The position numbers were made by a program, and so were the translations under genes. Shown piece by piece: positions 1-64,000 of a DNA stretch of 64,000 nt (the first letter of the stretch is position 1; every line of letters starts with the position of its first letter). Source of the stretch: an uncultured Acidobacteriota bacterium (GTDB lineage: Bacteria; Acidobacteriota; Vicinamibacteria; Vicinamibacterales; CAVVIG01); contig CAVYZX010000009.1 of NCBI GenBank assembly GCA_963773035.1, positions 290,695 through 354,694 on the forward strand, read 5' to 3'. The notes under the pieces are model-generated. The model was given only the letters and a program-made list of their open reading frames with translations. It ran no database searches and had not been told where the DNA came from.

Positions 1-2
1 TG

Positions 3-365
3 GGTGTCGCCCATCGTCAGATGGCCATTTCACAGATTCAGAAGCGTCTGTTTCCGTGGCAGCTCCTGGGTGCCGCCATCATGACGATCAGCGGTGGCGT
101 GCTGTTCTACGCACAGCCGATTCTCTACTGGGGCAAGGGGTACTTCTGGGTCAAGATGCTCGTCGCGCTGCCGCTCGCCATGGCAAACCTGCTCTACTTT
201 CACTACGCGACGTACCGTTCTGTCGCCGAATGGGATATGGAGCTGCCGCCTCCGTTTCCGGTCAGGATGGCCGGCGTGCTTTCGATCGTGCTATGGCTGG
301 CGGTGCTCTGTTCCGGACGGCTCGTCGCCTACGATTGGTGGACGATTGTCGAGAACGTGCCTTAG
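3..365 (+). CDS. DUF6644-like membrane protein, 5'-partial (frame open to window start)
   Basis: Hydrophobic ORF (SGGVLFYAQP...FWVKM...SIVLW...GRLVAY), paralogous to the next gene; no stop upstream of the ATG at 21 in this frame. Confidence 0.7.
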   Translation, partial: GVAHRQMAISQIQKRLFPWQLLGAAIMTISGGVLFYAQPILYWGKGYFWVKMLVALPLAMANLLYFHYATYRSVAEWDMELPPPFPVRMAGVLSIVLWLAVLCSGRLVAYDWWTIVENVP

Positions 366-426
366 CGGGTCGGCCCGAATCGATGATTACAAGGATCGAT
401 GATCGATGAACTGAGGGAGACTCTGA

Positions 427-891
427 ATGCTGCTGCCGTTTTTCAAATGGATGGAAGAGCTCGCCGTTTACCGCTCGTCCATCTATCTCGGTCCGGCCGT
501 CAATCTGGTGCACTTGACGTCGATGGTCACGTTCATGGGCGCGCTTCTGATGGTCGATCTGCGCCTGCTCGGCGCCGGGCTCACGAAGCAATCGGTGAGG
601 GAGGTCGCTCGAAGCGCCTATCCGTGGTTGATCATCGGATTCATCGGGCTGGTTCTCACGGGCGTTCCAGCGATGATGGCGACCGCCACCCAGCAGTACG
701 CGAGCAATGTCTTCTGGGCAAAGATGTACATCCTGGCGGCCGCGATTGTTTTCACGTTCACGATTCGGCGCAAAGTAACCAATGCCGACGAGACACGGGT
801 GAGCCCGGTTTGGGCCAGGCTCGTCGCACTCGTCTCTATAGTGCTCTGGATGAGCGTGGCTGCCGGCGGCCGCTTGATCATGTACCTCTAG
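427..891 (+). CDS. DUF6644-like membrane protein
   Basis: VHL...DLRLLG, FWAKM and SIVLW...GRLI pattern; four hydrophobic segments; GGGAG upstream. Confidence 0.75.
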   Translation: MLLPFFKWMEELAVYRSSIYLGPAVNLVHLTSMVTFMGALLMVDLRLLGAGLTKQSVREVARSAYPWLIIGFIGLVLTGVPAMMATATQQYASNVFWAKMYILAAAIVFTFTIRRKVTNADETRVSPVWARLVALVSIVLWMSVAAGGRLIMYL

Positions 892-965
892 TACCTCTAG
901 CTCGGGCTACTTACCTCAGTTCTTCGGTCTAAAGGCCAGCGGGGCGCGCCGAACGTCGTAGTGGG

Positions 966-1807
966 ATGGTGCGCGACGATCTGTTCGTTCTCCAGTCAGA
1001 GAACGTGGCCACAGTTCAGCCTTCGTGATTTCGCTCGCGCTCCACGCGTCCCTCGGTTTCCTGCTCTTGTGGTTCGGCCCTTCGGCGAGACATTCTCAGA
1101 CCGAACGGGCCGTTGCGTCGTCGAAAGATACGCAAAGTCAGATCGTTTGGATCGCTCAACCCGGGCCCGAGGGCGGCGGAGGCGGCGGTGGCAACCGGAT
1201 GTCAGATCCGCCACGACAGGCGAAGCTACCCGGACAAGACCCACGCACGATCCCCGTGGCGCCGCCGGTCGTCGTCGATCTGATCGAGCAGCCGAAGATC
1301 GACCTGAATCCCGTCGCCCAATTGAACATTCCAGCCCTCACTCTCGCATCAGCGACCGAGTCCTTGATCGGCGTTCTGGATCAATCGCCGTCTGCATCGA
1401 GTGACTCGCAGGGTCCCGGTCGGGACAACGGAGCCGGAGACGGAAGAGGTCGAGGTATCGATGGCGGGGACGGTTCCGGACTGGGCCCGGGAGGCGGAGG
1501 CAACCGTGGTGGTCCGCGTGGGGCGGGAAGCGGGGCCATCAGTCCCAGATTGATTCGACAGGTTCCGCCGCAGTACACGTCCGAAGCCATGCGTGCCAGA
1601 ATTCAAGGCGTCGCTCTGGTTCGATGCATCGTCCGAACGACGGGAGCACCGACCGATTGCGAGATTTCGCGTTCACTCGATTCCACGTTTGGACTGGATC
1701 AAGAGGCGCTGAAAGCCGCACGCCAATGGCAGTTCATGCCGGGAACATTGAGTGGCGAGCGCGTGAACGTCCCGGTCGTTATCGAAATGACATTCAGCAT
1801 CAGGTGA
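966..1807 (+). CDS. TonB family energy transducer (probable frameshift near 998; alternative GTG start at 1025)
   Basis: SLALH transmembrane motif, Gly/Pro-rich linker, TonB C-terminal domain (PQYTSEAMRARIQG...GLDQEALKAARQWQFMPG). Confidence 0.85.
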
Positions 1808-1824
1808 ACTGACGGCCTTCTCAG

Positions 1825-2592
1825 TTGCGCCCACGCGTCGTGAGATACTCACCCTTTGTGTGGGTGTGGTTGATCCCGATCGCAGGTTCGGCGATTGTCG
1901 CGCTCGCACACCTGGCTCCCACGCGATTCATCCTCGACCGGATGGCCGGCTCTCGAGCCGTCTGGCACATGCCGAGAGATTCGCCTGCAACGGTATATCT
2001 GACGTACGACGACGGGCCAAACCCGACCACCACGCCAGACCTTCTGGACGTGCTAGCTCATGAGCGGGTTCACGCAACGTTCTTTCTGATCGATCAACAC
2101 ATCACCGACGAGACCGCCCCGATCGTCCGACGAATGTTCGATGAAGGACATTCGGTCGGGCTGCATTCCGCCGCGAAGAGCTACATGCTGCTGACGCCGT
2201 CCGACCTCGCTCGCACGTTGACTGCCGCTGCCGATCGCATCGAACAAGCCGGCGGGATGGCGCCCTGCCGAGTCTTCAGGCCACGGGGTGGATGGCGGAG
2301 CAGCTCGATGTACGACGGCCTGCGGCAGATCGACTACCGACTGGTCGGTTGGGGATGGATGTTGTGGGACGTTCAGGTGTTTGGCAACCGTTCGGCCGAC
2401 AAGACCTTCGACCGGCTCAGATCGCGCGTCCAGGCAGGGGACATCGTCGTGATGCATGATGGCGATGAGTCGGCCCCACGGAAGGACCAGCGGCACACGG
2501 TGGACGCGACTGCACGGTTGATCCCAGCTTTGCGCAACCAGGGATTCGTGTTTGGTACAGTGTGTCGGAACGCCGATAAGGAGACGAGGTGA
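1825..2592 (+). CDS. Polysaccharide deacetylase (NodB/CE4 family) with N-terminal membrane anchor
   Basis: TYDDGP motif 1, ATFF, GLHS, VMHD motif 5. Start uncertain. Confidence 0.85.
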   Translation: MRPRVVRYSPFVWVWLIPIAGSAIVALAHLAPTRFILDRMAGSRAVWHMPRDSPATVYLTYDDGPNPTTTPDLLDVLAHERVHATFFLIDQHITDETAPIVRRMFDEGHSVGLHSAAKSYMLLTPSDLARTLTAAADRIEQAGGMAPCRVFRPRGGWRSSSMYDGLRQIDYRLVGWGWMLWDVQVFGNRSADKTFDRLRSRVQAGDIVVMHDGDESAPRKDQRHTVDATARLIPALRNQGFVFGTVCRNADKETR

Positions 2593-4208
2593 CGACGACT
2601 TCAAAGCCGAGAGCGGGCGCGTTTGCCAGCCTCGCTCGAGCCATGAGCTCGTGGCGGACGGCTTCGGTCGCGCTGCTGTCGTTTTCGTCCGGACTCCCGC
2701 TCGGCCTTGTCTGGTACGCCATCCCAGACTGGATGCGGGACATCGGCGTCGACATTCGGGTGGTCGGGCTGTTTACGTTGGCGCAGGCCCCTTGGGCGTT
2801 CAAGGTGATCTGGGCGCCGTTGGTGGATCGCTATGTCCCGCCATTCTGGGGTCGTCGTCGCGGCTGGATGGCTGTGACGCAGCTGGCACTGGCGGTGTTG
2901 GGATTGATGCTGGCGGGAGTCGGCCACCAACCCGATGCGCTCTGGGTGGTGGGAGCGCTGGCACTCGCGATTGCCCTTGCGTCAGCGACTCAGGACATCG
3001 CGTACGACGCTTATACCGTCGAGGTGTTGAGCCGGGAGGAGCAGGGAGCGGCGGTTGGCGCGAAGACCGCCCTCTATCGCGCCGCTCTACTCGTTGGTGG
3101 CGCGGCAATCACCTTTGCGGCACGGTTTGGCTGGCCCGTCGTGAACGTACTGCTGGCGGCCATCTACGTGCCGATGCTGATCCTGACCTGGAAAGCGCCA
3201 GAACCCCAAGTCGAGGTGCCGGCGCCGCGAAGCTTGCGCGAAGCGGTCTGGCAACCGTTCCTCGGGTTCCTCGCACGTCATCGCGCCATGGAAATCCTCG
3301 CGTTCGTCCTTCTGTACAAGATTGCCGATCAGCTCGCCCAGGCTCTCACTCGTCCATTTCTCATCGACATGGGATACAGCGCGTATCACCGCGGGATCGC
3401 TCTGGCGAGCATCAGCGTGGCGGCGACCATTGCAGGTGCGTTCGTCGGAGGGTGGGTGACGACGCTGGCGGGTTTGGGACACTCATTGTGGGTGTTCGGT
3501 GTCCTGCAGGTCTTCTCGAATCTGGGATACTTCATGCTGTCCCGTCTTCCGGCGCCGAACATTTCGTTCATGTACGGCGCCGCAGGTTTCGAGCTTTTTA
3601 CTTCCGGCCTTGGCACCGGCGCCTTCTCGGTCCTGCTGATCCGGCTCACACAGAAACGATTCTCGGCCACTCAGTACGCACTCTTCTCCAGTCTCTTCGC
3701 GCTGCCTCGCGTACTTGCCGGGCCGATCAGCGGATTCGCCGTCGATGCCGTCGGCTGGCCCACATTTTTTCTCTCGACGATGGTGTTGGGGATTCCAGGG
3801 CTGATGATGCTGGCTCGATTCGTGCCTATTGGCGTGCGAGAGCCTGAGTTCACCGTCGAAGAGATCCCCAGGACGAGGATTCCGGCATCCAGTTCCTCAC
3901 TCGCGGTTCGAGGCGTCACCGCAGGATTGCTCGTTGGCGTCGGCTCCGTTGCGCTCATCGCATTTCTCGACACACTCAAGACCATGCGCGAAGTGCCGGC
4001 TGCGGGATTCAGGTTCGCGGCTGCGTTTGCCAGGGTGTGGCATCCTGCCGGCGCGGCCGACTGGTTGCAACTGCTTGGCATCGTCGTATTCGCCGCCATC
4101 GTGGGACTGTTCGTTGCTGCAGCGGTTGCAGCGAAACACGGGATCGTCGGCGTGATGCAACCTGAGACGCCGGATGAAGCTGCCGGTGTGACGCACCAAA
4201 ACGCCTGA
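2589..4208 (+). CDS. ampG: AmpG-family muropeptide MFS transporter with C-terminal extension
   Basis: FSSGLP, KVIWAPLVDR, GRRRGW, SATQDIAYDAY and ATQYALFSSL motifs; 4-nt overlap with the deacetylase. Confidence 0.85.
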   Translation: MTTTSKPRAGAFASLARAMSSWRTASVALLSFSSGLPLGLVWYAIPDWMRDIGVDIRVVGLFTLAQAPWAFKVIWAPLVDRYVPPFWGRRRGWMAVTQLALAVLGLMLAGVGHQPDALWVVGALALAIALASATQDIAYDAYTVEVLSREEQGAAVGAKTALYRAALLVGGAAITFAARFGWPVVNVLLAAIYVPMLILTWKAPEPQVEVPAPRSLREAVWQPFLGFLARHRAMEILAFVLLYKIADQLAQALTRPFLIDMGYSAYHRGIALASISVAATIAGAFVGGWVTTLAGLGHSLWVFGVLQVFSNLGYFMLSRLPAPNISFMYGAAGFELFTSGLGTGAFSVLLIRLTQKRFSATQYALFSSLFALPRVLAGPISGFAVDAVGWPTFFLSTMVLGIPGLMMLARFVPIGVREPEFTVEEIPRTRIPASSSSLAVRGVTAGLLVGVGSVALIAFLDTLKTMREVPAAGFRFAAAFARVWHPAGAADWLQLLGIVVFAAIVGLFVAAAVAAKHGIVGVMQPETPDEAAGVTHQNA

Positions 4209-4300
4209 GCCAGAGCCGCCCAGGCCGAGCTAAGCTGGGCATTCGACCGTTCAACTCGGTTCGGGAGGACCCTTCGGAACGGTCGATATACTAAAGCCAC

Positions 4301-6531
4301 ATGTTTGAGACGGCGATTCCGCGTGTCACGGAATTCCTCGAGCGTGTCGTCGCGCTCAATGCCCGCTACCATGCCGGCGACATCCACGCGTACGTGCCCG
4401 AGTCGCTGCGGGACAGCGATCGCACGCTCGAGGCCCTGGTCGAGCAGCATCTGCCGGCTTCGCATGCCGCTCTCCAGGCTGCCTCGCGCGGACTGTTTTA
4501 TTCCCTTCCTGTGGCGTTCGATCCGGCCGAGTCCGTTGGACCGTACCTCGCGATCATCGATCGGGATGCTGCGGGCCAGGCGTACCGTTTTCTCGACATG
4601 GGCGCCCTCATCGCCACTCACGCGTTCGGAGAGAACGATCCGGTCGTCGTGCAAGCCATTCTCGAATCGCTGCCGTTCGTCGTCTCGCGTTACGCGCATT
4701 CCGAATACCAGACGGTCCTCTCGCTGAGGCTCAAATCCGAGCTCAATCGCATCGCGCCGGCTGGAACGCCCCGCCATTTCGTCGTCAACACGGGTGGCGA
4801 AGCGGTGGAAAACGCGATCAAGTCGGCGCTGCTGAATCGAGTCATGACGTCGGATGAGCGCGACGGCGGCTTCATCGTGTCGTTCGAAGGCGCTTTTCAT
4901 GGCCGCACACTTGGCAGCCTGGCAGTCACGCATCGCAAGAAAGCTCGATTGGGGTTCCCGACGTTCGACTGGCCGCACATCCCGTTTCCTGTCGAGAAAA
5001 CCGGGGCGCCGAAAGAGACGCTTCGCCGGGAGGATCGGACCCTCAAGCAACTCTGGGATCTTCTCGTGTCGGGCCGCCTGCCTCGCGCGGAGAAGAGCAA
5101 GGACACCTATCGTCGCGAGATGGAGGCCATCGACGAATTCCTGTCACAGCCCGATCAGGATCTCGCCGCCTTCCTTCAGGCCCAGCGCGCAAATCTCAGC
5201 CCCGACGTCGTGCGGCGCTCGCAGCGTGTCGCGGCGGTTCTGGTAGAACCGATTCAGGGCGAGGGCGGCGTTCGGGTAGCGAGCGCGCGTTTCATGCGAA
5301 AGCTCCGGCTGTTGACGCGCATCTACGATGTCCCGCTCGTCTTCGACGAGGTTCAGACCGGCTGGGGGATGACGGGCCGATTGTGGGCGCACGAGCTGTT
5401 CGACCTGCCGTGTCCACCCGACCTCGTGACGTGGGCGAAAAAAGCCCAGAACGGGGTGCTCTTCGTCAGTGAAGAACTGGCGACATTCTTTCAAGAGGAA
5501 AAGAAGTTCAACACGACGTGGGAAGGCGACTCGGCCGGCATGGTCCGACTCCTCGCGTTGTTGGACAAGCTCGATCTCGAGCAGGTTCGGCGCACCGGCG
5601 AGCAAGCCAGGACCGGGCTCGAATCGCTGGCGCGCGAGTACCGGGAAATCCTGACCGGCGTTCGGGGCGCGGGCGTGATGCTGGGGTTCGACGTCGTTCG
5701 AGCCGATCTCTGCGACGCTTTGCTGGACCGCGCATTCCGGCGCGGCTTGCTCCTGCTGTCGGCCGGGGAGCGAACCGTGCGTTTCTATCCCCGGTACGAC
5801 ACGGAGCCGGCAGTGATTGAGGAAGCCCTCACCATCTTGCGCCAGGCTGTGGAGGATCTCGTCGGCACACACACGGCGGTGAAGGGCCGCCGGCACCCAA
5901 GATTCGCGTTGGTACGTTGGAATTCCCACTGGATACCATCGAAGCGGTCGATTTGACGCCAGCTGCATTTGAAACCTACAAGTCCCAGATTCTGACGGTG
6001 GAGCAAGAACGGTACGGGGCCGGCACTCAGGAAGCACCAGAGTCGCAACGCGGCAAGCGGCGGCCTCTGTTGCAGCTTCCGCTCGAGACCCTGGAAGCAA
6101 CCGCCTCGAGTCCCCGGGCGATTGGGATCGCCTTGCGGGACCGTGTCTCGGGACGGCTGGTCGCGTATGCCCTGGGAAGCGCGCTCGAGTTTCACGACGA
6201 AGAAGGCGTCGGCTCGGATCCGCGGTTTGGCGAGAACAACACGTTTTACTTGCAGGCGATGGCTACCTTGCCAACGGCGCAAAACGCGCCGGACCTCGAG
6301 AATCTTCTCCTCGATTTGTTGCGGGAGCGTGCGATCGCGGCCGGATTCGAGTACCTTTCGACGCTCATCGAAGACCGGCTGCGCGAAACAGGTCCCGCCT
6401 GGTTTCGAGATGCCGCGGTTCTGGAGCGAATCGAAAACTATCTGGGGGGCGGCTCCGCGTTCGCGTACTGCCAGGTCCCGCTGCAGCCAGTTCACGAGCC
6501 CGACCCCGCGGGGCAGCCGAGCACAGCGTAG
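4301..6531 (+). CDS. Class III PLP aminotransferase (lysine-6-/GABA-aminotransferase-like), probably fused to a GNAT-like C-terminal domain across a frameshift near 5885
   Basis: FEGAFHGRT, VEPIQGEGG, FDEVQTG and WAKKAQ (PLP lysine). The frame of ORF 5917-6531 reads PPAPKIRVGTLEFP back through 5887, with no clear RBS. Confidence 0.8.
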
Positions 6532-6615
6532 GTGCGACGGTACCGCTATCTCTGCGCCGTGAACATGGCGCTGAATCTGGTAACATGCCCACGCTTGAGG
6601 CCAGGGAGATCTTCT

Positions 6616-7896
6616 ATGAGGAAGTTCGCGCGCGCGCCGTTGTTCGTGCTGGTGCTGACCACCTGGGTGTCGGTTGGCGCGCAGTCGCCCAAGCCGAAGC
6701 CGGCGTTTCCCGGACAAACTGAAGCGCCTCCGCCGCAGAAGCCTTCGGCCCCGTTCGCAGTCGAGAACATCGCTGGAGGGCTGACCGGCGCGTGGTCGCT
6801 GGCATTCCTCCCCGACGGCAACTTCCTCGTGACGCAGAACGTCGGCACCATGCGGATCGTTCGGCCGGATGGCGTCGTGTCGGGACCCATCGAGGGCGTA
6901 CCGCCGGTCAAGTCCGTGGCGGCGGAAGGCCTCCATGACGTCGTGCTCGATCCAGACTTCTCGCGAAACCGTCTTCTGTATTTCACATACTTCGCACCGC
7001 CGAAAGGCGAGGCGGCGGCGACGTGGCCGATCGAGTTCTTCTACGAGCGGGTGTGGACCAAACCGTTCGCGGAGCGCCGGACCATGCAGTTAGGGTTCGA
7101 GCGCGTGGCCCGCGCGCGATTGAGCGCCGACAACCGGCGGTTAGAGGACGTCGACGTTCTGGCCGAGGGCGCCGAGCGGTGCATCGTCGTAGCTCGTGAC
7201 GGGACATTGTTCATAACGGGCGCGGATCGGTTCCGTTTCTACGATTCCGATCTGGACGGCGTTGACCACGATTTCACGGACAATCCCGATATCCGACGCA
7301 ACTTCTCCGGTCGCATCATACGCATCAACCGCGACGGGTCGATTCCCAAAGACAACCCGTGGCTCAGCCGTGCGACGGTTCTGCCGGAAACCTACGCCCA
7401 CGGCTTCAAGGACTCGGAAGGAGCCGCAATTCATCCTCAAACAGGAGAGTTGTGGGCGATCGACCATGGGCCTCAAGGCGGCGACGAGGTGAACATCATC
7501 CGGGCCGGCAAGGACTACGGTTGGCCGGACGTCTCGTACGGTAGGCAGTACGATGCCCGCCAGACAGATGGGCGAAAGAACGTCCCGGTCGGCAACGGCC
7601 AGACGTCCATGAAGGGGGTCGAAGAGCCGATCTACTTTTGGGTGCCTTCGATCGCTCCATCCGGCATGATGTTCTACACTGGCGACCTCTTCCCGGAATG
7701 GAAAGGCAACCTGTTCATCGGCGCCATGGCCGGCCAGCACCTGGTTCGACTGGTGCTCAACGGCGAGCGAGTCGTCGCCGAAGAGAAGTTGCTGGTGGAT
7801 CTCAAACAGCGAATTCGCGAAGTCCGACAGGGACCCGACGGGTCGATCTACGTGTTTGCCGATGCCGGGCTGCTTCGGCTGACACCGAAAAAATGA
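6616..7896 (+). CDS. PQQ-dependent sugar dehydrogenase (soluble GDH-B/YliI family), secreted
   Basis: Signal peptide; WSLAFLPDG, LDPDF..NR, GSIPKDNP, DHGPQGGDEVN, SIAPSG and RIREVRQGPDG; GGGAG before ATG 6616. Confidence 0.9.
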   Translation: MRKFARAPLFVLVLTTWVSVGAQSPKPKPAFPGQTEAPPPQKPSAPFAVENIAGGLTGAWSLAFLPDGNFLVTQNVGTMRIVRPDGVVSGPIEGVPPVKSVAAEGLHDVVLDPDFSRNRLLYFTYFAPPKGEAAATWPIEFFYERVWTKPFAERRTMQLGFERVARARLSADNRRLEDVDVLAEGAERCIVVARDGTLFITGADRFRFYDSDLDGVDHDFTDNPDIRRNFSGRIIRINRDGSIPKDNPWLSRATVLPETYAHGFKDSEGAAIHPQTGELWAIDHGPQGGDEVNIIRAGKDYGWPDVSYGRQYDARQTDGRKNVPVGNGQTSMKGVEEPIYFWVPSIAPSGMMFYTGDLFPEWKGNLFIGAMAGQHLVRLVLNGERVVAEEKLLVDLKQRIREVRQGPDGSIYVFADAGLLRLTPKK

Positions 7897-7906
7897 GGGG
7901 TAGAGG

Positions 7907-9079
7907 ATGCCGGACATGACGAAACAGAACATCCGTCGAGAAATGCTGAAGGGCAGTCTGGCTCTTGCGGGATTGAGCCTGTTCGGCGTGCCGGACTGGG
8001 CGATTCCGGCCATGGCGGACGGCGCGACGCTCGTGCCTTTCACGGACATGCCCGAAAACGTCGTCACCACGACCGACGCGGAGCGGCGCATCATCGACGT
8101 CCGCAAGATCGATGGCGCGTTCACGCCGCGGGATCAATTCTTCACGACCCAGCACTACGGCCATCCCCAGGTCGATCCCGCGACGTATCGCCTGAAGATC
8201 ACCGGATTAGTAGACAAGCCTCGCTCGTACTCGCTCGACGATCTCCGGCGGATGGGCGGCGCCGAGCTCGTTGCCGGGTTCGAGTGTTCCGGTAATCGTC
8301 GTCCTCTTCAAGGTCTCTGCTCGAACGGCAAGTGGACGGGCATTCGGCTCAAGACGCTTCTCGATCAGGCTGGTGTGAAGTCTGAAGCGCGCGAAATCGT
8401 GTTGTTTGGAGCCGATCACGGCGAAGAAGAGGTGGAGTTTCGAACGCAGAAATACAAAGTGGAGCAGCAGTACGGTCGGAGCCTCTCTCGCGACAAAGCC
8501 TTGTCCTCCGAGCCGTTCCTGGCCTACGCGCTCAACGGCGAGCCCTTGACCCGACATCAAGGCTTCCCGCTGCGTCTGCTCGTGCCAGGGTGGTACGGAG
8601 CGCCCAATGTCAAATGGCTCTCCCAGATCCACGCTCAAGAGGAACAGTACCTGGGAAAGTTCCAGGCGCGTTGGTATCGCACGTTGAAGGGTCAGATGAT
8701 CGATGGTGAGATGAAGTGGACCGAGACCGCCATCACGCATATGCAGTTGAAGTCGTTCATCGCACGGCTCACACGCGAGGGGAACGTGCACAAGATGTTG
8801 GGCATCGTGCTCAACGACGGAACGCCCATCAAGTCTGTCGAAGTCCGCATCGACGACGGTCCGTGGCAGCCCGCGACGATGGATCAGGCCACCAAGGAAA
8901 AGTACTCCTGGAAGTTCTTCACCCACACCTGGAATGGCGCGACACCGGGCGAGCACACACTCGTCTCGCGTGTGACCGACGTGCACGGAAGAGTGCAGCC
9001 GACGGCTGAAGAGTTGGAGAGCAAGAAGACCTTCCTCGAGGACAACTCGCAGTTTCCGAGAAAGGTGACGATCGCCTAG
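7907..9079 (+). CDS. Molybdopterin-dependent oxidoreductase, sulfite oxidase family, Tat-exported
   Basis: RREMLK Tat motif; FECSGN (Mo-ligating Cys); HQGFPLRLLVPGWYG..VKWL; C-terminal dimerisation domain. Confidence 0.9.
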   Translation: MPDMTKQNIRREMLKGSLALAGLSLFGVPDWAIPAMADGATLVPFTDMPENVVTTTDAERRIIDVRKIDGAFTPRDQFFTTQHYGHPQVDPATYRLKITGLVDKPRSYSLDDLRRMGGAELVAGFECSGNRRPLQGLCSNGKWTGIRLKTLLDQAGVKSEAREIVLFGADHGEEEVEFRTQKYKVEQQYGRSLSRDKALSSEPFLAYALNGEPLTRHQGFPLRLLVPGWYGAPNVKWLSQIHAQEEQYLGKFQARWYRTLKGQMIDGEMKWTETAITHMQLKSFIARLTREGNVHKMLGIVLNDGTPIKSVEVRIDDGPWQPATMDQATKEKYSWKFFTHTWNGATPGEHTLVSRVTDVHGRVQPTAEELESKKTFLEDNSQFPRKVTIA

Positions 9080-11312
<2,233 letters not shown>

Positions 11313-11389
11313 TCAGGGCGCGATCCTGGCTCCAGTGTTTCCGCATCAGCGGCTTGAGCTGAGCCAGCAGAGGACGCGGAAACGAATCC

Positions 11390-11454
11390 AACGCGGAGCT
11401 CGCGAAGAAGGCTGAGGTCTTATAAGGTTCTGCGGCCTCCGCGGGCTCTGCGTT
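11390..11454. repeat. Imperfect intergenic palindrome (REP-like)
   Basis: AACGCGGAGCTCGCG ... CGCGGGCTCTGCGTT inverted arms. Confidence 0.55.
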
Positions 11455-11570
11455 TGATTCGGAGGAACGTCGCTTGATCCCCAAACCGTCCAATTCGACA
11501 TCTTTGGTGTCCAAATCGTCGCGATCTGGCCTTCTGAGCCATCCCACTCCTAAGGGGCTACAGATTCTTT

Positions 11571-13317
11571 ATGGAGACGTTCGTTCAAGACCTTTGGCAA
11601 TCTCTCCGCATGATGCGGCGAAGCCCGGGCTTCACCCTGGCAGCGGTGTCCGTCCTGGCGCTCGGTATCGGTGCGAATACGGCCATCTTCTCGGTCATCA
11701 ACACGGTTCTGCTGAAGCCGTTGCCGTATCCCGATCCCGCCCGGCTGGTGATGTTCATGAACGTCGTGCCACAGGGATCGTCGCCAGGGGCCTCCCCGAC
11801 GCGGTTCAACCTCTGGCGGCGCCTCACCGGCGCAGTTCAGGACGTTTCCGCCTTTCGAGCGAGCGTGGTCAATTTCACGGGCATCGGCGACCCGGAACAG
11901 CTACCGGCCGCACAGGTCAGCGCCGACTTCTTCAAGCTGTTCGGCGGACCGGTTGTTTCCGGTCGCACGTTCGATGCGAACGAGGATCTACCGAACGGCG
12001 GCCACGTCGTCGTTCTCAGTGAAGGTTTCTGGAAGCGCCGCTTTGGCGGCGACTCGACCGTCGTAGGCCGCACCCTCACCCTGGACGGCACGCCGCACGT
12101 CATTGTTGGAGTTCTTGGCCGATTCGACTCTGAGGACTTTCAGACATCCCCCGAGGCTGCGCCTGATGTGTGGCTCCCGTTTCAGATCGATCCCAACAGC
12201 ACGATGCAGGGCGCCTATTTCCTGGTCGCTGGTCGTCTCAAGCCCGGAGTGACGATTGGGGCAGCCAACGCGCAGCTTCAGCTGTCGACCAACGAGTTTC
12301 GTGAGAGGTTTCCCAATCTGCTGCCACCCCAGTTCAATTTCGGCGTCGAGCCTTTTGAAAACATCTTCGTTCGCAACGCTCGTTCGTCGCTATGGGTGCT
12401 CGCAGGCGCCGTTGGCTTCGTCTTGTTGATCGCCTGCGCGAACGTGGCGAACCTGCTGCTGGTCCGCGCCACGGTCCGAAAACGAGAGATCGCGGTTCGG
12501 GCGGCGATCGGCGCAGGCCGTAGCCGAATCCTGCGTCAACTGCTGACCGAAAGCGTCGTGTTGTCGGTGATGGGCGGCGCGCTGGGCCTCGGGCTGGGCA
12601 TGGCCGGTATTCGGGCTTTGCTTGCGGTCAACCCGGGGAACATTCCGCGCATCGGGCCGGACGGTACCGGCGTGGAGCTCGATTGGCGCGTGCTCTTATT
12701 TACGGCGGTCGTTTCTCTTCTGACCGGTGTGATCTTCGGTTTGTTTCCGGCGTTGCACGCCTCCCGGTCCGACCTGAGCTCAACGCTCAAGGAAGGAAGT
12801 GGGCGCTCGGGAACGGGGTTCCGTCAGAACAAGGCGCGCGCTCTTTTGGTGGTGAGCGAAATGGGATTGGCGCTGGTGCTCCTCGTCGGCGCGGCGCTGT
12901 TCATCCGGACCTTCGTTGCACTGCACGCCGTCGACCCGGGCTTCGATTCGCACGGTGTCCTGACGATGCGCATGTCTCTCACGGGGGCCAGGTTTGAGAA
13001 GACCTCCGCCGTTGCGCAGGTGATCCGGGAGGGCACCGAGCGCGTCAATGCGCTGCCAGGTGTCGAAGTCGCGGGCGCCGCGTGTTGCGTGCCGCTGCAA
13101 GGAGGACTGGGCCTGCCATTTACCATCGAAGGGCGCCCGTTGACTCAAGGGGCATTTCATGGCGGCGGCGGATTCATACCGATCTCGGCGACCTATTTCG
13201 GCGCCTATTCGGTAGAGCAGCGCACTCAGGAGATAGGCATTCGAGTGGCTCTCGGTGTCTGGTTGCCGGCGCGACGCGCGGCCCACGTCGATCCGGCAAT
13301 CGCTGCGAGTGGAATAG
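11571..13317 (+). pseudogene. ADOP/MacB-like duplicated ABC permease with internal deletions
   Basis: LALGIGANTAIFSV, LLIACANVANLLL and EIAVRAAIGAGR are intact. The sequence then jumps SATYF|GAYSVEQRTQEIGIRVALG|VWLPARRAAHVDP; the final LRVE-stop is out of frame (TAG 13315-13317). Confidence 0.85.
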
Positions 13318-13500
13318 AGAGTGGGCATCGAAACATCCGCTCGCAAAACAGTGGCAACGACAATTCCCGCCCATATCGCGTGCAGGCACTGTTAACCTGT
13401 TCCTTGCTGTCCTCGCCACGTGGCACAAGGTCGCCCACATTCCAGGTGCCGCGTTGCAAGTACGGTACAGGCACCTGTCCTGCATCGACGGACCTCGACC

Positions 13501-15240
13501 ATGCTGAGCCGGCTACTTCCCGACCGCACGCGCAAGTACGTCGCGGAAGAACGTGAATGCCTCGCGTCGCTGCAGCGCGTGCTCGATCGCTTCGACACGC
13601 CCGAGGGCGACAAGTCCGCGCTCCAACGCTCCATCGCTCAGCTCGATAGTCTCTTTCTCCTCGTCGTCATCGGCGAATTCAACGCGGGCAAGAGCGCTTT
13701 CGTGAACGCCCTCGTCGGCGCCCGCGTCCTCGAAGAAGGTGTCACGCCGACGACGACGAAGCTGCAAGTGCTGCACTATGGCGAAACATCCGGGCGAATG
13801 ATCGACGCCTCTGGCGCCGACGTCGTCAGCGCCCCCGTCGCGTTCCTGCAGGACATCAACATTGTCGATACCCCGGGCACCAATGCCATTTTCCGGGAGC
13901 ACGAGCGGCTGACCAGCGAGTTCGTCCCGCAGTCGGACCTCGTGCTGTTCGTCACCTCAGCCGATCGGCCCTTCACTGAAAGCGAGCGGTCGTTTCTTCA
14001 GAACATCAGGGACTGGGGTAAGAAGATCGTTGTCGTGATCAACAAGATTGATTTGCTGGAGCGGGCCGAAGAACGCGAGCAGGTGCGGCAGTTCGTGGCT
14101 GAGCACGGACGCGCGCTGCTTGGCAGCGAGCCGGAGATCTTCGCTGTATCTGCACGGCGTGCACTGCGCGAGAAGCTGGGCGAGCAGGTGCCCGAACCGG
14201 TGCCGGGCGATCGCTTCGAGGATCTCGAGCGCTACATCAGCTCCACTCTGGATGAGAAGGAGCGTCAGCGGTTGAAGCTCCTCAACCCGCTCGGCATCGG
14301 CGCACGACTTTCGCAGACCACGCGGGAAAGCCTTTCGGTGCGACTCGGCGTCCTGAAGCAGGATCTGCAGACCATCGAGGACATCGAGCGCCAGCTCGAC
14401 ATGTATCGGACGGACCTGTCGCGCGAATTCGAGTTCCGTCTGTCGGAGATCGACAGTATCCTGCACCAGTTCGAAAACCGCGGCATTGCATTCTTCGACG
14501 ACACTCTGCGCGTCGGTCGGATTCCGGACCTTCTGAACAAAGCCCGCATGCAGCGCGCCTTCGAGCGCCAGGTCGTGGGCGAGGTCCCGCAACAGATCGA
14601 CAAGCAGGTGCACGACGTCATCGACTGGATGATGGCGAGCGAGCTGCGGCAGTGGCAGGCCGTCACCGAGCACGTCAATCGCCGCAGTCGCGAGCACGAA
14701 GGGCGTCTGGTGGGTGCGGAGGCCAGTGGCTTTCAGTACGACCGTCACAAGCTGATCAATACCGTCGGCCGTGCCGCAAACAAGGCGGTCGAGAGCTACG
14801 ACAAGGAGCGGGAAGCGGCGCAGATGGCCGATGGCGTTCGCACCGCCGTGGCCGGGGCAGCACTTGCGCAGGCCGGTGCGATTGGGCTGGGCGCGATTGT
14901 CACGGCGCTGGCGACGACCACTGCCGCCGACGTGACGGGCATCTTCGCCGCCGGAGCGATTGCGGTGCTGGGCCTGTTCGTCATCCCGTCGAAGCGGGCT
15001 CATGCCAAGGCACAGCTGCGCGAACGTATCGAGCGCATGCGGACGGAGTTGATGACGAATCTGCGTGCCCAATTCCTGCGCGAGGTGGAACGCAGCGTGC
15101 GTGGGGTGATGGACGCGGTCGCGCCGTATACGCGCTTCGTGCGCGCTGAGAACGACAAGCTGACGAATCTCGACTGGGAGCTCGAGTCCATCAGTCGCGA
15201 GCTCGCTCGGATTCGCACCGAGATCGATACGGCCGCGTGA
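13501..15240 (+). CDS. Bacterial dynamin-like GTPase
   Basis: G1 GEFNAGKS, G2 PTT, G3 DTPG, G4 NKID; long helical stalk; hydrophobic paddle near the C-terminus. Confidence 0.9.
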   Translation: MLSRLLPDRTRKYVAEERECLASLQRVLDRFDTPEGDKSALQRSIAQLDSLFLLVVIGEFNAGKSAFVNALVGARVLEEGVTPTTTKLQVLHYGETSGRMIDASGADVVSAPVAFLQDINIVDTPGTNAIFREHERLTSEFVPQSDLVLFVTSADRPFTESERSFLQNIRDWGKKIVVVINKIDLLERAEEREQVRQFVAEHGRALLGSEPEIFAVSARRALREKLGEQVPEPVPGDRFEDLERYISSTLDEKERQRLKLLNPLGIGARLSQTTRESLSVRLGVLKQDLQTIEDIERQLDMYRTDLSREFEFRLSEIDSILHQFENRGIAFFDDTLRVGRIPDLLNKARMQRAFERQVVGEVPQQIDKQVHDVIDWMMASELRQWQAVTEHVNRRSREHEGRLVGAEASGFQYDRHKLINTVGRAANKAVESYDKEREAAQMADGVRTAVAGAALAQAGAIGLGAIVTALATTTAADVTGIFAAGAIAVLGLFVIPSKRAHAKAQLRERIERMRTELMTNLRAQFLREVERSVRGVMDAVAPYTRFVRAENDKLTNLDWELESISRELARIRTEIDTAA

Positions 15241-15503
15241 TTGGGCCATTCAGATGATCGGTGTGCGGAGATTGATCGCGTCGCTGTCATGCGCGCTCGT
15301 TCTGTGCGGTCCTTCGGTCCGCACCCAGGAGGCAGGCCAGCGTCGTTTCGTTGAACGTGTCGACGTGCCCCGCCTGATTGTCGAGGCTCGCGTGTCGACG
15401 ATCGCGGGAACCCCGTCCTCGGCCTGACCGCGGGTCGGCATGCTCATCGTCTTCTGTTCCAACGGACCTGCGTCTTCGCGCATCAGCGGAACCTGCCGGG
15501 CGC

Positions 15504-15552
15504 TTGACGCGTAATACTGTGTGGTATACAGTGAGCGGCACATAGTATGTGG
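15504..15552 (+). promoter_or_regulatory. Sigma70-type promoter overlapped by two inverted repeats (candidate PadR operator)
   Basis: TTGACG-17 nt-TACAGT (15504-15532); ACTGT-N7-ACAGT and CACATA-G-TATGTG palindromes. Confidence 0.65.
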
Positions 15553-15569
15553 CACCTGGGGTAGCGCCG

Positions 15570-15914
15570 ATGGACACCGACCTGTTTGAAACGCTCCGCC
15601 TCGAGCTGCGCCGCGGCTGTCTTGTCGTCGCCGTGCTGGCCCAGCTGCGCGCCGAACACTACGGCTACACGTTGCGCAAGGCCCTGGCCGTGCGGGGCCT
15701 CGACATCGACGAAGGCACGCTCTATCCGCTGCTGCGGCGCCTGGAAAGTCAGGGTCTGCTCGTCAGCGAGTGGCGCGAGGAAGACAAACGCAACAAGCGG
15801 TTCTACAAGCTGTCGGTGGAGGGCAGGCGCGTGCTCAAGGAGCTGCTGGGCGAATGGGAAGGTCTCAACGACGCGCTGCACACGATTCTCGGCCGCGCGA
15901 AGTGGATTGCGTAG
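15570..15914 (+). CDS. PadR family transcriptional regulator
   Basis: ELRRG, HYGY, EGTLYPLLRRLE..G and RFYKLS.EG winged-helix motifs. Confidence 0.92.
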   Translation: MDTDLFETLRLELRRGCLVVAVLAQLRAEHYGYTLRKALAVRGLDIDEGTLYPLLRRLESQGLLVSEWREEDKRNKRFYKLSVEGRRVLKELLGEWEGLNDALHTILGRAKWIA

Positions 15915-15928
15915 CAAGGAGCCGGATC

Positions 15929-16882
15929 ATGAACATCGTCGATCGCTATCTGCTGGCCGTCAGAGCGTTCCTGCCGCGGGCGACGCAGGAGGACATCATC
16001 AAAGAGCTCTCCGAAGACATTCGTTCGCGCATCGAGGATCGCGAGGAAGCGGTGGGACGCCCGCTGACGGCGGCGGAACAGGAAAGCCTGGTCAAGGAGT
16101 TGGGCCATCCGGCGCTGCTCGCGGGCCGCTATGGGCCGCGCCGCCGCCTGATTGGCCCGGAATTGTTCCCGTTCTACTGGCTCGTGCTGAAGCTGGCGCT
16201 CGGCGTCGGCGTGGCCGTGCACCTGGCCATCGCGATCGCGATGTTCTCAGGCGGCCATCCCGGTCAGGCGCTCCGGCAGGCCACCGTCGTTCTGCCGCTC
16301 GTCGCGTTCGTGCAATTTGGCGTGATCACGATTGTGTTTGCGGCGCTCGATTTCTATGGTGTGCTGTCGCGTTTCAATATCGGATGGAACCCGCGGGCCC
16401 TGCCTGCGGCGCCTCGACGGAGGCAGCCGCTCGTCCACCTGGTGCTTTCGATGCTGGTGGCCGCCTGGTGGCTGATCGCGTTGCGCCAGCCGGCCATGAT
16501 CTTCGGCCCCCACGCGTCTGTGGTCCGGCTTGCACCGATCTGGCAGTCGCTGTATCTGCCGATTCTGCTGTTGACCCTGTCCGATGTGGCGCTGCGCATC
16601 GTCGATCTGGTGCGCCCGCAGTGGACGCGTGCCCGCTCGCTCGCGCGCGTGGCGATCAGCGGCCTTGCGCTTGCGATTCTTTATGTGCTGATGCGGGCAG
16701 GTGAGTGGGTCGTGATCGTCGATGCCGCCAACGCATCGTCGGCCATGAGAGGTGTAGTGGAGGTCTTCAACCAGGCGTTCCCATGGGGGTTCGGATTCGT
16801 CGCGATCGGCTTTGTCGTCACGATGCTCGTCCAGTTGTGGACATTCAGGGCTGGCCGGCACGACGTCACTCAGACGACATAG
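15929..16882 (+). CDS. PadR-associated membrane protein (HAAS-like N-terminal domain)
   Basis: IVDRYL..V...LP.....DI..EL...I and LGHP..LA.RY...R.LIGP, then about six TM segments; AAGGAG RBS. Confidence 0.8.
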   Translation: MNIVDRYLLAVRAFLPRATQEDIIKELSEDIRSRIEDREEAVGRPLTAAEQESLVKELGHPALLAGRYGPRRRLIGPELFPFYWLVLKLALGVGVAVHLAIAIAMFSGGHPGQALRQATVVLPLVAFVQFGVITIVFAALDFYGVLSRFNIGWNPRALPAAPRRRQPLVHLVLSMLVAAWWLIALRQPAMIFGPHASVVRLAPIWQSLYLPILLLTLSDVALRIVDLVRPQWTRARSLARVAISGLALAILYVLMRAGEWVVIVDAANASSAMRGVVEVFNQAFPWGFGFVAIGFVVTMLVQLWTFRAGRHDVTQTT

Positions 16883-17368
16883 TACGCGCCGTGATCAGGC
16901 CGATTGCGCTGCTGGCGCTCACGATTGCGGTGCTCACGGCGGGCTGTCCGAGACAGCGAGGCGCCATCTGATAAGGGATCTTCCGTCAACCTGGCATCGG
17001 GATCCGCTTAATGCGGCCGTCCTCCTCCCCGCTGACGATTCTGCCACGTCGGACTGACGCGAGCGAGGCAAGCCCAGCAGTAGTTCGGCGTCGCCGTCCT
17101 TCGAGAGATATGCAAACGGTTCCTCCCCTCTCCCCACGCGCCGGTAGTCGTTGAACTCGCCGCGCGAAGCGTGGAAAAGATCGATGGAGCCGGCAAAAAA
17201 TTGCTATTGTGAACCGCCAGTCGCATACGTAATCTCTGCCTCGATGTGGCTGACTTCGCCAAGCTGTGATCATCGCTCATTCCGCGTGCGCAAGCGATTG
17301 GTTGGCCACGGGGACCGACATCCGTATCGGCAGCGATTTGCGGCGTCCAACTAAAGGAGAAAGAGACA

Positions 17369-17923
17369 ATGAGACCACGACTCGTAATCGTCATCGGCGT
17401 CGCCATAATGGCTATGGCGGCGGGACTTCAAGCGCAGACCACAACGACGCCCTCGGGCGCGGCTCAGGTCAAAACCGAACAGATGACTGGGGAAGTAATG
17501 TTGGTCGAGGGCAACCTGCTACTCGCCAAGATGCAGCCGAGCGGCGAGTACCGCGTTTTCAACGTCCAGCCCGGGCGGCAATTCATGATCGACGGACAGG
17601 CCAAGCTCATCGGCGACCTCAAGCCAGGAACGGTCCTCAGCGCGACGGTCACCACGACAACACAGCCGGTTACGGTCCGCACCACGACCGTCACCAACGG
17701 TACGGTGTGGTACGTCTCGGGCAACTACGTGATCCTGACGCTCGCGAACGGCGAGAACCGCGATTACAAAGTCCCCGAGTCGTTCAGGTTCACGGTGGAG
17801 GGCAAGCCCGCATCTGTTAGTGACCTGAGGAAGGGAATGAAGGTCTCGGCGACGCGGATCGTCGAAGAGCCGCGCACTGAGATGTCGACGCAGGCCGCGG
17901 TGACGGGCAAGGCCCCCAAGTAG
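17369..17923 (+). CDS. Secreted protein with two internal beta-rich repeats
   Basis: AAGGAG RBS; signal peptide; repeats GEV..VEGN...F.IDG....IGDLKPG and GTV..VSGN...F.VEG....VSDLRKG. Confidence 0.8.
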   Translation: MRPRLVIVIGVAIMAMAAGLQAQTTTTPSGAAQVKTEQMTGEVMLVEGNLLLAKMQPSGEYRVFNVQPGRQFMIDGQAKLIGDLKPGTVLSATVTTTTQPVTVRTTTVTNGTVWYVSGNYVILTLANGENRDYKVPESFRFTVEGKPASVSDLRKGMKVSATRIVEEPRTEMSTQAAVTGKAPK

Positions 17924-18031
17924 GGAAGCGGCGGGCAAGTCCCCTTCGCTGAGACGTGCGAGATCCGGGGCGTCCCGCGAGTAGACGCGCAGTCAGATTC
18001 CTGAGGTCAACAGCACTGCATCGCGGGAACT

Positions 18032-18117
18032 GGGTTCAAGGTTCAGGCTTCAGCGTTCAAGGTTCGGTTCTGGGTGCAGGGTTCAGGGTTCGGCAGCGCG
18101 AGCGTTGAACCCTGCAC
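18032..18117. repeat. Degenerate heptamer array (GGGTTCA-like) with an inverted copy
   Basis: gggttca aggttca ggcttca gcgttca ... gggtgca gggttca gggttcg, then tgaaccctgcac. Confidence 0.7.
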
Positions 18118-18189
18118 TCGGGCCTCGTGCCGGGCGCGCATCAGGCGCTACGCGACGCTACCTTCGAGGTGGCTGGCTCTGACATAACC

Positions 18190-18644
18190 CTATCCGACCG
18201 ACGCGAACGTGTACCCTCGTTCCTGGCCTCGACTCACCGCCACGATTCCTGCCGGCACCATATGGGAGTTCGCGACCAAGTTGCCGACGACCTCGTTGTA
18301 CACGGCATCGGCGTTTCCGCCGCTGGCTTGCGCCAGGCCAGCCGCAAAAAGCCGAGTGGCGAGCTGGCACACCGCCAGATGCACCCCTCGCTTGAACACG
18401 GTCGCGAAATGCCGCACCACGATGACGATGGCCGAGTCTGAGTCCTTCAGGCCGTAACCGGTCTGGCTAGCTGTCAGAAAGTTATTCGCATACAGTAGGG
18501 CACTGCCGAACGCGTCGGCTGTGGTGGTGTCGAGGAGTAGCCGATGTTGGCCCCGCCACCAACCAGAGCGGCGCCGAAGACCGCGGTTGTCCCAGCGCCA
18601 ATCCGCGAGAGAAACGAACGACGGGCTAGCGGCAACCAGCTCAT
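18190..18644 (-). pseudogene. Tat-exported DsrE-like protein remnant with internal deletions
   Basis: GAGGA RBS and MSWLPLARRSFLSR Tat signal; frame change to HRLLLDTTT...LLYANNF...VRHFATVF, directly joined to KRGVHLAVCQLAT...VPAGIVAVSRGQERGY. Confidence 0.65.
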
Positions 18645-18686
18645 ACTATTCCTCGCTTTCATGACATGTCGTGTCGGACTAATAGA

Positions 18687-19964
18687 ATGGCTACTCCCAT
18701 GAATCGCGCGCGTATCCCCTTGTTGCGCACGGCCCTCGCCGTCGTGGCCGTGGCGGTGCTCGTCGCCTCAGTGGGGGCCAGGCCCCCAGCCCTTTCCACG
18801 GCCGGAGCCGCGGCTCTTACCCAGCGTTTGGACGCGGCAACCCGGCGTGGCGAGGTGCCGGCGGTGGTCGTGCTGGTGACCAATGCCGACGACGTCATGT
18901 TCGAGCATGCGGCTGGAAGGCGCGACGTCTCCAACAACGCCCCGCTGTCGGAGAACGCAATCTTCAGGATCGCGTCGATGGGCAAGCCGGTGACCTCGGC
19001 AGCAATCATGATGCTCATGGAGTCCGGACGTCTCGGGCTTGACGATCCGGCGAATCGATATCTGCCGTCGATTGATGCCTTGAAGGTTGTGACCCAGGTC
19101 AACCCGGATGGGTCGCTCGAATTGCGGCCGCCGCGCCGTGCCATCACGATCCGCGACTTGCTGACGCACACGTCCGGAATCGGGTACAGCTTCTCGGATC
19201 CAATCCTGTTCAAGCTCCAGCAGAGCGGCAAAGGCGAACAAGACCTTCCTCTGCTCCATGATCCCGGCGAGAAGTGGACGTACGGCGCGAGCACAAAGTA
19301 TCTCGGCGACATAGTCGAGCGGGTGTCGGGGCAACCTCTCGATACGTTCCTGCGGACGCGCCTGCTCGAACCGTTGGAGATGGCCGATACCTCGTTCGAG
19401 CTTGCCGCGGACGCTCGCGCCCGTCTGGTTACGGTGCATCAGCGCGTGAACGGCGTGCTGATGGAGCGGCCGAACCCGGACGTTGCGCGAAACCCCGTCC
19501 GCGGGGACGGCGGCCAGTTCTCGACCGCCCGTGATTACGGCAAGTTCCTGCGCCTGTTCTTGAATGGCGGCCGCGCCGGGCCCACGCGGCTTCTTGCGGA
19601 GTCGTCAATCCGCGACATGACGCGGAACCAGATCGGTCCATTGGTCGTCCGTAGGCAGCCGGCCGCGAACGCCGCCGTCAGCAAGCCGTTTCCTCTCGGC
19701 GGAGCGAACGATTACTGGGGCTTTGGCGACACCTGGGGCCTGGGGTTCCAACTTTCCGCGCCCACGACGTTGCTTCATCGACGCGCACCGGGCAGCTACA
19801 GCTGGGCAGGCATCAACAACACCCATTTCTGGGTCGATCCACAGCGACAGATTGCGGTCGTCGTGTTGATGCAGGTGCTCCCGTTCTATGACGATGCCTG
19901 CATCCAGCTGCTGACGGATGTGGAAGAGCTTGTCAATCAGTACGTAAGCGCGCCTTCACAGTAA
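18687..19964 (+). CDS. Serine hydrolase, beta-lactamase class C-like family, secreted
   Basis: FRIASMGK (SxxK), LLTHTSG, PGEKWTY and WAGINNTHFWVDP. Confidence 0.9.
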   Translation: MATPMNRARIPLLRTALAVVAVAVLVASVGARPPALSTAGAAALTQRLDAATRRGEVPAVVVLVTNADDVMFEHAAGRRDVSNNAPLSENAIFRIASMGKPVTSAAIMMLMESGRLGLDDPANRYLPSIDALKVVTQVNPDGSLELRPPRRAITIRDLLTHTSGIGYSFSDPILFKLQQSGKGEQDLPLLHDPGEKWTYGASTKYLGDIVERVSGQPLDTFLRTRLLEPLEMADTSFELAADARARLVTVHQRVNGVLMERPNPDVARNPVRGDGGQFSTARDYGKFLRLFLNGGRAGPTRLLAESSIRDMTRNQIGPLVVRRQPAANAAVSKPFPLGGANDYWGFGDTWGLGFQLSAPTTLLHRRAPGSYSWAGINNTHFWVDPQRQIAVVVLMQVLPFYDDACIQLLTDVEELVNQYVSAPSQ

Positions 19965-20007
19965 TCGAAGAGGGAGGCAACGTCAGGCTTCGGCCGTATC
20001 GTGGTGA

Positions 20008-22789
20008 ATGATGGCGGTGCAGCCAGGTTCGCGCGTCGGCGGATACGAGATCACGGCGCTCCTTGGGCGCGGAGGGATGGGCGAGGTGTATCGTGCCCGC
20101 GACACGAAGCTCGGGCGCGATGTGGCCATCAAGATCCTGCCCGACGTGTGGATGACCGATCCGGACCGGCGAGCCCGCCTGGACCGAGAGGCTCGAGTGC
20201 TCGCTTCGCTCAATCACCCGCACATCGGCGCGATCTACGGCACCGAGGAGAGCAGCGATTTCTCAGCGTTGGTGCTCGAGTTGGTCGAGGGCGAGACGCT
20301 TGCCGAGCGGCTGTCGCGCCTTGAGCCACCCCGTTCAAGCGCGCCGAGGTCAGGCCCCGGGTCGGCTCCAGGTCAGAAGGCCGGGTTACCGCTGAAGGAG
20401 GCCCTCGAGATCGCGCGCCAGATTGCTGACGCGCTGGACACCGCTCATGAAAGGGGCGTGATCCATCGCGATTTGAAGCCCGCGAACATCAAGATCAATC
20501 CGTCAGGCGTCGTCAAGGTCCTGGACTTCGGGCTGGCCACCTATCAGCCCGGTGCCACCGCTTTTGGAGACGCTGCGCCCGAATCGGCGAGCGATGCAGC
20601 GCACGCGCTCACGATGGCAGGCGGTACGCTCCCCGGCACGATTCTCGGCACGGCCGGGTACATGAGCCCCGAGCAGGCGCGAGGCAGGTCTGTCGATAAA
20701 CGGACGGACATCTGGGCGTTCGGGTGCGTGCTCTACGAGATGCTTTCGGGACGCCCGCCATTCGGCGGCGAAACCACTTCCGACGCGATCGCCGGCATCT
20801 TGGAGCGCGAACCCGAGTGGATCACGCTGCCAAGCAGCCTTCCGGCCGGCGTGCGAGGACTGCTTGAACGCTGCCTCGCGAAGGATCCGAAGCAACGCCT
20901 GCGTGACGTCGGCGAAGCGCGATTCGAGATAGAAAAGGCGCTCGCCTTGCCCAGTGCGCCGCCGGTGATGACCCATGTGCCGGCGGCCGGACGAACGACC
21001 GCACGATGGGTCGCCGTCGTCGCGGGGACGGCCGTTCTCTCGGGCACCGCCGTCTGGATGCTCACACCCCGATCCTCGCCGGCTCAGTCCGCGCTCTGGT
21101 CGGTGTCGCGTCTCGCGGTCTCCCCGCCCGCGGGCGTTCCTCTGGCCGTCGATACCTCGCGGGTCGCCGTGTCGCCCGATGGCCGCAGCGTCGCCTACGT
21201 CGCGGGTCGTGGCCGCCGTCAGCAGATTTACCTTCGAGATCTCGATCAATTCGACAGCATCCCGATCCCGGGCACCGAAGGCGCAAGCAACCCGTTCTTT
21301 TCGCCTGACAGCCAATGGCTCGGGTTCTCCGCCGCTGGAGGACTGAAAAAGGTGCTCCGCAGCGGCGGCACGCCATTGACGATCACCGAGGTAGCCGCGC
21401 TGTCTGTGACGTGGGCTTCGGAGCCGAGATGGCAGGCCGACGACACGATTCTTTTCACGCCCAACCTCGGCGCTGGCATCTGGCGGGTTTCTGCCGCTGG
21501 CGGAACGCCAAGCGCGGTGACAACGTTGGCGGACACCGAGCTCAGCCATCGTTGGCCGCAGACCTTGCCTGGCGGCAAAACCCTGCTATTCAGCGCATTC
21601 ACCGGCTCCGACGACGCCCAGATTTACGTTCAGTCACTCGAGACCGGCCAGCGCCGCCCGCTCGTGAAGGGGTCCGGCGCCAGCTATCTTCCCACCGGAC
21701 ACCTGGTCTATGTTCAGGCCGGCACCCTGATGGCGGTGCCGTTCGATTCCGCCCGCGTTGAAGCCACGGGGCCGGCAGTCGCGGTGTTGTCCGGCGTCAT
21801 GGAGATGACCCGGCTTCGCAACGGCACGCTCGCGAATCAAGCGCCGCAGGTCGGCTTCTCTGCCGCCGGCACAATGGCGTACGTTCCGGCAGGCAAGCCC
21901 CGCCAGACCGCGCTCACGTGGGTCGGTCGCGCCGGGGGCGAGATGCCCACGGGAGCGTCCGGCGGCACGTACTATCAGCCGCGCATCTCTCCAGACGGTG
22001 GGCGCGTGGCGGTGACCGTCCGAGGGGTGGACCGCGATGATGTGTGGTTGTACGACCTGACCCGCGAGACGTGGAGCCGGTTTACTTCGCAGGGGAACAA
22101 CGCCTTTCCGGTCTGGGCGCAGGATGGTCGCAGACTCACCTATGTCTCCGACAAAGCCGGTCTGGACAACATGTACTGGAAGCCATTGGACGGGCGCGGT
22201 CCGGAGGAGCGACTCGTGGCGAGTGAGCGGCCGAACTATCCCTTCTCTTGGTCGCGCGACGACGGCCCTGCTGTTCGTCTCCGTATCCCTTCGTGCCGCG
22301 CAGGATCTCTGGGTCCTTCGAACAGGTGGCGAGCGAAAGGCAGCCGCGTTTCTCGAGACGCCGTTTGTCGAGGGAGCGCCGGCGCTCTCGCCGGACGGTC
22401 GATGCGTCGCGTACGTGTCGGGCGAATCGGGTCGTAATGAGATTCAAGTCCGGCAGTTTCCGGACTCCGGAGAGAAGCTGACGATCTCGACCGAAGGCGG
22501 CAACGAGCCGGTCTGGTCGCGGAACGGTCGAGAGCTGTTCTATCGCAGTGGTGACGCGATGATGGCCGTCGAAGTCACGACGAATCCCGTGCTGAGCGCG
22601 AGCAAGCCGCGACGACTGTTCGAACGGCCCTATGAGCTCAGTTCTGCTCTTTGGCCTGATTATGACGTGTCACCCGACGGTCAGCGGTTCCTGATGGTCA
22701 AGATGGTCGACGAATCCGAGGTGCCCGCCCAGATCAACGTCGTACTGAACTGGTTCGACGAGTTGAAGCGCCTCGTGCCGCCAAAGTAG
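20008..22789 (+). CDS. Hanks-type Ser/Thr protein kinase with TM helix and TolB/PD40 beta-propeller repeats (frameshift near 22258)
   Basis: LGRGGMGEVY, VAIK, HRDLKPAN, DFG and GTAGYMSPE; SPDG repeats continue in ORF 22124-22789, ending VVLNWFDELKRLVP. Confidence 0.92.
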
Positions 22790-22867
22790 CCGCAGGCGTA
22801 CTCGGCGCTGAGCCCTCGACTATACTCAGGCGGTCAGCCGACCCATCCAATCCACGGAGGCAGTCGC

Positions 22868-23419
22868 GTGCTCGTTTACACAGCTGTCGGAGCCATTGGC
22901 CTGCTGTTCCTGCTCACGATGCTGTTCGTTGGCGATCTGTTCGGTGGCGATCACGACTTCGATCACGGCTTCGACCACGACGGCGACGTCGGCGGCGGTC
23001 CGAGTTTCTTTTCCGCCCGGATCATCGCGGCGTTCATGACCGCGTTTGGGGTTGGCGGGGTCGTGGCGCGGTACTACGAGCTCTCGCATCCGGCGTCGTC
23101 CGGCGTTGGAGTTGCGACCGGGTTCGTCATGGCCGGACTCGTCTACCAGTTCGCGCGATTCCTGTATTCGCAGCAGGCATCGAGCGAGCTTCGTATGGCT
23201 GGGTTGCTCGGTCGGCACGGCGAAGTCACAATCGGCATTCCTTCGGGCGGAGTCGGAGAGATCACCGTCACGGTCGGCGGTGAGCGGACCACGCACATCG
23301 CCCGATCAGCGGATGGAGCGGCCATTGCCGTCGGCACAGAGGTTGTGGTCAGCAGCGTGCTCGGACCGTCAGTCGTCGTTACGCGGGCTTCGGTGCCTGC
23401 CAGTGGAGCGTCGTCATGA
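22868..23419 (+). CDS. NfeD-like (YqiJ/YuaF-type) flotillin partner protein
   Basis: N-terminal TM segments with His/Asp-rich loop, F...FG.GG, C-terminal OB-like domain; GGAGG RBS; overlaps flotillin by 4 nt. Confidence 0.85.
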   Translation: MLVYTAVGAIGLLFLLTMLFVGDLFGGDHDFDHGFDHDGDVGGGPSFFSARIIAAFMTAFGVGGVVARYYELSHPASSGVGVATGFVMAGLVYQFARFLYSQQASSELRMAGLLGRHGEVTIGIPSGGVGEITVTVGGERTTHIARSADGAAIAVGTEVVVSSVLGPSVVVTRASVPASGASS

Positions 23420-24945
23420 ACGTCATCACGAATCTGTTCGATGCCGGTCCGGTGACTGTCGCGCTCGTCATTCTGCTCGGTCTCATCGGGCTGTTTGCCG
23501 CCATGGCGCTCTTCGCGCGCAACTACATCAAGGTTCCACCATCGGAAGTCGCGATCTTCTACGGCCGCAAACACCGGTACGAGGACGAGAAAGGCAACAA
23601 GATCGACGTCGGTTTTCGGATCGTTAAAGGAGGCGCGGCACTACGGGTGCCGTTGCTGGAAAAGATCGCCTACCTGTCGCTGAACGTGATCTCTATTCCG
23701 CTGAAAATCCAGCGGGCGTACACCAAGGAGGGCGTGCCGGTCAGCGTCGAAGCGGTTGCGAACGTCAAGATTGCCGGCGACGACTTTTCGTTGCGTGCCT
23801 CAGCTGAACGCTTCCTCGGCATGACGACCGAACAGATCAAAGGCGTGATCTTTCAGACGCTCGAGGGCCATCTCCGAGCGATTCTCGGGACGCTGACGGT
23901 CGAGGCGATCAACGCCGACCGGCAGGCCTTCGCGCAGAAAATGACCGACGAAGCGGCGCAAGATCTGAAGAAGATGGGCGTGAACATCGACATCTTGACC
24001 ATCCAGCAAATCAGCGACGAGCAGGGTTATCTCGACGCGCTGGGCAAGAAACGGACCGCGGAGGTCAAGCGGGATGCCGTCATTGGAGAGGCGCTGGCGC
24101 AGCGCGATGCGATGATCCAGTCGGCAAACGCGGATCAGGAAGGCAAGACCAAGCGGTACGAGGCCGATGTCACGATCGCCCAGTCGCTGCGGGACAAGGA
24201 AGCGCGGCAGGCTGAGTTCGATGCGGCCGTCCAGGCCAAGCGCGCTGAGGCCGAGCAGTCCGGTCCCTTGGCGAGCGCGACCGCGCAGCAGCGTGTCACT
24301 GAACAGAAGGTGCGGATCGAACAGGTGCGGACGCAGCAGGAAGTCCTGGTCGCCCAACAGGAAGCCGCACGCAAGGAGCAGGAGCTGATTGCGACGGTCG
24401 TGAAGCCGGCCGAGGCCCAGCGCCAGGCGCGGATCCTTCAGGCCGAAGGTGAGAAGCAGGCCACGATCGTCCGCGCTGAGGCCACCCAGCGCGAGCTCGA
24501 GTTCGAGGGGGCGGGCGAGGCCGCCAAGATTGAAAAGATTGGTCGCGCTGAAGCGGCCAAGGTATTGGCCGTCGGTGAAGCCGAGGCCGAGGTCATCAAG
24601 AAGAAGCTGCTCGCCGAAGCCGAAGGACTCCAGCGCAAGGCCGAAGCCTGGAAGCAGTTCAACGAAGCAGCCGTGATCAATCTCGTTGTCGACAAGATGC
24701 CGGAGCTCGCGCAGGCCTTCGCCACCCAACTCGCGGGCATCGACAAGATCAACATCATCGAGATGGGCAACGGCAACGGCGGCGGCGGAGGCGTTGGACG
24801 AGTGATGAGCACAGTCGGCGGTGGGATGAGCGCGATGCTGGCGATGCTCAAAGATCAGTTCGGCATCGACGTGGCGCGGCTGATGCAGGCCAAGATGGAC
24901 GCTGCGGCGTCCGAGGCGGAGACGAAGATTTCCAAAGGTGGGTAG
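23416..24945 (+). CDS. Flotillin (SPFH domain protein)
   Basis: TLEGHLRAILGTLTVE, IQQISD..GYLDALG and AEA-rich coiled coil. Confidence 0.93.
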   Translation: MNVITNLFDAGPVTVALVILLGLIGLFAAMALFARNYIKVPPSEVAIFYGRKHRYEDEKGNKIDVGFRIVKGGAALRVPLLEKIAYLSLNVISIPLKIQRAYTKEGVPVSVEAVANVKIAGDDFSLRASAERFLGMTTEQIKGVIFQTLEGHLRAILGTLTVEAINADRQAFAQKMTDEAAQDLKKMGVNIDILTIQQISDEQGYLDALGKKRTAEVKRDAVIGEALAQRDAMIQSANADQEGKTKRYEADVTIAQSLRDKEARQAEFDAAVQAKRAEAEQSGPLASATAQQRVTEQKVRIEQVRTQQEVLVAQQEAARKEQELIATVVKPAEAQRQARILQAEGEKQATIVRAEATQRELEFEGAGEAAKIEKIGRAEAAKVLAVGEAEAEVIKKKLLAEAEGLQRKAEAWKQFNEAAVINLVVDKMPELAQAFATQLAGIDKINIIEMGNGNGGGGGVGRVMSTVGGGMSAMLAMLKDQFGIDVARLMQAKMDAAASEAETKISKGG

Positions 24946-24989
24946 GGCAGGAAGGGCAGGAAGGGCAGGAAGGGGCGGGTGGGCCAGGG
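24945..24989 (+). repeat. G-rich 9-mer tandem repeat (GGGCAGGAA x3 plus degenerate copies)
   Basis: Read directly between the flotillin stop and the next ATG. Confidence 0.8.
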
Positions 24990-25020
24990 TGAGTCAGGTC
25001 GGTGAGACCTCGGACGGCCG

Positions 25021-25491
25021 ATGGGCGATCAATCTGAATATCAAAGTCAGCTTCCCTGGGTTTTGGATCGACCGACGGCGCTGGTCATCGCGTGCTCTGA
25101 TGGCCGCTGGCGGCCCCACATTCAGGACTTTGTCACCAACTGTCTCCAGCTCGACCCGCACTTCGACGTACTCCAGGTTCCCGGCGGTGCCGAGCCACTG
25201 ACACTCTCCGACCGCGTGCCCAAGGACTTCAACTTTTTCCGGCGGCGCCTCGACATGCTCATGCGCGTACACCGGCTCCGCCGGATCATCATGATTGCGC
25301 ACGAGAACTGTGCTTGGTACCACGAGCTCACAATCCGACCTGGCAAGATGGACCTACGGGCTCGACAGATAGCGGACCTTCGATACGTCCGCACCCAGCT
25401 TCGCGACTTCTTCGGTGAGGTGGCGATCGAGACCTACTACGCGCGGCTCGGCGCGAACGGATCGCACGTCGTCTTCGAAGCTGTAACGTGA
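25021..25491 (+). CDS. Beta-carbonic-anhydrase-like protein
   Basis: CSDGR (CxDxR), VPGG and HENC (HxxC) zinc-ligand pattern. Confidence 0.75.
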   Translation: MGDQSEYQSQLPWVLDRPTALVIACSDGRWRPHIQDFVTNCLQLDPHFDVLQVPGGAEPLTLSDRVPKDFNFFRRRLDMLMRVHRLRRIIMIAHENCAWYHELTIRPGKMDLRARQIADLRYVRTQLRDFFGEVAIETYYARLGANGSHVVFEAVT

Positions 25492-25527
25492 GGGGGAGCG
25501 AGGGTGAACCTGAAAGCGCACGAAGAT

Positions 25528-26259
25528 TCACGACGCGACGTCCTGCCTCCTAGCTGCAATCGTGAGCAGCGAGCCACCGAACGGTAGCCAACCCGCGACC
25601 GCGTATTCCTGACGGAACCACGCCTGGATCGCCCGATTGAGGGCTGGTGGCGGAATGCGAGGGATACGCGCCGGCGCAGCTGTGAGCGCCTCCTTGGCTC
25701 GAACGATCAGCTTCGGCACGACGAGCGATTGGAACATGTAGCGGTTCTCCAGCGTGACGAGCCCGGCACGTTCAACCGTCGTCCGCATCTCGCCGGCAGT
25801 GTAGCGGGTGACGTGATGATTCAGCTCGTCGTGGGTCGTCCACAGCCAGTTGAATGCCGGGGTCGTTACGAGGATTCGGCCGCCCGGCGCCAGAACTCCG
25901 GCGGCTCGACGCAGTAGCTGGTCGGGCTTCGAGATGTGCTCGAGGACGTCGAGCATGAGAATCAGGTCGAACGGAGCCGCCGGTTCGTAGGAATTGTCGA
26001 GCTCGCCGACCACGATATGGTTCTTCCACTTTCCGCTCTGAGCGACAGCTGCTGGATCTGACTCAATGCCCTCGGCCTGGCCGAACTGCTCGAGGACGTC
26101 GAAGAAGAGTCCTGCCCCGCAGCCGACGTCCAGGATACGCGCGTGACGGGCACCGCCCAGAATGCCGCGAATCTTGCGCAGCAGAATCTCCTCCCTGGCG
26201 CGCCACCACCAGTGATTTCTGTAGAGCTCGGGATAGGCAGCGGCGTACTGCGCGTCCAT
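25528..26259 (-). CDS. Class I SAM-dependent methyltransferase
   Basis: HWWW.AR, ILDVGCGAG, DVLEHI and HDELNHH.TRY. Confidence 0.9.
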   Translation of the reverse strand: MDAQYAAAYPELYRNHWWWRAREEILLRKIRGILGGARHARILDVGCGAGLFFDVLEQFGQAEGIESDPAAVAQSGKWKNHIVVGELDNSYEPAAPFDLILMLDVLEHISKPDQLLRRAAGVLAPGGRILVTTPAFNWLWTTHDELNHHVTRYTAGEMRTTVERAGLVTLENRYMFQSLVVPKLIVRAKEALTAAPARIPRIPPPALNRAIQAWFRQEYAVAGWLPFGGSLLTIAARRQDVAS

Positions 26260-27185
26260 TAGTCGCCACCAACGATTTCCGCGACGACATAAGTTGGGCG
26301 CCCTTTGGCTTCCGCGTACACACGGCCCAGATACTCACCAATCACACCGAGGAAGAGCAACTGGACGCCCGAGAGCAACGTCGTGATGATCAGAGAGGCC
26401 GTGAATCCAACGGGCACGGCGCCGACGACGATGCGCACGTACACGGCGTAGATTGCGAAGGCCACGGAGGCGACGATGGCCGCGAGGCCGGTGAGCGCGG
26501 CCGCACGAAGCGGAACCGTCGAAAACGAGCAGATGCCGTCCAGAGCCAGTTGAATCAGCTTCCAGGTCGTGTATTTCGGGCGGCCGGCGCTTCTCGCCTT
26601 CCGCTGAACGTCCACTCCGACCTGCTTGAAGCCGACCCACGTCCGCAGGCCTCGCAGGTAGCGTTGACGCTCGGGCATGCGCCGGAGCGCGGCGACGACC
26701 GGCGCACCGAGCAGCGAGAAATCGCCGCTGTCGAGTGGGACTGGAACCTCAGACATGGCGGACATGATGCGGTAGTAAAGCTTGTAAGCGGCGCGCAAAA
26801 GAAGTCCCTCTTCGCGCGATGCTCGGCGCGTGTAGACCACATCTGCGCCTGCTTCATGCTGCCGGAGCAGCTCGGGAATGACTTCGGGTTCGTCCTGCAG
26901 GTCGCCGTCCATCAGCACCAGCGCATCGCCGGTGGCGTAATCGAGCGCCGCGCCGAGAGCGGCTTGATGGCCAAAATTTCGAGACAACGCGACGACTTTC
27001 ACGCGGGCATCCCGCCGGGCGGCGTCTCGCAAGAGCTGCGGGGTTCCGTCCGTACTTCCATCGTCGACGAAAACAATCTGGTGCGGGCCGCCGGGCAAGG
27101 CGTCGAGCACCTTGAGCAGCCGCGCCAGCAGCTCGGGAAACACCTCTTGCTCGTTGTGAAGAGGTATCCCTATCGATACACGCAT
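26259..27185 (-). CDS. Glycosyltransferase family 2, GtrB/ArnC-like polyprenyl-phosphate glycosyltransferase
   Basis: VDDGSTDGT, RNFGHQAAL, DGDLQD, two C-terminal TM segments and IGEYLGRVY.EAKGRP.Y. Confidence 0.92.
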   Translation of the reverse strand: MRVSIGIPLHNEQEVFPELLARLLKVLDALPGGPHQIVFVDDGSTDGTPQLLRDAARRDARVKVVALSRNFGHQAALGAALDYATGDALVLMDGDLQDEPEVIPELLRQHEAGADVVYTRRASREEGLLLRAAYKLYYRIMSAMSEVPVPLDSGDFSLLGAPVVAALRRMPERQRYLRGLRTWVGFKQVGVDVQRKARSAGRPKYTTWKLIQLALDGICSFSTVPLRAAALTGLAAIVASVAFAIYAVYVRIVVGAVPVGFTASLIITTLLSGVQLLFLGVIGEYLGRVYAEAKGRPTYVVAEIVGGD

Positions 27186-27772
27186 GATCTCGCTTTACCT
27201 TGGAAGTAGAGCATCGACCAGAGGCCGCTGAGCTCGTACGGCTCGACCGAAACCGTTTCGAAGTAGTCGTCGAACAATTCACGCCAGGCCGTCAACCGCC
27301 GCGCGTAGCGCCCGCGATCGAGCCTGGCCATCACCTTCGTCATCGAGAAACGCTCGGGCAACACGAGCTCGAGCAAGTGAACCGTCCCGTCTGGATCGAG
27401 GAGTTGCTGCAATTGTTGCAGAACTCGTCGAACGGCTTCGTCGGGGAGATGATGCAGGAAGCTATTGACGAGGATCGTGTCGAATGTGCCGAGCGACGCG
27501 AGTTCGGCGGTTTCGAGATCGGCCTGTATGAACCGGCCGCGGTACTTCGCGCGTGCAATCGACAGGTAGCGCTCGTTGATGTCAATCCCGACATAGTCAG
27601 CTTGAGCAAACCGTGGGGCGTTCGTTCCCGGCCCGCAACCCACGTCCAGGATTCTCCGAATGGTCTGGTTCTTGATGCGGCGCTCGACCGGTGCGAACTT
27701 CTGTGACGCGAAAGGCGCTTGCCAGGCTGCATAGACGGCGGGGTGTTCGAGGATTCGATCGATCAGTCGCAC
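27170..27772 (-). CDS. Class I SAM-dependent methyltransferase
   Basis: ILDVGCGPG, YVGIDIN and FLHHL; GTG start overlaps the upstream stop by 1 nt. Confidence 0.88.
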   Translation of the reverse strand: MRLIDRILEHPAVYAAWQAPFASQKFAPVERRIKNQTIRRILDVGCGPGTNAPRFAQADYVGIDINERYLSIARAKYRGRFIQADLETAELASLGTFDTILVNSFLHHLPDEAVRRVLQQLQQLLDPDGTVHLLELVLPERFSMTKVMARLDRGRYARRLTAWRELFDDYFETVSVEPYELSGLWSMLYFQGKARSCVYR

Positions 27773-29601
27773 TATCGCCACCTGACCTCGAAGCGCCCGA
27801 TCGTGTCGCTCTGCGAGAATTCGCGCCGCAGTTCGGCCAGGACCGATGCCGAAGGGAGTGGTGAAAAATCCGGACGGTGGTTGATGACGATGACCTCGCC
27901 TTTTGACCACGCCGCCACTTCGTCGGCCTCACGAGTTACTGGATTGTCCCCGGCGCTGTTCCCGCTCGAAAAGAAGTCGAACAACGCGCCGGACGGATTG
28001 ACGAGGCCAAGCAGAAAGTACACCTGCGGACAATCCGGACCGGCAATCAATTGTCCCCCTGGATGCAAGTGACCCAGAATCGTGGACGACAGGTTGCGAT
28101 ACTCCTCGGCGTCGTAGCGGCTGACCTTCAGATGCGCTCGCGGCAGATTCAGATCGGTATCGAACACGCGCGTCTCGTGAAGCTGTCCGAGACCCTGGAT
28201 GAAGCCTCGATTGATGCTCAGCACCCCAAAGAGCAGCAGCATGGCTCCCCAAGGAGCGATCGCCCGAGCCGGAACGGACGCAGAACTGGCCGCGGCGATT
28301 CCCGCGACAACCGCGAGCGGCGTGACGTAGCAGAAGTAAATCGGTGCGGCGAACGGAAATTGATTCAGAGCCACCCAGGATAATATCGCCGCCGAGGTAA
28401 AGAGAACCGCACGCTGTTCCGGCTGCGGCACGCGGCCCGATGCCAGGCGCCAGCATATGGCAATCGGCAACAGCGTCGCGATCGCTCGCGCCGCCTGCCA
28501 GATAAGCTGGTAGCTCCGGACATCCCAGAGCGCGTAAATCGGCAGCAACACTGCCGCGGCCCACAGCAGCACCCTTGAGAACATCAACCTCGTGATGAAA
28601 TCCAGTCGTGCCGAGACGAGAGCCATCGCAACCAGGGGCAGGTTTACGACCATGGTGCCGACACCAGGCATGAGATAGCTGGCATACGCCACACGTTTCT
28701 GCGGGAGGACGATCGCGCCGTTCACGAAATCTCCGAGCTGCGATCGAAGGGCGTACGGCAGAAGCAGCCAGACGACTGGGAGTCCGGCCGCTGCGGCGGC
28801 AATGCACGCAACCGCGAGCGGTGATTTCCAGCCCGAGGCGGATCGGTTTCGAACCCGAGGCAGAAGCAATATGCCGGCGCAAGTTGCGGCCGGAGCGAAC
28901 AGATACAGACCTTCCGCCAGGAAGATTCTGGGCGACAGGATAGTCGACGCGAACATGATTGCGGCCGCGGCCGAGCCCCACCGGGCTAGCTGCTCGAGAT
29001 ACGAAAATCGAGACGGAGTGCCAGTGAGCCCTCCGCCGTAGAGCAGCGACAGCCCCAGGGCCACCAGCAAATATGCGCCGGTTTGTTTGATGACGACCGC
29101 GAGACCCGCGGCCAGGCCAGCGGCTACCACATACCGCCATTGTCGCGTTTCAACGAAACGGATGAGCGACCAGAGACATGCGAGGGCGCATGCAAGAAGC
29201 CACCACGAAGGAATGCCGGCGAAGTAGTTGGGGAAGCTCCACGCGAGGGCGACCCACGCCGCGAACGCGGCGCCGATCGGCCCATGGTACCGCCGCACAA
29301 CGGCGTAAACGAGCCAGGTCGTGAAGGCGGCGAGTGCGAACAACAGCCACCGGACGTTCAAGAGATCGACGCCGCTCATCTTGAACAACGCCGCGTAAAT
29401 CCACGACAAACCGCCCGTGTAGGCGTCTTCGTAGCCGACGTGCGGAAGCTTTCCCCGCATCACCTGATCGGCCGATTGCCCGAGCATGCCTTCGTCGTGA
29501 GGCACCCATCCCCGTGGCACGAACGGCACCAGGTACGCGAGCGCGACGACGAGCATCAATGCGCCGGCGAGTCGGTGGCGTTTCGAAGCATCAACCGTCA
29601 T
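27772..29601 (-). CDS. GT-C superfamily (ArnT/PMT-like) integral membrane glycosyltransferase
   Basis: HDEG motif after the first TM segment, KQT motif, more than 10 TM segments. Confidence 0.75.
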   Translation of the reverse strand: MTVDASKRHRLAGALMLVVALAYLVPFVPRGWVPHDEGMLGQSADQVMRGKLPHVGYEDAYTGGLSWIYAALFKMSGVDLLNVRWLLFALAAFTTWLVYAVVRRYHGPIGAAFAAWVALAWSFPNYFAGIPSWWLLACALACLWSLIRFVETRQWRYVVAAGLAAGLAVVIKQTGAYLLVALGLSLLYGGGLTGTPSRFSYLEQLARWGSAAAAIMFASTILSPRIFLAEGLYLFAPAATCAGILLLPRVRNRSASGWKSPLAVACIAAAAAGLPVVWLLLPYALRSQLGDFVNGAIVLPQKRVAYASYLMPGVGTMVVNLPLVAMALVSARLDFITRLMFSRVLLWAAAVLLPIYALWDVRSYQLIWQAARAIATLLPIAICWRLASGRVPQPEQRAVLFTSAAILSWVALNQFPFAAPIYFCYVTPLAVVAGIAAASSASVPARAIAPWGAMLLLFGVLSINRGFIQGLGQLHETRVFDTDLNLPRAHLKVSRYDAEEYRNLSSTILGHLHPGGQLIAGPDCPQVYFLLGLVNPSGALFDFFSSGNSAGDNPVTREADEVAAWSKGEVIVINHRPDFSPLPSASVLAELRREFSQSDTIGRFEVRWR

Positions 29602-29622
29602 CGGTGATTCAAAGGCGTCGCT

Positions 29623-30150
29623 TCAGTCGTTCTTGGGGCGCACGACGGTGCGCTTGTGGGAGTAGTTGAGTCTGATCTTGATGAACTCCGGGTGCGAGAA
29701 GCCGAGCTCGCTGGCGATTTGCCAGATCTGAGCGTCCTCTTCACTCGAGATGGCATCATCGGCCGCAGACACAGCGAACAGGCAGTGGAGCAAGTCGAGC
29801 CGCTCGTCGTCGGACGCGATGTCACGAAATTCGCGTGTGACCAGGAAGTTTTCAGTGCCTCCGAAGAGGCGACTCTGGCTCTTGGCGATCTCGACGACGA
29901 GCGTCGCTTGGGCGACAGGCAGGTTGCCAGCTTGCTGAATACGGTCCACCATCTCGCTCGTCTCTGCTTCGCTGATGTGCGAGTCGGCCGCGGCCACCCG
30001 ACTCAATACGTACGCGAAGGCCGCAAGATAGCGCGCCCGTTTCGGATCCAGCTGATCCAGCTCATGCACGATTCGCCGAACCGTGTCGGTATCCCCTTCG
30101 TCGGCCGGGGCCGTCGAACGGACGGTGCGGAGCCATTCGAGAATTGACAT
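29623..30150 (-). CDS. TerB family protein
   Basis: Two VA.AD..IS..E motifs (VAAADSHISEAE and VSAADDAISSEE). Confidence 0.85.
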   Translation of the reverse strand: MSILEWLRTVRSTAPADEGDTDTVRRIVHELDQLDPKRARYLAAFAYVLSRVAAADSHISEAETSEMVDRIQQAGNLPVAQATLVVEIAKSQSRLFGGTENFLVTREFRDIASDDERLDLLHCLFAVSAADDAISSEEDAQIWQIASELGFSHPEFIKIRLNYSHKRTVVRPKND

Positions 30151-30248
30151 CAGATCGCACAACTCCGCGTGAGACTTTACCTCACGGACACTCTGGCGGC
30201 GGGATTGCGCCCCGCATGGTAGCATCGAGGGCGAAAGAGGTGGCCGAC

Positions 30249-30962
30249 ATGGAGAACTACGAGGCGACACGAAACCCTCAGCTCGCGACACCCGTTCTCA
30301 CCGCCGAACGGGTCGGCGCGTTCCTGCGTTCGGTTTACGGCTGGATGTGTGCCGGGCTTGCCATCACGGCACTGGTTGCCGTGTTCGTGGCTTCATCGCC
30401 TTCGCTCGTCCAGGCGATTGCGACGAACCGGCTCGTGTTCTGGGGACTCGTCATCGCGCAGCTCGGGATCGTCTTCGTGCTGTCAGCGCGCGTGCATCGC
30501 CTCGCCCCGGCCACGGCCTCGCTGTTGTTCATTGCATATTCGGGGCTCACGGGGGTGACCATCTCGTTCGTGCTGCTCGCGTTCACGGGTGAATCCGTCG
30601 CCACCACCTTCCTGGTGTGTGCGGGGATGTTCGGTGCCATGGCGCTCTATGGCACGTTCACCAGTCGCAGCCTGGCGGGATTCGGTCAGTTTCTGTTCAT
30701 GGGACTGATCGGCGTCGTCTTGGCTTCGATCGTCGGAATGTTCTGGCACAACGACGGACTCCAATTTGTCATCTCCTTCATCGGCGTCATCGTGTTTACC
30801 GGTTTGGCCGCGTACGATGCTCAACGCTTGAAGGCGATGGCGCTGGCGATGCCTATGGGCCAAGCCGGCTCGTACGCGGTCGTAGGTGCGTTGTCGCTAT
30901 ACCTCGACTTCATCAATCTGTTCCTGTTCCTATTGCGGTTTCTGGGAGGCCGCCGGGAGTAG
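30249..30962 (+). CDS. Bax inhibitor-1/YccA family membrane protein
   Basis: FLRSVYGWM, AAYDAQRLK and GALSLYLDFINLFL; GAGG RBS. Confidence 0.93.
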   Translation: MENYEATRNPQLATPVLTAERVGAFLRSVYGWMCAGLAITALVAVFVASSPSLVQAIATNRLVFWGLVIAQLGIVFVLSARVHRLAPATASLLFIAYSGLTGVTISFVLLAFTGESVATTFLVCAGMFGAMALYGTFTSRSLAGFGQFLFMGLIGVVLASIVGMFWHNDGLQFVISFIGVIVFTGLAAYDAQRLKAMALAMPMGQAGSYAVVGALSLYLDFINLFLFLLRFLGGRRE

Positions 30963-30969
30963 GCGGCGC

Positions 30970-31770
30970 CTAGCTATTGTCGCCGTCGAGCAGTCCTCCT
31001 AGCCCACCGAGAATCGATCCTTCTTCACGCCCTCCGCGTGTCAGACCTGGGACCGCCGAGATAATCCGGTTGGCCATCCGGCTGAGCGGCAACGACTGCA
31101 GCCACACTCGTCCGGGTCCCTGCAGTGTCGCAAAGAACAGCCCTTCGCCACCGAACAACGCCGACTTGATCTTGCCGACGTACTGAATCTCGTAATTGAC
31201 GGTCGGTTGAAAGCCGACGATGCAGCCGGTGTCGACGCGGATCAGTTCGCCGGCCGCAAGCGTCCGTTCCTGCAGCGTGCCGCCGGCGTGGACGAACGCC
31301 CAGCCGTCGCCCTGGAGCCGCTGCATGATGAACCCTTCGCCGCCGAACAAGCCGACGCCGAGCTTGCGCTGAAACGCAATCCCGATGCTGACGCCTTTCG
31401 CCGCCGCGAGGAATGAATCCTTTTGCGCGATCAGCTCGCCGCCGATTTCGGCCAAATGAATAGCGACGATCTTGCCCGGATATGGGGCGCCGAACGCGAC
31501 GCGTCTTTTCTGTCCACTTCGGTTGAGAAAGACGGTCATGAACAACGATTCGCCGGTCAGCAATCGCTTGCCTGCGCCCATGAGGGCTCCGAGGAAGCCA
31601 CCCTGCTGCTGAGAACCGTCGCCGAAAATCGTCTCCATGTCGATGCCATCGTCCATGTACATCATTCCACCGGCTTCGGCGACGGTCGCTTCGTTGGGAT
31701 CGAGCTCCACCTCGACGAATTGCATGTCATCGCCAAAGATCTTGTAGTCGATCTCGTGCATTGCAGCCAT
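30970..31770 (-). CDS. TIGR00266/AIM24 family protein
   Basis: [35 protein letters not shown] and [11 protein letters not shown]. Confidence 0.92.
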
Positions 31771-31959
31771 GCGTGAATCCTCTCAGGATGGATTGGGCCA
31801 ATACAGAGGTGATTATGATCTCAATTCTATTCACGTTGTTGGATACGGGATATTGCTAACAGATGGAATGGCAGGAGTTGCAACCGGTGAGCGGCGGGAT
31901 GCGCGCTTCACACGTGAATCGAGCGAATCGTCAGTTGGCATGGTGCCCGCCTTCCCGTC

Positions 31960-33178
31960 ATGAGTGGCTCCGGCAACGGTACTTACGAGCCGCGCGATCC
32001 AGTGCAGAGAGTTCTCTATCGATGGCGTGTTCGCGCACGATGGCGAGGGGCTGCGCTTTCGTCCGGCGCACCGCCTCACGCGGGACGAGGTCTCAGGGGT
32101 CGTGGCCTTCGTGGCGCAGCGGATCGACCGGTTGCTGTGGCGGCGGGTTTGGCCACGACAGGGAAGGAAAGCGAGGCGGTGGAGATCTGGGCGGACGAGG
32201 CGCCGGTGCTGGCTGGGCTGGCGGACGCATCGGTTCAAGGACTCACTGCGCTCGGGCCACGGGCCGGCGCCCGCGTGGCCCGCTAGGGCCGTCCGCCCGA
32301 GGAGGCGGCCCCGGTGGCGCTCGGCCCGTGTCACGCGAATGCGGGTGGCTTCGATCTCCACGCGGGGATCATGGTTCGGGCGGGCGAGCGCGAACGGCTC
32401 GAGCGGCTGTGTCGCTACACGTTACGGCCCCCGATTGCGCAGGCGCGGCTGCGCGTCGACGGAGAGGGGCAGGTCTTGATCACGTTGCGGCGTCCATGGG
32501 CGATGGCGCGACGCATCTGCGATTCGACCCCGTCGCGCTTCTGGAGCGCTTGGCGGTACTCATCCCGCGGCCGCGCATCAACCTGGTGCTGTACTATGGG
32601 CTCCTAGCGCCACGTGCTCCGTGGCGCCCGGCGGTCGTCGCCTCGGCCGGCTCGGAACGGTCGGATTCGGCGGCCGCCGTGTGTCCGGTCGCGGACGAAG
32701 GCGATGATTCCGCAGGCCGACGGCGTCCGCGGGGCTATTTGTGGGCCGAGCTGATGCGGCGGACGTTTGGGATCGACGTGCTCGACTGCCCGCGCTGTAG
32801 CGGCCGGCTGCGGTTGCTCGCGCTGATCGAGCACGTGCGCATCCTGGAACGCATCCTCGGGCATTTGGGCCTGCCCACGGACCGGCCGGAGCCGCGGCCC
32901 GCCCGCGCCCCGCCCCAGCCCGTCTGTGATCCCGACAGCCAATTGAGCGCGACAGATGAGACGTTCTGATCGCCTCGGCCGGGGTGTGCCTCGCCGCTGC
33001 TCGTCCTCCGCCTGCCGGGCGATTTGATCGCGCATGCCGGGCTTCACTGGAGCATACTCCAGTCTGGCGACGCGGCTAATCCGCGCTGTCTCAGAGGCGA
33101 GCGGGGTCCGATCACGGATCCTATGTTGCGCCGGCAAGCCCAGACAGCCGGCCACAGGCCGTTTATGCGGACTATCCG
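31960..33178 (+). mobile_element. Decayed ISCR/IS91-like rolling-circle element: transposase pseudogene 31960-32969 plus putative oriIS end
   Basis: YEPRDP...VLYR, IDGVF, GFDLHAG, LERLCRYTLRPP, LIPRPRINLVLYYG and WAELMRRTFGIDVLDCPRC, spread over several frames with an in-frame TAG at 32284; zinc-binding and HUH regions are missing. Confidence 0.85.
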
Positions 33179-33183
33179 CTCGA
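33085..33183 (+). repeat. Putative oriIS terminal repeat, copy 1
   Basis: About 99 nt, near-identical to 39633-39733; ends GTTTATGCGGACTATCCGCTCGA. Confidence 0.85.
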
Positions 33184-33778
33184 AGCTGAGATCCGCAAAC
33201 GCATCGCCAAGCTCGAGACTTACTACGGCTCGATCACCGGTTGCCGGGTCCTTGTGGAGCTTGTCCAGCGACATCATGAAACGGGGAATCGCTACCACGT
33301 ACGCATCGACCTTACGGTACCGGCTGAGGAAATCGTAGCGGCTCATGAAGCCAACCTGCACACGACAGCACGGGACGTTGGAGCCGCGAAGATCACGAAG
33401 CTGGCTGAGCTCGGTCCGGAACGGAAGCACGCACAGGTGGCTGTTCGCGAGGCGTTCGACGTCGCACGGCGGCGGCTCCAGGATTGCGCGCGACGACAGC
33501 GCGGCGCCGTGAAAGCAAGAGCGGCGCAGCCACGCGGTCGGGTCGCGCGGCTGTTCCCCATCGACGAGTACGGTTATATCGAGGCCGAGGACGGCCACGA
33601 AGTGTACTTCCAGAAGAGCAGCGTGCTCGGGAACGCTTTCGAACGCCTGACCGTCGGTGGCGCCGTGTCGTTCGTGGAGGAGCCCGGCGACAAGGGGCCG
33701 CAAGCGAGCACAGTCAAGCTCCTGCATCCGCGCCGGACGCGACACGCCTCTCGAACTGCACGAGCGGCTGGCCGCTGA
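33179..33778 (+). pseudogene. HPF/RaiA-family protein with C-terminal cold-shock domain, 5'-truncated at the IS end
   Basis: LEAEIRKRIAKLETYYGSITGCRVLVE...YHVRIDLTVP...AVREAFD and YGYIE..DG.EVYF...SV...GDKGPQASTV; no start codon between TAA 33077 and the homologous region. Confidence 0.85.
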
Positions 33779-33792
33779 AACAGAATCGCCGC

Positions 33793-35175
33793 ATGGCCAT
33801 TCAGCGGGACTCCCGCACGCGGAACGATCGGCGGGAGATCGTTGGGTGGCTCATATACGACTGGGCCAACTCGGCCTTCCAGACCACGGTCGTCACGGTG
33901 TTGATCGGCCCGTATTTGACCGACCTGGCTCAACGGGACGTTGGAAGAAACGGGATCGTCGCAAGTCTCGGCCCGTTCGGCAGTATTACGGCAACGTCGC
34001 TGTTCCCGTATTGCATCTCCGTGTCCGTCTTCCTGCAGGTGCTGCTTCTTCCGCTTCTTGGCGCTATCGCGGACTACACCCAGGCAGCGAAGCGCCTCAT
34101 GATCGCATTCTGCTACTCCGGAGTCGGTGCGACTTGCCTGCTCTTTTTCATCACTGGACGGCGGTATGTCATCGGCGGCCTGCTGCTCGTCCTGGCGAAC
34201 TTTGCGTTTGGCGTCACGATTGTCATGTACAACGCATTCCTTAACGACATCACGAGCGAGGACCGGCGGGACAAAGTGTCGAGTCAGGGGTACGCCATCG
34301 GCTACCTGGGTGGCGGGCTGCTCCTGGCGACGAATCTTGCCCTGTTGAGCTTCTCCGCGCAGGTAGGCATTTCAAGAGGACTGGCTGTTCGTATCTCGTT
34401 GCTGTCTGCAGGTCTTTGGTGGGGCGGCTTTGCGCTGATCACGTTCGCTCGGTTGAGGACTCGAGTGGCACGGCGCGCGCGAACATTGAAACGCTCGTAT
34501 CTTGGCATCGGTTTCGTTGAGCTCGGCGCACTCTGGCATCGGTTGCGGCAACTTCCGCATACGCGCCGCTACCTCATCGCCTATATGAGCTTCAATGATG
34601 CCATTCAGACCGTCATCTCAATTGCATCGGTGTTTCTGGCACAGGAGCTTTTCGTCGCACGTGGGTTGCCCGTGAACGAATCCTTCCTCATCGGCCTCGT
34701 GTTGATGGTGCAATTCGTCGCGTTTGGCGGTGCGCTTCTCTTCGAGCGCATTGCCGCGCTGCTCGGCACCAAGAACGCGATCCTTGTCTCGCTCGTCTTG
34801 TGGACCGGCATCGTCATTTACGCGTTTGCGTTTCTCGAGACGGTTGCTCAGGCCTGGGTGATGGGTGCCGTGCTGGCTACCGTGCTCGGCGGATCTCAGG
34901 CGCTCTCGCGATCGCTGTTTTCGCAGATCATCCCGGTCGGGCACGAGGCGACGTTCTTCGGGCTGTACGAGATCACTGAACGCGGAACTTCGTGGATCGG
35001 TCCCCTCCTTTTCGGCTTCGTCGTGAGCACGACCGGTTCTTATCGCCAGGCTATCGTGTCGCTCATCCTCCTGTTCCTTGCCGGAATCGTCGGATAGCTC
35101 TTCACGAACGTTGAACGAGCCGCGCAGGACGCTCGCCAGCTCCTGCCGGCTGAAGGTGCAGGCACTGCGCGCTGA
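33793..35175 (+). CDS. UMF1/Atg22-family MFS transporter (in-frame TAG at 35095-35097 in the last TM segment)
   Basis: W..YDWANSAF, PLLGAIAD, YNAFL, GYLGG and GGSQALSRSLF; the frame continues LFTNVERAAQDA after the TAG. Confidence 0.85.
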
Positions 35176-35662
35176 CATGGAAGCGCTTCCTTCTTCCTCG
35201 AACACCGATATCGGCGCCGTACGCGAAGTGCTCCCACGTCTTACCGATACCAACTGGAGATTTTCCGCTGTCATGGGAAAAACTTCGAGACTGGACCGCG
35301 GATGTCGGGCGATTCGGTCGAGTTGACGTTCGCATGCTGCATCGCCGCTCAAGCCCGCGAAAGCCCGCTAAACAGCGAATCGGAGCTCGTTTCCCCACGT
35401 CGTCGGTTCGCAGCATCAAAGCCGGGACTGGAACTGCAGCTCCAGGAGCAGCCGAACTTTGAGCGCCTGCTCGGCGCCAAGCTACCTAACCTTTCGAACG
35501 CCGGGGCGTAGCTCCGACTAAACAAACGGTTGCAAGAAGCAATCCCTCAGTCACCCCTTCAGGTAGCAAGAGGCTTGCAGATCGATCACGATGACGCGGT
35601 TGCCTGCATTCGTCGAATGACTGGCGAGCGCAGGCGCCGCTCACATGCATTTGGTGTCGCGC

Positions 35663-36600
35663 ATGGCTCGACGACAAAACGACGACATCGCCAACCGTCT
35701 TGACGAGATTGCCGCCCTCCTCAGCGCTCAAGGGGCCAACCCGTACCGAGTGCGTGCTTATCGGCGCGCAGCCGAGACGCTCCGTCAGCTAGCCGTGCCT
35801 GTGTCGCAGATTCTCTCGCGACGCATGGCACGGCCGGTCTCGAGCGCCTTCGCGGTATCGGACCCAGGCTCGCCCGGACGATCCGCGACATCTTGGTCCA
35901 TGGATATTCACCGATTCTTGAACGGCTTCGGGGCGAGAGCAGCGCCATCCGGCTCTTCGCATCGGTGCCAGGCATCGGTTACCGGCTGGCGGCACGCCTG
36001 CACGACGAGCTTGGCCTTGATACACTCCAACAGCTCGAGGCGGCCGCCCACGACGGCAGGCTTGAACAGATCGCCGGGTTCGGACCCAAGAGGCTGACCG
36101 GCATTCGCAACACTCTGGGTGCGCAGTTCGGGCGGATCGCCAAAATCGGCCGGGCGGAGGACCACGCGCCGCCCCCAATCAGCGAGCTCCTGGACGTCGA
36201 TCGCGAATACCTCAGCAAGGCGGGAACGGGAGAGCTTCGCCTCATTGCGCCACGGCGCTTCAATCCGGAACAGGTGGCGTGGCTGCCCATTCTGCACACG
36301 GAGCGTGGTGGTCGTCACTACACGGCCATGTTCTCGAATACGGCACACGCTCATCGCCTAGGCAAGACGCACGACTGGGTCGTGATCTACGGCGATGACG
36401 GACCGACGGAGCATCCGTGGACGATCATCACCTCCTCGTTCGGTGCGCTGCGGGGCCGTCGCATTATCAGGGGACGAGAAGCCGAATGTTCCGCCCTCCT
36501 TGCCACGGCACCCGAACCGGCCCTGACGTCAGCCACGCAAACGGTCACCGATGGCTTCGTCGGACCGAGGAATGCCCTTCCTCAGGCTCCTCGTATGTAG
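35663..36600 (+). CDS. Helix-hairpin-helix protein with PolX-like N-terminus and no polymerase domain (frameshift near 35815)
   Basis: NDDIA..L.EIA.LL..QGANPYRVRAYRRAA, LRGIG, VPGIG and IAGFGPKR; C-terminal IAPRRFNP...WLPILHT...FSNTA.AH domain. Confidence 0.85.
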
Positions 36601-36700
36601 CGCCGCATAAGTTTTCCGAAAGGATTTCCCGTACATTGTTCCTTTATGCCAAGCCGATCCAACATCCGCGACGCTCAGGATGAGTTACGAGGAGGCAAAC

Positions 36701-37750
36701 ATGCGGGAATCCTTGACCGTGATCCGGTCCGCAACGATCTGTGGCCTGCTGATTCTTGGAGTTTCAATCGTTCTCGGGACAGTTCCACTCCTGGCAGACG
36801 ATGTTCAAGCGACAGTGGGCGCTCAGAGTGGTGACCTGGGAAGGCAGGCTCTGGCCTTCTTGCCGAATGAGCTTTGGGTTCACTCGGGGGACAGCGTCAC
36901 GTGGGCGTTTCCCACAGACGAGCCCCATACCGTCACGTTTCTGAGCGCTACTCAGAACCGACCGCCCTTCCCACAGGGGTGTGCTCCGGCCTTTCCTCCA
37001 ACGTCGCCGAGTGGATCCAGCTACACCCCCGACACGTGCGTCAACTCTGGAATCCTGCTGGGTGGCCCGACTTATACCGTCGCCTTTCCAAACCCGGGCA
37101 ACTTCAAGCTCGTGTGCCTGCTTCACACGAACATGACCGGCGTTGTTCATGTCCTCGACAAACGGCAGCCTCTTCCGTACCGCCAGAATTTCTATGATCA
37201 GCAGGCGGCACAGCAAGCCGGCGACCTGTTGGCCGACGCATACGGCTTGGAAGGACGCGGAGCTTTGATTGCTCTGCTGTCGAGGAAGAACGAGGTGACC
37301 GCAGGCATCGGGGAAATCCTTGCTACAGGCGGTGGCTCACAAACCGCGTCGGTCATGCGCTTTCTTCAGGACAGGATCATCGTGCATGTGGGAGAGACGG
37401 TCGAGTTCACGAACCTGGATCCCGTGACGCCTCATACGGTGACATTCGGAACCGAGCCTGATGAAGCGAACCTGTTTCCTCCTTCCACCGACGTGAAGGC
37501 GGACCCTGACGGCGCTCTGAGGGCGGTACTCGGTTCACCAGGCGACAGCACCCACTCGGGGCTAATTCTGGCGTCGCCGCAGGACCAGCTTTTTGCGCCA
37601 CAGACTCCAATCCCTCCGATCATCCCACTTCGTTTCCGAGTCAAATTCACGCGCCCCGGGGTTTTTACCTACATCTGCGCACTTCATGACGACTTGGGCA
37701 TGAAAGGCAGGGTCGTGGTTCTGCCGAGGGATGGTTGGCGCGACGATTAG
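36701..37750 (+). CDS. Secreted two-domain cupredoxin (blue copper) protein
   Basis: GGAGG RBS; signal peptide; two type-1 Cu sites, HTVT...CLLHTNM and HTVT...CALHDDLGM. Confidence 0.88.
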   Translation: MRESLTVIRSATICGLLILGVSIVLGTVPLLADDVQATVGAQSGDLGRQALAFLPNELWVHSGDSVTWAFPTDEPHTVTFLSATQNRPPFPQGCAPAFPPTSPSGSSYTPDTCVNSGILLGGPTYTVAFPNPGNFKLVCLLHTNMTGVVHVLDKRQPLPYRQNFYDQQAAQQAGDLLADAYGLEGRGALIALLSRKNEVTAGIGEILATGGGSQTASVMRFLQDRIIVHVGETVEFTNLDPVTPHTVTFGTEPDEANLFPPSTDVKADPDGALRAVLGSPGDSTHSGLILASPQDQLFAPQTPIPPIIPLRFRVKFTRPGVFTYICALHDDLGMKGRVVVLPRDGWRDD

Positions 37751-37795
37751 GACGACCACCGAGGCTTGTGTGCGCGTGCGAATGAGGTTGGCGCA

Positions 37796-38470
37796 ATGAC
37801 GCTTTGGAAGAAGCTCGCCGCGTTTGGTGCGGCCCTGGTGTTGCTGGTGCTGCCGTTCGGAATCAGCGGCAGCGCTGGCGCGCTGAGTGGAAAGACAGGA
37901 CCCGACACGCCCGCGTCCGTTTCCGAGGAGTCATATCGCGGCGGGTTGGTGACACCGCCCCTACCAAAACCAAGATTTACACTAACCGACACCTCCGGTG
38001 CGCCATTCGATTTCTGGGCACGGACGCAAGGGGCAGTCACGCTCCTCTTTTTCGGTTACACCCGCTGCCCGGATGAGTGCCCGCTCCACATGTCGAATGT
38101 GGCGGCGAGCCTGCGTCAGTTGCCACCCGGCCTCGCCGATCAGGTGAAGTTCGTCTTCGTCACGACCGATCCCGCGCGTGATACGCCAGCGGTGCTCCGC
38201 TCCTGGCTCAACAATTTTGACAAGCGCTTCATCGGCTTGACTGGAAGCGAAGCCGCGATTGAGTCTGTCCAAAAGTCCACTGGCGTACCACCTGCCACCA
38301 AGTCGGTGCGCGCTGGCTCAGACTATGCGGTCGGCCACGCGAACATTGTCGTGGCGTACACGAAAGACAACCTGGCCCACGTTATCTATCCGGGTGGGGT
38401 GACCCGCCAAGATTGGGCCCACGACCTGCCACGGCTCGTCAAGGAGGCGTGGACGAGCCCGGTCAAGTGA
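37796..38470 (+). CDS. SCO family copper chaperone
   Basis: FFGYTRCPDECP (CxxxC), DPARDTP and YAVGH. Confidence 0.93.
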   Translation: MTLWKKLAAFGAALVLLVLPFGISGSAGALSGKTGPDTPASVSEESYRGGLVTPPLPKPRFTLTDTSGAPFDFWARTQGAVTLLFFGYTRCPDECPLHMSNVAASLRQLPPGLADQVKFVFVTTDPARDTPAVLRSWLNNFDKRFIGLTGSEAAIESVQKSTGVPPATKSVRAGSDYAVGHANIVVAYTKDNLAHVIYPGGVTRQDWAHDLPRLVKEAWTSPVK

Positions 38471-38493
38471 AATGAAATGGTGGGCGTGCGACC

Positions 38494-39640
38494 TTATTTC
38501 CTCAGCCCGTTCTGCCAGTTCAACACGACGGTAAACTGCGACGCGCTTCCAGCCTCGACCGGCGCCACGAACAGGAACCGCTGACCATCTGGCGTCACTT
38601 CCCATGGCGCCGGACCGCGCCTGCCGGTGGCGTTGACGGTGCCAAATCCCTGCGGAGTCCGAAACAGCGGCGTCGCCGCAGCGACACGAAACGGGTTGTC
38701 GGAGATTGCCGCCGACATGACCATCCCATCGGCCGCCACGTAGAACAACTCCTTGCCGTCCCTCCGCCATCTCGGGCTATGCCCGCCGCCGCTCGACACC
38801 ACCAGCCGATTCTGGGCATCAGGGAACGATCGCAATTGGACCTCATCACGACCCGATTCATTCGAGGTAAAGGCCACCCAGCGAGGAGGCCCCTGTGCGT
38901 CTGGCGAGAATTGCGCCTGGCTCTCCGCAGCATCTGAGCGAAGGAACGGAACCGGCTTGGGAGTGCTGTCGAGCGAGAGGACCCACAAGTCCGAGCTCGT
39001 TTTTGGATTCACAATCACGTACAAAATGTAGCGCCCATCCCGCGACCAACTCGTCGGCGCCGTCGGATCCTCGGCCGACCGAAACAGCTGTTCTTCCTCG
39101 CCGTTACCCCCGGTCGGTTTCTGCATCATTGCGGTTTCGAATCCCAAGCTGGAGGAAAAAGCAATTCGACTCCCGTCCGGAGACCAGATCGCGGCTTCAC
39201 CGCCCGCTGTAGATGCATACCGACTGCTCGCTCCACTGGCGAGGGCGAGCAACCACAACGTCGCGTCGGACGTAATCTGGGGGTTCACTCGAACGACCAC
39301 CGCTCGCGTGGCGTCGGGCGACAAGTTGATCGCACCGTACGGTCCGGGCTCCGAGACGCGACCGACGGATCGTCCCTGTCGATCGACCTACGTCAGCTGC
39401 ATGTTCTGCGTCGCGCTCTTGTAAACCAGCGTGCCGTTGTTGGACACCGAGACCGTGGCCGTGTCGAGGTAGGAGTGTACGCGTTCACTGACAACGATGG
39501 GAGCATCGGACAGCTCGAGCCGCCGCTCGTCGAAGGTCTGAGCCATGAGACTCCCGTCTCTCAAAAACAACAACCTCCCTGGCCTTCCGTCGGTGCCTCG
39601 TGCGTAGATCGGACTCGTCGTCGTCGCGACGAGCTGTCTC
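38494..39640 (-). pseudogene. C-terminal PD40/TolB-repeat fragment of a Ser/Thr kinase-like gene
   Basis: LLFLRDGSLMAQTFD, QLT*VDRQG (TAG at 39388), SPDG repeats and VVLNW end, like the gene at 20008; 5' part ends at ori repeat copy 2. Confidence 0.85.
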
Positions 39641-39733
39641 AGAGGGGCGAGCGGGGTCCGATAACGGATCCTATGTTGCGCTGGCAAGCCCAGACAGCCG
39701 GCCACAGGCAATTTATGCGGACTATCCGCTCGA
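39633..39733 (+). repeat. Putative oriIS terminal repeat, copy 2 (no adjacent transposase)
   Basis: Near-identical direct repeat of 33085-33183. Confidence 0.85.
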
Positions 39734-39744
39734 TTCTCAACGCT

Positions 39745-40020
39745 TCAGCTGCCACCGACCTTGCGAGGCGACCGCGTCCGCGGGATAAAGCCGCGAGAAG
39801 TGGTGGCCTTCCAAGGCTGGTGCGTTTGATGCTTTCGGGAAGATGTGGGAGTGGACTCGGCCGACTCGGGCGATCGGGCCGCGGCTTCCGCTGCGGCCTT
39901 GGCCAGTGCGGCAGACGCTTGTGCGTCGTCTTTCTCGAGACAGCAGTGTTTGTATTTGCGGCCCGAGCCACAATGACAGGGCTCGTTGCGGCCTGGTCGT
40001 GCACGGGTTGGAGCAGCCAT
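39745..40020 (-). CDS. SEC-C metal-binding domain protein
   Basis: GRNEPCHCGSGRKYKHCC at the N-terminus. Confidence 0.85.
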   Translation of the reverse strand: MAAPTRARPGRNEPCHCGSGRKYKHCCLEKDDAQASAALAKAAAEAAARSPESAESTPTSSRKHQTHQPWKATTSRGFIPRTRSPRKVGGS

Positions 40021-40668
40021 TGAAACCCAGTGTACCGCGCAACTATTTCCAGCCGCTCGATTTTCGCGTGAACCGCGCGGGCAACGTCGGCTTGCTGTCG
40101 GGCGCGGGTTCCGGCTCTTTCGACAAGCCGGAATTCTCCTCACGGCCGGCTGACCGGCGTTATGCTGCGAGTCGCGTAGTTCGCGTCAGGATTGACCCGG
40201 CCAGCCTACTGGTTCGTGTTTGGTAGGCGGATCGCATCGGCTCAGACAAAACGAAACGATGGGGATCAGCCGTTTCTTGCACATGGACAACCTTGCAGCA
40301 AAGGAAACGGACGGCACTTACCTCAGGAAACCTGCGGAGTGGGTCTGCAACCTGCACATTGCCTAAGCGGGCGATACGCAGATCGAACTGATCCAGCCTG
40401 TGTCGGGAGCCAGCATCTGCCAGGAGTCACTCGATCGACACGGTGACGCCGTTCAGCACGTGGCGTACTGGCTGGACGATGCGGACTTCGACGCCGTTGC
40501 CGCTCCTGGAGTCCTCGGGCTATAACCAGATCCAAGGCCTCCGGTTGCCGATAGCACGCGTCGGCTACTTCGATGCGCGTCGAGCTATTGAGTCATGACC
40601 GAGATTGTCGGGGCCAATGAGGCAGGCCACGAGTTGCGACGCAATCTGAAGTCGGGGAAGTTGTGAGG

Positions 40669-40743
40669 GAGTCGGGGTCGCGGTCTGTTGCGCTGGCAAG
40701 CCCGGATAGCCGGCGACAGGCCGTTTATGCGGACTATCTGCTC
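40669..40743 (+). repeat. Putative oriIS terminal repeat, copy 3 (more diverged)
   Basis: TGTTGCGCTGGCAAGCCC...CAGGCCGTTTATGCGGACTATCTGCTC. Confidence 0.8.
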
Positions 40744-40775
40744 AGCCGAGCGATGGCGCCGGCGGCGTGTTGGTC

Positions 40776-42702
40776 CTACTTTTTCAGTACCGACAGCGCG
40801 ATGTTGCTCGCCCGGTCCCTCGACCGGTACACGCGCTGCGTGGCCTTCTGGAAGTCCGCGTCGCCGGCCCTGAAGATGTTCGGCACGAACGTCTGCGGGT
40901 TGCGGTCCACGAGCGGAAACCATGTGGATTGGATCTGCACCATGATCCGGTGACCCTTCTGAAACGCGTGGTTCACGTCCGGCAGTTTGAACGTGACCTT
41001 CGTCACCTGTCCCGGCCTCATCGGTTCGGGCTTCTCGTAGCCGTTGCGGAAGCGGGTGCGGAACGGCTCGCCGCGCACGAGCATCTGATAACCGGCGGTC
41101 CGGAAGTTGGTCGGATTCGGCTCGACATCCTTCGCATCGTCTGGGTGGACATCGATCAGCTTCACGATGAAATCCGCGTCGGTTCCCGTGGTCGACACGT
41201 ACAGTTCCGCTTGCAGAGGCCCGGCGACCGTTTCGTCGTCTGTCAACGGATCGGTTTGATAGGTGAGGACGTCTGGCCTGCGCGAGGCGAAGCGCTGATC
41301 GTCGGTCATGTACTCGCGCGTCATGCCGATGTCGACGTTTTCGATGAACGGCACCGGCTTCGACGGATCGCTGATGTACTCGTCGAAGGCGTCGCGATCG
41401 CTGGGCGGGGTCGCTGAAAGTTGGCCCGATGGCGCTGCATAGAGCGCTCTCTGCTCGGTGTTGGCCGGCGGCCACCGGTCGTACATACGCCACTGATTCG
41501 AACCGGTCTCGAACATGAACGCTTCAGGAAGGTTCACCTGACAGTTATCGGTGCAGTACTTCAGGTAGATGTTGAAAAAGGGCAGCTCGATCCGGTCGCG
41601 ATAGTATTCGGCCGTCTTCGATCCGAAGCGGGCATGCCCGAGCCGGTCGCCGTCGGATCGGGCCCAACCGCCGTGAAACCAGGGACCCATGACGATTCGG
41701 TTCGAAATTCCGGGGTTCTTCTGTTCGATGCTCGCGTAGGTGTTGAGGGCACCGTAGAGATCCTCGGCATCGAACCATCCGCCGACGGTCAGGACCGCCG
41801 GTTTGATGTTGTGGAGATGATCCAGGATCCGCCGTGCTTTCCAGAAGTCGTCGTAGTTGGGATGCTCGGCCATCTCGTTCATGAACGGGATACCGTTACC
41901 GAGCTTTTGGCGGTACAACTCGAGCCCCTTTTGGACGGTTCCCATTTGCAGGAAGAACTTGTAGCCGTCGGTTGTTCCGTGCTGGAACGGCTTCGGGTCG
42001 GTGAAGCCCGGCCCGATGCGAGGCTGCCCGAATGTCGCGTAGAAGTTGTAGGCGTGCGGAAGAAAGAACGCGCCGTTGTGGTGAAAGTCGTCGCCGACGA
42101 ACCAGTCCCCGATGGGGGCCTGCGGTGAGACAGCTTTGAGCGCCGGGTGCGAATCGATGATGCCTGAGGACACGTAGAAGCCCGGATAGGAGATGCCCCA
42201 CATTCCGACGCGGCCGTTGTTGTTGGGCACGTTCTTCACCAGCCAATCAATCGTGTCGAAGGTATCGGAGCTCTCGTCGATGTCCTTCGGGCCCGCCTTG
42301 TGGTCGATGTGCGGCCGCACGTCGACGAAGTCGCCTTCGGACATCCATTTTCCGCGCACGTCCTGGTAGACGAAGATGTAGCCCTCGTAGGCGAACCGCG
42401 AAGACGGGCCCAGTAAGTCTCTGTAGGCATCATGGCCGTACGGCGCAACGGTGTACGGCGTTCGATCGAGCAGGATCGGGTATTTCTGCTGTGGTGACGC
42501 GTCCTTCGGTTCGTAAATCGAGGTGAAAAGCTGGACGCCGTCACGCATCGGGATCATGACTTCGCGTTTCGAATAGTTCGCCTTGACGTACTGTGCGAGT
42601 TCGATCGCCGGCTGCGGTTGTTGTGCCGCAGGCGACATGCCAAATTGAGCACAGGACGATGGACGCCGACGCGAGTCCCACGCCAAACGCACGCTTTCTC
42701 AT
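40776..42702 (-). CDS. CocE/NonD family hydrolase (alpha-amino acid ester hydrolase-like); frameshift near 42643 in the signal peptide
   Basis: IPMRDG, RTPY, QDVRG..SEG, GISYPG, WFDAED and GPWFHG; MRKRAFGVGLASASIVLC signal with GGAG RBS lies in an adjacent frame. Confidence 0.92.
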
Positions 42703-42770
42703 CGGGTTCTCCATTAGAGCGCGTCGCAAATGTCGGTGGCGCAGCCTTCAGAGCTTGCAAATCAATCGCG

Positions 42771-42840
42771 TGTGGCTTCCGGCTTCAGCCGGAAGATCAA
42801 TACTGGCGGCTCTCTTCCGCCTAAAGGCGGAAGCCACGCG
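42771..42840. repeat. REP doublet (REPIN-like), copy 1
   Basis: GTGGCTTCCGGCTTCAGCCGGAAG ... CTTCCGCCTAAAGGCGGAAGCCAC inverted pair; recurs near 46224. Confidence 0.85.
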
Positions 42841-43014
42841 CCCGCAATTTTGCAAATCCGTTCCTAGCGTATGATCGCCTGAATCGAGGAGATCGACACA
42901 TGAAATCAGGGCGGACGTCCGTGGTTGCCTTGGTGACGCACTTCATCGTTCGCACAGTTGAAGGCGATCAGAAGGCTGTGCGCCAGGCCGGCACACTCAT
43001 TCCGGCGCGTTGAT

Positions 43015-44220
43015 TCATAGCTTTGCCTCCAGCCTGAGCTCGCGGGCGGCCTCCGCGATAGTCATGGTGACAGGCTTGCCCGACCGCCGTCGGATGGCGA
43101 CCGTTCCATCCTGCTCGTCCCGTGCCCCAACAGCGGCGAATACCGGGATGCCGCTTTCGAACGCGTCAACGACTCGACGTGACAGCGTCTCGGCGCGATC
43201 GTCCAGCACGGTGCGCAGACCGTCGCGTCCGAATACGGCGGCGACCTTCCTGGCGTACTCGATCTGAGAGTCGCTGACCGACGCCACCACCACCTGCTCC
43301 GGGGCGAGCCACAGTGGCAGGTCACCGCGATGATGCTCGAGCAAGATGGCTGCGAACCTCTCCAGGCTCCCGAGGATCGCGTGATGGATCATCACCGGCC
43401 GTACTCTGTGGCTCTCGTGATCGACGTACTTGGCATCGAGACGCTCCGGGAGCACGAAGTCGAGCTGGAGGGTGCCGCATTGCCACTCACGCTCGTGGCT
43501 GTCGCGCAGCAGAAATTCCAGCTTCGGACCATAGAAGGCGCCTTCGCCTGGCTGAACTGAATAGTCGAGCCCCGATGCCTTCGCCGCAGATTCGAGTGCG
43601 GCCTCGGCACGATCCCACACGGCGTCCGAGCCGGCTCGCGCGAGCGGCCGAGTCGAGAGTTTCACGGCGTAATCGGAAAATCCAAAATCCAGGTAGATGG
43701 CCTTGAGAAGCGCACAGAAACGATGAACCTCCTCGTCGATTTGATCGACGCGGCAAAAGATGTGTGCATCGTCTTGCTCGAACGCGCGAGTCCGCATCAA
43801 ACCCGAGAGCGCGCCAGACGGCTCGTTTCGGTGACATGCGCCGAGCTCGCATAAACGAAGCGGCAAGTCCCGATAGGAGCGAACCCGCTTGTTGAAGATC
43901 TGCATGTGCCCCGGACAGCTCATGGGCTTCAGCGCCAGGACGCGCTCGCCATCGTCCACCATGAACATGTTCTGGCCGAATTTTTCGAGATGGCCGCTGC
44001 GCTCCCAGAGAGAGCGGGCGAGCAGCTGGGGCGTACGCACCTCGTGGAATCCGGCACGACGCATATGTTGGTAGATGTAGTTCTCGAGCACCCGATACAA
44101 GACCGCCCCTCGAGGGTGCCAGAACACCATGCCGGGCGCGTCTTCCTGCTGATGAAAGAGATCGAGTCGATTGCCGAGTGCTCTGTGGTCGTGCCTGTTG
44201 TCCCTGTTGTCGTTGTCCAT
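43015..44220 (-). CDS. thrS: Threonine-tRNA ligase, short form (catalytic and anticodon-binding domains only, 401 aa)
   Basis: DHRALG..LDLF, PG.VFWHPRG, LWERSGH, KPMSCPGH, RSYRDLPLR, HRNE, QDDAH, GAFYGPK, WQCGTLQLDF and GSLERF; GGAGG RBS. Confidence 0.95.
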   Translation of the reverse strand: MDNDNRDNRHDHRALGNRLDLFHQQEDAPGMVFWHPRGAVLYRVLENYIYQHMRRAGFHEVRTPQLLARSLWERSGHLEKFGQNMFMVDDGERVLALKPMSCPGHMQIFNKRVRSYRDLPLRLCELGACHRNEPSGALSGLMRTRAFEQDDAHIFCRVDQIDEEVHRFCALLKAIYLDFGFSDYAVKLSTRPLARAGSDAVWDRAEAALESAAKASGLDYSVQPGEGAFYGPKLEFLLRDSHEREWQCGTLQLDFVLPERLDAKYVDHESHRVRPVMIHHAILGSLERFAAILLEHHRGDLPLWLAPEQVVVASVSDSQIEYARKVAAVFGRDGLRTVLDDRAETLSRRVVDAFESGIPVFAAVGARDEQDGTVAIRRRSGKPVTMTIAEAARELRLEAKL

Positions 44221-44259
44221 TGACGTCCTCCAGTCGTGAGTGCCGGACGGAGGAGGCCC

Positions 44260-44296
44260 AAAATAAAAAAGGCCCCACCGTTTCCGGCGGGGCCTT
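44260..44296 (-). terminator. Intrinsic terminator of the thrS attenuator
   Basis: Minus strand AAGGCCCCGCCG-GAAA-CGGTGGGGCCTT followed by TTTTATTTT. Confidence 0.9.
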
Positions 44297-44318
44297 GGTC
44301 GGTCGGCTTCTTTCGGGC

Positions 44319-44396
44319 TCAGTGCAGGACGACCTCCATGGCTCGCCGGGTGCGAGTCGTCGTGGTGGTCGTGGTGAACGCGTGTGAATGGGCCAT
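44319..44396 (-). CDS. Thr-rich attenuator leader peptide MAHSHAFTTTTTTTRTRRAMEVVLH
   Basis: Seven consecutive Thr codons (44375-44355) plus an eighth; stop 22 nt before the terminator stem; alternative ATG at 44411. Confidence 0.88.
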   Translation of the reverse strand: MAHSHAFTTTTTTTRTRRAMEVVLH

Positions 44397-44409
44397 GTGC
44401 GACAAATCC

Positions 44410-44415
44410 ATTATA
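44410..44415 (-). promoter_or_regulatory. Candidate -10 box for the thrS leader
   Basis: Perfect TATAAT on the minus strand 13 nt upstream of the leader ATG; no convincing -35. Confidence 0.45.
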
Positions 44416-44422
44416 GACGCAG

Positions 44423-45067
44423 TCAGGCGAAGATCTTCTTCCCTTGCAGCACGGCCTCGGTGATGAGGAGCGGCACCGCCCAGCAGAACCAGCTTGCGGC
44501 GGCGAGTTGCTCCTGCAGCGTTCCAACCTGTGCCGCCTGCAGGGTGCCCGCGAAGATCCGGAACGAGACGAACGCAAATGTCACGACGTAGCTGCGGATC
44601 ATCCACTCCTGATGCTGATGAATCAGCCCGCGGCGCACCGCGGCAAATGCCAGGCCCGTTGTGACAAGCCACGCAATCGCCAACCCTGTGAGGCCAGCGC
44701 CGAACACCCAACCCAGATCCGTATGGGCGGCCAGATAAAACGCTGCCACAGAACTCACCGCGATGGCCGCCATGTAGATGGTCCCGAGCGTGCGGTGAAG
44801 GGCTAACCGTTTCCGATTGAGCCCCAACCATAACTGTCCAGGTCCCGTGAGCAGGGCAATGACGCCGCCGCCGACGTGGAGAAGCAGCCAGCCGCGGCGC
44901 GGCCAATAGAAGCTAAACACCTCTTCATTAATGGCCAGGAAGTAGCGAAGAGCAAAGAACGCGACAAAGGCCAGGGCAATGAGCATCGCGGTCGACAGCA
45001 GAACCGCGCTCGGCCAGCGCGGCAGGCGCGGCGCTTGCGAACGGTGCTGAACGCTCGCTACATCCAT
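44423..45067 (-). CDS. DUF2306-like membrane protein
   Basis: H..GG.IAL..GP.Q, LHRTLG.IY and HQEWMIRSY; GGAGG RBS. Confidence 0.85.
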   Translation of the reverse strand: MDVASVQHRSQAPRLPRWPSAVLLSTAMLIALAFVAFFALRYFLAINEEVFSFYWPRRGWLLLHVGGGVIALLTGPGQLWLGLNRKRLALHRTLGTIYMAAIAVSSVAAFYLAAHTDLGWVFGAGLTGLAIAWLVTTGLAFAAVRRGLIHQHQEWMIRSYVVTFAFVSFRIFAGTLQAAQVGTLQEQLAAASWFCWAVPLLITEAVLQGKKIFA

Positions 45068-45160
45068 GAGAGCCTCCTCCCTGGTTTCCAACGACGGGTC
45101 TGCCGAATTCGAACGCGAGCCTTGACTCGACCGATGACCGGGGCACGAGATCCGGTCAGC

Positions 45161-46201
45161 TCATCGGCCGACAGCCGGCGTCCAGCCGTCGCCCTGCCCG
45201 TAGGCAAACGTGATGAACGGAAACGCTTCGACCTCGTGGATCTTTCCCCCTCGAATTCCGAAGGTCTCCATGGTCACCATGTTCAGAATCATGCCCAGCC
45301 CTCGCTGCGGCGGCATGTCGGGCAGGTTCTTGATCTCGACTGGGCGGCGGGTGCCGTCTTCGATGAACAGGGGGAAAGCTGCGGCGATGCCCTTCTGCTC
45401 GTCGATGATCAGCACTCTCCGCGGATAGATCTTCTTGATGAAGGAAAAGACGCCGGTGTCGAGCTGGGCGGCGCAGGTCATCATGCTCAACTTGGAAAAG
45501 GCACGGCCGGCCGGCGTGCTCGTGTCCGGCAGCGCTGGTGACGGGGCCGCGCGCCCGGGCTGTTTGTTGTTGACGGTCTGATAGCCGTTCTCGTGCCGCA
45601 CGCAGTCGTCCGCGAACGCTGCAATGCTGCCATCGTCGCTGGTCAGCCCGTCGAAATACGAGTGCGCCGCCCAGAGCATGACTTCCCTGGACGTCCGATC
45701 TGCGGGTGACACGTCGGTCGCCAGGCCGGGCCTGGGGGTTTTTAACAGCTCGAGTGCTGCCGGTGCGACGTTCCGGTCGACCAGGTGCTCGACTTCGGTG
45801 ATATGACGGCGTTCCACCTTCAGTCTGATCACGGTCAACGCAGGACGTCCTTCGATGTTGAACAGGGACTGAATCGCCACCTGTCCTGTGACGGGATCGG
45901 CAGCGTGAATGACGAACGGCGTGGGCTCGACTCTCGCGCGCCACAGAATTCCCTCGCCGATCGATAGCCTTGCCGTATTCTCCGTATACCAGGTCTCTTC
46001 CGACGTCGGCACGCTGGCCGTGTCTTTTTTCACCAGCGAGTTGACGTAGTTGTCGATGATCTGGACGAGACAGGCCCGGTCGCACGGCTGGATCTTCGAT
46101 GCATCCCAAGGCTGCTTGTACCAAGGCTTCGAACCCGTTTGTGCGTGCACGCCGGGAATCAAAACCCCGATGGCGGCCGCCGTCAAAAGCAGCTTCTTCA
46201 T
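45161..46201 (-). CDS. Conserved secreted hypothetical protein
   Basis: AAGGAG RBS; signal peptide; CDRACL, YTEN, YFDGL, C.RHENG and ETF.IRGGKIHEVEA; possibly two NTF2-like halves. Confidence 0.8.
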   Translation of the reverse strand: MKKLLLTAAAIGVLIPGVHAQTGSKPWYKQPWDASKIQPCDRACLVQIIDNYVNSLVKKDTASVPTSEETWYTENTARLSIGEGILWRARVEPTPFVIHAADPVTGQVAIQSLFNIEGRPALTVIRLKVERRHITEVEHLVDRNVAPAALELLKTPRPGLATDVSPADRTSREVMLWAAHSYFDGLTSDDGSIAAFADDCVRHENGYQTVNNKQPGRAAPSPALPDTSTPAGRAFSKLSMMTCAAQLDTGVFSFIKKIYPRRVLIIDEQKGIAAAFPLFIEDGTRRPVEIKNLPDMPPQRGLGMILNMVTMETFGIRGGKIHEVEAFPFITFAYGQGDGWTPAVGR

Positions 46202-46223
46202 TGCTCTCCTTGCCGGAATCAGT

Positions 46224-46329
46224 GTGGCTTCCGGCTTCAGCCGGAAGATCAAAGCCCTCGGCTCTCTTCCGCCTAAAGGCGGAAGCCACATGACAACAAT
46301 TCACGCCTAGAAGGCGGAAGCCACATGAC
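46224..46329. repeat. REP doublet copy 2 with a duplicated right half
   Basis: Same arms as 42771-42840; AAGGCGGAAGCCACATGAC occurs twice. Confidence 0.85.
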
Positions 46330-46413
46330 GAGAAGTACCGGTTCGAAAGAATAGCGCGTCCCTGCGCGAACAACAATGCCGCAGGGCGCAATCCCCAGTA
46401 ACATTTGTTCCGC

Positions 46414-47328
46414 ATGCCGATCAGGATTGAATGCGTGCAGGAGTGCAGAAACCACCTCGGTGAAGGCCCGGTATGGGACGTCGACGAAGGCGCTCTGTAC
46501 TGGGTCGACGGAACGGGGCGACGCGTTGGCAATCCGTCGATCTGGCGCTTGAACCCTCGTACTGGCAAGGTCGATACCTGGTCGCTCGAGCACGACGTCG
46601 GCGCGCTGGCATTGCGCCAAGAAGGCGGAGCCGTCCTGGCGCTCGATGACGGCTTCTACTTTTTCGATTTCGTACGGGGGCAGCTCGAGCTTATTCAACT
46701 CATCGAGGCCGACCAGCCCCGGACGAGACTGAACGATGGCAAGTGCGATCGTCGGGGACGCTTCTTCGCGGGCGGAATGGACGACAAAGAGGAGCTGAAG
46801 ATTTGCGGGCTGTGGCGGCTCGACCGCGACCTGCGAGTGACGCGAGTCGATGAAGGCATTATTTGCACCAATGGGCCGTGCTGGAGTCCGGACGACAAGA
46901 CGTTCTATCTCGCCGACACTTTCCAGGGTGAGTACTGGGCGTACGATTACGACCTCGAAAGCGGCACGCTGAGCAACAAGCGGGTGTTTGCGTCTTTTCA
47001 GAACGATCCGGGAGTCGCGGACGGTTCAACCGTCGACGCCGAGGGGTGTTTGTGGAACGCACAGCTTATTTCCGGAGACCTGGTACGGTATGCGCCCGAC
47101 GGATGTGTTGAACGGCGCATCGGAATGCCTGTCCGCAACATCACGAGCGTGATGTTCGGTGGCGACAAGCTCGACGAGCTCTTCGTCACCTCCATGGCCC
47201 GTGTGAAGCACCCGGCGGTGCACGATCGCTTCGCCAAGGAAGTCGCGCCGCAGTTTCTGGCGGGCAGCCTCTTCCGGATAACGGGGCTCGGCATTAGAGG
47301 CTTGCCCGAGCCTCGATTCGCCGGCTGA
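46414..47328 (+). CDS. SMP-30/gluconolactonase/LRE family protein
   Basis: LGEGPVWD, RLNDG, NGPCWSPD, DG.TVDAEG and FGG..LDELFVTS. Confidence 0.93.
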   Translation: MPIRIECVQECRNHLGEGPVWDVDEGALYWVDGTGRRVGNPSIWRLNPRTGKVDTWSLEHDVGALALRQEGGAVLALDDGFYFFDFVRGQLELIQLIEADQPRTRLNDGKCDRRGRFFAGGMDDKEELKICGLWRLDRDLRVTRVDEGIICTNGPCWSPDDKTFYLADTFQGEYWAYDYDLESGTLSNKRVFASFQNDPGVADGSTVDAEGCLWNAQLISGDLVRYAPDGCVERRIGMPVRNITSVMFGGDKLDELFVTSMARVKHPAVHDRFAKEVAPQFLAGSLFRITGLGIRGLPEPRFAG

Positions 47329-47338
47329 AAGCAATGGA

Positions 47339-48271
47339 ATGAGCGAACAGCGCAAGGTCATCGTCACGTGCGCGATCACCGGGGCGATTCATACCCCGAC
47401 GATGTCCCGGCACCTGCCGATCACGCCAGCCGAGATTGCGGAGAGCGCGATCGACGCAGCGCGGGCCGGGGCGGCAATCGTGCACGTACACGTACGGCAA
47501 CCCGAGAACGGCCAACCGATCCAGGACACCGCCCTTTTCAGGGACTGCCTGTCGCGGATTGCGGCAGCTTCCGACGTCGTCATCAACATCACGACTGGCG
47601 GCTCTCAAACGATGACCGTCGAGGAGAGGCTTCAGCCGGCCCTCACACTTCAGCCCGAGCTTGCGTCACTGAACATGGGAACGATGAATTTCGGGCTCTA
47701 CGACATGATCCCGCGCTACAAGACGTGGCACTGGGACTGGGAAAAGTCATATCTTGCAGGCAGCGAAGCTGGAATGTTCAAGAACACGTTCAAGGACATT
47801 TCGAACATCCTGGAGAAGTGCAGCGGGCATGGCACGCGATTCGAGTTGGAGTGCTACGACATCGGCCACCTCTACACCGCGGCCCACTTCCTGGATCGCA
47901 AGCTCGTGCAGCCGCCTCTCTTTATTCAATCGGTCTTCGGCATTCGGGGAGGCATCGGACCTCATCCCGAGGACGTTCTTCATATGAAGCGCACGGCCGA
48001 CCGGCTGTTCGGCGGCGCCTATCAATGGTCGGTGGTCGGGGCCGGTCGCAATCAGATGTTCGTCGCGGTGCAATCGGCGGTGCTCGGTGGCAACGTCCGA
48101 GTCGGCCTCGAAGACAGCCTCTGGATCGGCAAGGGGCAGCTCGCGACATCCAACAGCGAGCAGGTCGAGAAGATCAGGCGGTTGCTGGAAGAGCTCGGGC
48201 TTGAGATCGCAACTCCCGCCGATGCGCGGCAGGTTCTCGGACTCAAGGGCAGGCAGCACGTGTGCTTCTAG
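47339..48271 (+). CDS. Beta-keto acid cleavage enzyme family (DUF849/Kce)
   Basis: IVTCAITG.IHTP, HVHVR, ITTGG, ASLNMG and RVGLED. Confidence 0.93.
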   Translation: MSEQRKVIVTCAITGAIHTPTMSRHLPITPAEIAESAIDAARAGAAIVHVHVRQPENGQPIQDTALFRDCLSRIAAASDVVINITTGGSQTMTVEERLQPALTLQPELASLNMGTMNFGLYDMIPRYKTWHWDWEKSYLAGSEAGMFKNTFKDISNILEKCSGHGTRFELECYDIGHLYTAAHFLDRKLVQPPLFIQSVFGIRGGIGPHPEDVLHMKRTADRLFGGAYQWSVVGAGRNQMFVAVQSAVLGGNVRVGLEDSLWIGKGQLATSNSEQVEKIRRLLEELGLEIATPADARQVLGLKGRQHVCF

Positions 48272-48280
48272 CCTGTCGAA

Positions 48281-49594
48281 TTGAAAGACGTGGTTCAACA
48301 GCGCCGCATCGTCATCACGAGTTGGGGATCGTATGGGGATGTCTTTCCCTACGTCGGCATCGCCCGGGTCTTGGCCCAGCGTGGTCATCGTCCGGTGCTT
48401 GCCATGCCCGAGTTTTATCGCCAAACAATCGAACGCGAAGGCCTCGAGTTCTCGCCGGTCGGGCCGGACGTCGATCCCAACGATCGAGCGACTGTCGCCC
48501 GGATCATGGATCCGCGAAGGGGCACCGAGGCCATTCTGCGGGACCTGTTGATGCCGGCGCTGCGTGACAGCTACGAGCAGTTGAGGGCAGCCGCGCGTGG
48601 CGCGGACATGTTGGTCAGCCATCCGGTGACGTTTGCCGCGCCCGTCCTTGCAGATAAGATGAGCCTGCCGTGGGTGTCCACTGTCTTGGCGCCCATCTCG
48701 TTCTTCTCGACGACCGATCTTCCCGCATTTCCGCCCGCTCCTCGTCTCGTGCACCTCCGTCGGCTGGGTCCAGGGTTCGGCCGTCTCATGGTCGGCCTGG
48801 TCCGCCGCGTGACCCGGTCGTGGATGGAGCCGGTCTACGAGCTGCGTCGCGATGTCGGACTTGCTCGAGGGGGCGATCCGATCTACGAAGGCCAGTTTTC
48901 GCCAGCACTCACGCTCGCGTTGTTTTCACGCCTGTTGGCCGCACCGCAACCCGACTGGCCCCGTAACGTTCGCACGACTGGATTCGTTTTCTACAACGGC
49001 CCCGACGCCGCGCTCGATGCCGAAGTCGAAGCCTTCCTCGGCGAAGGACCGCCTCCCGTCGTCTTTACTCTGGGCACATCGGCGGTCGCGAATGCGGGAC
49101 GCTTCTATCATGAGAGCGTCGAGGCCGCCAGACGTCTGGGCCTGCGCGCGATCCTGCTGACCGGCGGTTTTTCCGAGAACATGCCCGATCTTCAACAGTC
49201 GCGCGACGTCCTGGCCGTGGACCGTGCGCCACACCAGCTGCTCTTTCCGCGGGGGGCCGCGTCCGTTCATCAGGGAGGCATTGGAACCACAGGCCAGGCA
49301 CTTCGTGCCGGCCACCCGATGCTGATCGTGCCTCATGCTCACGATCAACCCGACAACGCTTTCCGTGTAACCAATATCGGCGTGTCGCGGACGGTTTTTC
49401 CCGGCGGCTACAAAGCGGCGCGTGTTGCCCGTGAGCTCGAGCGACTGTTGATCGATCCGCGATACCAAGCGCGGGCCAAAGAAGTCGCGTCTGTCGTGAG
49501 TGCCGAAGGCGGAGCCGAGGCGGCCGCTGATGCATTGGAGCAGCTCATGGATGGCCGGGCGGACGTTATGTCGGTTGCCGTTGGTAGTAGGTAG
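48281..49594 (+). CDS. GT1 family glycosyltransferase (RhlB/sterol-GT-like)
   Basis: GSYGDVFP, VFTLGTS, HQGGIGTT and HDQPDNA. Start uncertain. Confidence 0.9.
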   Translation: MKDVVQQRRIVITSWGSYGDVFPYVGIARVLAQRGHRPVLAMPEFYRQTIEREGLEFSPVGPDVDPNDRATVARIMDPRRGTEAILRDLLMPALRDSYEQLRAAARGADMLVSHPVTFAAPVLADKMSLPWVSTVLAPISFFSTTDLPAFPPAPRLVHLRRLGPGFGRLMVGLVRRVTRSWMEPVYELRRDVGLARGGDPIYEGQFSPALTLALFSRLLAAPQPDWPRNVRTTGFVFYNGPDAALDAEVEAFLGEGPPPVVFTLGTSAVANAGRFYHESVEAARRLGLRAILLTGGFSENMPDLQQSRDVLAVDRAPHQLLFPRGAASVHQGGIGTTGQALRAGHPMLIVPHAHDQPDNAFRVTNIGVSRTVFPGGYKAARVARELERLLIDPRYQARAKEVASVVSAEGGAEAAADALEQLMDGRADVMSVAVGSR

Positions 49595-49646
49595 CGCTTT
49601 AGCGGAGCGCAGTACGCTGCTATTTGCCTGAACAAGGAGGTCATGA

Positions 49647-50198
49647 ATGATGCGGACGCTTGCCATTGCTGTCATGTGCTGTGCCGTTTACGCGACTAGC
49701 TCGCTCGTGGGATTGGCGGGCCAGACTCAGTCCGGCGGCCGGTCCGTTGAAGCCAGGCTACGAGCCCTCGAGGACAAAGAAGCAATCCACGGGCTGATGA
49801 TGACCTACGGTCGCACGTTGGACGCGCGTGATTTCGCAGGATTCGAGCAGCTCTGGGCCCGGGAGAGCGAGTTCGTTGGCGGACCCGGTGGCGCTGCGAA
49901 AGGGCCGGCAGCTACACGGGCGTTGCTGGAGAGCCTGCTGAAAGCCAACGCCGCGCCTGAGCCCGGCCGGGACTTCCATCTGTTCTCGAACGAGACCATC
50001 GATGTCCAGGGCGACAGGGCCACGGCATTGAGCAAGGGCGCGTTTGTCGTCAGGGGCCAGAACAACCGCCTCGAAACGACGATTCTTGCGAATTACCACG
50101 ATCAATTTGTTCGTGAAGATGGTCGTTGGAAGTTCAACCGGCGCCAGATTGGCGACAGCCCTGCCCCTGCGGTCGCACCTCGCGCAGACCAGCGTTAG
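49647..50198 (+). CDS. Secreted NTF2/SnoaL-like protein
   Basis: AAGGAGG RBS; RL.ALEDKEAI..L...YG..LD and Y.D.FVREDGRWKF..R. Confidence 0.85.
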   Translation: MMRTLAIAVMCCAVYATSSLVGLAGQTQSGGRSVEARLRALEDKEAIHGLMMTYGRTLDARDFAGFEQLWARESEFVGGPGGAAKGPAATRALLESLLKANAAPEPGRDFHLFSNETIDVQGDRATALSKGAFVVRGQNNRLETTILANYHDQFVREDGRWKFNRRQIGDSPAPAVAPRADQR

Positions 50199-51160
50199 TC
50201 GCGCGTGCAGTTGCGGCCGGATTCCTTCGCGCGGTAAAGGGCCTCATCGGCTCGTTGCACCAACGCCGCGAGCGATTCGTTGCGCGTCGCCGTGGCCACG
50301 CCAATCGATACGGTGATCTGCGTCACGTTGTCGCGCTTACCCTCGGCCCCATTGGCCTGAATCGCCAGACGCAGGCGTTCGGCGACCTGGAGCGCTTGTG
50401 GTTGCCCGAGTCCCGGCAACAGGACCGCGAACTCCTCACCGCCATACCGCGCCAGCGAATCCTGCGGTCGAAGGCCGGTCGCCAGTGTGTGCGCCACCCG
50501 ACGAAGCACGGCGTCGCCGGCGGGGTGACCGTAAGTGTCGTTGACCTGTTTGAAACGATCGATGTCGATCATCAACAGCGAGAGTGGCTGGTTCGCCCGT
50601 GCGGCCCGCGACAGCTGTCGGGCGAACGCGTCGTCGAGCCAGCGTCGATTGCGCAGGCCGGTCAAGCTGTCGACGGTGACCAAGCGTTGGAGCTGCCGAT
50701 GTTCACGGCCGGACTCGCCCAGCGCCGCGTCGTCGGCCCGAACGCGTCCAGCCAGGATACCAAGAAGATTGCGCGCCACCTCGGCTGATGAATCGATCAG
50801 CGACCACAGCCGCTCGCGATCGAGTGCCAGCACGAGCGTCTGGGCGTCCGCCACCACATCGGCCGACACCTGTTGGCCGTCGAGGAACGACAGCTCGCCA
50901 ACGCATTCGCCGGCGCCCAGCCGGACGTGAGGTTCATCGACGCCGGGTACACGCACGCTGACCTGGCCGGAGAGGATGATGTACAGAACGTCGTTTTCGG
51001 TTCCGGCGCGTAACAGCGTTTCTGTGGCGGAGAGCTGGCGCGTCTGGCAGCCCCTTAGTGCCGCAACTACCAGCTCCTCGGGCACGTTCCGGAAGAGTCG
51101 CGCGCGGAGAAGCCCCTCCTGCAGGTCGCCCGTGCAATCGTGAAGGAATTGGCTAGGCAA
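50195..51160 (-). CDS. Diguanylate cyclase with N-terminal cNMP-binding-like domain
   Basis: GECVGELSFLDG, DSLTGL.NRR, IDIDRFK.VND.YGH..GD, RPQD I-site and GGEEF. Start uncertain (TTG 51160 or 51181). Confidence 0.92.
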   Translation of the reverse strand: MPSQFLHDCTGDLQEGLLRARLFRNVPEELVVAALRGCQTRQLSATETLLRAGTENDVLYIILSGQVSVRVPGVDEPHVRLGAGECVGELSFLDGQQVSADVVADAQTLVLALDRERLWSLIDSSAEVARNLLGILAGRVRADDAALGESGREHRQLQRLVTVDSLTGLRNRRWLDDAFARQLSRAARANQPLSLLMIDIDRFKQVNDTYGHPAGDAVLRRVAHTLATGLRPQDSLARYGGEEFAVLLPGLGQPQALQVAERLRLAIQANGAEGKRDNVTQITVSIGVATATRNESLAALVQRADEALYRAKESGRNCTRD

Positions 51161-52286
51161 TGGCCTGTTTGAAGGTGGCAAGCTCGCCAGCCGTCACGTT
51201 CGATTTCACGATCGCCGGGTTGCCGCCTCCTTTTGCCGCACGGTCGGGACCGACGCCTCGTGCGCCTCCTGAGGCCGAAACCTGCGCGCTTTCTTTTTCG
51301 GGCGCCACGGTCGGCTTCAGTAAGCCGATACCGAAGCCCTTCTTCTTGGGCTCTTCCTTCGGCGCGTCCTTGGATTCGTCTTTCTTCGGCGCCTGTTCAG
51401 CCGACTTCGTCGATCCTGTCAGTCCGCTGGCACCGTCGGGAACAGCGGCGATGGACGTAATAGGCATTGGTTCGTACTTGACGTTGGACTTGTAGCGCAC
51501 TTCGACGAGCGCGCCATTCTTGGCCGCCGCCATCTGCTTGATCTTGGCAATCCGCTCCTTCGTTTCGGGGTGCGACGCAAAGAGCCCGTTTTTCTCGGGC
51601 TGCTCCTTGTTGCGGTCGTCCAGTCGAACGAGGAAGTCGCCGAGCGATCCCGAGGCATAGCCGACTTTCTGCGTCAGATCGACAGAGACCTTGTCGGCAT
51701 CGAGCTCGTCGCCGCGGTCGAAGTTGTTTTCCAGCACCATCTCGTACGCCCGGTTTGCGAGGTGGTCGAGAAGCGGGGCCCGATCCGACAGGGTCTCTTT
51801 GGTTCCCATCTGTACGGCCTTGTTCTTCCGGATGGCGTTGATCGTGTGCTTTCGCGTGACATGGCCGATCTCGTGCGCGAGGACGCCGGCCAGCTCAGCT
51901 TCGCTGCGGATGAGACCCAGAGCGCCGCGCGTGACGTGGACGAGACCGCCAGGCGAGGCAAAGGCGTTGACGCCGTCGGTGTCGAGCACGATGAAGGTCC
52001 AGGCCAGATTCGGGCGGTCGGAAGCTTTTGCCAGGGTCATGCCGACGAGGGCCACGTACTTGTGAACCGCCACGTCCTGCACGACTCCGAACCGTCCGCG
52101 AATCTTGGCGCTGACGTCCTCGCCGATACTGCGCTCTTCGGTTTCCGAGATCGTCAGTTCGTCGATCTTCTCTTTCTGCTCGGCTGCTTTTTTCAGCGTT
52201 CCGCCGAGGCCGCCAAACTGCGCAAGCGCCGGCGATCCGGTCAAGAGCAGTGCAGTGACGAGCATCGCCTTCAGAACGTCCTTCAT
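51153..52286 (-). CDS. Exported M48 family zinc metallopeptidase
   Basis: Signal peptide; VNAFASPGG, EAELAGVLAHEIGH, ELDAD and SHP...ERI. Confidence 0.92.
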   Translation of the reverse strand: MKDVLKAMLVTALLLTGSPALAQFGGLGGTLKKAAEQKEKIDELTISETEERSIGEDVSAKIRGRFGVVQDVAVHKYVALVGMTLAKASDRPNLAWTFIVLDTDGVNAFASPGGLVHVTRGALGLIRSEAELAGVLAHEIGHVTRKHTINAIRKNKAVQMGTKETLSDRAPLLDHLANRAYEMVLENNFDRGDELDADKVSVDLTQKVGYASGSLGDFLVRLDDRNKEQPEKNGLFASHPETKERIAKIKQMAAAKNGALVEVRYKSNVKYEPMPITSIAAVPDGASGLTGSTKSAEQAPKKDESKDAPKEEPKKKGFGIGLLKPTVAPEKESAQVSASGGARGVGPDRAAKGGGNPAIVKSNVTAGELATFKQAIA

Positions 52287-52326
52287 ATTCGCCCCTGGAT
52301 TCAGTGTGCGTTTGGAAGGGCAGGTC

Positions 52327-54366
52327 TCAAGGCTCGCCGCGACCGGGTTTTTCGTCAGCGCGGCCGACGACTTCGGAAATGGCCACCGGTTGCGTTTTGC
52401 CTTTCACCACGACTTCGCCCAGAGCCCTGAAGTTGTATCGGCCGACCAGGCGCTGTCTTGTAGCTTCACTGATGAGTATTCGCGTTCCGTACTGCTTGTT
52501 CAAAGACTCCAGGCGGGCGCCCAGGTTGACGGCATCGCCGATCACCGTGTAGCTCATGATCGCTTCCGACCCGAAGTTTCCGGCAATCATGTCTCCGGAG
52601 TTGATGCCGATGCCGATATCCAAGTCGGCCAAACGCCCCTCGCGAGCCCACCCTTCGTTCAGCTTCTGAAGCTCGGCGACCATGTCGAGCGCGGCCTCAA
52701 CCGCGTGATCGGCATGTCTGGGGTCGTCTACCGGCGCGCCGAACAGCGCCATGACCATATCTCCAACGAACTTGTCGAGCGTCCCGTCATAGCGGAACAC
52801 GATCTCCACCATCTTCGTGAAGTATTCGTTGAGCATGTCGACGATGGCTTCAGGCTGGCCGCGTTCGGTGATGGTCGTGAAACCGCGGATGTCGGAGAAG
52901 AGCACGGTCATGTCGCGGCGATGGCCGCCGAGCCGCGCAAGCTCTGGGTGAGTGACGAGCTGTTCGAGCACGTCCTTCGACACGTACTGGCCGAACAGCC
53001 GCTTCATCTTGCGCTTGTCCCGGCCCTCGACGAAATACTGATAGGTCACGCCTCCAAACAGTGCCACCGACGCCGCCAGCACTGGCTGAGAGAGGTTGAT
53101 CCAGTGCCCGGCTGCGAAGAATCGTGTCGTCGCCCATCCAAACAGGGCGATGGCGAGGACTGTTGCGCCAGTTGCCCACCATGCGGGGATGGTGGTGGCG
53201 ACAAGGCCGATCGCCATGGCTGACACAAGGACTGTGACGATGCGCACGAGGTTACTGGCAGGTCTCAAGAATCGATTCGAGAGCACATCGTCGGCGACAG
53301 CCGCGTGCACTTGAATTCCAGGCATTCGAGCGCCGGCGAACGGAGTCGGGAAGACGTCGAACAGGCCGGCGGCCGTGACACCTACGAAAACGATCTTGTC
53401 TTTGAAGGCGGCGGGATCGACGTTGGGCTTCTGATTCGACAGAAGCTGCTCCTCCGAATAGAGGAGATCGAAGAAGGCGTACCGAGGATAAGGTCGGCTC
53501 TTCAAGTCTTCGAGTAAGGCAGGGCCCCGAAAGTCGATCAGTCCCCACAGATAGGACTTCACACCGTCCGGACTCTTGACCCGTCTCATCGAGAGCGGCA
53601 TCAATCGATCTCCCAACTGGAGATCCTCGTTCCCCATGCGAACCGTACCGGGATTGATGTTGGCCGCGCGAAGTGCGGCGGCCAGCCCCAACGACGGAAG
53701 CGCTCGATCGCCGACGCGGACGAACGGCACCGTGTGGCGAAGCGGGCCGTCCGAATCCAAAACGAAAAGGTTGTGGCCGAACCCTGAAGCTGCGTCAGCG
53801 AGGCCCTTGAACGGCGGAAATACGACTTTCCGCTCCACCAGGAGCGGAGAGCTCAACCGGAAGTCTGTATCCCCGATCGCTGGCGTTTTCTCGAGGGCCT
53901 CGCCTTCGTACGTGGCATCGGCAAGAAGGATGACGTTTCCGGATTTCTTGATCGAGTCTGCCAACGCCCGGTCGGACTCCGCGCCCGACCATGTATCGCC
54001 ACCGAATTCGAACCCCACACGTGAGTCGGCCTCGGCGAAGTTCACATCGTAGGCAACGATCCTGGCCGGCGCGCGAGCGAGATAGTCGATCAACATCGAA
54101 TGCACGGCACGCGGCCACGGCCAACGGCCCGCGTTCGGCTGCAGGTTCCGAAGGCTGTACTCATCGATCTCGACGAGCGCCAGGTCCTGCCGGGCGGTCG
54201 ACGGCTTCGCCGTCACGCTCAAGCGCCAGTCGTAGGTTTTCAGCTCGATGGTTTGAAGGGGATGGAAGCCGACACCGCCCGACGTCGTGCTGAACGAGGC
54301 ATCGAGACCAAGAATCAGTGCGGCTGCACCTATTCCAATCACGATACCCGCGACAGCTTTTTGCAC
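52327..54366 (-). CDS. CHASE2-domain class III adenylate cyclase
   Basis: IDEYSL...GRWPWPR, D.DG..R, MPG..VHA, three TM segments, FSDIRGFT, DKFVGD and YTVIGDAVNLGARLE. Confidence 0.93.
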   Translation of the reverse strand: MQKAVAGIVIGIGAAALILGLDASFSTTSGGVGFHPLQTIELKTYDWRLSVTAKPSTARQDLALVEIDEYSLRNLQPNAGRWPWPRAVHSMLIDYLARAPARIVAYDVNFAEADSRVGFEFGGDTWSGAESDRALADSIKKSGNVILLADATYEGEALEKTPAIGDTDFRLSSPLLVERKVVFPPFKGLADAASGFGHNLFVLDSDGPLRHTVPFVRVGDRALPSLGLAAALRAANINPGTVRMGNEDLQLGDRLMPLSMRRVKSPDGVKSYLWGLIDFRGPALLEDLKSRPYPRYAFFDLLYSEEQLLSNQKPNVDPAAFKDKIVFVGVTAAGLFDVFPTPFAGARMPGIQVHAAVADDVLSNRFLRPASNLVRIVTVLVSAMAIGLVATTIPAWWATGATVLAIALFGWATTRFFAAGHWINLSQPVLAASVALFGGVTYQYFVEGRDKRKMKRLFGQYVSKDVLEQLVTHPELARLGGHRRDMTVLFSDIRGFTTITERGQPEAIVDMLNEYFTKMVEIVFRYDGTLDKFVGDMVMALFGAPVDDPRHADHAVEAALDMVAELQKLNEGWAREGRLADLDIGIGINSGDMIAGNFGSEAIMSYTVIGDAVNLGARLESLNKQYGTRILISEATRQRLVGRYNFRALGEVVVKGKTQPVAISEVVGRADEKPGRGEP

Positions 54367-54398
54367 GAGTGACCGCTATAGTACCATCCCGGCCACAC

Positions 54399-55820
54399 AT
54401 GATCATCGGCATCGTCCTGATCCTCGTTGCGCTGGCTTTCTATGGCGCGAGTACGAACCGACACGTTCGCGGTCGGTTGCGCGGGTCGATTTTCGCATTC
54501 GCGATGTATGCGATTGTGGCCACGACGTTGCGTTACTCCGGCCTGTCCGTCGGAATGGAGGAGGCGCTTAAACTGATCGCGCCGCTGTTCGTCGGGTTTG
54601 GAGTCATCAATGCTCTGGTCGCGCTTGCGATCAATCCGTGGCGGATCGACCGGCTTCCGGATCGCTTTCCAACGATCGTTCAAGACACCATCGTCATTGC
54701 GCTCTTCGCTCTCGCGGCGGCGATCATCTTGCAGGAGCGTGTGTTCACGACTACCGCGGTCGGCGCCGTGGTCATCGGCTTCGCCCTTCAGGACACGCTC
54801 GGCAACTTGTTTGCGGGCCTGGCCATTCAGATCGAGAAGCCGTTTCGCGTCGGACACTGGGTCCACATCGGCGGGAAAGACGGGCTGGTCACCGAAATCA
54901 CCTGGCGGGCTACCAAGTTGAGAACCAAGGCTGGAAATTTCGTGATCGTGCCCAACAGCGCGCTGTCGCGCGACACGATCATGAACTACTCCGAACCATC
55001 GACCGAGACGCTCATCGAAGTCGATGTCGGCGCCAGCTACGACGTCCCACCCAACGAAGTCAAAGCCACGATTCTCGCCGCCATCAGAGACGGAGCGCTC
55101 ATGTCTCGAGCCAAGCAGCCCGAGGTGCTGCTGGTGGACTTCGCTGCCTCGGCGATCGTGTATCGGATTCGTGTGTGGACCACAGAGTTTGCTGCGGACG
55201 AGCAGCTCCGCGACCATATCCGCTCCGCGGTCTACTACGCGTTCCGGCGCAGCGGCATTGTCATCCCGTACCCGATCCAGGTGGAGATTCAAGAAGAGGC
55301 CAAGCCTTCGGCATCCGATTCGGCGACTGCCGAGCAGCTGCTTCAACAAGTGTCGATTCTCTCGGCGTTGACCGACGAAGAACGAGCCGAGCTGGCACGC
55401 GGCGCCAAGCGGAGTCTTTTCGCAGCGGGCGAGACGATTGTCAGGCAAGGCGAAGCCGGAAGCTCGATGTTCGTCGTGTCACGCGGAGCTGCAACCGTCA
55501 CCTTGGAGCCAGGAAACCAGGAAGTCGCTCGCATCGAACGGGGAGGTTTCTTTGGCGAAATGTCGCTTCTTACAGGGGATCCGCGGACTGCGACCGTTCG
55601 GACGGCGGTCGATTCGGAGCTTTTGGAGATTACCGTCGAGGCTTTCCGCCGTTTTGTACTTGCCAATCCGTCTGCGGTGGATCAGATCGGCGAAGCAGTC
55701 GCTGTGAGACGAGCCGAACTGTCGCAGCACGCAGCAGCCAGCGCCGCCGGTGTGGTAGCCGAGCCACCCGAAAGGCTTCTCAGCCGCGTCCGCCGCTTTC
55801 TTCGGCTCTCCGTGGCTTGA
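54399..55820 (+). CDS. MscS-family channel with C-terminal cyclic-nucleotide-binding domain
   Basis: IGFALQDTLGNLFAG, PFRVG.W, WRAT and VPNS; FFGEMSLLTGDPRTATV phosphate-binding cassette. Confidence 0.93.
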   Translation: MIIGIVLILVALAFYGASTNRHVRGRLRGSIFAFAMYAIVATTLRYSGLSVGMEEALKLIAPLFVGFGVINALVALAINPWRIDRLPDRFPTIVQDTIVIALFALAAAIILQERVFTTTAVGAVVIGFALQDTLGNLFAGLAIQIEKPFRVGHWVHIGGKDGLVTEITWRATKLRTKAGNFVIVPNSALSRDTIMNYSEPSTETLIEVDVGASYDVPPNEVKATILAAIRDGALMSRAKQPEVLLVDFAASAIVYRIRVWTTEFAADEQLRDHIRSAVYYAFRRSGIVIPYPIQVEIQEEAKPSASDSATAEQLLQQVSILSALTDEERAELARGAKRSLFAAGETIVRQGEAGSSMFVVSRGAATVTLEPGNQEVARIERGGFFGEMSLLTGDPRTATVRTAVDSELLEITVEAFRRFVLANPSAVDQIGEAVAVRRAELSQHAAASAAGVVAEPPERLLSRVRRFLRLSVA

Positions 55821-55824
55821 ACCT

Positions 55825-55870
55825 TGGCACCAGGTGCCTACCAGGAACCATGGCACCAGGCACCAGGCAC
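55825..55870. repeat. Heptamer array (GGCACCA-like) between convergent genes
   Basis: tggcacc aggtgcc ... tggcacc aggcacc aggcac. Confidence 0.7.
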
Positions 55871-55881
55871 GAACGATTGTC

Positions 55882-56553
55882 TTAGTACTGCTTGTCCGCC
55901 CAGACGAACGGAGTCTTCTCGTTTGCCTGCAGCGTGTCGCCGGGAGGGGCTCCCGCCAGATTGTTGAACCCGCTCAAGCTCTTGTGAATGGCCGCCTCCG
56001 CCCCGAGAATGTGGCCCTCTTTGTCGAGCGTCAGACGAGCGACAGGATGCTCGACGAGGTAGAGATTTCCGTCGGAATTCATCGTCGCGACCCGGATGCC
56101 GAGAAATGCGCTTCCCTGTGACAATGCCACGGGCTCTTCGACGTCGGCGGCTACGAGCTTCGCCGCCAGCGAGACGACCTCGACGCCTCCGGCTTTGATG
56201 GTCGTCGGCACTTTCGGATCGGTCGGCGGAATATCGGCGTGGACGCGTCCCACGATAGGAACCCACCGCAGATTCGGCGTGTCGCGGCGGCCCCACAATG
56301 CCGGCTCGATACGCAGCAGTGCTGCGTCCCGGTTGCCGCCGTTGGAAAACGCCACGGTTATGTAAAGTCCACCTTGGTTCGTGTTGTACGACACTTCGGT
56401 GACCGTGACGTCGAGCTGCTGCTTCGTGTAAATGTAGCTTCGATAAAAGCTGACGGTCGACAACGTCAGCGCCATGATTGCGATCATGACCGTGATGTCG
56501 AGTTTGGTTCGCTGCCTTCCCAGGTCGCTCTTCTCGTCGCTCGGCGTAGTCAT
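55882..56553 (-). CDS. Hypothetical membrane-anchored protein
   Basis: One N-terminal TM segment followed by a beta-rich domain; 5 nt from the upstream gene. Confidence 0.7.
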   Translation of the reverse strand: MTTPSDEKSDLGRQRTKLDITVMIAIMALTLSTVSFYRSYIYTKQQLDVTVTEVSYNTNQGGLYITVAFSNGGNRDAALLRIEPALWGRRDTPNLRWVPIVGRVHADIPPTDPKVPTTIKAGGVEVVSLAAKLVAADVEEPVALSQGSAFLGIRVATMNSDGNLYLVEHPVARLTLDKEGHILGAEAAIHKSLSGFNNLAGAPPGDTLQANEKTPFVWADKQY

Positions 56554-56558
56554 GTCTT

Positions 56559-57047
56559 TTATTGGGTTGATTGTTTCTCGATCTTTCCGAACATGTGCCC
56601 GCCGACCGGGCCATGCTGCCACGTTCCGGCATAGCGATCGCCGTAAAAGAACACACGCGCTGTAAAAGTGCCCATCGACGGAATCGCGAAGTCGGTCAAC
56701 GTGATCATCGGCGTGTCGCCTGCCCAGAGCATCGTGACGACAATCGGCAGGGTCACGTCCACCTCGCCGTACCTCATCCTGGTGTTGAAGCGCCACCGGT
56801 TGTCGCCGACTTTTTCGACGCTCGAGATGTCGTAGCGATCCGGTCGTGCCGGTTGATCCTCACGTCCCGACACAGTGAACCGGCCGACAAGCGCCGAATT
56901 CTGCATCTGGTCCGTGAACTGCCGTTCCAACTGGGTGAGTGAGGCCGGATTCACGGTGGAGCCCAAGCCGGTCTTCGCGGCCAGCCACCCCACTGCAAAC
57001 GCGAAGAGAATCAGGACGACCGCAATCAGGAATCGCGCGAGCCGCAT
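56559..57047 (-). CDS. Conserved hypothetical exported protein
   Basis: AAGGAG RBS; signal/TM segment; WAGDTPMITLTD..IP..GTFTARV......YAGTW.H...GGH.FG. Confidence 0.8.
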   Translation of the reverse strand: MRLARFLIAVVLILFAFAVGWLAAKTGLGSTVNPASLTQLERQFTDQMQNSALVGRFTVSGREDQPARPDRYDISSVEKVGDNRWRFNTRMRYGEVDVTLPIVVTMLWAGDTPMITLTDFAIPSMGTFTARVFFYGDRYAGTWQHGPVGGHMFGKIEKQSTQ

Positions 57048-57063
57048 GACGAATACTCCTTAA

Positions 57064-58335
57064 TCACGACGTTTCATTGATGGCGTTTGTTACGACTGAA
57101 CGAAGTGCTTGCGGCGATCGATACGGCAGTCGAACCAGCCATGATCCGACAGCCAGGGCCGACACGAGGCCAGCCAGGATGTTGAACATGGCGCTGTAGG
57201 ATCCAGTACGTTCCAACGTTTGCGCCAGCAGCAGCGGCCCGATTGCAGACGCCAGCACCGTCAACATCTGGGCGCATCCCTGAATGCGACCGAGCTGGCG
57301 GCGGCCAAACACCTGGCCCCAGACAGAAAAAAAGACGACAGTCACGATTCCACCAGCGATGCCAAACGCGACTGCGTAGAGCAGGACGTGCGTCTGCGTG
57401 GTGACATGCGGGAGGGCGAGGAGCGCCACTGCCAGCACCGCCATTCCGATACCCATCACGCGTTGAATCGGCCACTTCGTTGCCAGCCAGCCACCGGCGA
57501 AGTTCGCCGCCAAGCCCAGGAGCGTCGTCACGACGAGCGCCAGGTAGTACGTCGAGGCATCGAACCCACGTTCCTTCAGAATCGACTCGTTGAACAATGC
57601 GATCCCCGAGTACGCGAGTCCGAACGCCGAGCTGGCCAGGGCAAAAACCCAGAACGCCGCGCTTCCAAGCGCTTCCCAGACGGTCAAATCGGCCGGCTGC
57701 GCCGAGAGGTTCTCGACATCGCGCTCTTGGTCATTCGTCGTCGATTCAAAGGTCTTTTCGGGGAGCGGTTCGTTCCGGACGACGAGCCACACGATCGGCA
57801 TCAACACGACGAGCGCGATTCCAACACTGAACCAGGCGCTGCGCCACCCGAACCGTTGAACGAGGCTGCCGACGAGGGGGAAGGCGATGACGAACCCGAG
57901 ACCGACGAGTAACGAATAGATCCCCATCGCCTGATTGAGTCGCTTGGCGAACCATTTCCCGACGAGTGCGAGGCTCACCACCGAGAGGGCGCTCTGTCCG
58001 AAACCACGACTCAAGGTCACGGTGACCCAGAGTCCGTTCAGACTTCCCGACTGCGCCATCACGAGGACCGTTATGCCTAGACCGAACAGCAACGCCGTCA
58101 AGACGACTCGCGCGCCGAACCGGTCCGTCAGCCGCCCGCAGGGCAAACAGAACAGCGCGCCAATCAGAGTGGCCCAGAGGTTGATGGTGGCGTAGGTGAC
58201 TCGATCGACCTGAAGGTCGGCGATCAGCGGCTCAGTGACCAGACCGAGGCCTTGCGTTCGCCCGGGCAACGTAGCGACCATGGCCAAAGCCGCGACCGAG
58301 AGGTTGGCCCATCCGTAGTACGAAGGTGTCCGCAT
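57064..58335 (-). CDS. MFS transporter
   Basis: About 12 TM segments; GRLTDRFGAR motif A; FGRRQLGRIQG. Confidence 0.9.
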   Translation of the reverse strand: MRTPSYYGWANLSVAALAMVATLPGRTQGLGLVTEPLIADLQVDRVTYATINLWATLIGALFCLPCGRLTDRFGARVVLTALLFGLGITVLVMAQSGSLNGLWVTVTLSRGFGQSALSVVSLALVGKWFAKRLNQAMGIYSLLVGLGFVIAFPLVGSLVQRFGWRSAWFSVGIALVVLMPIVWLVVRNEPLPEKTFESTTNDQERDVENLSAQPADLTVWEALGSAAFWVFALASSAFGLAYSGIALFNESILKERGFDASTYYLALVVTTLLGLAANFAGGWLATKWPIQRVMGIGMAVLAVALLALPHVTTQTHVLLYAVAFGIAGGIVTVVFFSVWGQVFGRRQLGRIQGCAQMLTVLASAIGPLLLAQTLERTGSYSAMFNILAGLVSALAVGSWLVRLPYRSPQALRSVVTNAINETS

Positions 58336-58381
58336 GTAAGGGACGCATTGTGCCACATCGCTTTACGGCCGGGCTTACTCT

Positions 58382-58480
58382 GAAGGCTGAAGTGAGAAGT
58401 TAGAAGGAAGAAGCGAAGAAGCGAAAAGCTAGCCCAGATTTCATCATACTTCTTCGTTCAAACTTCTGAATTCTTACTTC
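58382..58480. repeat. Inverted heptamer array (GAAGnnn / nnnCTTC)
   Basis: gaaggct gaagtga gaagtta gaaggaa ... aaacttc tgaattc ttacttc. Confidence 0.7.
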
Positions 58481-58938
58481 TACACATCGTCCCGCCCGAT
58501 GTTCACGATGAAGTAGTGGGCGCGTGTGGTGCCGACGTTCTTCGCGTTATGTAGCTCGTTCGAGCCAATGTAACCCACGCAACCTGGTCCCAGCCTCATG
58601 GGACGTCCCGCCACGGTCAGCTCCATCAGACCTTCGCGGACCAGCATCATTTCTTCGCGCAGATGTTGATGCGGAGGATGGTTGACTTCGCCTGGCGCGA
58701 TTTCGCTTTGATGCGACTCCAGTTTGAAGCCGGTGTGCGTTTTGCCTGTGAACATTCGGCGCTGGCGGTTTTGGCCGTTGGTCGTGACCGGCAGTTCGTC
58801 GAAGATGTACGCCTTGGTTTCCAGCCGCGGCAGTTTCTCGACCGAGGTGTCGCCCTGGCCTTGCGTCGTTTGCGCCGATGCGGTTGCCGCCGCCAGAGCG
58901 GGAAACAGCAAACCGAAGTCTCTGCGGGAATACCTCAT
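58480..58938 (-). CDS. Tat-exported cupin domain protein
   Basis: SRRDF Tat motif; HPPHQH.REE and ELH cupin metal ligands. Confidence 0.88.
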   Translation of the reverse strand: MRYSRRDFGLLFPALAAATASAQTTQGQGDTSVEKLPRLETKAYIFDELPVTTNGQNRQRRMFTGKTHTGFKLESHQSEIAPGEVNHPPHQHLREEMMLVREGLMELTVAGRPMRLGPGCVGYIGSNELHNAKNVGTTRAHYFIVNIGRDDV

Positions 58939-59486
58939 GGCGTAGTCCTTTCTGACTTCAAGAGATCGGCGACTTTCGCGACGCCGGCTTTCGCGCACGC
59001 ATCGTCCATTTCCTGACTCGATCCCGAGCTGCCCACGCCGCCGATCGTTTCGTTGCCGATCTGAATCGGTACACCGCCGCCCAGTGCCAGGATGTCGGCG
59101 ACATCGCGCTGCGGCGCGAGCGCGGGATCGTTCGCCGTACGTTTCTGAAATTCCAGCGTCGTCGTTCGGAACATTCGCGCCGTATAAGCTTTGCGCCGCG
59201 CCATCTCCGCTGTTTGCGGGCTGGCTGATTCGTCGCGGAGGATCACCAGTACCTGACCGGCACGGTCGACGACGACGGCCGATGTGTTGAAGCCTTTCGA
59301 CTTGCACTCAGCGACCGTTGCTTCGGCGATCGCTTTTGCCATCGGTAAAGAAACATTGCGCTGCATCACGACGCCCTGTGCGACCGCAGAGCGGCCTGCA
59401 ATCACGAACACCGCACAGGCGACGAGGGTGATTCCTATCAACGAATGTCGTGCGAGGATCATCGATGCCTCCCATCTATTGCTCAC
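58935..59486 (-). CDS. GlcG/HbpS family heme-binding protein, secreted
   Basis: VVDRAG, A.RKAYTA, GGVPI and IGGVGSSG....D..CA.AG. Confidence 0.9.
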   Translation of the reverse strand: MSNRWEASMILARHSLIGITLVACAVFVIAGRSAVAQGVVMQRNVSLPMAKAIAEATVAECKSKGFNTSAVVVDRAGQVLVILRDESASPQTAEMARRKAYTARMFRTTTLEFQKRTANDPALAPQRDVADILALGGGVPIQIGNETIGGVGSSGSSQEMDDACAKAGVAKVADLLKSERTTP

Positions 59487-60109
59487 CGGGGTCGAGCTCC
59501 AACCGGCCGCACCGACACGATGCGATTATCGAAACCGAAGTCCTTGAGATCCGATTGGCTTTCAGAGAGGCGCAGGCACGGAGGCGCCCAGTTCTGTCCC
59601 GCGCAGACCTCCCACGTCCCGCCATAAATCTGGAGGCTCTCAGCGCGCCCGGCGCCAGAGATGATGCTTTGCGCACTATCGATGGTCCACGAGCCGCCGC
59701 GATAGCGCGTCTGGTCGAACAGTACGATCCGCGAGCGGGTGAAGGGAGGAGACTGTCCAGGGTTCGATCCACCGCGTACTTGACGCAACGACCCGATCTG
59801 GTCGTTCCAGTTCACTTTGCGCAAATCGGGCTCTGAGCCCGAAAACACCTGGCAGCGCCCCTGGAAGTTGGCGTCTTCGCACCCTTCCCACAGTTCGCCG
59901 GGCGCGACGCGCAGGCTGGAAATCCGGCGAAACATCCCGTACCGGGTCAAGTCGGGAATCGCGTCGCGCACCGTGGCGTTGCGCCCTTTGAAGTCGACGT
60001 CCTCGTAGATCGTGATCCCGACACCGCCGATCTGTCGGTCCTGGGCAGACAGGGTGGTCACCAGCAGCGCCGCACACCATGCGAATACCGTCCCAAGTCT
60101 GCGTGCCAT
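59483..60109 (-). CDS. Secreted beta/gamma-crystallin domain protein
   Basis: GAGG RBS; signal peptide; Greek-key motifs YEDVDFKG...ISSLRV, WEGCEDANFQG...NDQIGSLR and FDNRIVSVR. Confidence 0.88.
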   Translation of the reverse strand: MARRLGTVFAWCAALLVTTLSAQDRQIGGVGITIYEDVDFKGRNATVRDAIPDLTRYGMFRRISSLRVAPGELWEGCEDANFQGRCQVFSGSEPDLRKVNWNDQIGSLRQVRGGSNPGQSPPFTRSRIVLFDQTRYRGGSWTIDSAQSIISGAGRAESLQIYGGTWEVCAGQNWAPPCLRLSESQSDLKDFGFDNRIVSVRPVGARPR

Positions 60110-60207
60110 CCGTTCTTCCTCCCTGGGTACGGCAAACGATACAACAATCGGCCGCCTACGGGACGCTCCGATTGGAGGGCTCGCGTCCGCTGACGCGCTC
60201 ACTCCTT

Positions 60208-60428
60208 TCAGTTGACCGTCCAGAGAGCGAGTGATGAGACGTCTTTGACGAACACGCGATTGCCCGAGATGGCGGGCTGCGCCCACGTTGCGTTTTCGGA
60301 AACGACGTACTGCTTCCCGAACTCGAGACCCGACCTGCTCCTTCGGGCAACGATTTGGACGGGCCGGGCTTCTGCCACACCAGCCTTCCGGTGGCCGTCT
60401 CGAAGGCGGAAACGATCCCGCTGTTGGC
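60208..60428 (-). pseudogene. Remnant of a PQQ-like (BamB-type) beta-propeller gene
   Basis: SGIVSAFETATGRLVWQKP joined out of frame to IVARRSRSGLEFGKQYVVSENATWAQPAISGNRVFVKDVSSLALWTVN-stop. Confidence 0.65.
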
Positions 60429-60539
60429 ACTGAGTTATTCCATGGCAGGTGGCGAAATATCGTCACCTTGGCGATCTTTCGCAGGCAGCAGACGGCCGAC
60501 AATGGCGCAGTTCCGCGAATTCCGCACCCGGCGCCGAAC

Positions 60540-60812
60540 ATGCTTATGTCGGTCGAAATGGTGAATCAGCGACTAGACAAGGCAAACCAGCTCGTGTCCG
60601 AGCTCCGGAAACGCATCAAAACATTCGCGCGCGCCGCTGAATCGGCCCTCGCACAGTCGACCTACGACGTTGAGATGCTGGCGCTCCATGAGCGGCGCAT
60701 CGCTGCACTTCAAGATAAAGTGGACGAACTCATTGCGATCGTTGCTGCCAGAAGATCGACGAACGGACTTCTTGGGCAGGGTTCGGCGGATCAAAACTGT
60801 GAGCAGTCATAG
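60540..60812 (+). CDS. Small hypothetical coiled-coil protein
   Basis: 90-aa ORF with amphipathic helical pattern; no clear RBS. Confidence 0.4.
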   Translation: MLMSVEMVNQRLDKANQLVSELRKRIKTFARAAESALAQSTYDVEMLALHERRIAALQDKVDELIAIVAARRSTNGLLGQGSADQNCEQS

Positions 60813-60941
60813 GAACGTCGTTTCCTTCTGGAAGCTCGGGCCGCTTCAGCACTGAATCATCCCAATATCGTCACGCTCCACGACATCACCACCGAAGGCG
60901 ACATCGACTTCCTGGTCCCGGTATACCTTCGCCCTGAATAG
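60813..60941 (+). pseudogene. Ser/Thr kinase fragment (subdomains III-V)
   Basis: ERRFLLEARAASALNHPNIVTLHDITTEGDIDFLV, then PVYLRPE-stop. Confidence 0.75.
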
Positions 60942-60984
60942 AATAAGAACAAGCGAAGGGCGGTTGGCCAAGAAGAGGAGATCC

Positions 60985-61470
60985 ATGCGGATAGTTCATT
61001 GGCTGTTTGTGGTCAGCGCGGCGCTGTTCGTCAGCGGGATCGGATTTCTCGTCGTGAGCGCGCGGAACGCGCAACGCCCAGCAGCCGGCGTCCAGGCGCC
61101 CGTGATGAAACCGGTCGCCAGTGTCAGGCAGATCATGCAGGGCATCGTCGGGCCCGCGGCAAAGGTCGTGTTCGAATCCGTCAGTACGACGGTGTCGTTC
61201 GCAGGTGTCGAGGAGAAGGCGCCGAAAACAGAGGCGGAATGGGAGGCGGTCGGCAATAGCGCCGCGGCGCTCGTGGAATCGGCCAACCTGATGATGGTGG
61301 GGAACCGCGCGATCGACGCGGACTGGACCAAGATATCCCAGGCGCTGGCGGACGCGGGGATCGTGGCGCTCAAGGCGATCGAGGCGAAGAACGCGGAAGC
61401 CCTGCTGGCATCGGGCGAGGCGATCAACGAATCCTGCAACGCGTGTCATCGGAAGTATTTGAGATCGTAA
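60985..61470 (+). CDS. Membrane-anchored cytochrome c'-like (class II) protein
   Basis: AGGAG RBS; N-terminal TM segment; helical body; C-terminal CNACH heme motif. Confidence 0.8.
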   Translation: MRIVHWLFVVSAALFVSGIGFLVVSARNAQRPAAGVQAPVMKPVASVRQIMQGIVGPAAKVVFESVSTTVSFAGVEEKAPKTEAEWEAVGNSAAALVESANLMMVGNRAIDADWTKISQALADAGIVALKAIEAKNAEALLASGEAINESCNACHRKYLRS

Positions 61471-61471
61471 T

Positions 61472-61512
61472 GGGCGGGAGGGGCTGGAGGGGCGGGAAGG
61501 GCTGGGACGGGC
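61472..61512 (+). repeat. G-rich 9-mer tandem repeat
   Basis: gggcgggag gggctggag gggcgggaa gggctggga fills the whole intergenic gap. Confidence 0.75.
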
Positions 61513-62214
61513 ATGAATCTTAGAAAGAGTCTGGCGATTGGCGTGACCGCGCTGCTGATGATCGTCGCCTTTTCATCGGTCGCCGACGCGCACGGCGTGT
61601 CCGGCAAGGATGCGCTGTTTCTGCAATCGATCAAGGGCGCGGCGATTGGCCCGTTGATGTACCTGGGCGCGAAGCACATGGTCACGGGCTACGACCACCT
61701 GGCGTTTCTGGTGGGCGTCATCTTCTTTCTCTACAAGCTGAAGGACATCGTGCAGTACGTCAGCCTGTTCACGCTGGGCCACAGCGTCACGCTGCTTGGC
61801 GGCGTCCTCGGGGGGATACACGCCAACCCGAACATCATCGACGCCATCATCGGGTTCTCGGTCGTCTACAAGGCTTTCGACAACATGGACGGGTTTCAGC
61901 GCTTCTTCGGCGTTCAGCCGAATACCCGTGCCGCCGTGCTCGTGTTCGGCCTGTTCCACGGATTCGGGCTGGCGACGAAGCTGCAGGAATTCCAGCTGGC
62001 GCCGAATGGCCTGGTCACGAACATCGTGAGCTTCAACGTCGGCGTCGAGATCGGTCAGGGTCTCGCGCTGACCGGAATTCTCATTGCGTTGAGTTGGTGG
62101 CGGACGCGGAGCGGATTTTTTCGGCATGCATTCGTCACCAACACCGCCTTGATGGCGTGCGGATTCCTACTCGTAGGCTTTCAGCTCTCAGGATACGTCG
62201 TCTCTACTTTGTGA
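61513..62214 (+). CDS. HupE/UreJ family metal transporter
   Basis: AHG, GAKHMVTGYDHL.FL, FTLGHSVTL, FGLFHGFG and FNVGVEIGQ. Confidence 0.92.
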   Translation: MNLRKSLAIGVTALLMIVAFSSVADAHGVSGKDALFLQSIKGAAIGPLMYLGAKHMVTGYDHLAFLVGVIFFLYKLKDIVQYVSLFTLGHSVTLLGGVLGGIHANPNIIDAIIGFSVVYKAFDNMDGFQRFFGVQPNTRAAVLVFGLFHGFGLATKLQEFQLAPNGLVTNIVSFNVGVEIGQGLALTGILIALSWWRTRSGFFRHAFVTNTALMACGFLLVGFQLSGYVVSTL

Positions 62215-62217
62215 CAA

Positions 62218-62839
62218 ATGACCATGGACATCTACGGTTCGGAGCCGACGCAGGCTAACGACAAAATCGCAGTGGCGGCCGGAGCCGCACTCCTGCTCGC
62301 GGGACTACTGCTCGTCACGGTCGTGTTGCCAGCCGAGTACCGGACTGGATCCGCTCGGCACCGGCGCACGACTCGGGTTGATGGAGATCAGCGGGACAGG
62401 GCAGAAGGCTGCGGAATTTGCGGCCAGCCTGGCGAACGATCCGGCGAGCGCGCGTGCCGGAGTGGTACCGCAGAATCAACAATTCCATCAGGAAACCGTC
62501 GACTTCAAGGTGGGTCCGGATGGCTGGATGGAGTACAAGTACCGCCTCGACAAGGGCGAAGCGTTGCTGTACTCCTGGAAGACGACGGGCCCGGTCGAAT
62601 ACGAGTTTCACGCCGAGCCCGATGGCGCTCCCGCCGGTTACGCCGAGAGCTACGAAAAGGTGCCGTCGAGCACCCAGGCCCTCGGTACGTTGACGGCGCC
62701 GTTTTCAGGCATCCACGGGTGGTACTGGAAGAATCGCAGCCGCCAGGAAGTGACCATCACGCTCAGCACCGCCGGCTTCTACAACCTTTCACACGAGTTT
62801 CGAGAGGGTGCCGGCGTCAAGAACAAGACGTTCGACTGA
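62218..62839 (+). CDS. HupE/UreJ-associated membrane-anchored protein (frameshift near 62340)
   Basis: VLPAEY joins GLDPLGTG when one C is removed; EYKY, FHAEP and APFSGIHGWYW.NR. Confidence 0.8.
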
Positions 62840-64000
62840 GCGCGTCTCCGACCCTGAACGCCGCCTCGCGTCTGCGGACGCGCCGGAAGCGATCGTCTCG
62901 ACGATTTGAATCACGCGCGCGATCGGGTCGTAACTGCGGTACTCGCTGGCAAGAGTCTGCGCCCGGGCGCGGTAGCGTGGATCGTCCAGAACCGCCCGCA
63001 CCGCCGCACGAACCGCATGCGGCTTTGGTTTTCCGGTCTTGAGGTTCAGGCCAGCACCGCTCCACGCCACGCGGGCGGCGACCTCGGGTTTGTCCTCCGA
63101 AGCGCCGGCCACGACCAGTGGCACTCCGTACGACAACGCCATTTGCACCCCGCCATAGCCACCGTTGGTGACCATCACCGATGTTTTCGGCAGCAGGTCG
63201 GGATACGACAGGAAGGGCGCGATTCGCGCGTTTTGGGGTAGCTTTCCGAGCTTGAGTTGTTCGATCGGCCGGTTGCCGGTCGAGACGACGACCAGCACGT
63301 CCTCGCCGGCCAGTCCTTCGAGCGTCGGAGCGATGAGATCCGGCGTCGCGTTCGCGATCGTCCCCTGGCTCACGTGAACGACCGGCCGCGATCCGTCGAG
63401 TTCGCCCCAAAAGGGAGGCTTCGCGACATCCACGGACTGTTCCGGAGGAATCATGCCGATGAACTCGACGTTATCGGCGAGGTCGCTGCGTCCGTACTCG
63501 AAGCCCCGGACCGACGGCTGCAAGTAGAACGTCGACCGGGTCACGTGATTCAGCCACCAGCCGGTCGGGCCCATCTGAAGGCGCGCCCGCATCGCCTGCC
63601 AGTGCTCCTGGACATCGCGAAACGCGACGTTCTGCACGAACCAGTTCAGTAGCCGATTGCGAACGCGACGGGACAGATTGGTGCTCGGTTGGAGCCCCAG
63701 CCCGAAGGGAGCCGTATCGACGCTGCTCATCATCATCGGCAGGACGCCCACGGCCAGGCTCGGCGGGCCGTTCTGTTCATGCACCAGCAGTCCGCCCACC
63801 ATCGCGGCGTCGTACATCAGAAGGTCAGCCGGGAAGCTCTGCATGATCTCCCGAATATCGGCAGCCTGATCGGGAGCCGCGTCGATGAACACGTGCTTCA
63901 TGTCGTACTTGAGTTGAGCCAACCCGCGCAGTCGTGCTCGCCCTGGGAACTCTTCGTCGATTTTCGCGTCGTCGAAGTCCCTCGCGCGCGAGTAGCCGAC
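62789..64000 (-). CDS. GT1 family glycosyltransferase (MGT-like), 5'-partial
   Basis: HVSQGTIAN, TNGGYGGV, GASEDKPE.AARV.WSG.G; the frame runs off the window end. Confidence 0.9.
   Translation of the reverse strand, partial: VGYSRARDFDDAKIDEEFPGRARLRGLAQLKYDMKHVFIDAAPDQAADIREIMQSFPADLLMYDAAMVGGLLVHEQNGPPSLAVGVLPMMMSSVDTAPFGLGLQPSTNLSRRVRNRLLNWFVQNVAFRDVQEHWQAMRARLQMGPTGWWLNHVTRSTFYLQPSVRGFEYGRSDLADNVEFIGMIPPEQSVDVAKPPFWGELDGSRPVVHVSQGTIANATPDLIAPTLEGLAGEDVLVVVSTGNRPIEQLKLGKLPQNARIAPFLSYPDLLPKTSVMVTNGGYGGVQMALSYGVPLVVAGASEDKPEVAARVAWSGAGLNLKTGKPKPHAVRAAVRAVLDDPRYRARAQTLASEYRSYDPIARVIQIVETIASGASADARRRSGSETRSVERLVLDAGTLSKLV

Follow-up and report, generated by a model that had tools for sequence, protein, structure and literature searches.

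A putative threonine-sensing leader-peptide attenuator upstream of a second, editing-domain-less threonyl-tRNA synthetase gene in an uncultured Acidobacteriota bacterium

A short gene for a threonyl-tRNA synthetase (ThrRS) on the minus strand of the window (the whole 64,000-nt stretch of DNA that was analysed) is preceded by what is very probably a ribosome-mediated, threonine-sensing transcription attenuator. The gene so controlled would be a second ThrRS gene whose product is devoid of an editing domain, and most likely this backup ThrRS is made only when charged threonine tRNA is low. The principle of attenuation is textbook knowledge, while the conserved version found in the window is uncatalogued in Rfam 15. 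A preliminary description of this locus had already read it as a ribosome-stalling attenuator, and this reading is supported by a layout that is conserved, with compensatory changes, before homologous genes.

Organization of the leader

All features of the leader lie on the minus strand, where each of the elements initially described (a TATAAT box, a 25-codon ORF with seven plus one Thr codons, a terminator with its U-tract and the ribosome-binding site of thrS) can be read. TATAAT, a candidate -10 box, is located at 44410..44415. The leader ORF, MAHSHAFTTTTTTTRTRRAMEVVLH, comprises 25 codons plus TGA (44319..44396), with its ATG at 44396-44394 and its stop at 44321-19. Eight of the 25 codons specify Thr, and seven of these are consecutive (ACC ACG ACC ACC ACG ACG ACT; 44355..44375); this run forms segment 1 and is the proposed stalling site. 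The eighth, ACC, is at 44351-44349. The ORF has no Ile codons, as the preliminary description had stated. A second in-frame ATG at 44411 would give a leader of 30 codons, but it overlaps TATAAT.

The 3' half of the leader ORF constitutes segment 2 (44323..44349), which has segment 1 and segment 3 as alternative partners. Segment 3 (44285..44308) consists of the spacer and the 5' arm of the terminator, and is the antiterminator partner of segment 2. A 14-nt segment, CCGGCGAGCCATGG (44349-44336), had been proposed to pair with CCAAGGCCCCGCCGG (44298-44284); the pairing holds, but its extent was underestimated, as the antiterminator joins 44349-44323 with 44308-44285. The predicted intrinsic terminator (3:4) is a hairpin of 12 bp, nine of them G-C, with a GAAA loop (44269..44296), followed by the U-tract TTTTATTTT (44260..44268; eight U in nine positions), where the 3' ends of attenuated RNA are predicted. 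Segment 5, GGGCCTCCTCCGT (44247..44259), pairs with the 3' arm of the terminator (44280-44270) and overlaps the anti-Shine-Dalgarno (anti-SD) sequence CCTCCTCCG. The Shine-Dalgarno (SD) region of the short thrS (44222..44235, with GGAGGA at 44231-44226) is predicted to pair with segment 5 when the terminator has formed, and the gene itself (43015..44220, 401 aa) begins with ATG at 44220. The predicted folding energy of the leader (206 nt) is -78.1 kcal/mol (z -2.53), a stability matched by 2 of 200 shuffles.

A second, truncated ThrRS

Judged by its sequence, the gene behind the leader encodes a second ThrRS, truncated at the N terminus and without an editing domain, that is presumably an active enzyme. 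The protein scored 476.5 bits against TIGR00418 (cut-off 383.65), matching profile positions 167-563 of 565, and contains the Pfam domains tRNA-synt_2b and HGTP_anticodon, being reduced to a catalytic core and an anticodon-binding domain. TIGR00418 positions 1-166 are missing, and the protein has no Pfam match to the TGS and tRNA_SAD (editing) domains. It can be aligned end to end with crystallised truncated E. coli ThrRS chains. Residues that we take to be the zinc ligands, in presumed numbering C334, H385 and H511, align with C102, H153 and H279 of the short ThrRS. With the same presumed numbering, the residues adjoining two of these ligands are specific to the short clade, at sites that are invariant or nearly invariant in 21 full-length enzymes.

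A full-length thrS (696 bits) is present on another contig of the same genome, C22, and a free-standing editing domain was not found in this genome. The preliminary description had called the short gene thrS; the gene is a second copy and not the cell's own thrS. The housekeeping ThrRS of the genome shows at most 53% identity to any named locus, and an Acidobacteriaceae locus, L065, contains only a 5'-truncated thrS fragment.

Distribution of the short thrS and conservation of its leader

The short thrS was missing in all 40 relatives searched. In a tree, the short ThrRS proteins form one clade nested among proteobacterial ThrRS, and protein identity among the short-form clades is 51-68%. Their neighbourhoods are variable: the DUF2306 protein, the 376-aa ORF product and the CocE and SGL proteins of the window had no tblastn match in 24 short-form loci, and only thrS itself is common to the short-form clades.

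The leader is conserved together with the gene. An ORF with at least three consecutive Thr codons, counted as a short ATG-started ORF holding TTT within 300 nt upstream of thrS, was found at 23 of the 24 short-form loci and at none of 107 full-length loci, the 24 loci not being independent since they represent only about 10 clades. This contrast answers a check proposed at the outset, namely a search for conserved poly-Thr ORFs before short thrS homologues. A poly-Thr ORF of 22-26 codons and, 96-113 nt before thrS, a hairpin of the same family are present in every short-form homologue that shows at least 55% identity and has upstream sequence. The Thr run holds the same position within homologous leader ORFs; conservation of the leader peptide is limited to this run and the Gly codons underlying segment 2.

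In Alphaproteobacteria, this scaffold also stands before asd, before a dapA-like gene and before a full-length thrS, none of which gave an Rfam 15 match. The genes behind scaffold relatives include one for a GNAT protein and one for an NTP_transf_2 protein. The asd leaders carry Thr, Lys, Met and Ile codons. A covariance model of the family (R1) gave one strong match in the window's own genome, at 85 bits, which marks the scaffold as specific. A search of window positions 43000-45500 against Rfam 15 at E <=10 returned four chance-level matches, with no leader and no T-box among them and no match to the Thr_leader model RF00506; at E <=0.01, 12 related loci gave only one sub-threshold miRNA match. 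A description of this leader family was not found in the open literature, in which Lopatovskaya et al. 2010 (Mol Biol 44:128) may include attenuators of this kind and the leader-peptide tables of PMC10117765 possibly concern the asd leaders.

Terminator and antiterminator

In 35 aligned relatives, 98.4% of the cells of the terminator are paired and four of nine pairs show two-sided changes, in an alignment that was fitted to the structure. The weight of the terminator comes from this conservation and not from a terminator scan, because the one site found in 2.5 kb is within shuffle expectation (1.9 +/- 1.4). At least five U in nine positions follow the stem in 11 of 19 leaders, the tract being weak in some relatives, including clade A. 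The tract of the window (eight U in nine) is the best of the family and stands behind a perfect 12-bp stem.

The antiterminator of the window (44349-44323 with 44308-44285) has a predicted energy of -26.7 kcal/mol (z -3.7 vs shuffles), and over 19 leaders the 2:3 duplex has a mean z of -3.1 against dinucleotide shuffles. Its distal part covaries: across nine clades, the summed energy of each clade's own arms is -122.4, compared with -97.5 +/- 6.9 for derangements, only 5 of 7316 of which reach the own sum. The preliminary description had also called for covarying stems upstream of homologues, and such compensatory changes are present in this distal helix. The seven core pairs of 2:3 are uninformative on covariation since they show no two-sided changes; they are 88.4% paired, with all 500 shuffles equally high. 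RNAalifold missed the antiterminator when applied to plain MAFFT alignments, and in the 3' part returned the terminator alone, because indels between clades shift the flanks out of register. The 1:2 pairing is weak in the window (-15.8, z -0.5 vs shuffles; average z -1.24). A 1:2 hairpin does appear in the minimum-energy fold of the window, and RNAalifold gave a five-pair 1:2 helix that is 85.8% paired, with two-sided changes in three pairs.

The terminator is present in every equilibrium fold of the complete window leader, whichever of five ribosome masks is applied, including that over the Thr-codon region. The mask-and-fold check suggested earlier thus reveals no switch at equilibrium. When the Thr region is masked and the 3' arm is unavailable, the best fold is the antiterminator, at -29.9 kcal/mol. 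Since the antiterminator is best only before the 3' arm is made, the switch has to operate kinetically, in the manner of classical attenuators.

Segment 5 and the Shine-Dalgarno site

The preliminary description included neither the conserved helix that follows the terminator nor a pairing of the anti-SD sequence. The helix (4:5) has a duplex energy of -17.2 kcal/mol in the window and, with segment 3 masked, is predicted in each of the 19 leaders. It was tested by duplex energies and derangements because the segment 5 box shifts by several alignment columns between clades. With 10 arm variants, none of 21909 derangements reached the own sum, nor did any of 44 in a smaller test. In one relative (L103/L104) the U-tract is absent, yet segments 2-5 have all changed together and the pairings are kept.

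The anti-SD:SD pairing has an energy of -17.9 kcal/mol, and derangements gave it no significant support (780 of 10951). Masking of segment 3 raises the probability that the SD is unpaired from 0.24 to 0.51 in the window, from 0.38 to 0.53 as an average over 19 leaders (a rise in 10 and a fall in none) and from 0.32 to 0.51 in nine further loci (a rise in five and a fall in none). In the largest clade, the SD hairpin forms without segment 5 and the effect of masking on the SD is near zero. Helix 4:5 may, with partial support from these data, relay the decision of the switch to the SD site.

Promoter and transcripts

A promoter scan of the window locus gave no sites. TTGAC and TTTAC are absent from the 50 nt before the window leader ATG, so that TATAAT has no usable -35 box. 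The gap between TATAAT and the ATG is 13 nt, and no SD was found there before the leader ORF. Of 29 homologous leaders examined, 24 have a TTGAC/TTTAC box whose first base lies 34-37 nt upstream of the ATG; this leaderless promoter geometry is lacking in the window itself. A DUF2306 gene on the same strand ends at 44423, upstream of the leader.

All or part of the stretch was found in 20 sequencing runs, four of which are recorded as RNA and contain 6-11% of the sampled words. Searched against 42900-44700, these four yielded nine short contig pieces, 90-99% alike and derived from relatives, which cover the 5' part of thrS, the hairpin, and the end of DUF2306 to 44390. Co-transcription with DUF2306 is possible, because one contig extends from the end of that gene to 44390. 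No contig bridges the terminator, the pieces being short and silent on transcript starts, ends and levels.

Proposed mechanism and alternative explanations

When Thr-tRNA is plentiful, a ribosome would traverse the 25-codon leader and occupy segment 2, or free it too late, so that the 3:4 terminator forms and transcription ends around 44262 in the U-tract. A shortage of Thr-tRNA would instead stall the ribosome in the run of seven Thr codons; with segment 2 (44349-44323) left free to join segment 3 (44308-44285) ahead of synthesis of the 3' arm, the polymerase would read through. In a less certain second step, the freed 3' arm would pair with segment 5 (44259-44247) in the antiterminated RNA and draw the anti-SD off the SD, permitting translation of thrS as well, while in RNA leaked past a formed terminator the SD would stay paired. 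The short ThrRS would then increase Thr-tRNA charging, closing the loop.

The leader could instead respond to a drug, either an antibiotic that stalls the ribosome, as in erm- and cat-like leaders, or a natural ThrRS inhibitor that lowers Thr-tRNA, in which case the short ThrRS would be an inducible resistance enzyme comparable to the indolmycin-resistant TrpRS1 of Streptomyces. The inhibitor version would work through the same Thr-tRNA sensing, and so differs from the preferred reading in purpose but not in mechanism. Such a role, which we consider unlikely, would suit a rare and patchy accessory copy that is missing in 40 of 40 relatives, has variable neighbourhoods and belongs to one clade among proteobacterial ThrRS. 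It would also suit the GNAT and NTP_transf_2 genes behind scaffold relatives and the short-clade-specific residues beside two presumed zinc ligands, set against 21 full-length enzymes. However, neither a biosynthetic cluster nor a shared neighbour was found in the loci examined, and sensing of a drug by the nascent peptide is argued against by a peptide that is unconserved outside the Thr run and the segment 2 Gly codons. Resistant second synthetases are a known kind, according to the available parts of two reports (PMC9437257; 10.1101/704981). Borrelidin resistance in E. coli ThrRS has been attributed, in the part of the report available, to mutations at H309 and L489 (PMC4389257). The equivalents of these residues in the short ThrRS (H77 and L257, by an approximate offset) are unchanged, so that resistance of the borrelidin type finds no support.

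Control might also be mainly or only translational, with an inefficient terminator and the position of the ribosome setting SD pairing through 2:3, 3:4 and 4:5. The strong covariation of 4:5, the weak U-tracts of clade A, the retention of all pairings in L103/L104 without a U-tract and the predicted pairing of the window SD with segment 5 in the terminator state all point in this direction. We nevertheless regard this explanation as distinctly improbable, given that the U-tract of the window is the family's best, eight U in nine after a perfect 12-bp stem, while the effect on the SD is modest, is near zero in the largest clade and is accompanied by a non-significant anti-SD derangement test. 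Least credible, to the point of being nearly negligible, is the idea that the hairpin merely terminates DUF2306 and that the Thr-rich ORF is a chance frame in G+C-rich DNA. DUF2306 does share the strand of the leader and ends at 44423, with the hairpin as the first terminator after it, and one terminator-like site is what shuffles would give. Yet the ORF, hairpin and spacing recur before short thrS in unrelated neighbourhoods with -35 and -10 boxes of their own, the Thr ORF occurs at 0 of 107 full-length thrS loci, and two helices (distal 2:3 and 4:5) covary; a single recent mobile insertion as the source of this recurrence is opposed by clade protein identities of only 51-68%. The threonine-sensing attenuator thus remains the preferred reading.

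Relation to known systems

The closest classical parallel is E. coli thrL (RF00506), in which a leader ORF with Thr codons and alternative antiterminator and terminator hairpins sense charged tRNA by ribosome stalling. The window leader shares the Thr-run ORF and the alternative hairpins, and sensing by stalling is proposed for it as well. It differs in having Thr codons only and a synthetase paralog downstream, whereas thrL has Ile codons and biosynthetic genes; further, the thrL model is not known to include a helix downstream of the terminator, while the window leader has one. A silent second ThrRS gene, thrZ, is induced by Thr starvation in B. subtilis through T-box leaders. Both would be backup ThrRS genes turned on at low charged tRNA-Thr, but ThrZ is full length and is controlled by uncharged tRNA on T-box RNA, whereas in the window, where positions 43000-45500 gave no T-box match, a ribosome on the leader ORF would be the sensor. 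In B. subtilis trpE, TRAP-dependent attenuation is combined with an SD-blocking hairpin in the read-through RNA. There, as may be the case through the proposed relay of the window, one decision sets both termination and SD pairing, the sensor being a protein in trpE and a ribosome in the window.

In E. coli, pheM-pheST is a leader-peptide attenuator before a synthetase gene. An attenuation layout likewise stands before an aminoacyl-tRNA synthetase gene in pheM-pheST, in Streptomyces trpS and leuS, in S. lividans thrL-thrS and in the window. As described in the accessible parts of the respective reports, Streptomyces trpS and leuS have leader-peptide attenuators (PMC1262725), and S. lividans thrL-thrS has a leaderless thrL that contains two Thr codons and lacks a clear U-rich terminator (PMC8079986). 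The caution in the preliminary description that novelty may be limited was therefore fair, as synthetase leader-peptide control has been published in Streptomyces. The homologues of the window leader are leaderless too; the window, compared with S. lividans as far as that source shows, has seven plus one Thr codons, a canonical terminator, another taxon and a truncated second gene copy.

Similarly, S. meliloti trpL (rnTrpL) is a leaderless attenuator with its ORF at the 5' end of the transcript, and SEP5 is a Thr/Lys-rich sORF before an aspartate dehydrogenase gene (PMC10117765, in the part available). These alphaproteobacterial attenuators resemble the homologous leaders with a -35 box starting 34-37 nt before the ATG (24 of 29) and the asd leaders with Thr, Lys, Met and Ile codons. 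They differ in that the available part of that source describes no thrS leader, and in that the window lacks the leaderless promoter geometry. Anabaena T2 is, in the parts of the reports available, a second, stress-induced ThrRS that makes Ser-tRNA-Thr and is induced by low zinc (PMC4787780, PMC9437257). The window likewise encodes a second ThrRS, in its case one without an editing domain in a genome without a free-standing one. T2 responds to low zinc instead of a Thr leader, and the window enzyme may likewise mischarge.

Wider implications

A broader proposal, which we advance tentatively and which, taken as one whole, is somewhat more likely wrong than right, is that of an uncatalogued class of leader-peptide switches, widespread among Alphaproteobacteria, with a near-frozen G+C-rich core (GGCGGG / GGCCCCGCCG / CGGACGGGGCC / CCCGTCCG). 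Beyond the terminator, a fifth segment would relay the outcome of stalling to the SD, such that one stalling event gates both transcription and translation, and the scaffold would have been reused with other codon sets before asd, a dapA-like gene and both full-length and truncated thrS. It would have moved with the editing-less ThrRS into an unrelated soil lineage, where the enzyme may be an inducible backup that either gives up accuracy for charging when Thr is short or is resistant to a natural inhibitor of ThrRS.

If the attenuator reading holds, the covariance model, which already detects unannotated regulatory leaders in front of asd, dapA-like and thrS genes of Alphaproteobacteria, would help genome annotation. 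The 4:5 helix would suggest a simple route to less leaky attenuation, with the ribosome-binding site gated as well. Further, the short thrS would be a natural editing-less ThrRS that is switched on precisely at Thr shortage, when serine mischarging should peak. This would represent either a regulated trade-off of accuracy for speed or an inducible resistance to ThrRS inhibitors, which may be tested in culturable soil bacteria.

Leader anatomy and conservation

On the minus strand of the window, a TATAAT box (44415-44410) precedes a 25-codon leader ORF, MAHSHAFTTTTTTTRTRRAMEVVLH (ATG at 44396, stop at 44321-19), with seven consecutive Thr codons of mixed type (segment 1, 44375-44355) and an eighth at 44351-49. 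These are followed by a hairpin of 12 unbroken base pairs closed by a GAAA loop (44296-44269), its tail TTTTATTTT, a pyrimidine-rich stretch, GGGCCTCCTCCGTCC (44259-44245), the Shine-Dalgarno (SD) sequence GGAGGA (44231-26) and the short thrS of 401 codons (44220-43015). A preliminary description had read this arrangement of box, 25-codon ORF, seven-Thr run, hairpin and ribosome-binding site as a Thr attenuator; our reading of the strand bears out the observation, and both complementary segments that it proposed lie where it placed them. The 206-nt leader gave a folding z of -2.53 against shuffles (2 of 200 equally good), a promoter scan returned no sites, and the single terminator-like site seen is within shuffle expectation. 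Thus, the sequence by itself is suggestive, not decisive.

Pattern scans yielded 80 loci from genome collections and 80 from metagenome collections. A poly-Thr ORF (ATG start, at most 42 codons, at least three consecutive Thr, at most 300 nt upstream) was found in 23 of the 24 loci classed by ORF length as short-form with at least 185 nt upstream, which represent about ten clades and are not independent, vs none of 107 full-length thrS loci, so that the conserved uORF expected from the preliminary description does occur. Only L166, an A+T-rich locus with 39% identity, lacks such an ORF. The layout is constant: leaders are 22-26 codons long, the Thr run falls at codons 8-16, the 3' part of the ORF encodes GGCGGG, 96-113 nt separate the leader stop from thrS, and the terminator follows the pattern GGCCCCGCCG-N4-CGGACGGGGCC. 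In one carrier, L011, there are three Thr codons only and a canonical terminator is missing. No neighbouring genes common to the clades were found, and the leader and gene thus form a self-contained unit.

A truncated second copy of thrS

The short product scores 476.5 bits with TIGR00418 (cut-off 383.65), matching profile positions 167-563 of 565 only. Pfam assigns it a class II core and an anticodon-binding domain, and neither a TGS nor a tRNA_SAD domain; truncated E. coli ThrRS chains made for crystallography align with it end to end. A full-length thrS is present in the same genome (contig C22, 696 bits), and the only two tRNA_SAD domains genome-wide are in AlaRS and this full-length ThrRS. 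None of 40 relatives (2 of the same genus, 22 of the same family and 16 of the same order) contains the short form, their best matches being full-length genes of 43-48% identity. In a ThrRS tree of 44 rows (quick search, no bootstrap), 17 short forms make up one clade (SH-aLRT 100) inside the proteobacterial ThrRS clade (100), and the housekeeping ThrRS of the window's genome groups with its own relatives (97). As a truncated second copy, missing in relatives and nested among proteobacterial ThrRS, the gene was therefore acquired by horizontal transfer. All carriers with a name belong to the Alphaproteobacteria (Kiloniellales, Hyphomicrobiales, Pararhizobium, Rhodospirillaceae); three of five also contain a full-length thrS, one has a fragment, and in one MAG none was seen.

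In an Acidobacteriaceae MAG (L065, 3001-3957), a short-type ThrRS is represented by residues 97-399 only; this piece abuts an opposite-strand gene, has no leader and is probably a remnant. At L010 (2989-4354), the short thrS is split across two frames (126 aa, then another frame). A palindromic element of about 80 nt (arms GTGGCTTCCGGCTTCAGCCGGAAGA / TCTTCCGCCTAAAGGCGGAAGCCAC) occurs at 42768-42849 and 46222-46301, the two copies being in direct orientation and 88% alike over 80 nt. The 3.4-kb segment between them contains the short thrS with its leader, a DUF2306 gene and a 376-aa ORF. Genome-wide, the element gave 119 blastn hits (61 of at least 60 nt, on 21 contigs), and in the window these two only; they may be the borders of an acquired segment.

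Alternative pairings in the leader

Pairing between segment 2 (3' half of the leader ORF, 44349-44323) and segment 3 (spacer and terminator 5' arm, 44308-44285) would form an antiterminator. In 19 distinct leaders (alignment A2), this duplex has a predicted energy of -22 to -36 kcal/mol, with a mean z of -3.1 against shuffles. None of its seven core pairs changes on both sides, and the core is therefore uninformative either way. The distal part varies among clades with complementarity kept: its own-partner sum is -122.4 kcal/mol vs -97.5 +/- 6.9 when deranged, a value equalled by 5 of 7316 derangements. RNAalifold did not recover the antiterminator helix from unguided alignments. In 35 relatives, terminator pairing reaches 98.4% and 4 of 9 pairs show two-sided changes, in an alignment fitted to the structure. 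Segments 1 and 2 form a weak hairpin in the window (z -0.5); the largest clade shows it more clearly.

The preliminary description had proposed folding with the leader 3' half masked; under ribosome masks, the complete window leader folded into the terminator every time, and the antiterminator (-29.9 kcal/mol) was best only while the terminator 3' arm (segment 4) was unavailable. The switch would thus have to be kinetic, as in classical attenuators, with the antiterminator forming before the 3' arm is made.

A helix behind the terminator

The terminator 3' arm finds its complement in a box (segment 5) that lies 10-25 nt farther downstream, CCCGTCCG in most leaders and GGCCTCCTCCGT in the window (44259-44247). 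With segment 3 masked, a helix of segments 4 and 5 is predicted in 19 of 19 leaders. Over ten arm sequences its own-partner sum is -168.4 vs -124.9 +/- 7.9, equalled by none of 21909 derangements, and with five arms by none of 44; the A that is bulged in the 3' arm, and conserved, pairs with the U of the box. This helix, missed by the preliminary description, is a structural addition to a known kind of attenuator.

The box shares nucleotides with a predicted anti-SD in the window and in several clades; in the terminator state, this anti-SD pairs with the thrS SD. Pairing of segments 4 and 5 would then draw the anti-SD off the SD and pass the terminator decision on to translation. Upon masking segment 3, the SD unpaired probability rises from 0.24 to 0.51 in the window, from a mean of 0.38 to 0.53 in the 19 leaders (10 rising by more than 0.1, none falling) and from 0.32 to 0.51 in 9 further loci (5 rising, none falling). 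One relative without a U-tract keeps segments 2 to 5 complementary in changed sequences, which fits a relay to translation. Against it, the SD hairpin of the largest clade is separate from the box, and anti-SD:SD pairing did not pass the derangement test (780 of 10951), a failure that is expected if all SDs are alike and still lends the relay no support. We put the chances of such a relay at about even.

Promoter and leader translation

Of 29 leaders examined, 24 have a TTGAC/TTTAC box whose first base lies 34-37 nt upstream of the leader ATG, and leaders read by eye have a -10-like hexamer 6-7 nt before the ATG. With this spacing, the leader would begin at or next to the transcript 5' end, as is published for S. 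meliloti trpL (PMC10117765) and S. lividans thrL (PMC8079986). The window lacks this geometry, having TATAAT, then 13 nt and no SD, and the stretch homologous to the other leaders seems to start with the ORF. Leader expression is therefore the weakest link for the window copy. A single RNA-library contig of 269 nt (run X18, 44390-44658, 4 differences) spans the DUF2306 gene 3' end, the TATAAT and the leader ATG. It hints weakly that transcripts begun upstream can run into the leader, and may also be DNA carry-over.

The wider scaffold family

Searches with R1, a covariance model of the leader, gave one strong match in the window's own genome (G000) and, among 151 genomes of its phylum including G000, found this leader and one in G006. 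The latter (L221), from the same family as the window's genome, has seven consecutive His codons, MSLNRHRHAHHHHHHHRCGGWEGFVRMG, and a strong terminator, and reads as a classical His-type leader. The order to which the Pararhizobium carrier belongs, covered by 151 genomes, had only two strong matches: the carrier itself, and a relic that lacks a Thr run and stands in front of a DUF1127-like ORF. Alphaproteobacteria were sampled evenly with 151 genomes (query G043 included); matches at E <= 1e-6 occurred in 12 of them, at 17 places. One place is the leader of the carrier already known; of the remaining 16, two lie at gene 3' ends and are probably plain terminators. Downstream genes were named by Pfam, except the DUF1127-like one. 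The scaffold precedes short thrS in three new cases, a full-length thrS (L223, leader MRTHPVLRSTATTTTTATGGRWRMRA), asd in four genomes (L216, L222, L227, L214; leaders with a mixture of codons for Thr, Lys, Met and Ile, such as MIRIATTTMTTKKATRFGGLPRGMS), a gene of the DHDPS (dihydrodipicolinate-synthase) family (L217), one GNAT gene, one isochorismatase-family gene, one DUF1127-like ORF (by eye only) and, at two further places, genes without an assigned name. None of 12 such loci matched Rfam 15.

Leaders without a Thr run occur at L184 (1501-1635, minus strand; MIKSSRTFNRNHMTRFGWAVGGVAR) and L218 (1154-1286, minus strand; ...MLALRHLNKAAMTRSGGLWDVDVR), where small ORFs end in a DUF1127-like ...DIGLTRGEIDGIA / RDIGLTAAEIDAAV motif, judged by eye. 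A weaker match of the order search (L188, 1501-1623, minus strand) has a Thr-rich leaderless-type ORF, MNRIFAVSTTSTTTAPRWVVDA, and a terminator, AACCCGCCGGAGACGAGCGGGTTTTTT, upstream of a 250-aa NTP_transf_2 protein.

Comparison with known systems and purpose of the enzyme

The closest analogue in function is B. subtilis thrZ, which uses a T-box where the short thrS has a leader. The mechanism resembles that of thrL-type attenuators, and no Rfam model matched the window element. E. coli pheST is a further case of leader-peptide control of synthetase genes. Such control is in print for Streptomyces trpS and leuS (PMC1262725) and S. lividans thrS (PMC8079986), and a Thr/Lys-rich translated sORF is reported before an aspartate dehydrogenase gene of S. 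meliloti (PMC10117765). Searches of the open literature turned up neither a truncated ThrRS gene preceded by a poly-Thr leader nor the post-terminator helix; a 2010 survey (cited in PMC4833913) may hold related predictions. The duplicated ThrRS tabulated in a 2022 review are Anabaena T2 and eukaryotic ThrRS-L only (PMC9437257).

All support for the attenuator is sequence evidence, and on that footing the leader is a real and conserved Thr attenuator that has spread horizontally; its kind is known, and one structural feature is added. The earlier interpretation is supported as to Thr attenuation, amended by the truncated second copy, a longer antiterminator, the kinetic switch and the added helix.

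A Thr-specific leader implies a product that relieves Thr-tRNA shortage, so the short ThrRS most likely charges tRNA-Thr. By analogy with a laboratory truncation of E. coli ThrRS, which mischarges serine, it should do the same because the editing domain is missing; editing could then come solely from the housekeeping ThrRS. Compared with 21 full-length enzymes (numbering approximate), the short clade carries N333S (N in 21/21), R512H (R in 19/21) and V376T (V in 21/21). Numbered on the short ThrRS of the window (43015-44220), the residues peculiar to the clade are Ser instead of Asn at 101, beside Cys102, and His instead of Arg at 280, beside His279, both neighbours being residues that we take, by E. 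coli numbering, to be zinc ligands; Thr instead of Val at 144, Ala instead of Leu at 213 and Val instead of Arg at 351 complete the set, and all five sites are invariant or nearly so in the 21 full-length enzymes. The borrelidin-resistance positions are unchanged. The short ThrRS may serve as a cheap emergency charger or as an inducible resistance determinant.

Follow-up and report, generated by a model that had tools for sequence, protein, structure and literature searches.

Genes and spacing at the locus

The window analysed here, a stretch of 64,000 nucleotides from an uncultured soil Acidobacteriota bacterium of the order Vicinamibacterales, contains three consecutive genes on the minus strand and a fourth that diverges from them. 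The minus-strand genes encode a CHASE2 adenylate cyclase (positions 52327–54366, 679 aa; Pfam CHASE2, 4.6e-52, and Guanylate_cyc, 1.7e-27), an M48 protease (51153–52286, 377 aa; Peptidase_M48, 1.4e-27) and a protein in which a cNMP-like domain is joined to a GGDEF domain (50195–51181, 328 aa; cNMP_binding, 4e-17, and GGDEF, 3.2e-50). An MscS-cNMP channel is encoded on the plus strand, in an open reading frame spanning 54318–55820 with an ATG at 54399 (MS_channel_2nd, 9.6e-21; MS_channel_3rd, 5.8e-07; cNMP_binding, 7.9e-21). The open reading frame list and the Pfam matches agree with the original prediction, which had placed four genes with these domains and motifs at these coordinates, and its account of the spacing (a 40-nt gap, an overlap and a head-to-head distance of about 32 nt) was borne out by the reading frame coordinates.

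The 40-nt gap separates the cyclase stop from the M48 start. The M48 and GGDEF genes overlap by 29 nt if the latter starts at the TTG at 51181, or by 8 nt if it starts at the TTG at 51160 (321 aa protein). The start codons of the cyclase (GTG, 54366) and of the channel (ATG; channel gene 54399–55820) are separated by a divergent spacer of 32 nt (54367–54398). In-frame GTG alternatives for the channel are found at 54369 and 54318, and use of the former would shrink the spacer to 2 nt. The spacer contains a near-palindromic TATAGTA; a consensus scan of its 32 nt returned no sigma-70-like site, and the promoters of cyclase and channel therefore probably overlap coding sequence.

Predicted proteins

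Reading of the hydrophobic segments of the translation gave the cyclase a single hydrophobic helix at its N-terminus, followed by the CHASE2 domain outside the cytoplasm (residues ~26–388), three more hydrophobic helices and a cytoplasmic catalytic domain; membrane helices thus flank the sensor domain on both sides, as is characteristic of CHASE2 sensors. The family match (PF05226, 4.6e-52) covers residues 33–387, the structure model of the domain is confident (pLDDT 90.7), and the GRWPWPR motif of the protein is invariant in its orthologues. Class IIIb ATP-specific cyclases carry two metal-binding Asp residues, a substrate-specifying Lys, a Thr replacing the class IIIa Asp, and a transition-state Asn/Arg pair. 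All of these, as had been predicted, are present in the catalytic domain (PF00211, 1.7e-27): the first metal Asp in FSDIRGFT, the Lys and the second Asp in DKFVGD, the Thr in YTVIGD, and the Asn and Arg in AVNLGARLE. The corresponding residues (D492, K532, D536, T607, N614 and R618) were invariant in 23/23 orthologues. By its residues the enzyme belongs to the ATP-specific class III cyclases of subclass IIIb, and it is predicted to produce cAMP.

The M48 protein is composed of a signal peptide with an AxA-type end, a BepA-like core (residues ~45–255), a Lys/Glu/Pro-rich linker and a C-terminal tail that is conserved among 22 orthologues of the order. Its zinc site reads HEIGH, with H138, E139, H142 and E194 invariant in 23/23 sequences; the HExxH motif, the downstream Glu ligand and the fold place it in peptidase family M48 (PF01435, 1.4e-27). 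The structure model had a mean pLDDT of 75.8, with values below 50 for residues 286–344 and around 90 for the last 30 residues. The nearest solved chains found with Foldseek were 3c37, a Geobacter M48 peptidase (E 3.7e-10), and BepA (2.3e-09). Identity with BepA itself was considered and rejected: the protein scored 97.2 bits on the NCBIfam equivalog NF052400, for which the cut-off is 570, and matched it over residues 45–254 only. No TPR family was detected in the protein with Pfam.

The channel (PF00924, PF21082, PF00027) has a canonical phosphate-binding cassette, FGEMSLLTGDPRTATV. In 17/17 sequences the motif of the pore helix and four cassette residues (G386, E387, R396 and A398) were invariant, and the retention of both the Gly-Glu and the Arg-x-Ala elements throughout assigns the protein to the bCNG type, reportedly the bacterial cyclic-nucleotide-gated MscS homologues described by Caldwell in 2010 and Malcolm in 2012. 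It was the only MscS-cNMP gene found in the genome (E≤1e-10).

In the fourth protein, the GGDEF domain (PF00990, 3.2e-50) has both its active site and its inhibitory site: the GGEEF motif and, five residues upstream, RPQD (RxxD) can be read in the translation as predicted, and they fit a diguanylate cyclase. The N-terminal domain matches PF00027 (4e-17). On alignment with Thermus thermophilus CRP (4ev0) and other solved CNB chains, however, it has Val in the position of the cassette Arg that pairs with the cyclic phosphate in CNB domains binding cAMP or cGMP. The orthologue at one related locus (L003; 68% identical) has the same Val, and all 8 of the 8 cNMP-GGDEF family members examined lack the Arg, with Val or Pro in its place; the original prediction had made no exception for this domain. 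According to the excerpted text of PMC10959531, the cassette Arg of PKA neutralises the cyclic phosphate, and restoring the Arg to a CNB domain that lacks it is enough for a cyclic-nucleotide response. Since the pocket is devoid of this phosphate-binding residue, the suggestion that cAMP may tune c-di-GMP is doubtful, and by its residues the pocket is more likely to sense another ligand, or none, than cAMP.

Conservation of the three-gene unit

The survey comprised 150 other genomes of the class, 49 from the order and 101 from other orders. Full-length M48 orthologues were present in 27/150 (27/49 within the order, 0/101 outside it), and full-length cyclase orthologues occurred in the same 27 genomes. 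Channel orthologues were found in 26 of these 27, the remaining genome holding a 34%-identical paralogue, and in none of the 22 genomes of the order without the cyclase–M48 pair. The three genes have been gained and lost together.

Synteny was examined from both ends. Viewed from the protease, the cyclase lies directly upstream in 27/27 loci and the channel directly downstream in 24/27; in two genomes with a non-adjacent channel, both of the window's own family, the channel gene is located elsewhere in the genome. Viewed from the cyclase, M48 is the next gene on the same strand in all 35 related loci with downstream sequence, and an MscS-cNMP gene is present in 25 of the 35, in three arrangements. 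When the longest open reading frame was taken for M48, 18 of the 33 rows showed a 4-nt overlap between the cyclase stop and the M48 start. As a control, the surroundings (~5 kb) of 15 more distant MscS-cNMP genes were inspected, and neither cyclase nor M48 was present (0/15). The related loci come from records titled Vicinamibacterales or Vicinamibacteria.

The conserved unit thus consists of three genes (CHASE2 class IIIb cyclase, secreted M48 protease, and MscS channel with a canonical cyclic-nucleotide pocket), its usual state is a single operon in the order cyclase–M48–channel, and the head-to-head channel of the window is a local rearrangement of that ancestral operon. Of the four genes whose shared neighbourhood had been predicted, these three co-occur and are syntenic across the order; the cNMP-GGDEF gene does not follow them. 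Besides the window, it is adjacent in 1/35 related loci (L003), and a search of five genomes from the same family returned none. Three further genomes (G028, G067 and G076) have orthologues that are not beside the triad, the one in G028 lying ~130 kb away on the same contig. The gene is a lineage-specific addition, inserted behind the protease.

The cyclase–protease pairing was also encountered in an order labelled Bacteroidota, where the M48 orthologue is immediately preceded by a cyclase at 20/21 places and linked to a channel at 0/21. The acidobacterial and Bacteroidota pairings may be independent recruitments, because the M48 core is closer to housekeeping-type paralogues of its own class (33–39% identical) than to the Bacteroidota operon protease (28%). 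A literature search returned no paper on the pairing of CHASE2 cyclases with M48 proteases.

Cyclic nucleotides and CHASE2 neighbours in the genome

Only two class III cyclase domains were found in the genome, as opposed to 14 cNMP-binding matches, and the description of the module as self-contained had to be given up: the cyclase accounts for one of the two domains, and the number of cNMP-binding matches means that the channel is not the sole possible output. The genome's own CHASE2-HD-GYP protein has a FecR-type neighbour, and such neighbours also stand beside 6/15 distant CHASE2 cyclases.

Proposed mechanism and alternatives

The best explanation, to which about an even chance is given, is that a single acidobacterial order characteristically carries a signalling unit of three genes, in which a receptor adenylate cyclase with a CHASE2 domain is joined by a dedicated M48 protease of the periplasm and by an MscS channel of the bCNG type; all three retain their catalytic or ligand-binding residues. 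In the periplasm, the protease would serve CHASE2 as an accessory on the input side, perhaps by generating or degrading a peptide ligand, perhaps by cutting an inhibitor or the sensor itself, and would occupy the place taken beside other CHASE2 sensors by envelope proteins of the FecR or NsrA type. The cyclase would convert a periplasmic protease event into cAMP, which would bind to the canonical pocket of the channel and alter its gating. The resulting response, in ions or osmolytes, would be fast and independent of transcription, and cAMP would probably also reach the other cNMP-binding proteins of the genome. The feed from protease to sensor, which the original prediction had put as a peptidase that perhaps produces or relays the periplasmic signal, is suggested by gene association, and contact, cleavage and regulation are all putative. 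Counted against this explanation were the ordinary, BepA-like nature of the M48 core, the unlinked channel in two same-family genomes and in the Bacteroidota loci, the 14 cNMP-binding matches of the genome and the 2026 review's view of bCNG gating by cyclic nucleotides as unresolved (PMC13591265). A stronger form is conceivable, though on balance doubtful: CHASE2 receptors of this type would be proteolysis-coupled sensors with M48 as the actual input device, the cyclase would be set when a protein of the envelope or the exterior, the protease's own conserved tail or the sensor is cut, and cAMP would act directly on the bCNG channel in this order.

A four-gene circuit, in which the channel and the cNMP-GGDEF protein are both receptors of cAMP and c-di-GMP synthesis is thereby tuned directly, would account for the overlap of the GGDEF gene with the M48 stop (the two are very probably co-transcribed), for the intact GGEEF and RxxD sites and for the repetition of the arrangement in L003, and experiments elsewhere have demonstrated a cyclase paired with a cNMP-GGDEF protein from a linked gene (excerpted text of PMC3770947). 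It is nevertheless rather unlikely, given the substituted cassette Arg in the window, in L003 and throughout the family, the role of that residue in phosphate binding, the orthologues that lie away from the triad, and the adjacency in no more than 1/35 related loci. Another possibility, that M48 works like BepA in general quality control of the periplasm and merely shares the cyclase transcript while CHASE2 senses something unrelated, is regarded as quite improbable. Its best family and structure matches are indeed the BepA protease domain and 3c37, and BepA-like paralogues of similar identity occur in many genomes of the class, but among the genomes sampled the gene is present or absent in exact step with the cyclase (27 and 27), it is immediately adjacent to the cyclase in every one of these loci, its start often overlapping the cyclase stop by 4 nt, a conserved C-terminal tail of its own replaces the BepA TPR, it scores far below the equivalog cut-off, and the pairing recurs in a second phylum.

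As to the output, the channel might mainly be a tension-gated safety valve with a nucleotide domain that does no more than modulate or lock it, in which case the unit would couple envelope or osmotic stress to turgor control and the channel would not serve ligand-gated signalling. Full conservation of the MscS pore helix and beta domain is consistent with such a role, as is the status of the gene as the sole MscS-cNMP gene found in the genome. It is judged unlikely, since overexpressed bCNG channels gave E. coli no protection from hypo-osmotic shock (excerpted text of the 2026 review PMC13591265) and since strict co-inheritance with the cyclase suggests that the input that matters is the nucleotide.

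Significance

The component families are all known already. What CHASE2 domains recognise was described as not known in the excerpt of a 2016 paper (PMC5192318); for bCNG channels, the excerpted review describes mostly cyanobacterial members, states that no structure exists, and treats both the effect of cyclic nucleotides on gating and the physiological role as unresolved (PMC13591265). A cyclase, an intact periplasmic protease and a bCNG channel that are inherited together are natural partners for both questions, and the triad, to which the window contributes a rearranged variant, is a testable lead on the working of the two protein types. If the proteolysis-coupled reading were true, periplasmic proteolysis would lead to ion or osmolyte flux within seconds and without transcription, and CHASE2 would be given an input and bCNG channels a physiological role at once. 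The CNB-GGDEF family without the phosphate-binding Arg, also added by the window, perhaps provides one more example of CNB domains being re-tuned to a different ligand.

Comparison with known systems

Both a protein signal and an accessory in the envelope have a precedent in Sinorhizobium meliloti, in which the CHASE2 receptor cyclases CyaD1, CyaD2 and CyaK make cAMP on a protein signal, plant uL2, relayed by the dedicated accessory NsrA (excerpted text of PMC13001267). The accessory of the present unit is a soluble M48 protease instead of the outer-membrane beta-barrel NsrA, and its linked effector is an ion channel instead of the CRP-type regulator Clr (same source). FecR-domain partners, such as the LysM-FecR protein that accompanies a CHASE2 histidine kinase in Burkholderia (excerpt of PMC5192318), are likewise secreted accessories encoded beside a CHASE2 sensor; the accessory here is of a different family and its catalytic site is intact.

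With BepA (YfgC) and 3c37, the M48 protein shares the catalytic fold and the zinc site, and it is periplasmic by its signal peptide; it differs from BepA in having a low-complexity linker and a conserved tail where BepA has the TPR, and in being strictly tied to a CHASE2 cyclase. In Xanthomonas, cyclic GMP tunes c-di-GMP synthesis via XC_0249, and the gene of the guanylate cyclase XC_0250 is linked to one for a cNMP-type domain with an active-looking GGDEF domain (excerpted text of PMC3770947), as is the class III cyclase gene of the window. The window cyclase, in contrast, has the adenylate cyclase Lys/Thr pair and a CHASE2 input, the cNMP-like domain has no cassette Arg, and the cyclase/cNMP-GGDEF linkage was seen in the window and L003 only, outside the conserved core. 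The excerpted review of bCNG channels makes no mention of a cyclase or protease partner set (PMC13591265); in contrast to the channels reviewed there, that of the acidobacterial order is inherited together with a receptor cyclase and a protease and usually shares their transcript.

Conserved linkage of the cyclase, protease and channel genes

The CHASE2 class IIIb adenylate cyclase, the secreted M48 metalloprotease and the MscS-type cNMP channel (bCNG type) are inherited together, are arranged as an operon and keep their functional residues intact. Linkage was first assessed from the cyclase: one genome per prokaryote species was scanned, 68 loci were obtained, and the four proteins of the window were compared with them by tblastn. 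The M48 gene was found next on the same strand in all 35 loci that carry a full-length cyclase relative (43-76% identical) on a contig continuing downstream; the close loci L016, L030 and L033, whose contigs end inside the cyclase gene, were left out. A 4-nt overlap between the start of the longest M48 ORF and the stop of the cyclase gene was seen in 18 of 33 rows; most of the remaining rows are assemblies with frameshifts or ORFs that run too long. An MscS-cNMP gene was present within 25 of the 35 loci (directly downstream on the same strand in 15, downstream and convergent in 5, a downstream, convergent paralogue, 33-37% identical, in 4, and upstream and divergent like that of the window in 1, L017) and was absent from the other 10. 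The original prediction of a four-gene cyclic-nucleotide circuit was therefore supported in part: the linkage of cyclase, M48 and channel stood, but a full-length orthologue of the cNMP-GGDEF gene adjoins in only one of the 35 loci (L003, which also has the most closely related cyclase, at 76% identity).

For the survey from the protease, 150 other genomes were sampled across the class Vicinamibacteria (including G113, an unpublished genome on the side without an orthologue in the M48, cyclase and channel counts), and the M48 matches split into two separate groups. A full-length orthologue (47-65% identical, C-terminal tail covered, E<=1e-87) was found in 27 of the 150 genomes, in one of them broken by a frameshift; the other matches (E 1e-21 to 1e-37) covered residues 45-255 only, in frames of about 500 aa, which is the size of the known periplasmic protease BepA. 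The orthologues were distributed over 27 of 49 genomes of the order Vicinamibacterales and 0 of 101 genomes of other orders, related genomes not being independent samples in these or the other survey counts. The cyclase gene was located directly upstream on the same strand in 27 of 27 M48 loci, and the channel gene directly downstream on the same strand in 24; a convergent channel paralogue was present in one locus, and no channel gene was found in the 1.5-kb flank of the remaining two, whose genomes both hold an orthologue elsewhere (59-61% identical). Cyclase orthologues (E<1e-100) were confined to exactly the same 27 genomes, channel orthologues (E<=1e-108) occurred in 26 of them, and the 27th has a 34%-identical paralogue. 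No channel match at E<=1e-40 was obtained in the 22 genomes of the order without the cyclase-M48 pair, and as a control 15 more remote MscS-cNMP genes (second copies, or genes of other orders) were inspected, all of them free of a cyclase or M48 gene within about 5 kb. Co-occurrence thus agrees with synteny for all three genes, in two surveys that share one species collection and are not independent of each other.

Distribution outside the order

Genomic context was available for 15 distant CHASE2 cyclases: an M48 gene was nearby in one (L044, from a Bacteroidota-labelled genome, with one gene between), and a FecR-domain protein was encoded upstream in six, four of these being a large FecR-TPR-barrel protein. 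M48 orthologues of the L044 type were found in 20 of 81 sampled genomes of that Bacteroidota-labelled order, at 21 places (L130-L150). At 20 of these 21 places the gene immediately upstream of M48, in the same orientation, encodes a CHASE2 cyclase, and no MscS-cNMP gene occurs in the flanks of any of the 21; cyclase and protease therefore form the more general unit, with the channel as the output adopted by the acidobacterial order. In place of the acidobacterial C-terminal tail, which it lacks, the L044 protease carries a long extension at its N-terminus. A further cyclase-effector pair, seen once among the 15, was noted in a Scalindua-labelled genome (L048:49-4890), where the CHASE2 cyclase is immediately followed by an 862-aa protein with cNMP-binding, sigma-54 activator and 4Fe-4S motif regions.

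Gene arrangement in the window

Four long ORFs with Pfam matches far beyond chance confirmed the predicted genes and domains: a cNMP_binding and GGDEF protein (50195-51181, minus strand), a Peptidase_M48 protein (51153-52286, minus strand), a CHASE2 and Guanylate_cyc protein (52327-54366, minus strand) and the channel, with MscS beta and C-terminal domains and cNMP_binding (54318-55820, plus strand, first ATG at 54399). The spacing had also been given correctly, with a 40-nt gap between cyclase and M48 genes, an M48/GGDEF gene overlap (29 nt or 8 nt, set by the TTG chosen) and a distance of 32 nt from the cyclase GTG to the divergent channel ATG. Use of an in-frame GTG at 54369 would make the channel N-terminus as long as those of its orthologues and would place the two starts 2 nt apart. 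The divergent spacer (54367-54398) holds a near-palindromic TATAGTA that could supply a -10 element for transcription either way; a consensus promoter scan returned no sigma-70-like site in these 32 nt, and its counts were not different from those in shuffles.

Convergent with the channel gene is a 304-aa ORF (55882-56796, minus strand) with one hydrophobic helix, which matched no Pfam or NCBIfam family and the long N-terminal part of which may be non-coding. Farther along, a 352-aa protein (59483-60541, minus strand) carries two beta/gamma-crystallin domains and a weak peptidase inhibitor I36 match. Two 2-kb stretches (20001-22000 and 32001-34000) have a G+C content of 0.67-0.675, against about 0.62 in the rest of the window. 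The fraction of sampled words present was 0.07 in the sole RNA run and 0.20-0.28 in the other sequencing runs.

Functional residues and structural models

All cyclase motifs quoted in the original prediction were located (both metal Asp residues, Lys in DKFVGD, Thr in YTVIGD, and the Asn and Arg). The Lys/Thr pair is invariant, and cGMP was rejected as the product. In the channel, the MscS pore-helix motif is kept and the cyclic-nucleotide cassette is canonical, with an Arg shared by all 17 sequences compared. The CHASE2 model (pLDDT 90.7) gave no match at E<=0.001 when searched against the PDB with Foldseek; with VIA-align over 48,161 chains, the best Z was 5.0 (Mur-ligase C-terminal domains and subtilisins), below the level that the tool regards as meaningful.

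The signal peptide of the M48 protein ends in an AxA-type site and lacks a lipobox Cys; a lipoprotein protease was rejected, there being no Cys behind the signal peptide. Its zinc site is invariant in the orthologue alignment, and its core resembles 3c37 and BepA in both sequence and fold. The protein scores below the BepA equivalog cut-off and contains no TPR domain, in place of which a Lys/Glu/Pro-rich linker is followed by a strongly conserved Gly-rich segment that comes out disordered in the model; confidence is high for the last ~30 residues. Such a conserved yet disordered segment would be expected of a docking or cleavage site. Complex prediction for the CHASE2 domain (residues 24-390) and the mature M48 protein (24-377), run with our own alignments, gave scores of 0.01 and 0.05, which count neither for nor against an interaction.

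The cNMP-like/GGDEF protein

The GGEEF motif and an RPQD five residues before it were found as originally described, and the protein appears competent for catalysis. When its other domain is aligned with solved CNB domains, Val stands at the cassette position that is Arg in T. thermophilus CRP and other chains. Trypanosome PKA regulatory subunits were among the good matches of this domain; according to PMC10959531, their ligands are nucleosides, not cAMP, the cassette Arg neutralises the cyclic phosphate, and putting the Arg back is enough for a cyclic-nucleotide response. The Glu that the same paper ties to nucleoside preference is missing from the domain in the window. Eight full-length homologues, among them L003, the class relatives L152-L156 and L158, and the protein of the window (50195-51181), have Val (five) or Pro (three) at the Arg position; two of the three with Pro carry an Arg one or two residues before it. 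Judged from these sequences, Arg loss is a trait of the family, and because the residue is Val or Pro in all eight members, a ligand other than a cyclic nucleotide is suggested. In the lineage of the window, this protein is probably expressed together with the unit; its coupling to cAMP is doubtful.

Cyclic-nucleotide inventory of the genome

The genome that contains the window (7.6 Mb, 38 contigs, 99.2% complete) has nearest relatives labelled Vicinamibacteria, Vicinamibacterales or Acidobacteriota. Whole-genome searches returned two CHASE2 domains, two class III cyclase domains (the second within a 1173-aa SAM-cyclase-AAA-TPR protein), 14 cNMP_binding matches (two within one 1241-aa open frame), one CYTH protein and no class I cyclase match; at E<=1e-10 the MscS-cNMP gene of the window was the only copy. 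With 2 class III cyclase domains against 14 cNMP_binding matches, the module is, contrary to the original proposal, not self-contained, and the CHASE2 cyclase is therefore probably a main regulated cAMP source serving many receivers. One likely receiver is a 534-aa protein (G000:C38:44030-45634; L072:2031-3635) that combines a GNAT acetyltransferase domain at its N-terminus with a cNMP-binding domain at its C-terminus, possibly a cAMP-regulated protein acetyltransferase.

The second CHASE2 protein of this genome (G000:C38:357577-359592; L071:6577-8592, minus strand) has an HD-GYP-type output (HD_5), and a small FecR-domain protein is encoded near it (L071:9254-9706). With the CHASE2 cyclase standing by an M48 gene, one genome therefore has two sensors with two kinds of secreted neighbour.

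Proposed mechanism and comparison with known systems

The periplasmic protease would control the CHASE2 input, the cyclase would make cAMP, and the targets of cAMP would be the channel and further cNMP-binding proteins in the cell. A role of the protease as CHASE2 accessory is plausible by analogy, because in S. meliloti an envelope accessory relays a protein signal to which the CHASE2 cyclases respond (PMC13001267).

No paper pairing CHASE2 with an M48 protease or placing a bCNG channel within such a unit was found in a search outside which subscription papers lay, including the original bCNG paper; the bCNG definition used here is second-hand and not from Caldwell 2010. Among the titles and abstracts listed on CHASE2, adenylate cyclase and FecR, likewise none dealt with a protease partner, and those listed on MscS, cNMP domains and adenylate cyclase held no relevant work. 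Every protein family in the unit is already known. In Xanthomonas, the linkage of a cyclase gene with a cNMP-GGDEF gene has been demonstrated (PMC3770947); descriptions of bCNG channels exist, but understanding of them is poor (PMC13591265); and FecR-type partners of CHASE2 sensors are on record (PMC5192318). To these the window adds a rearranged architecture of the triad and an extra GGDEF gene with an Arg-less pocket.
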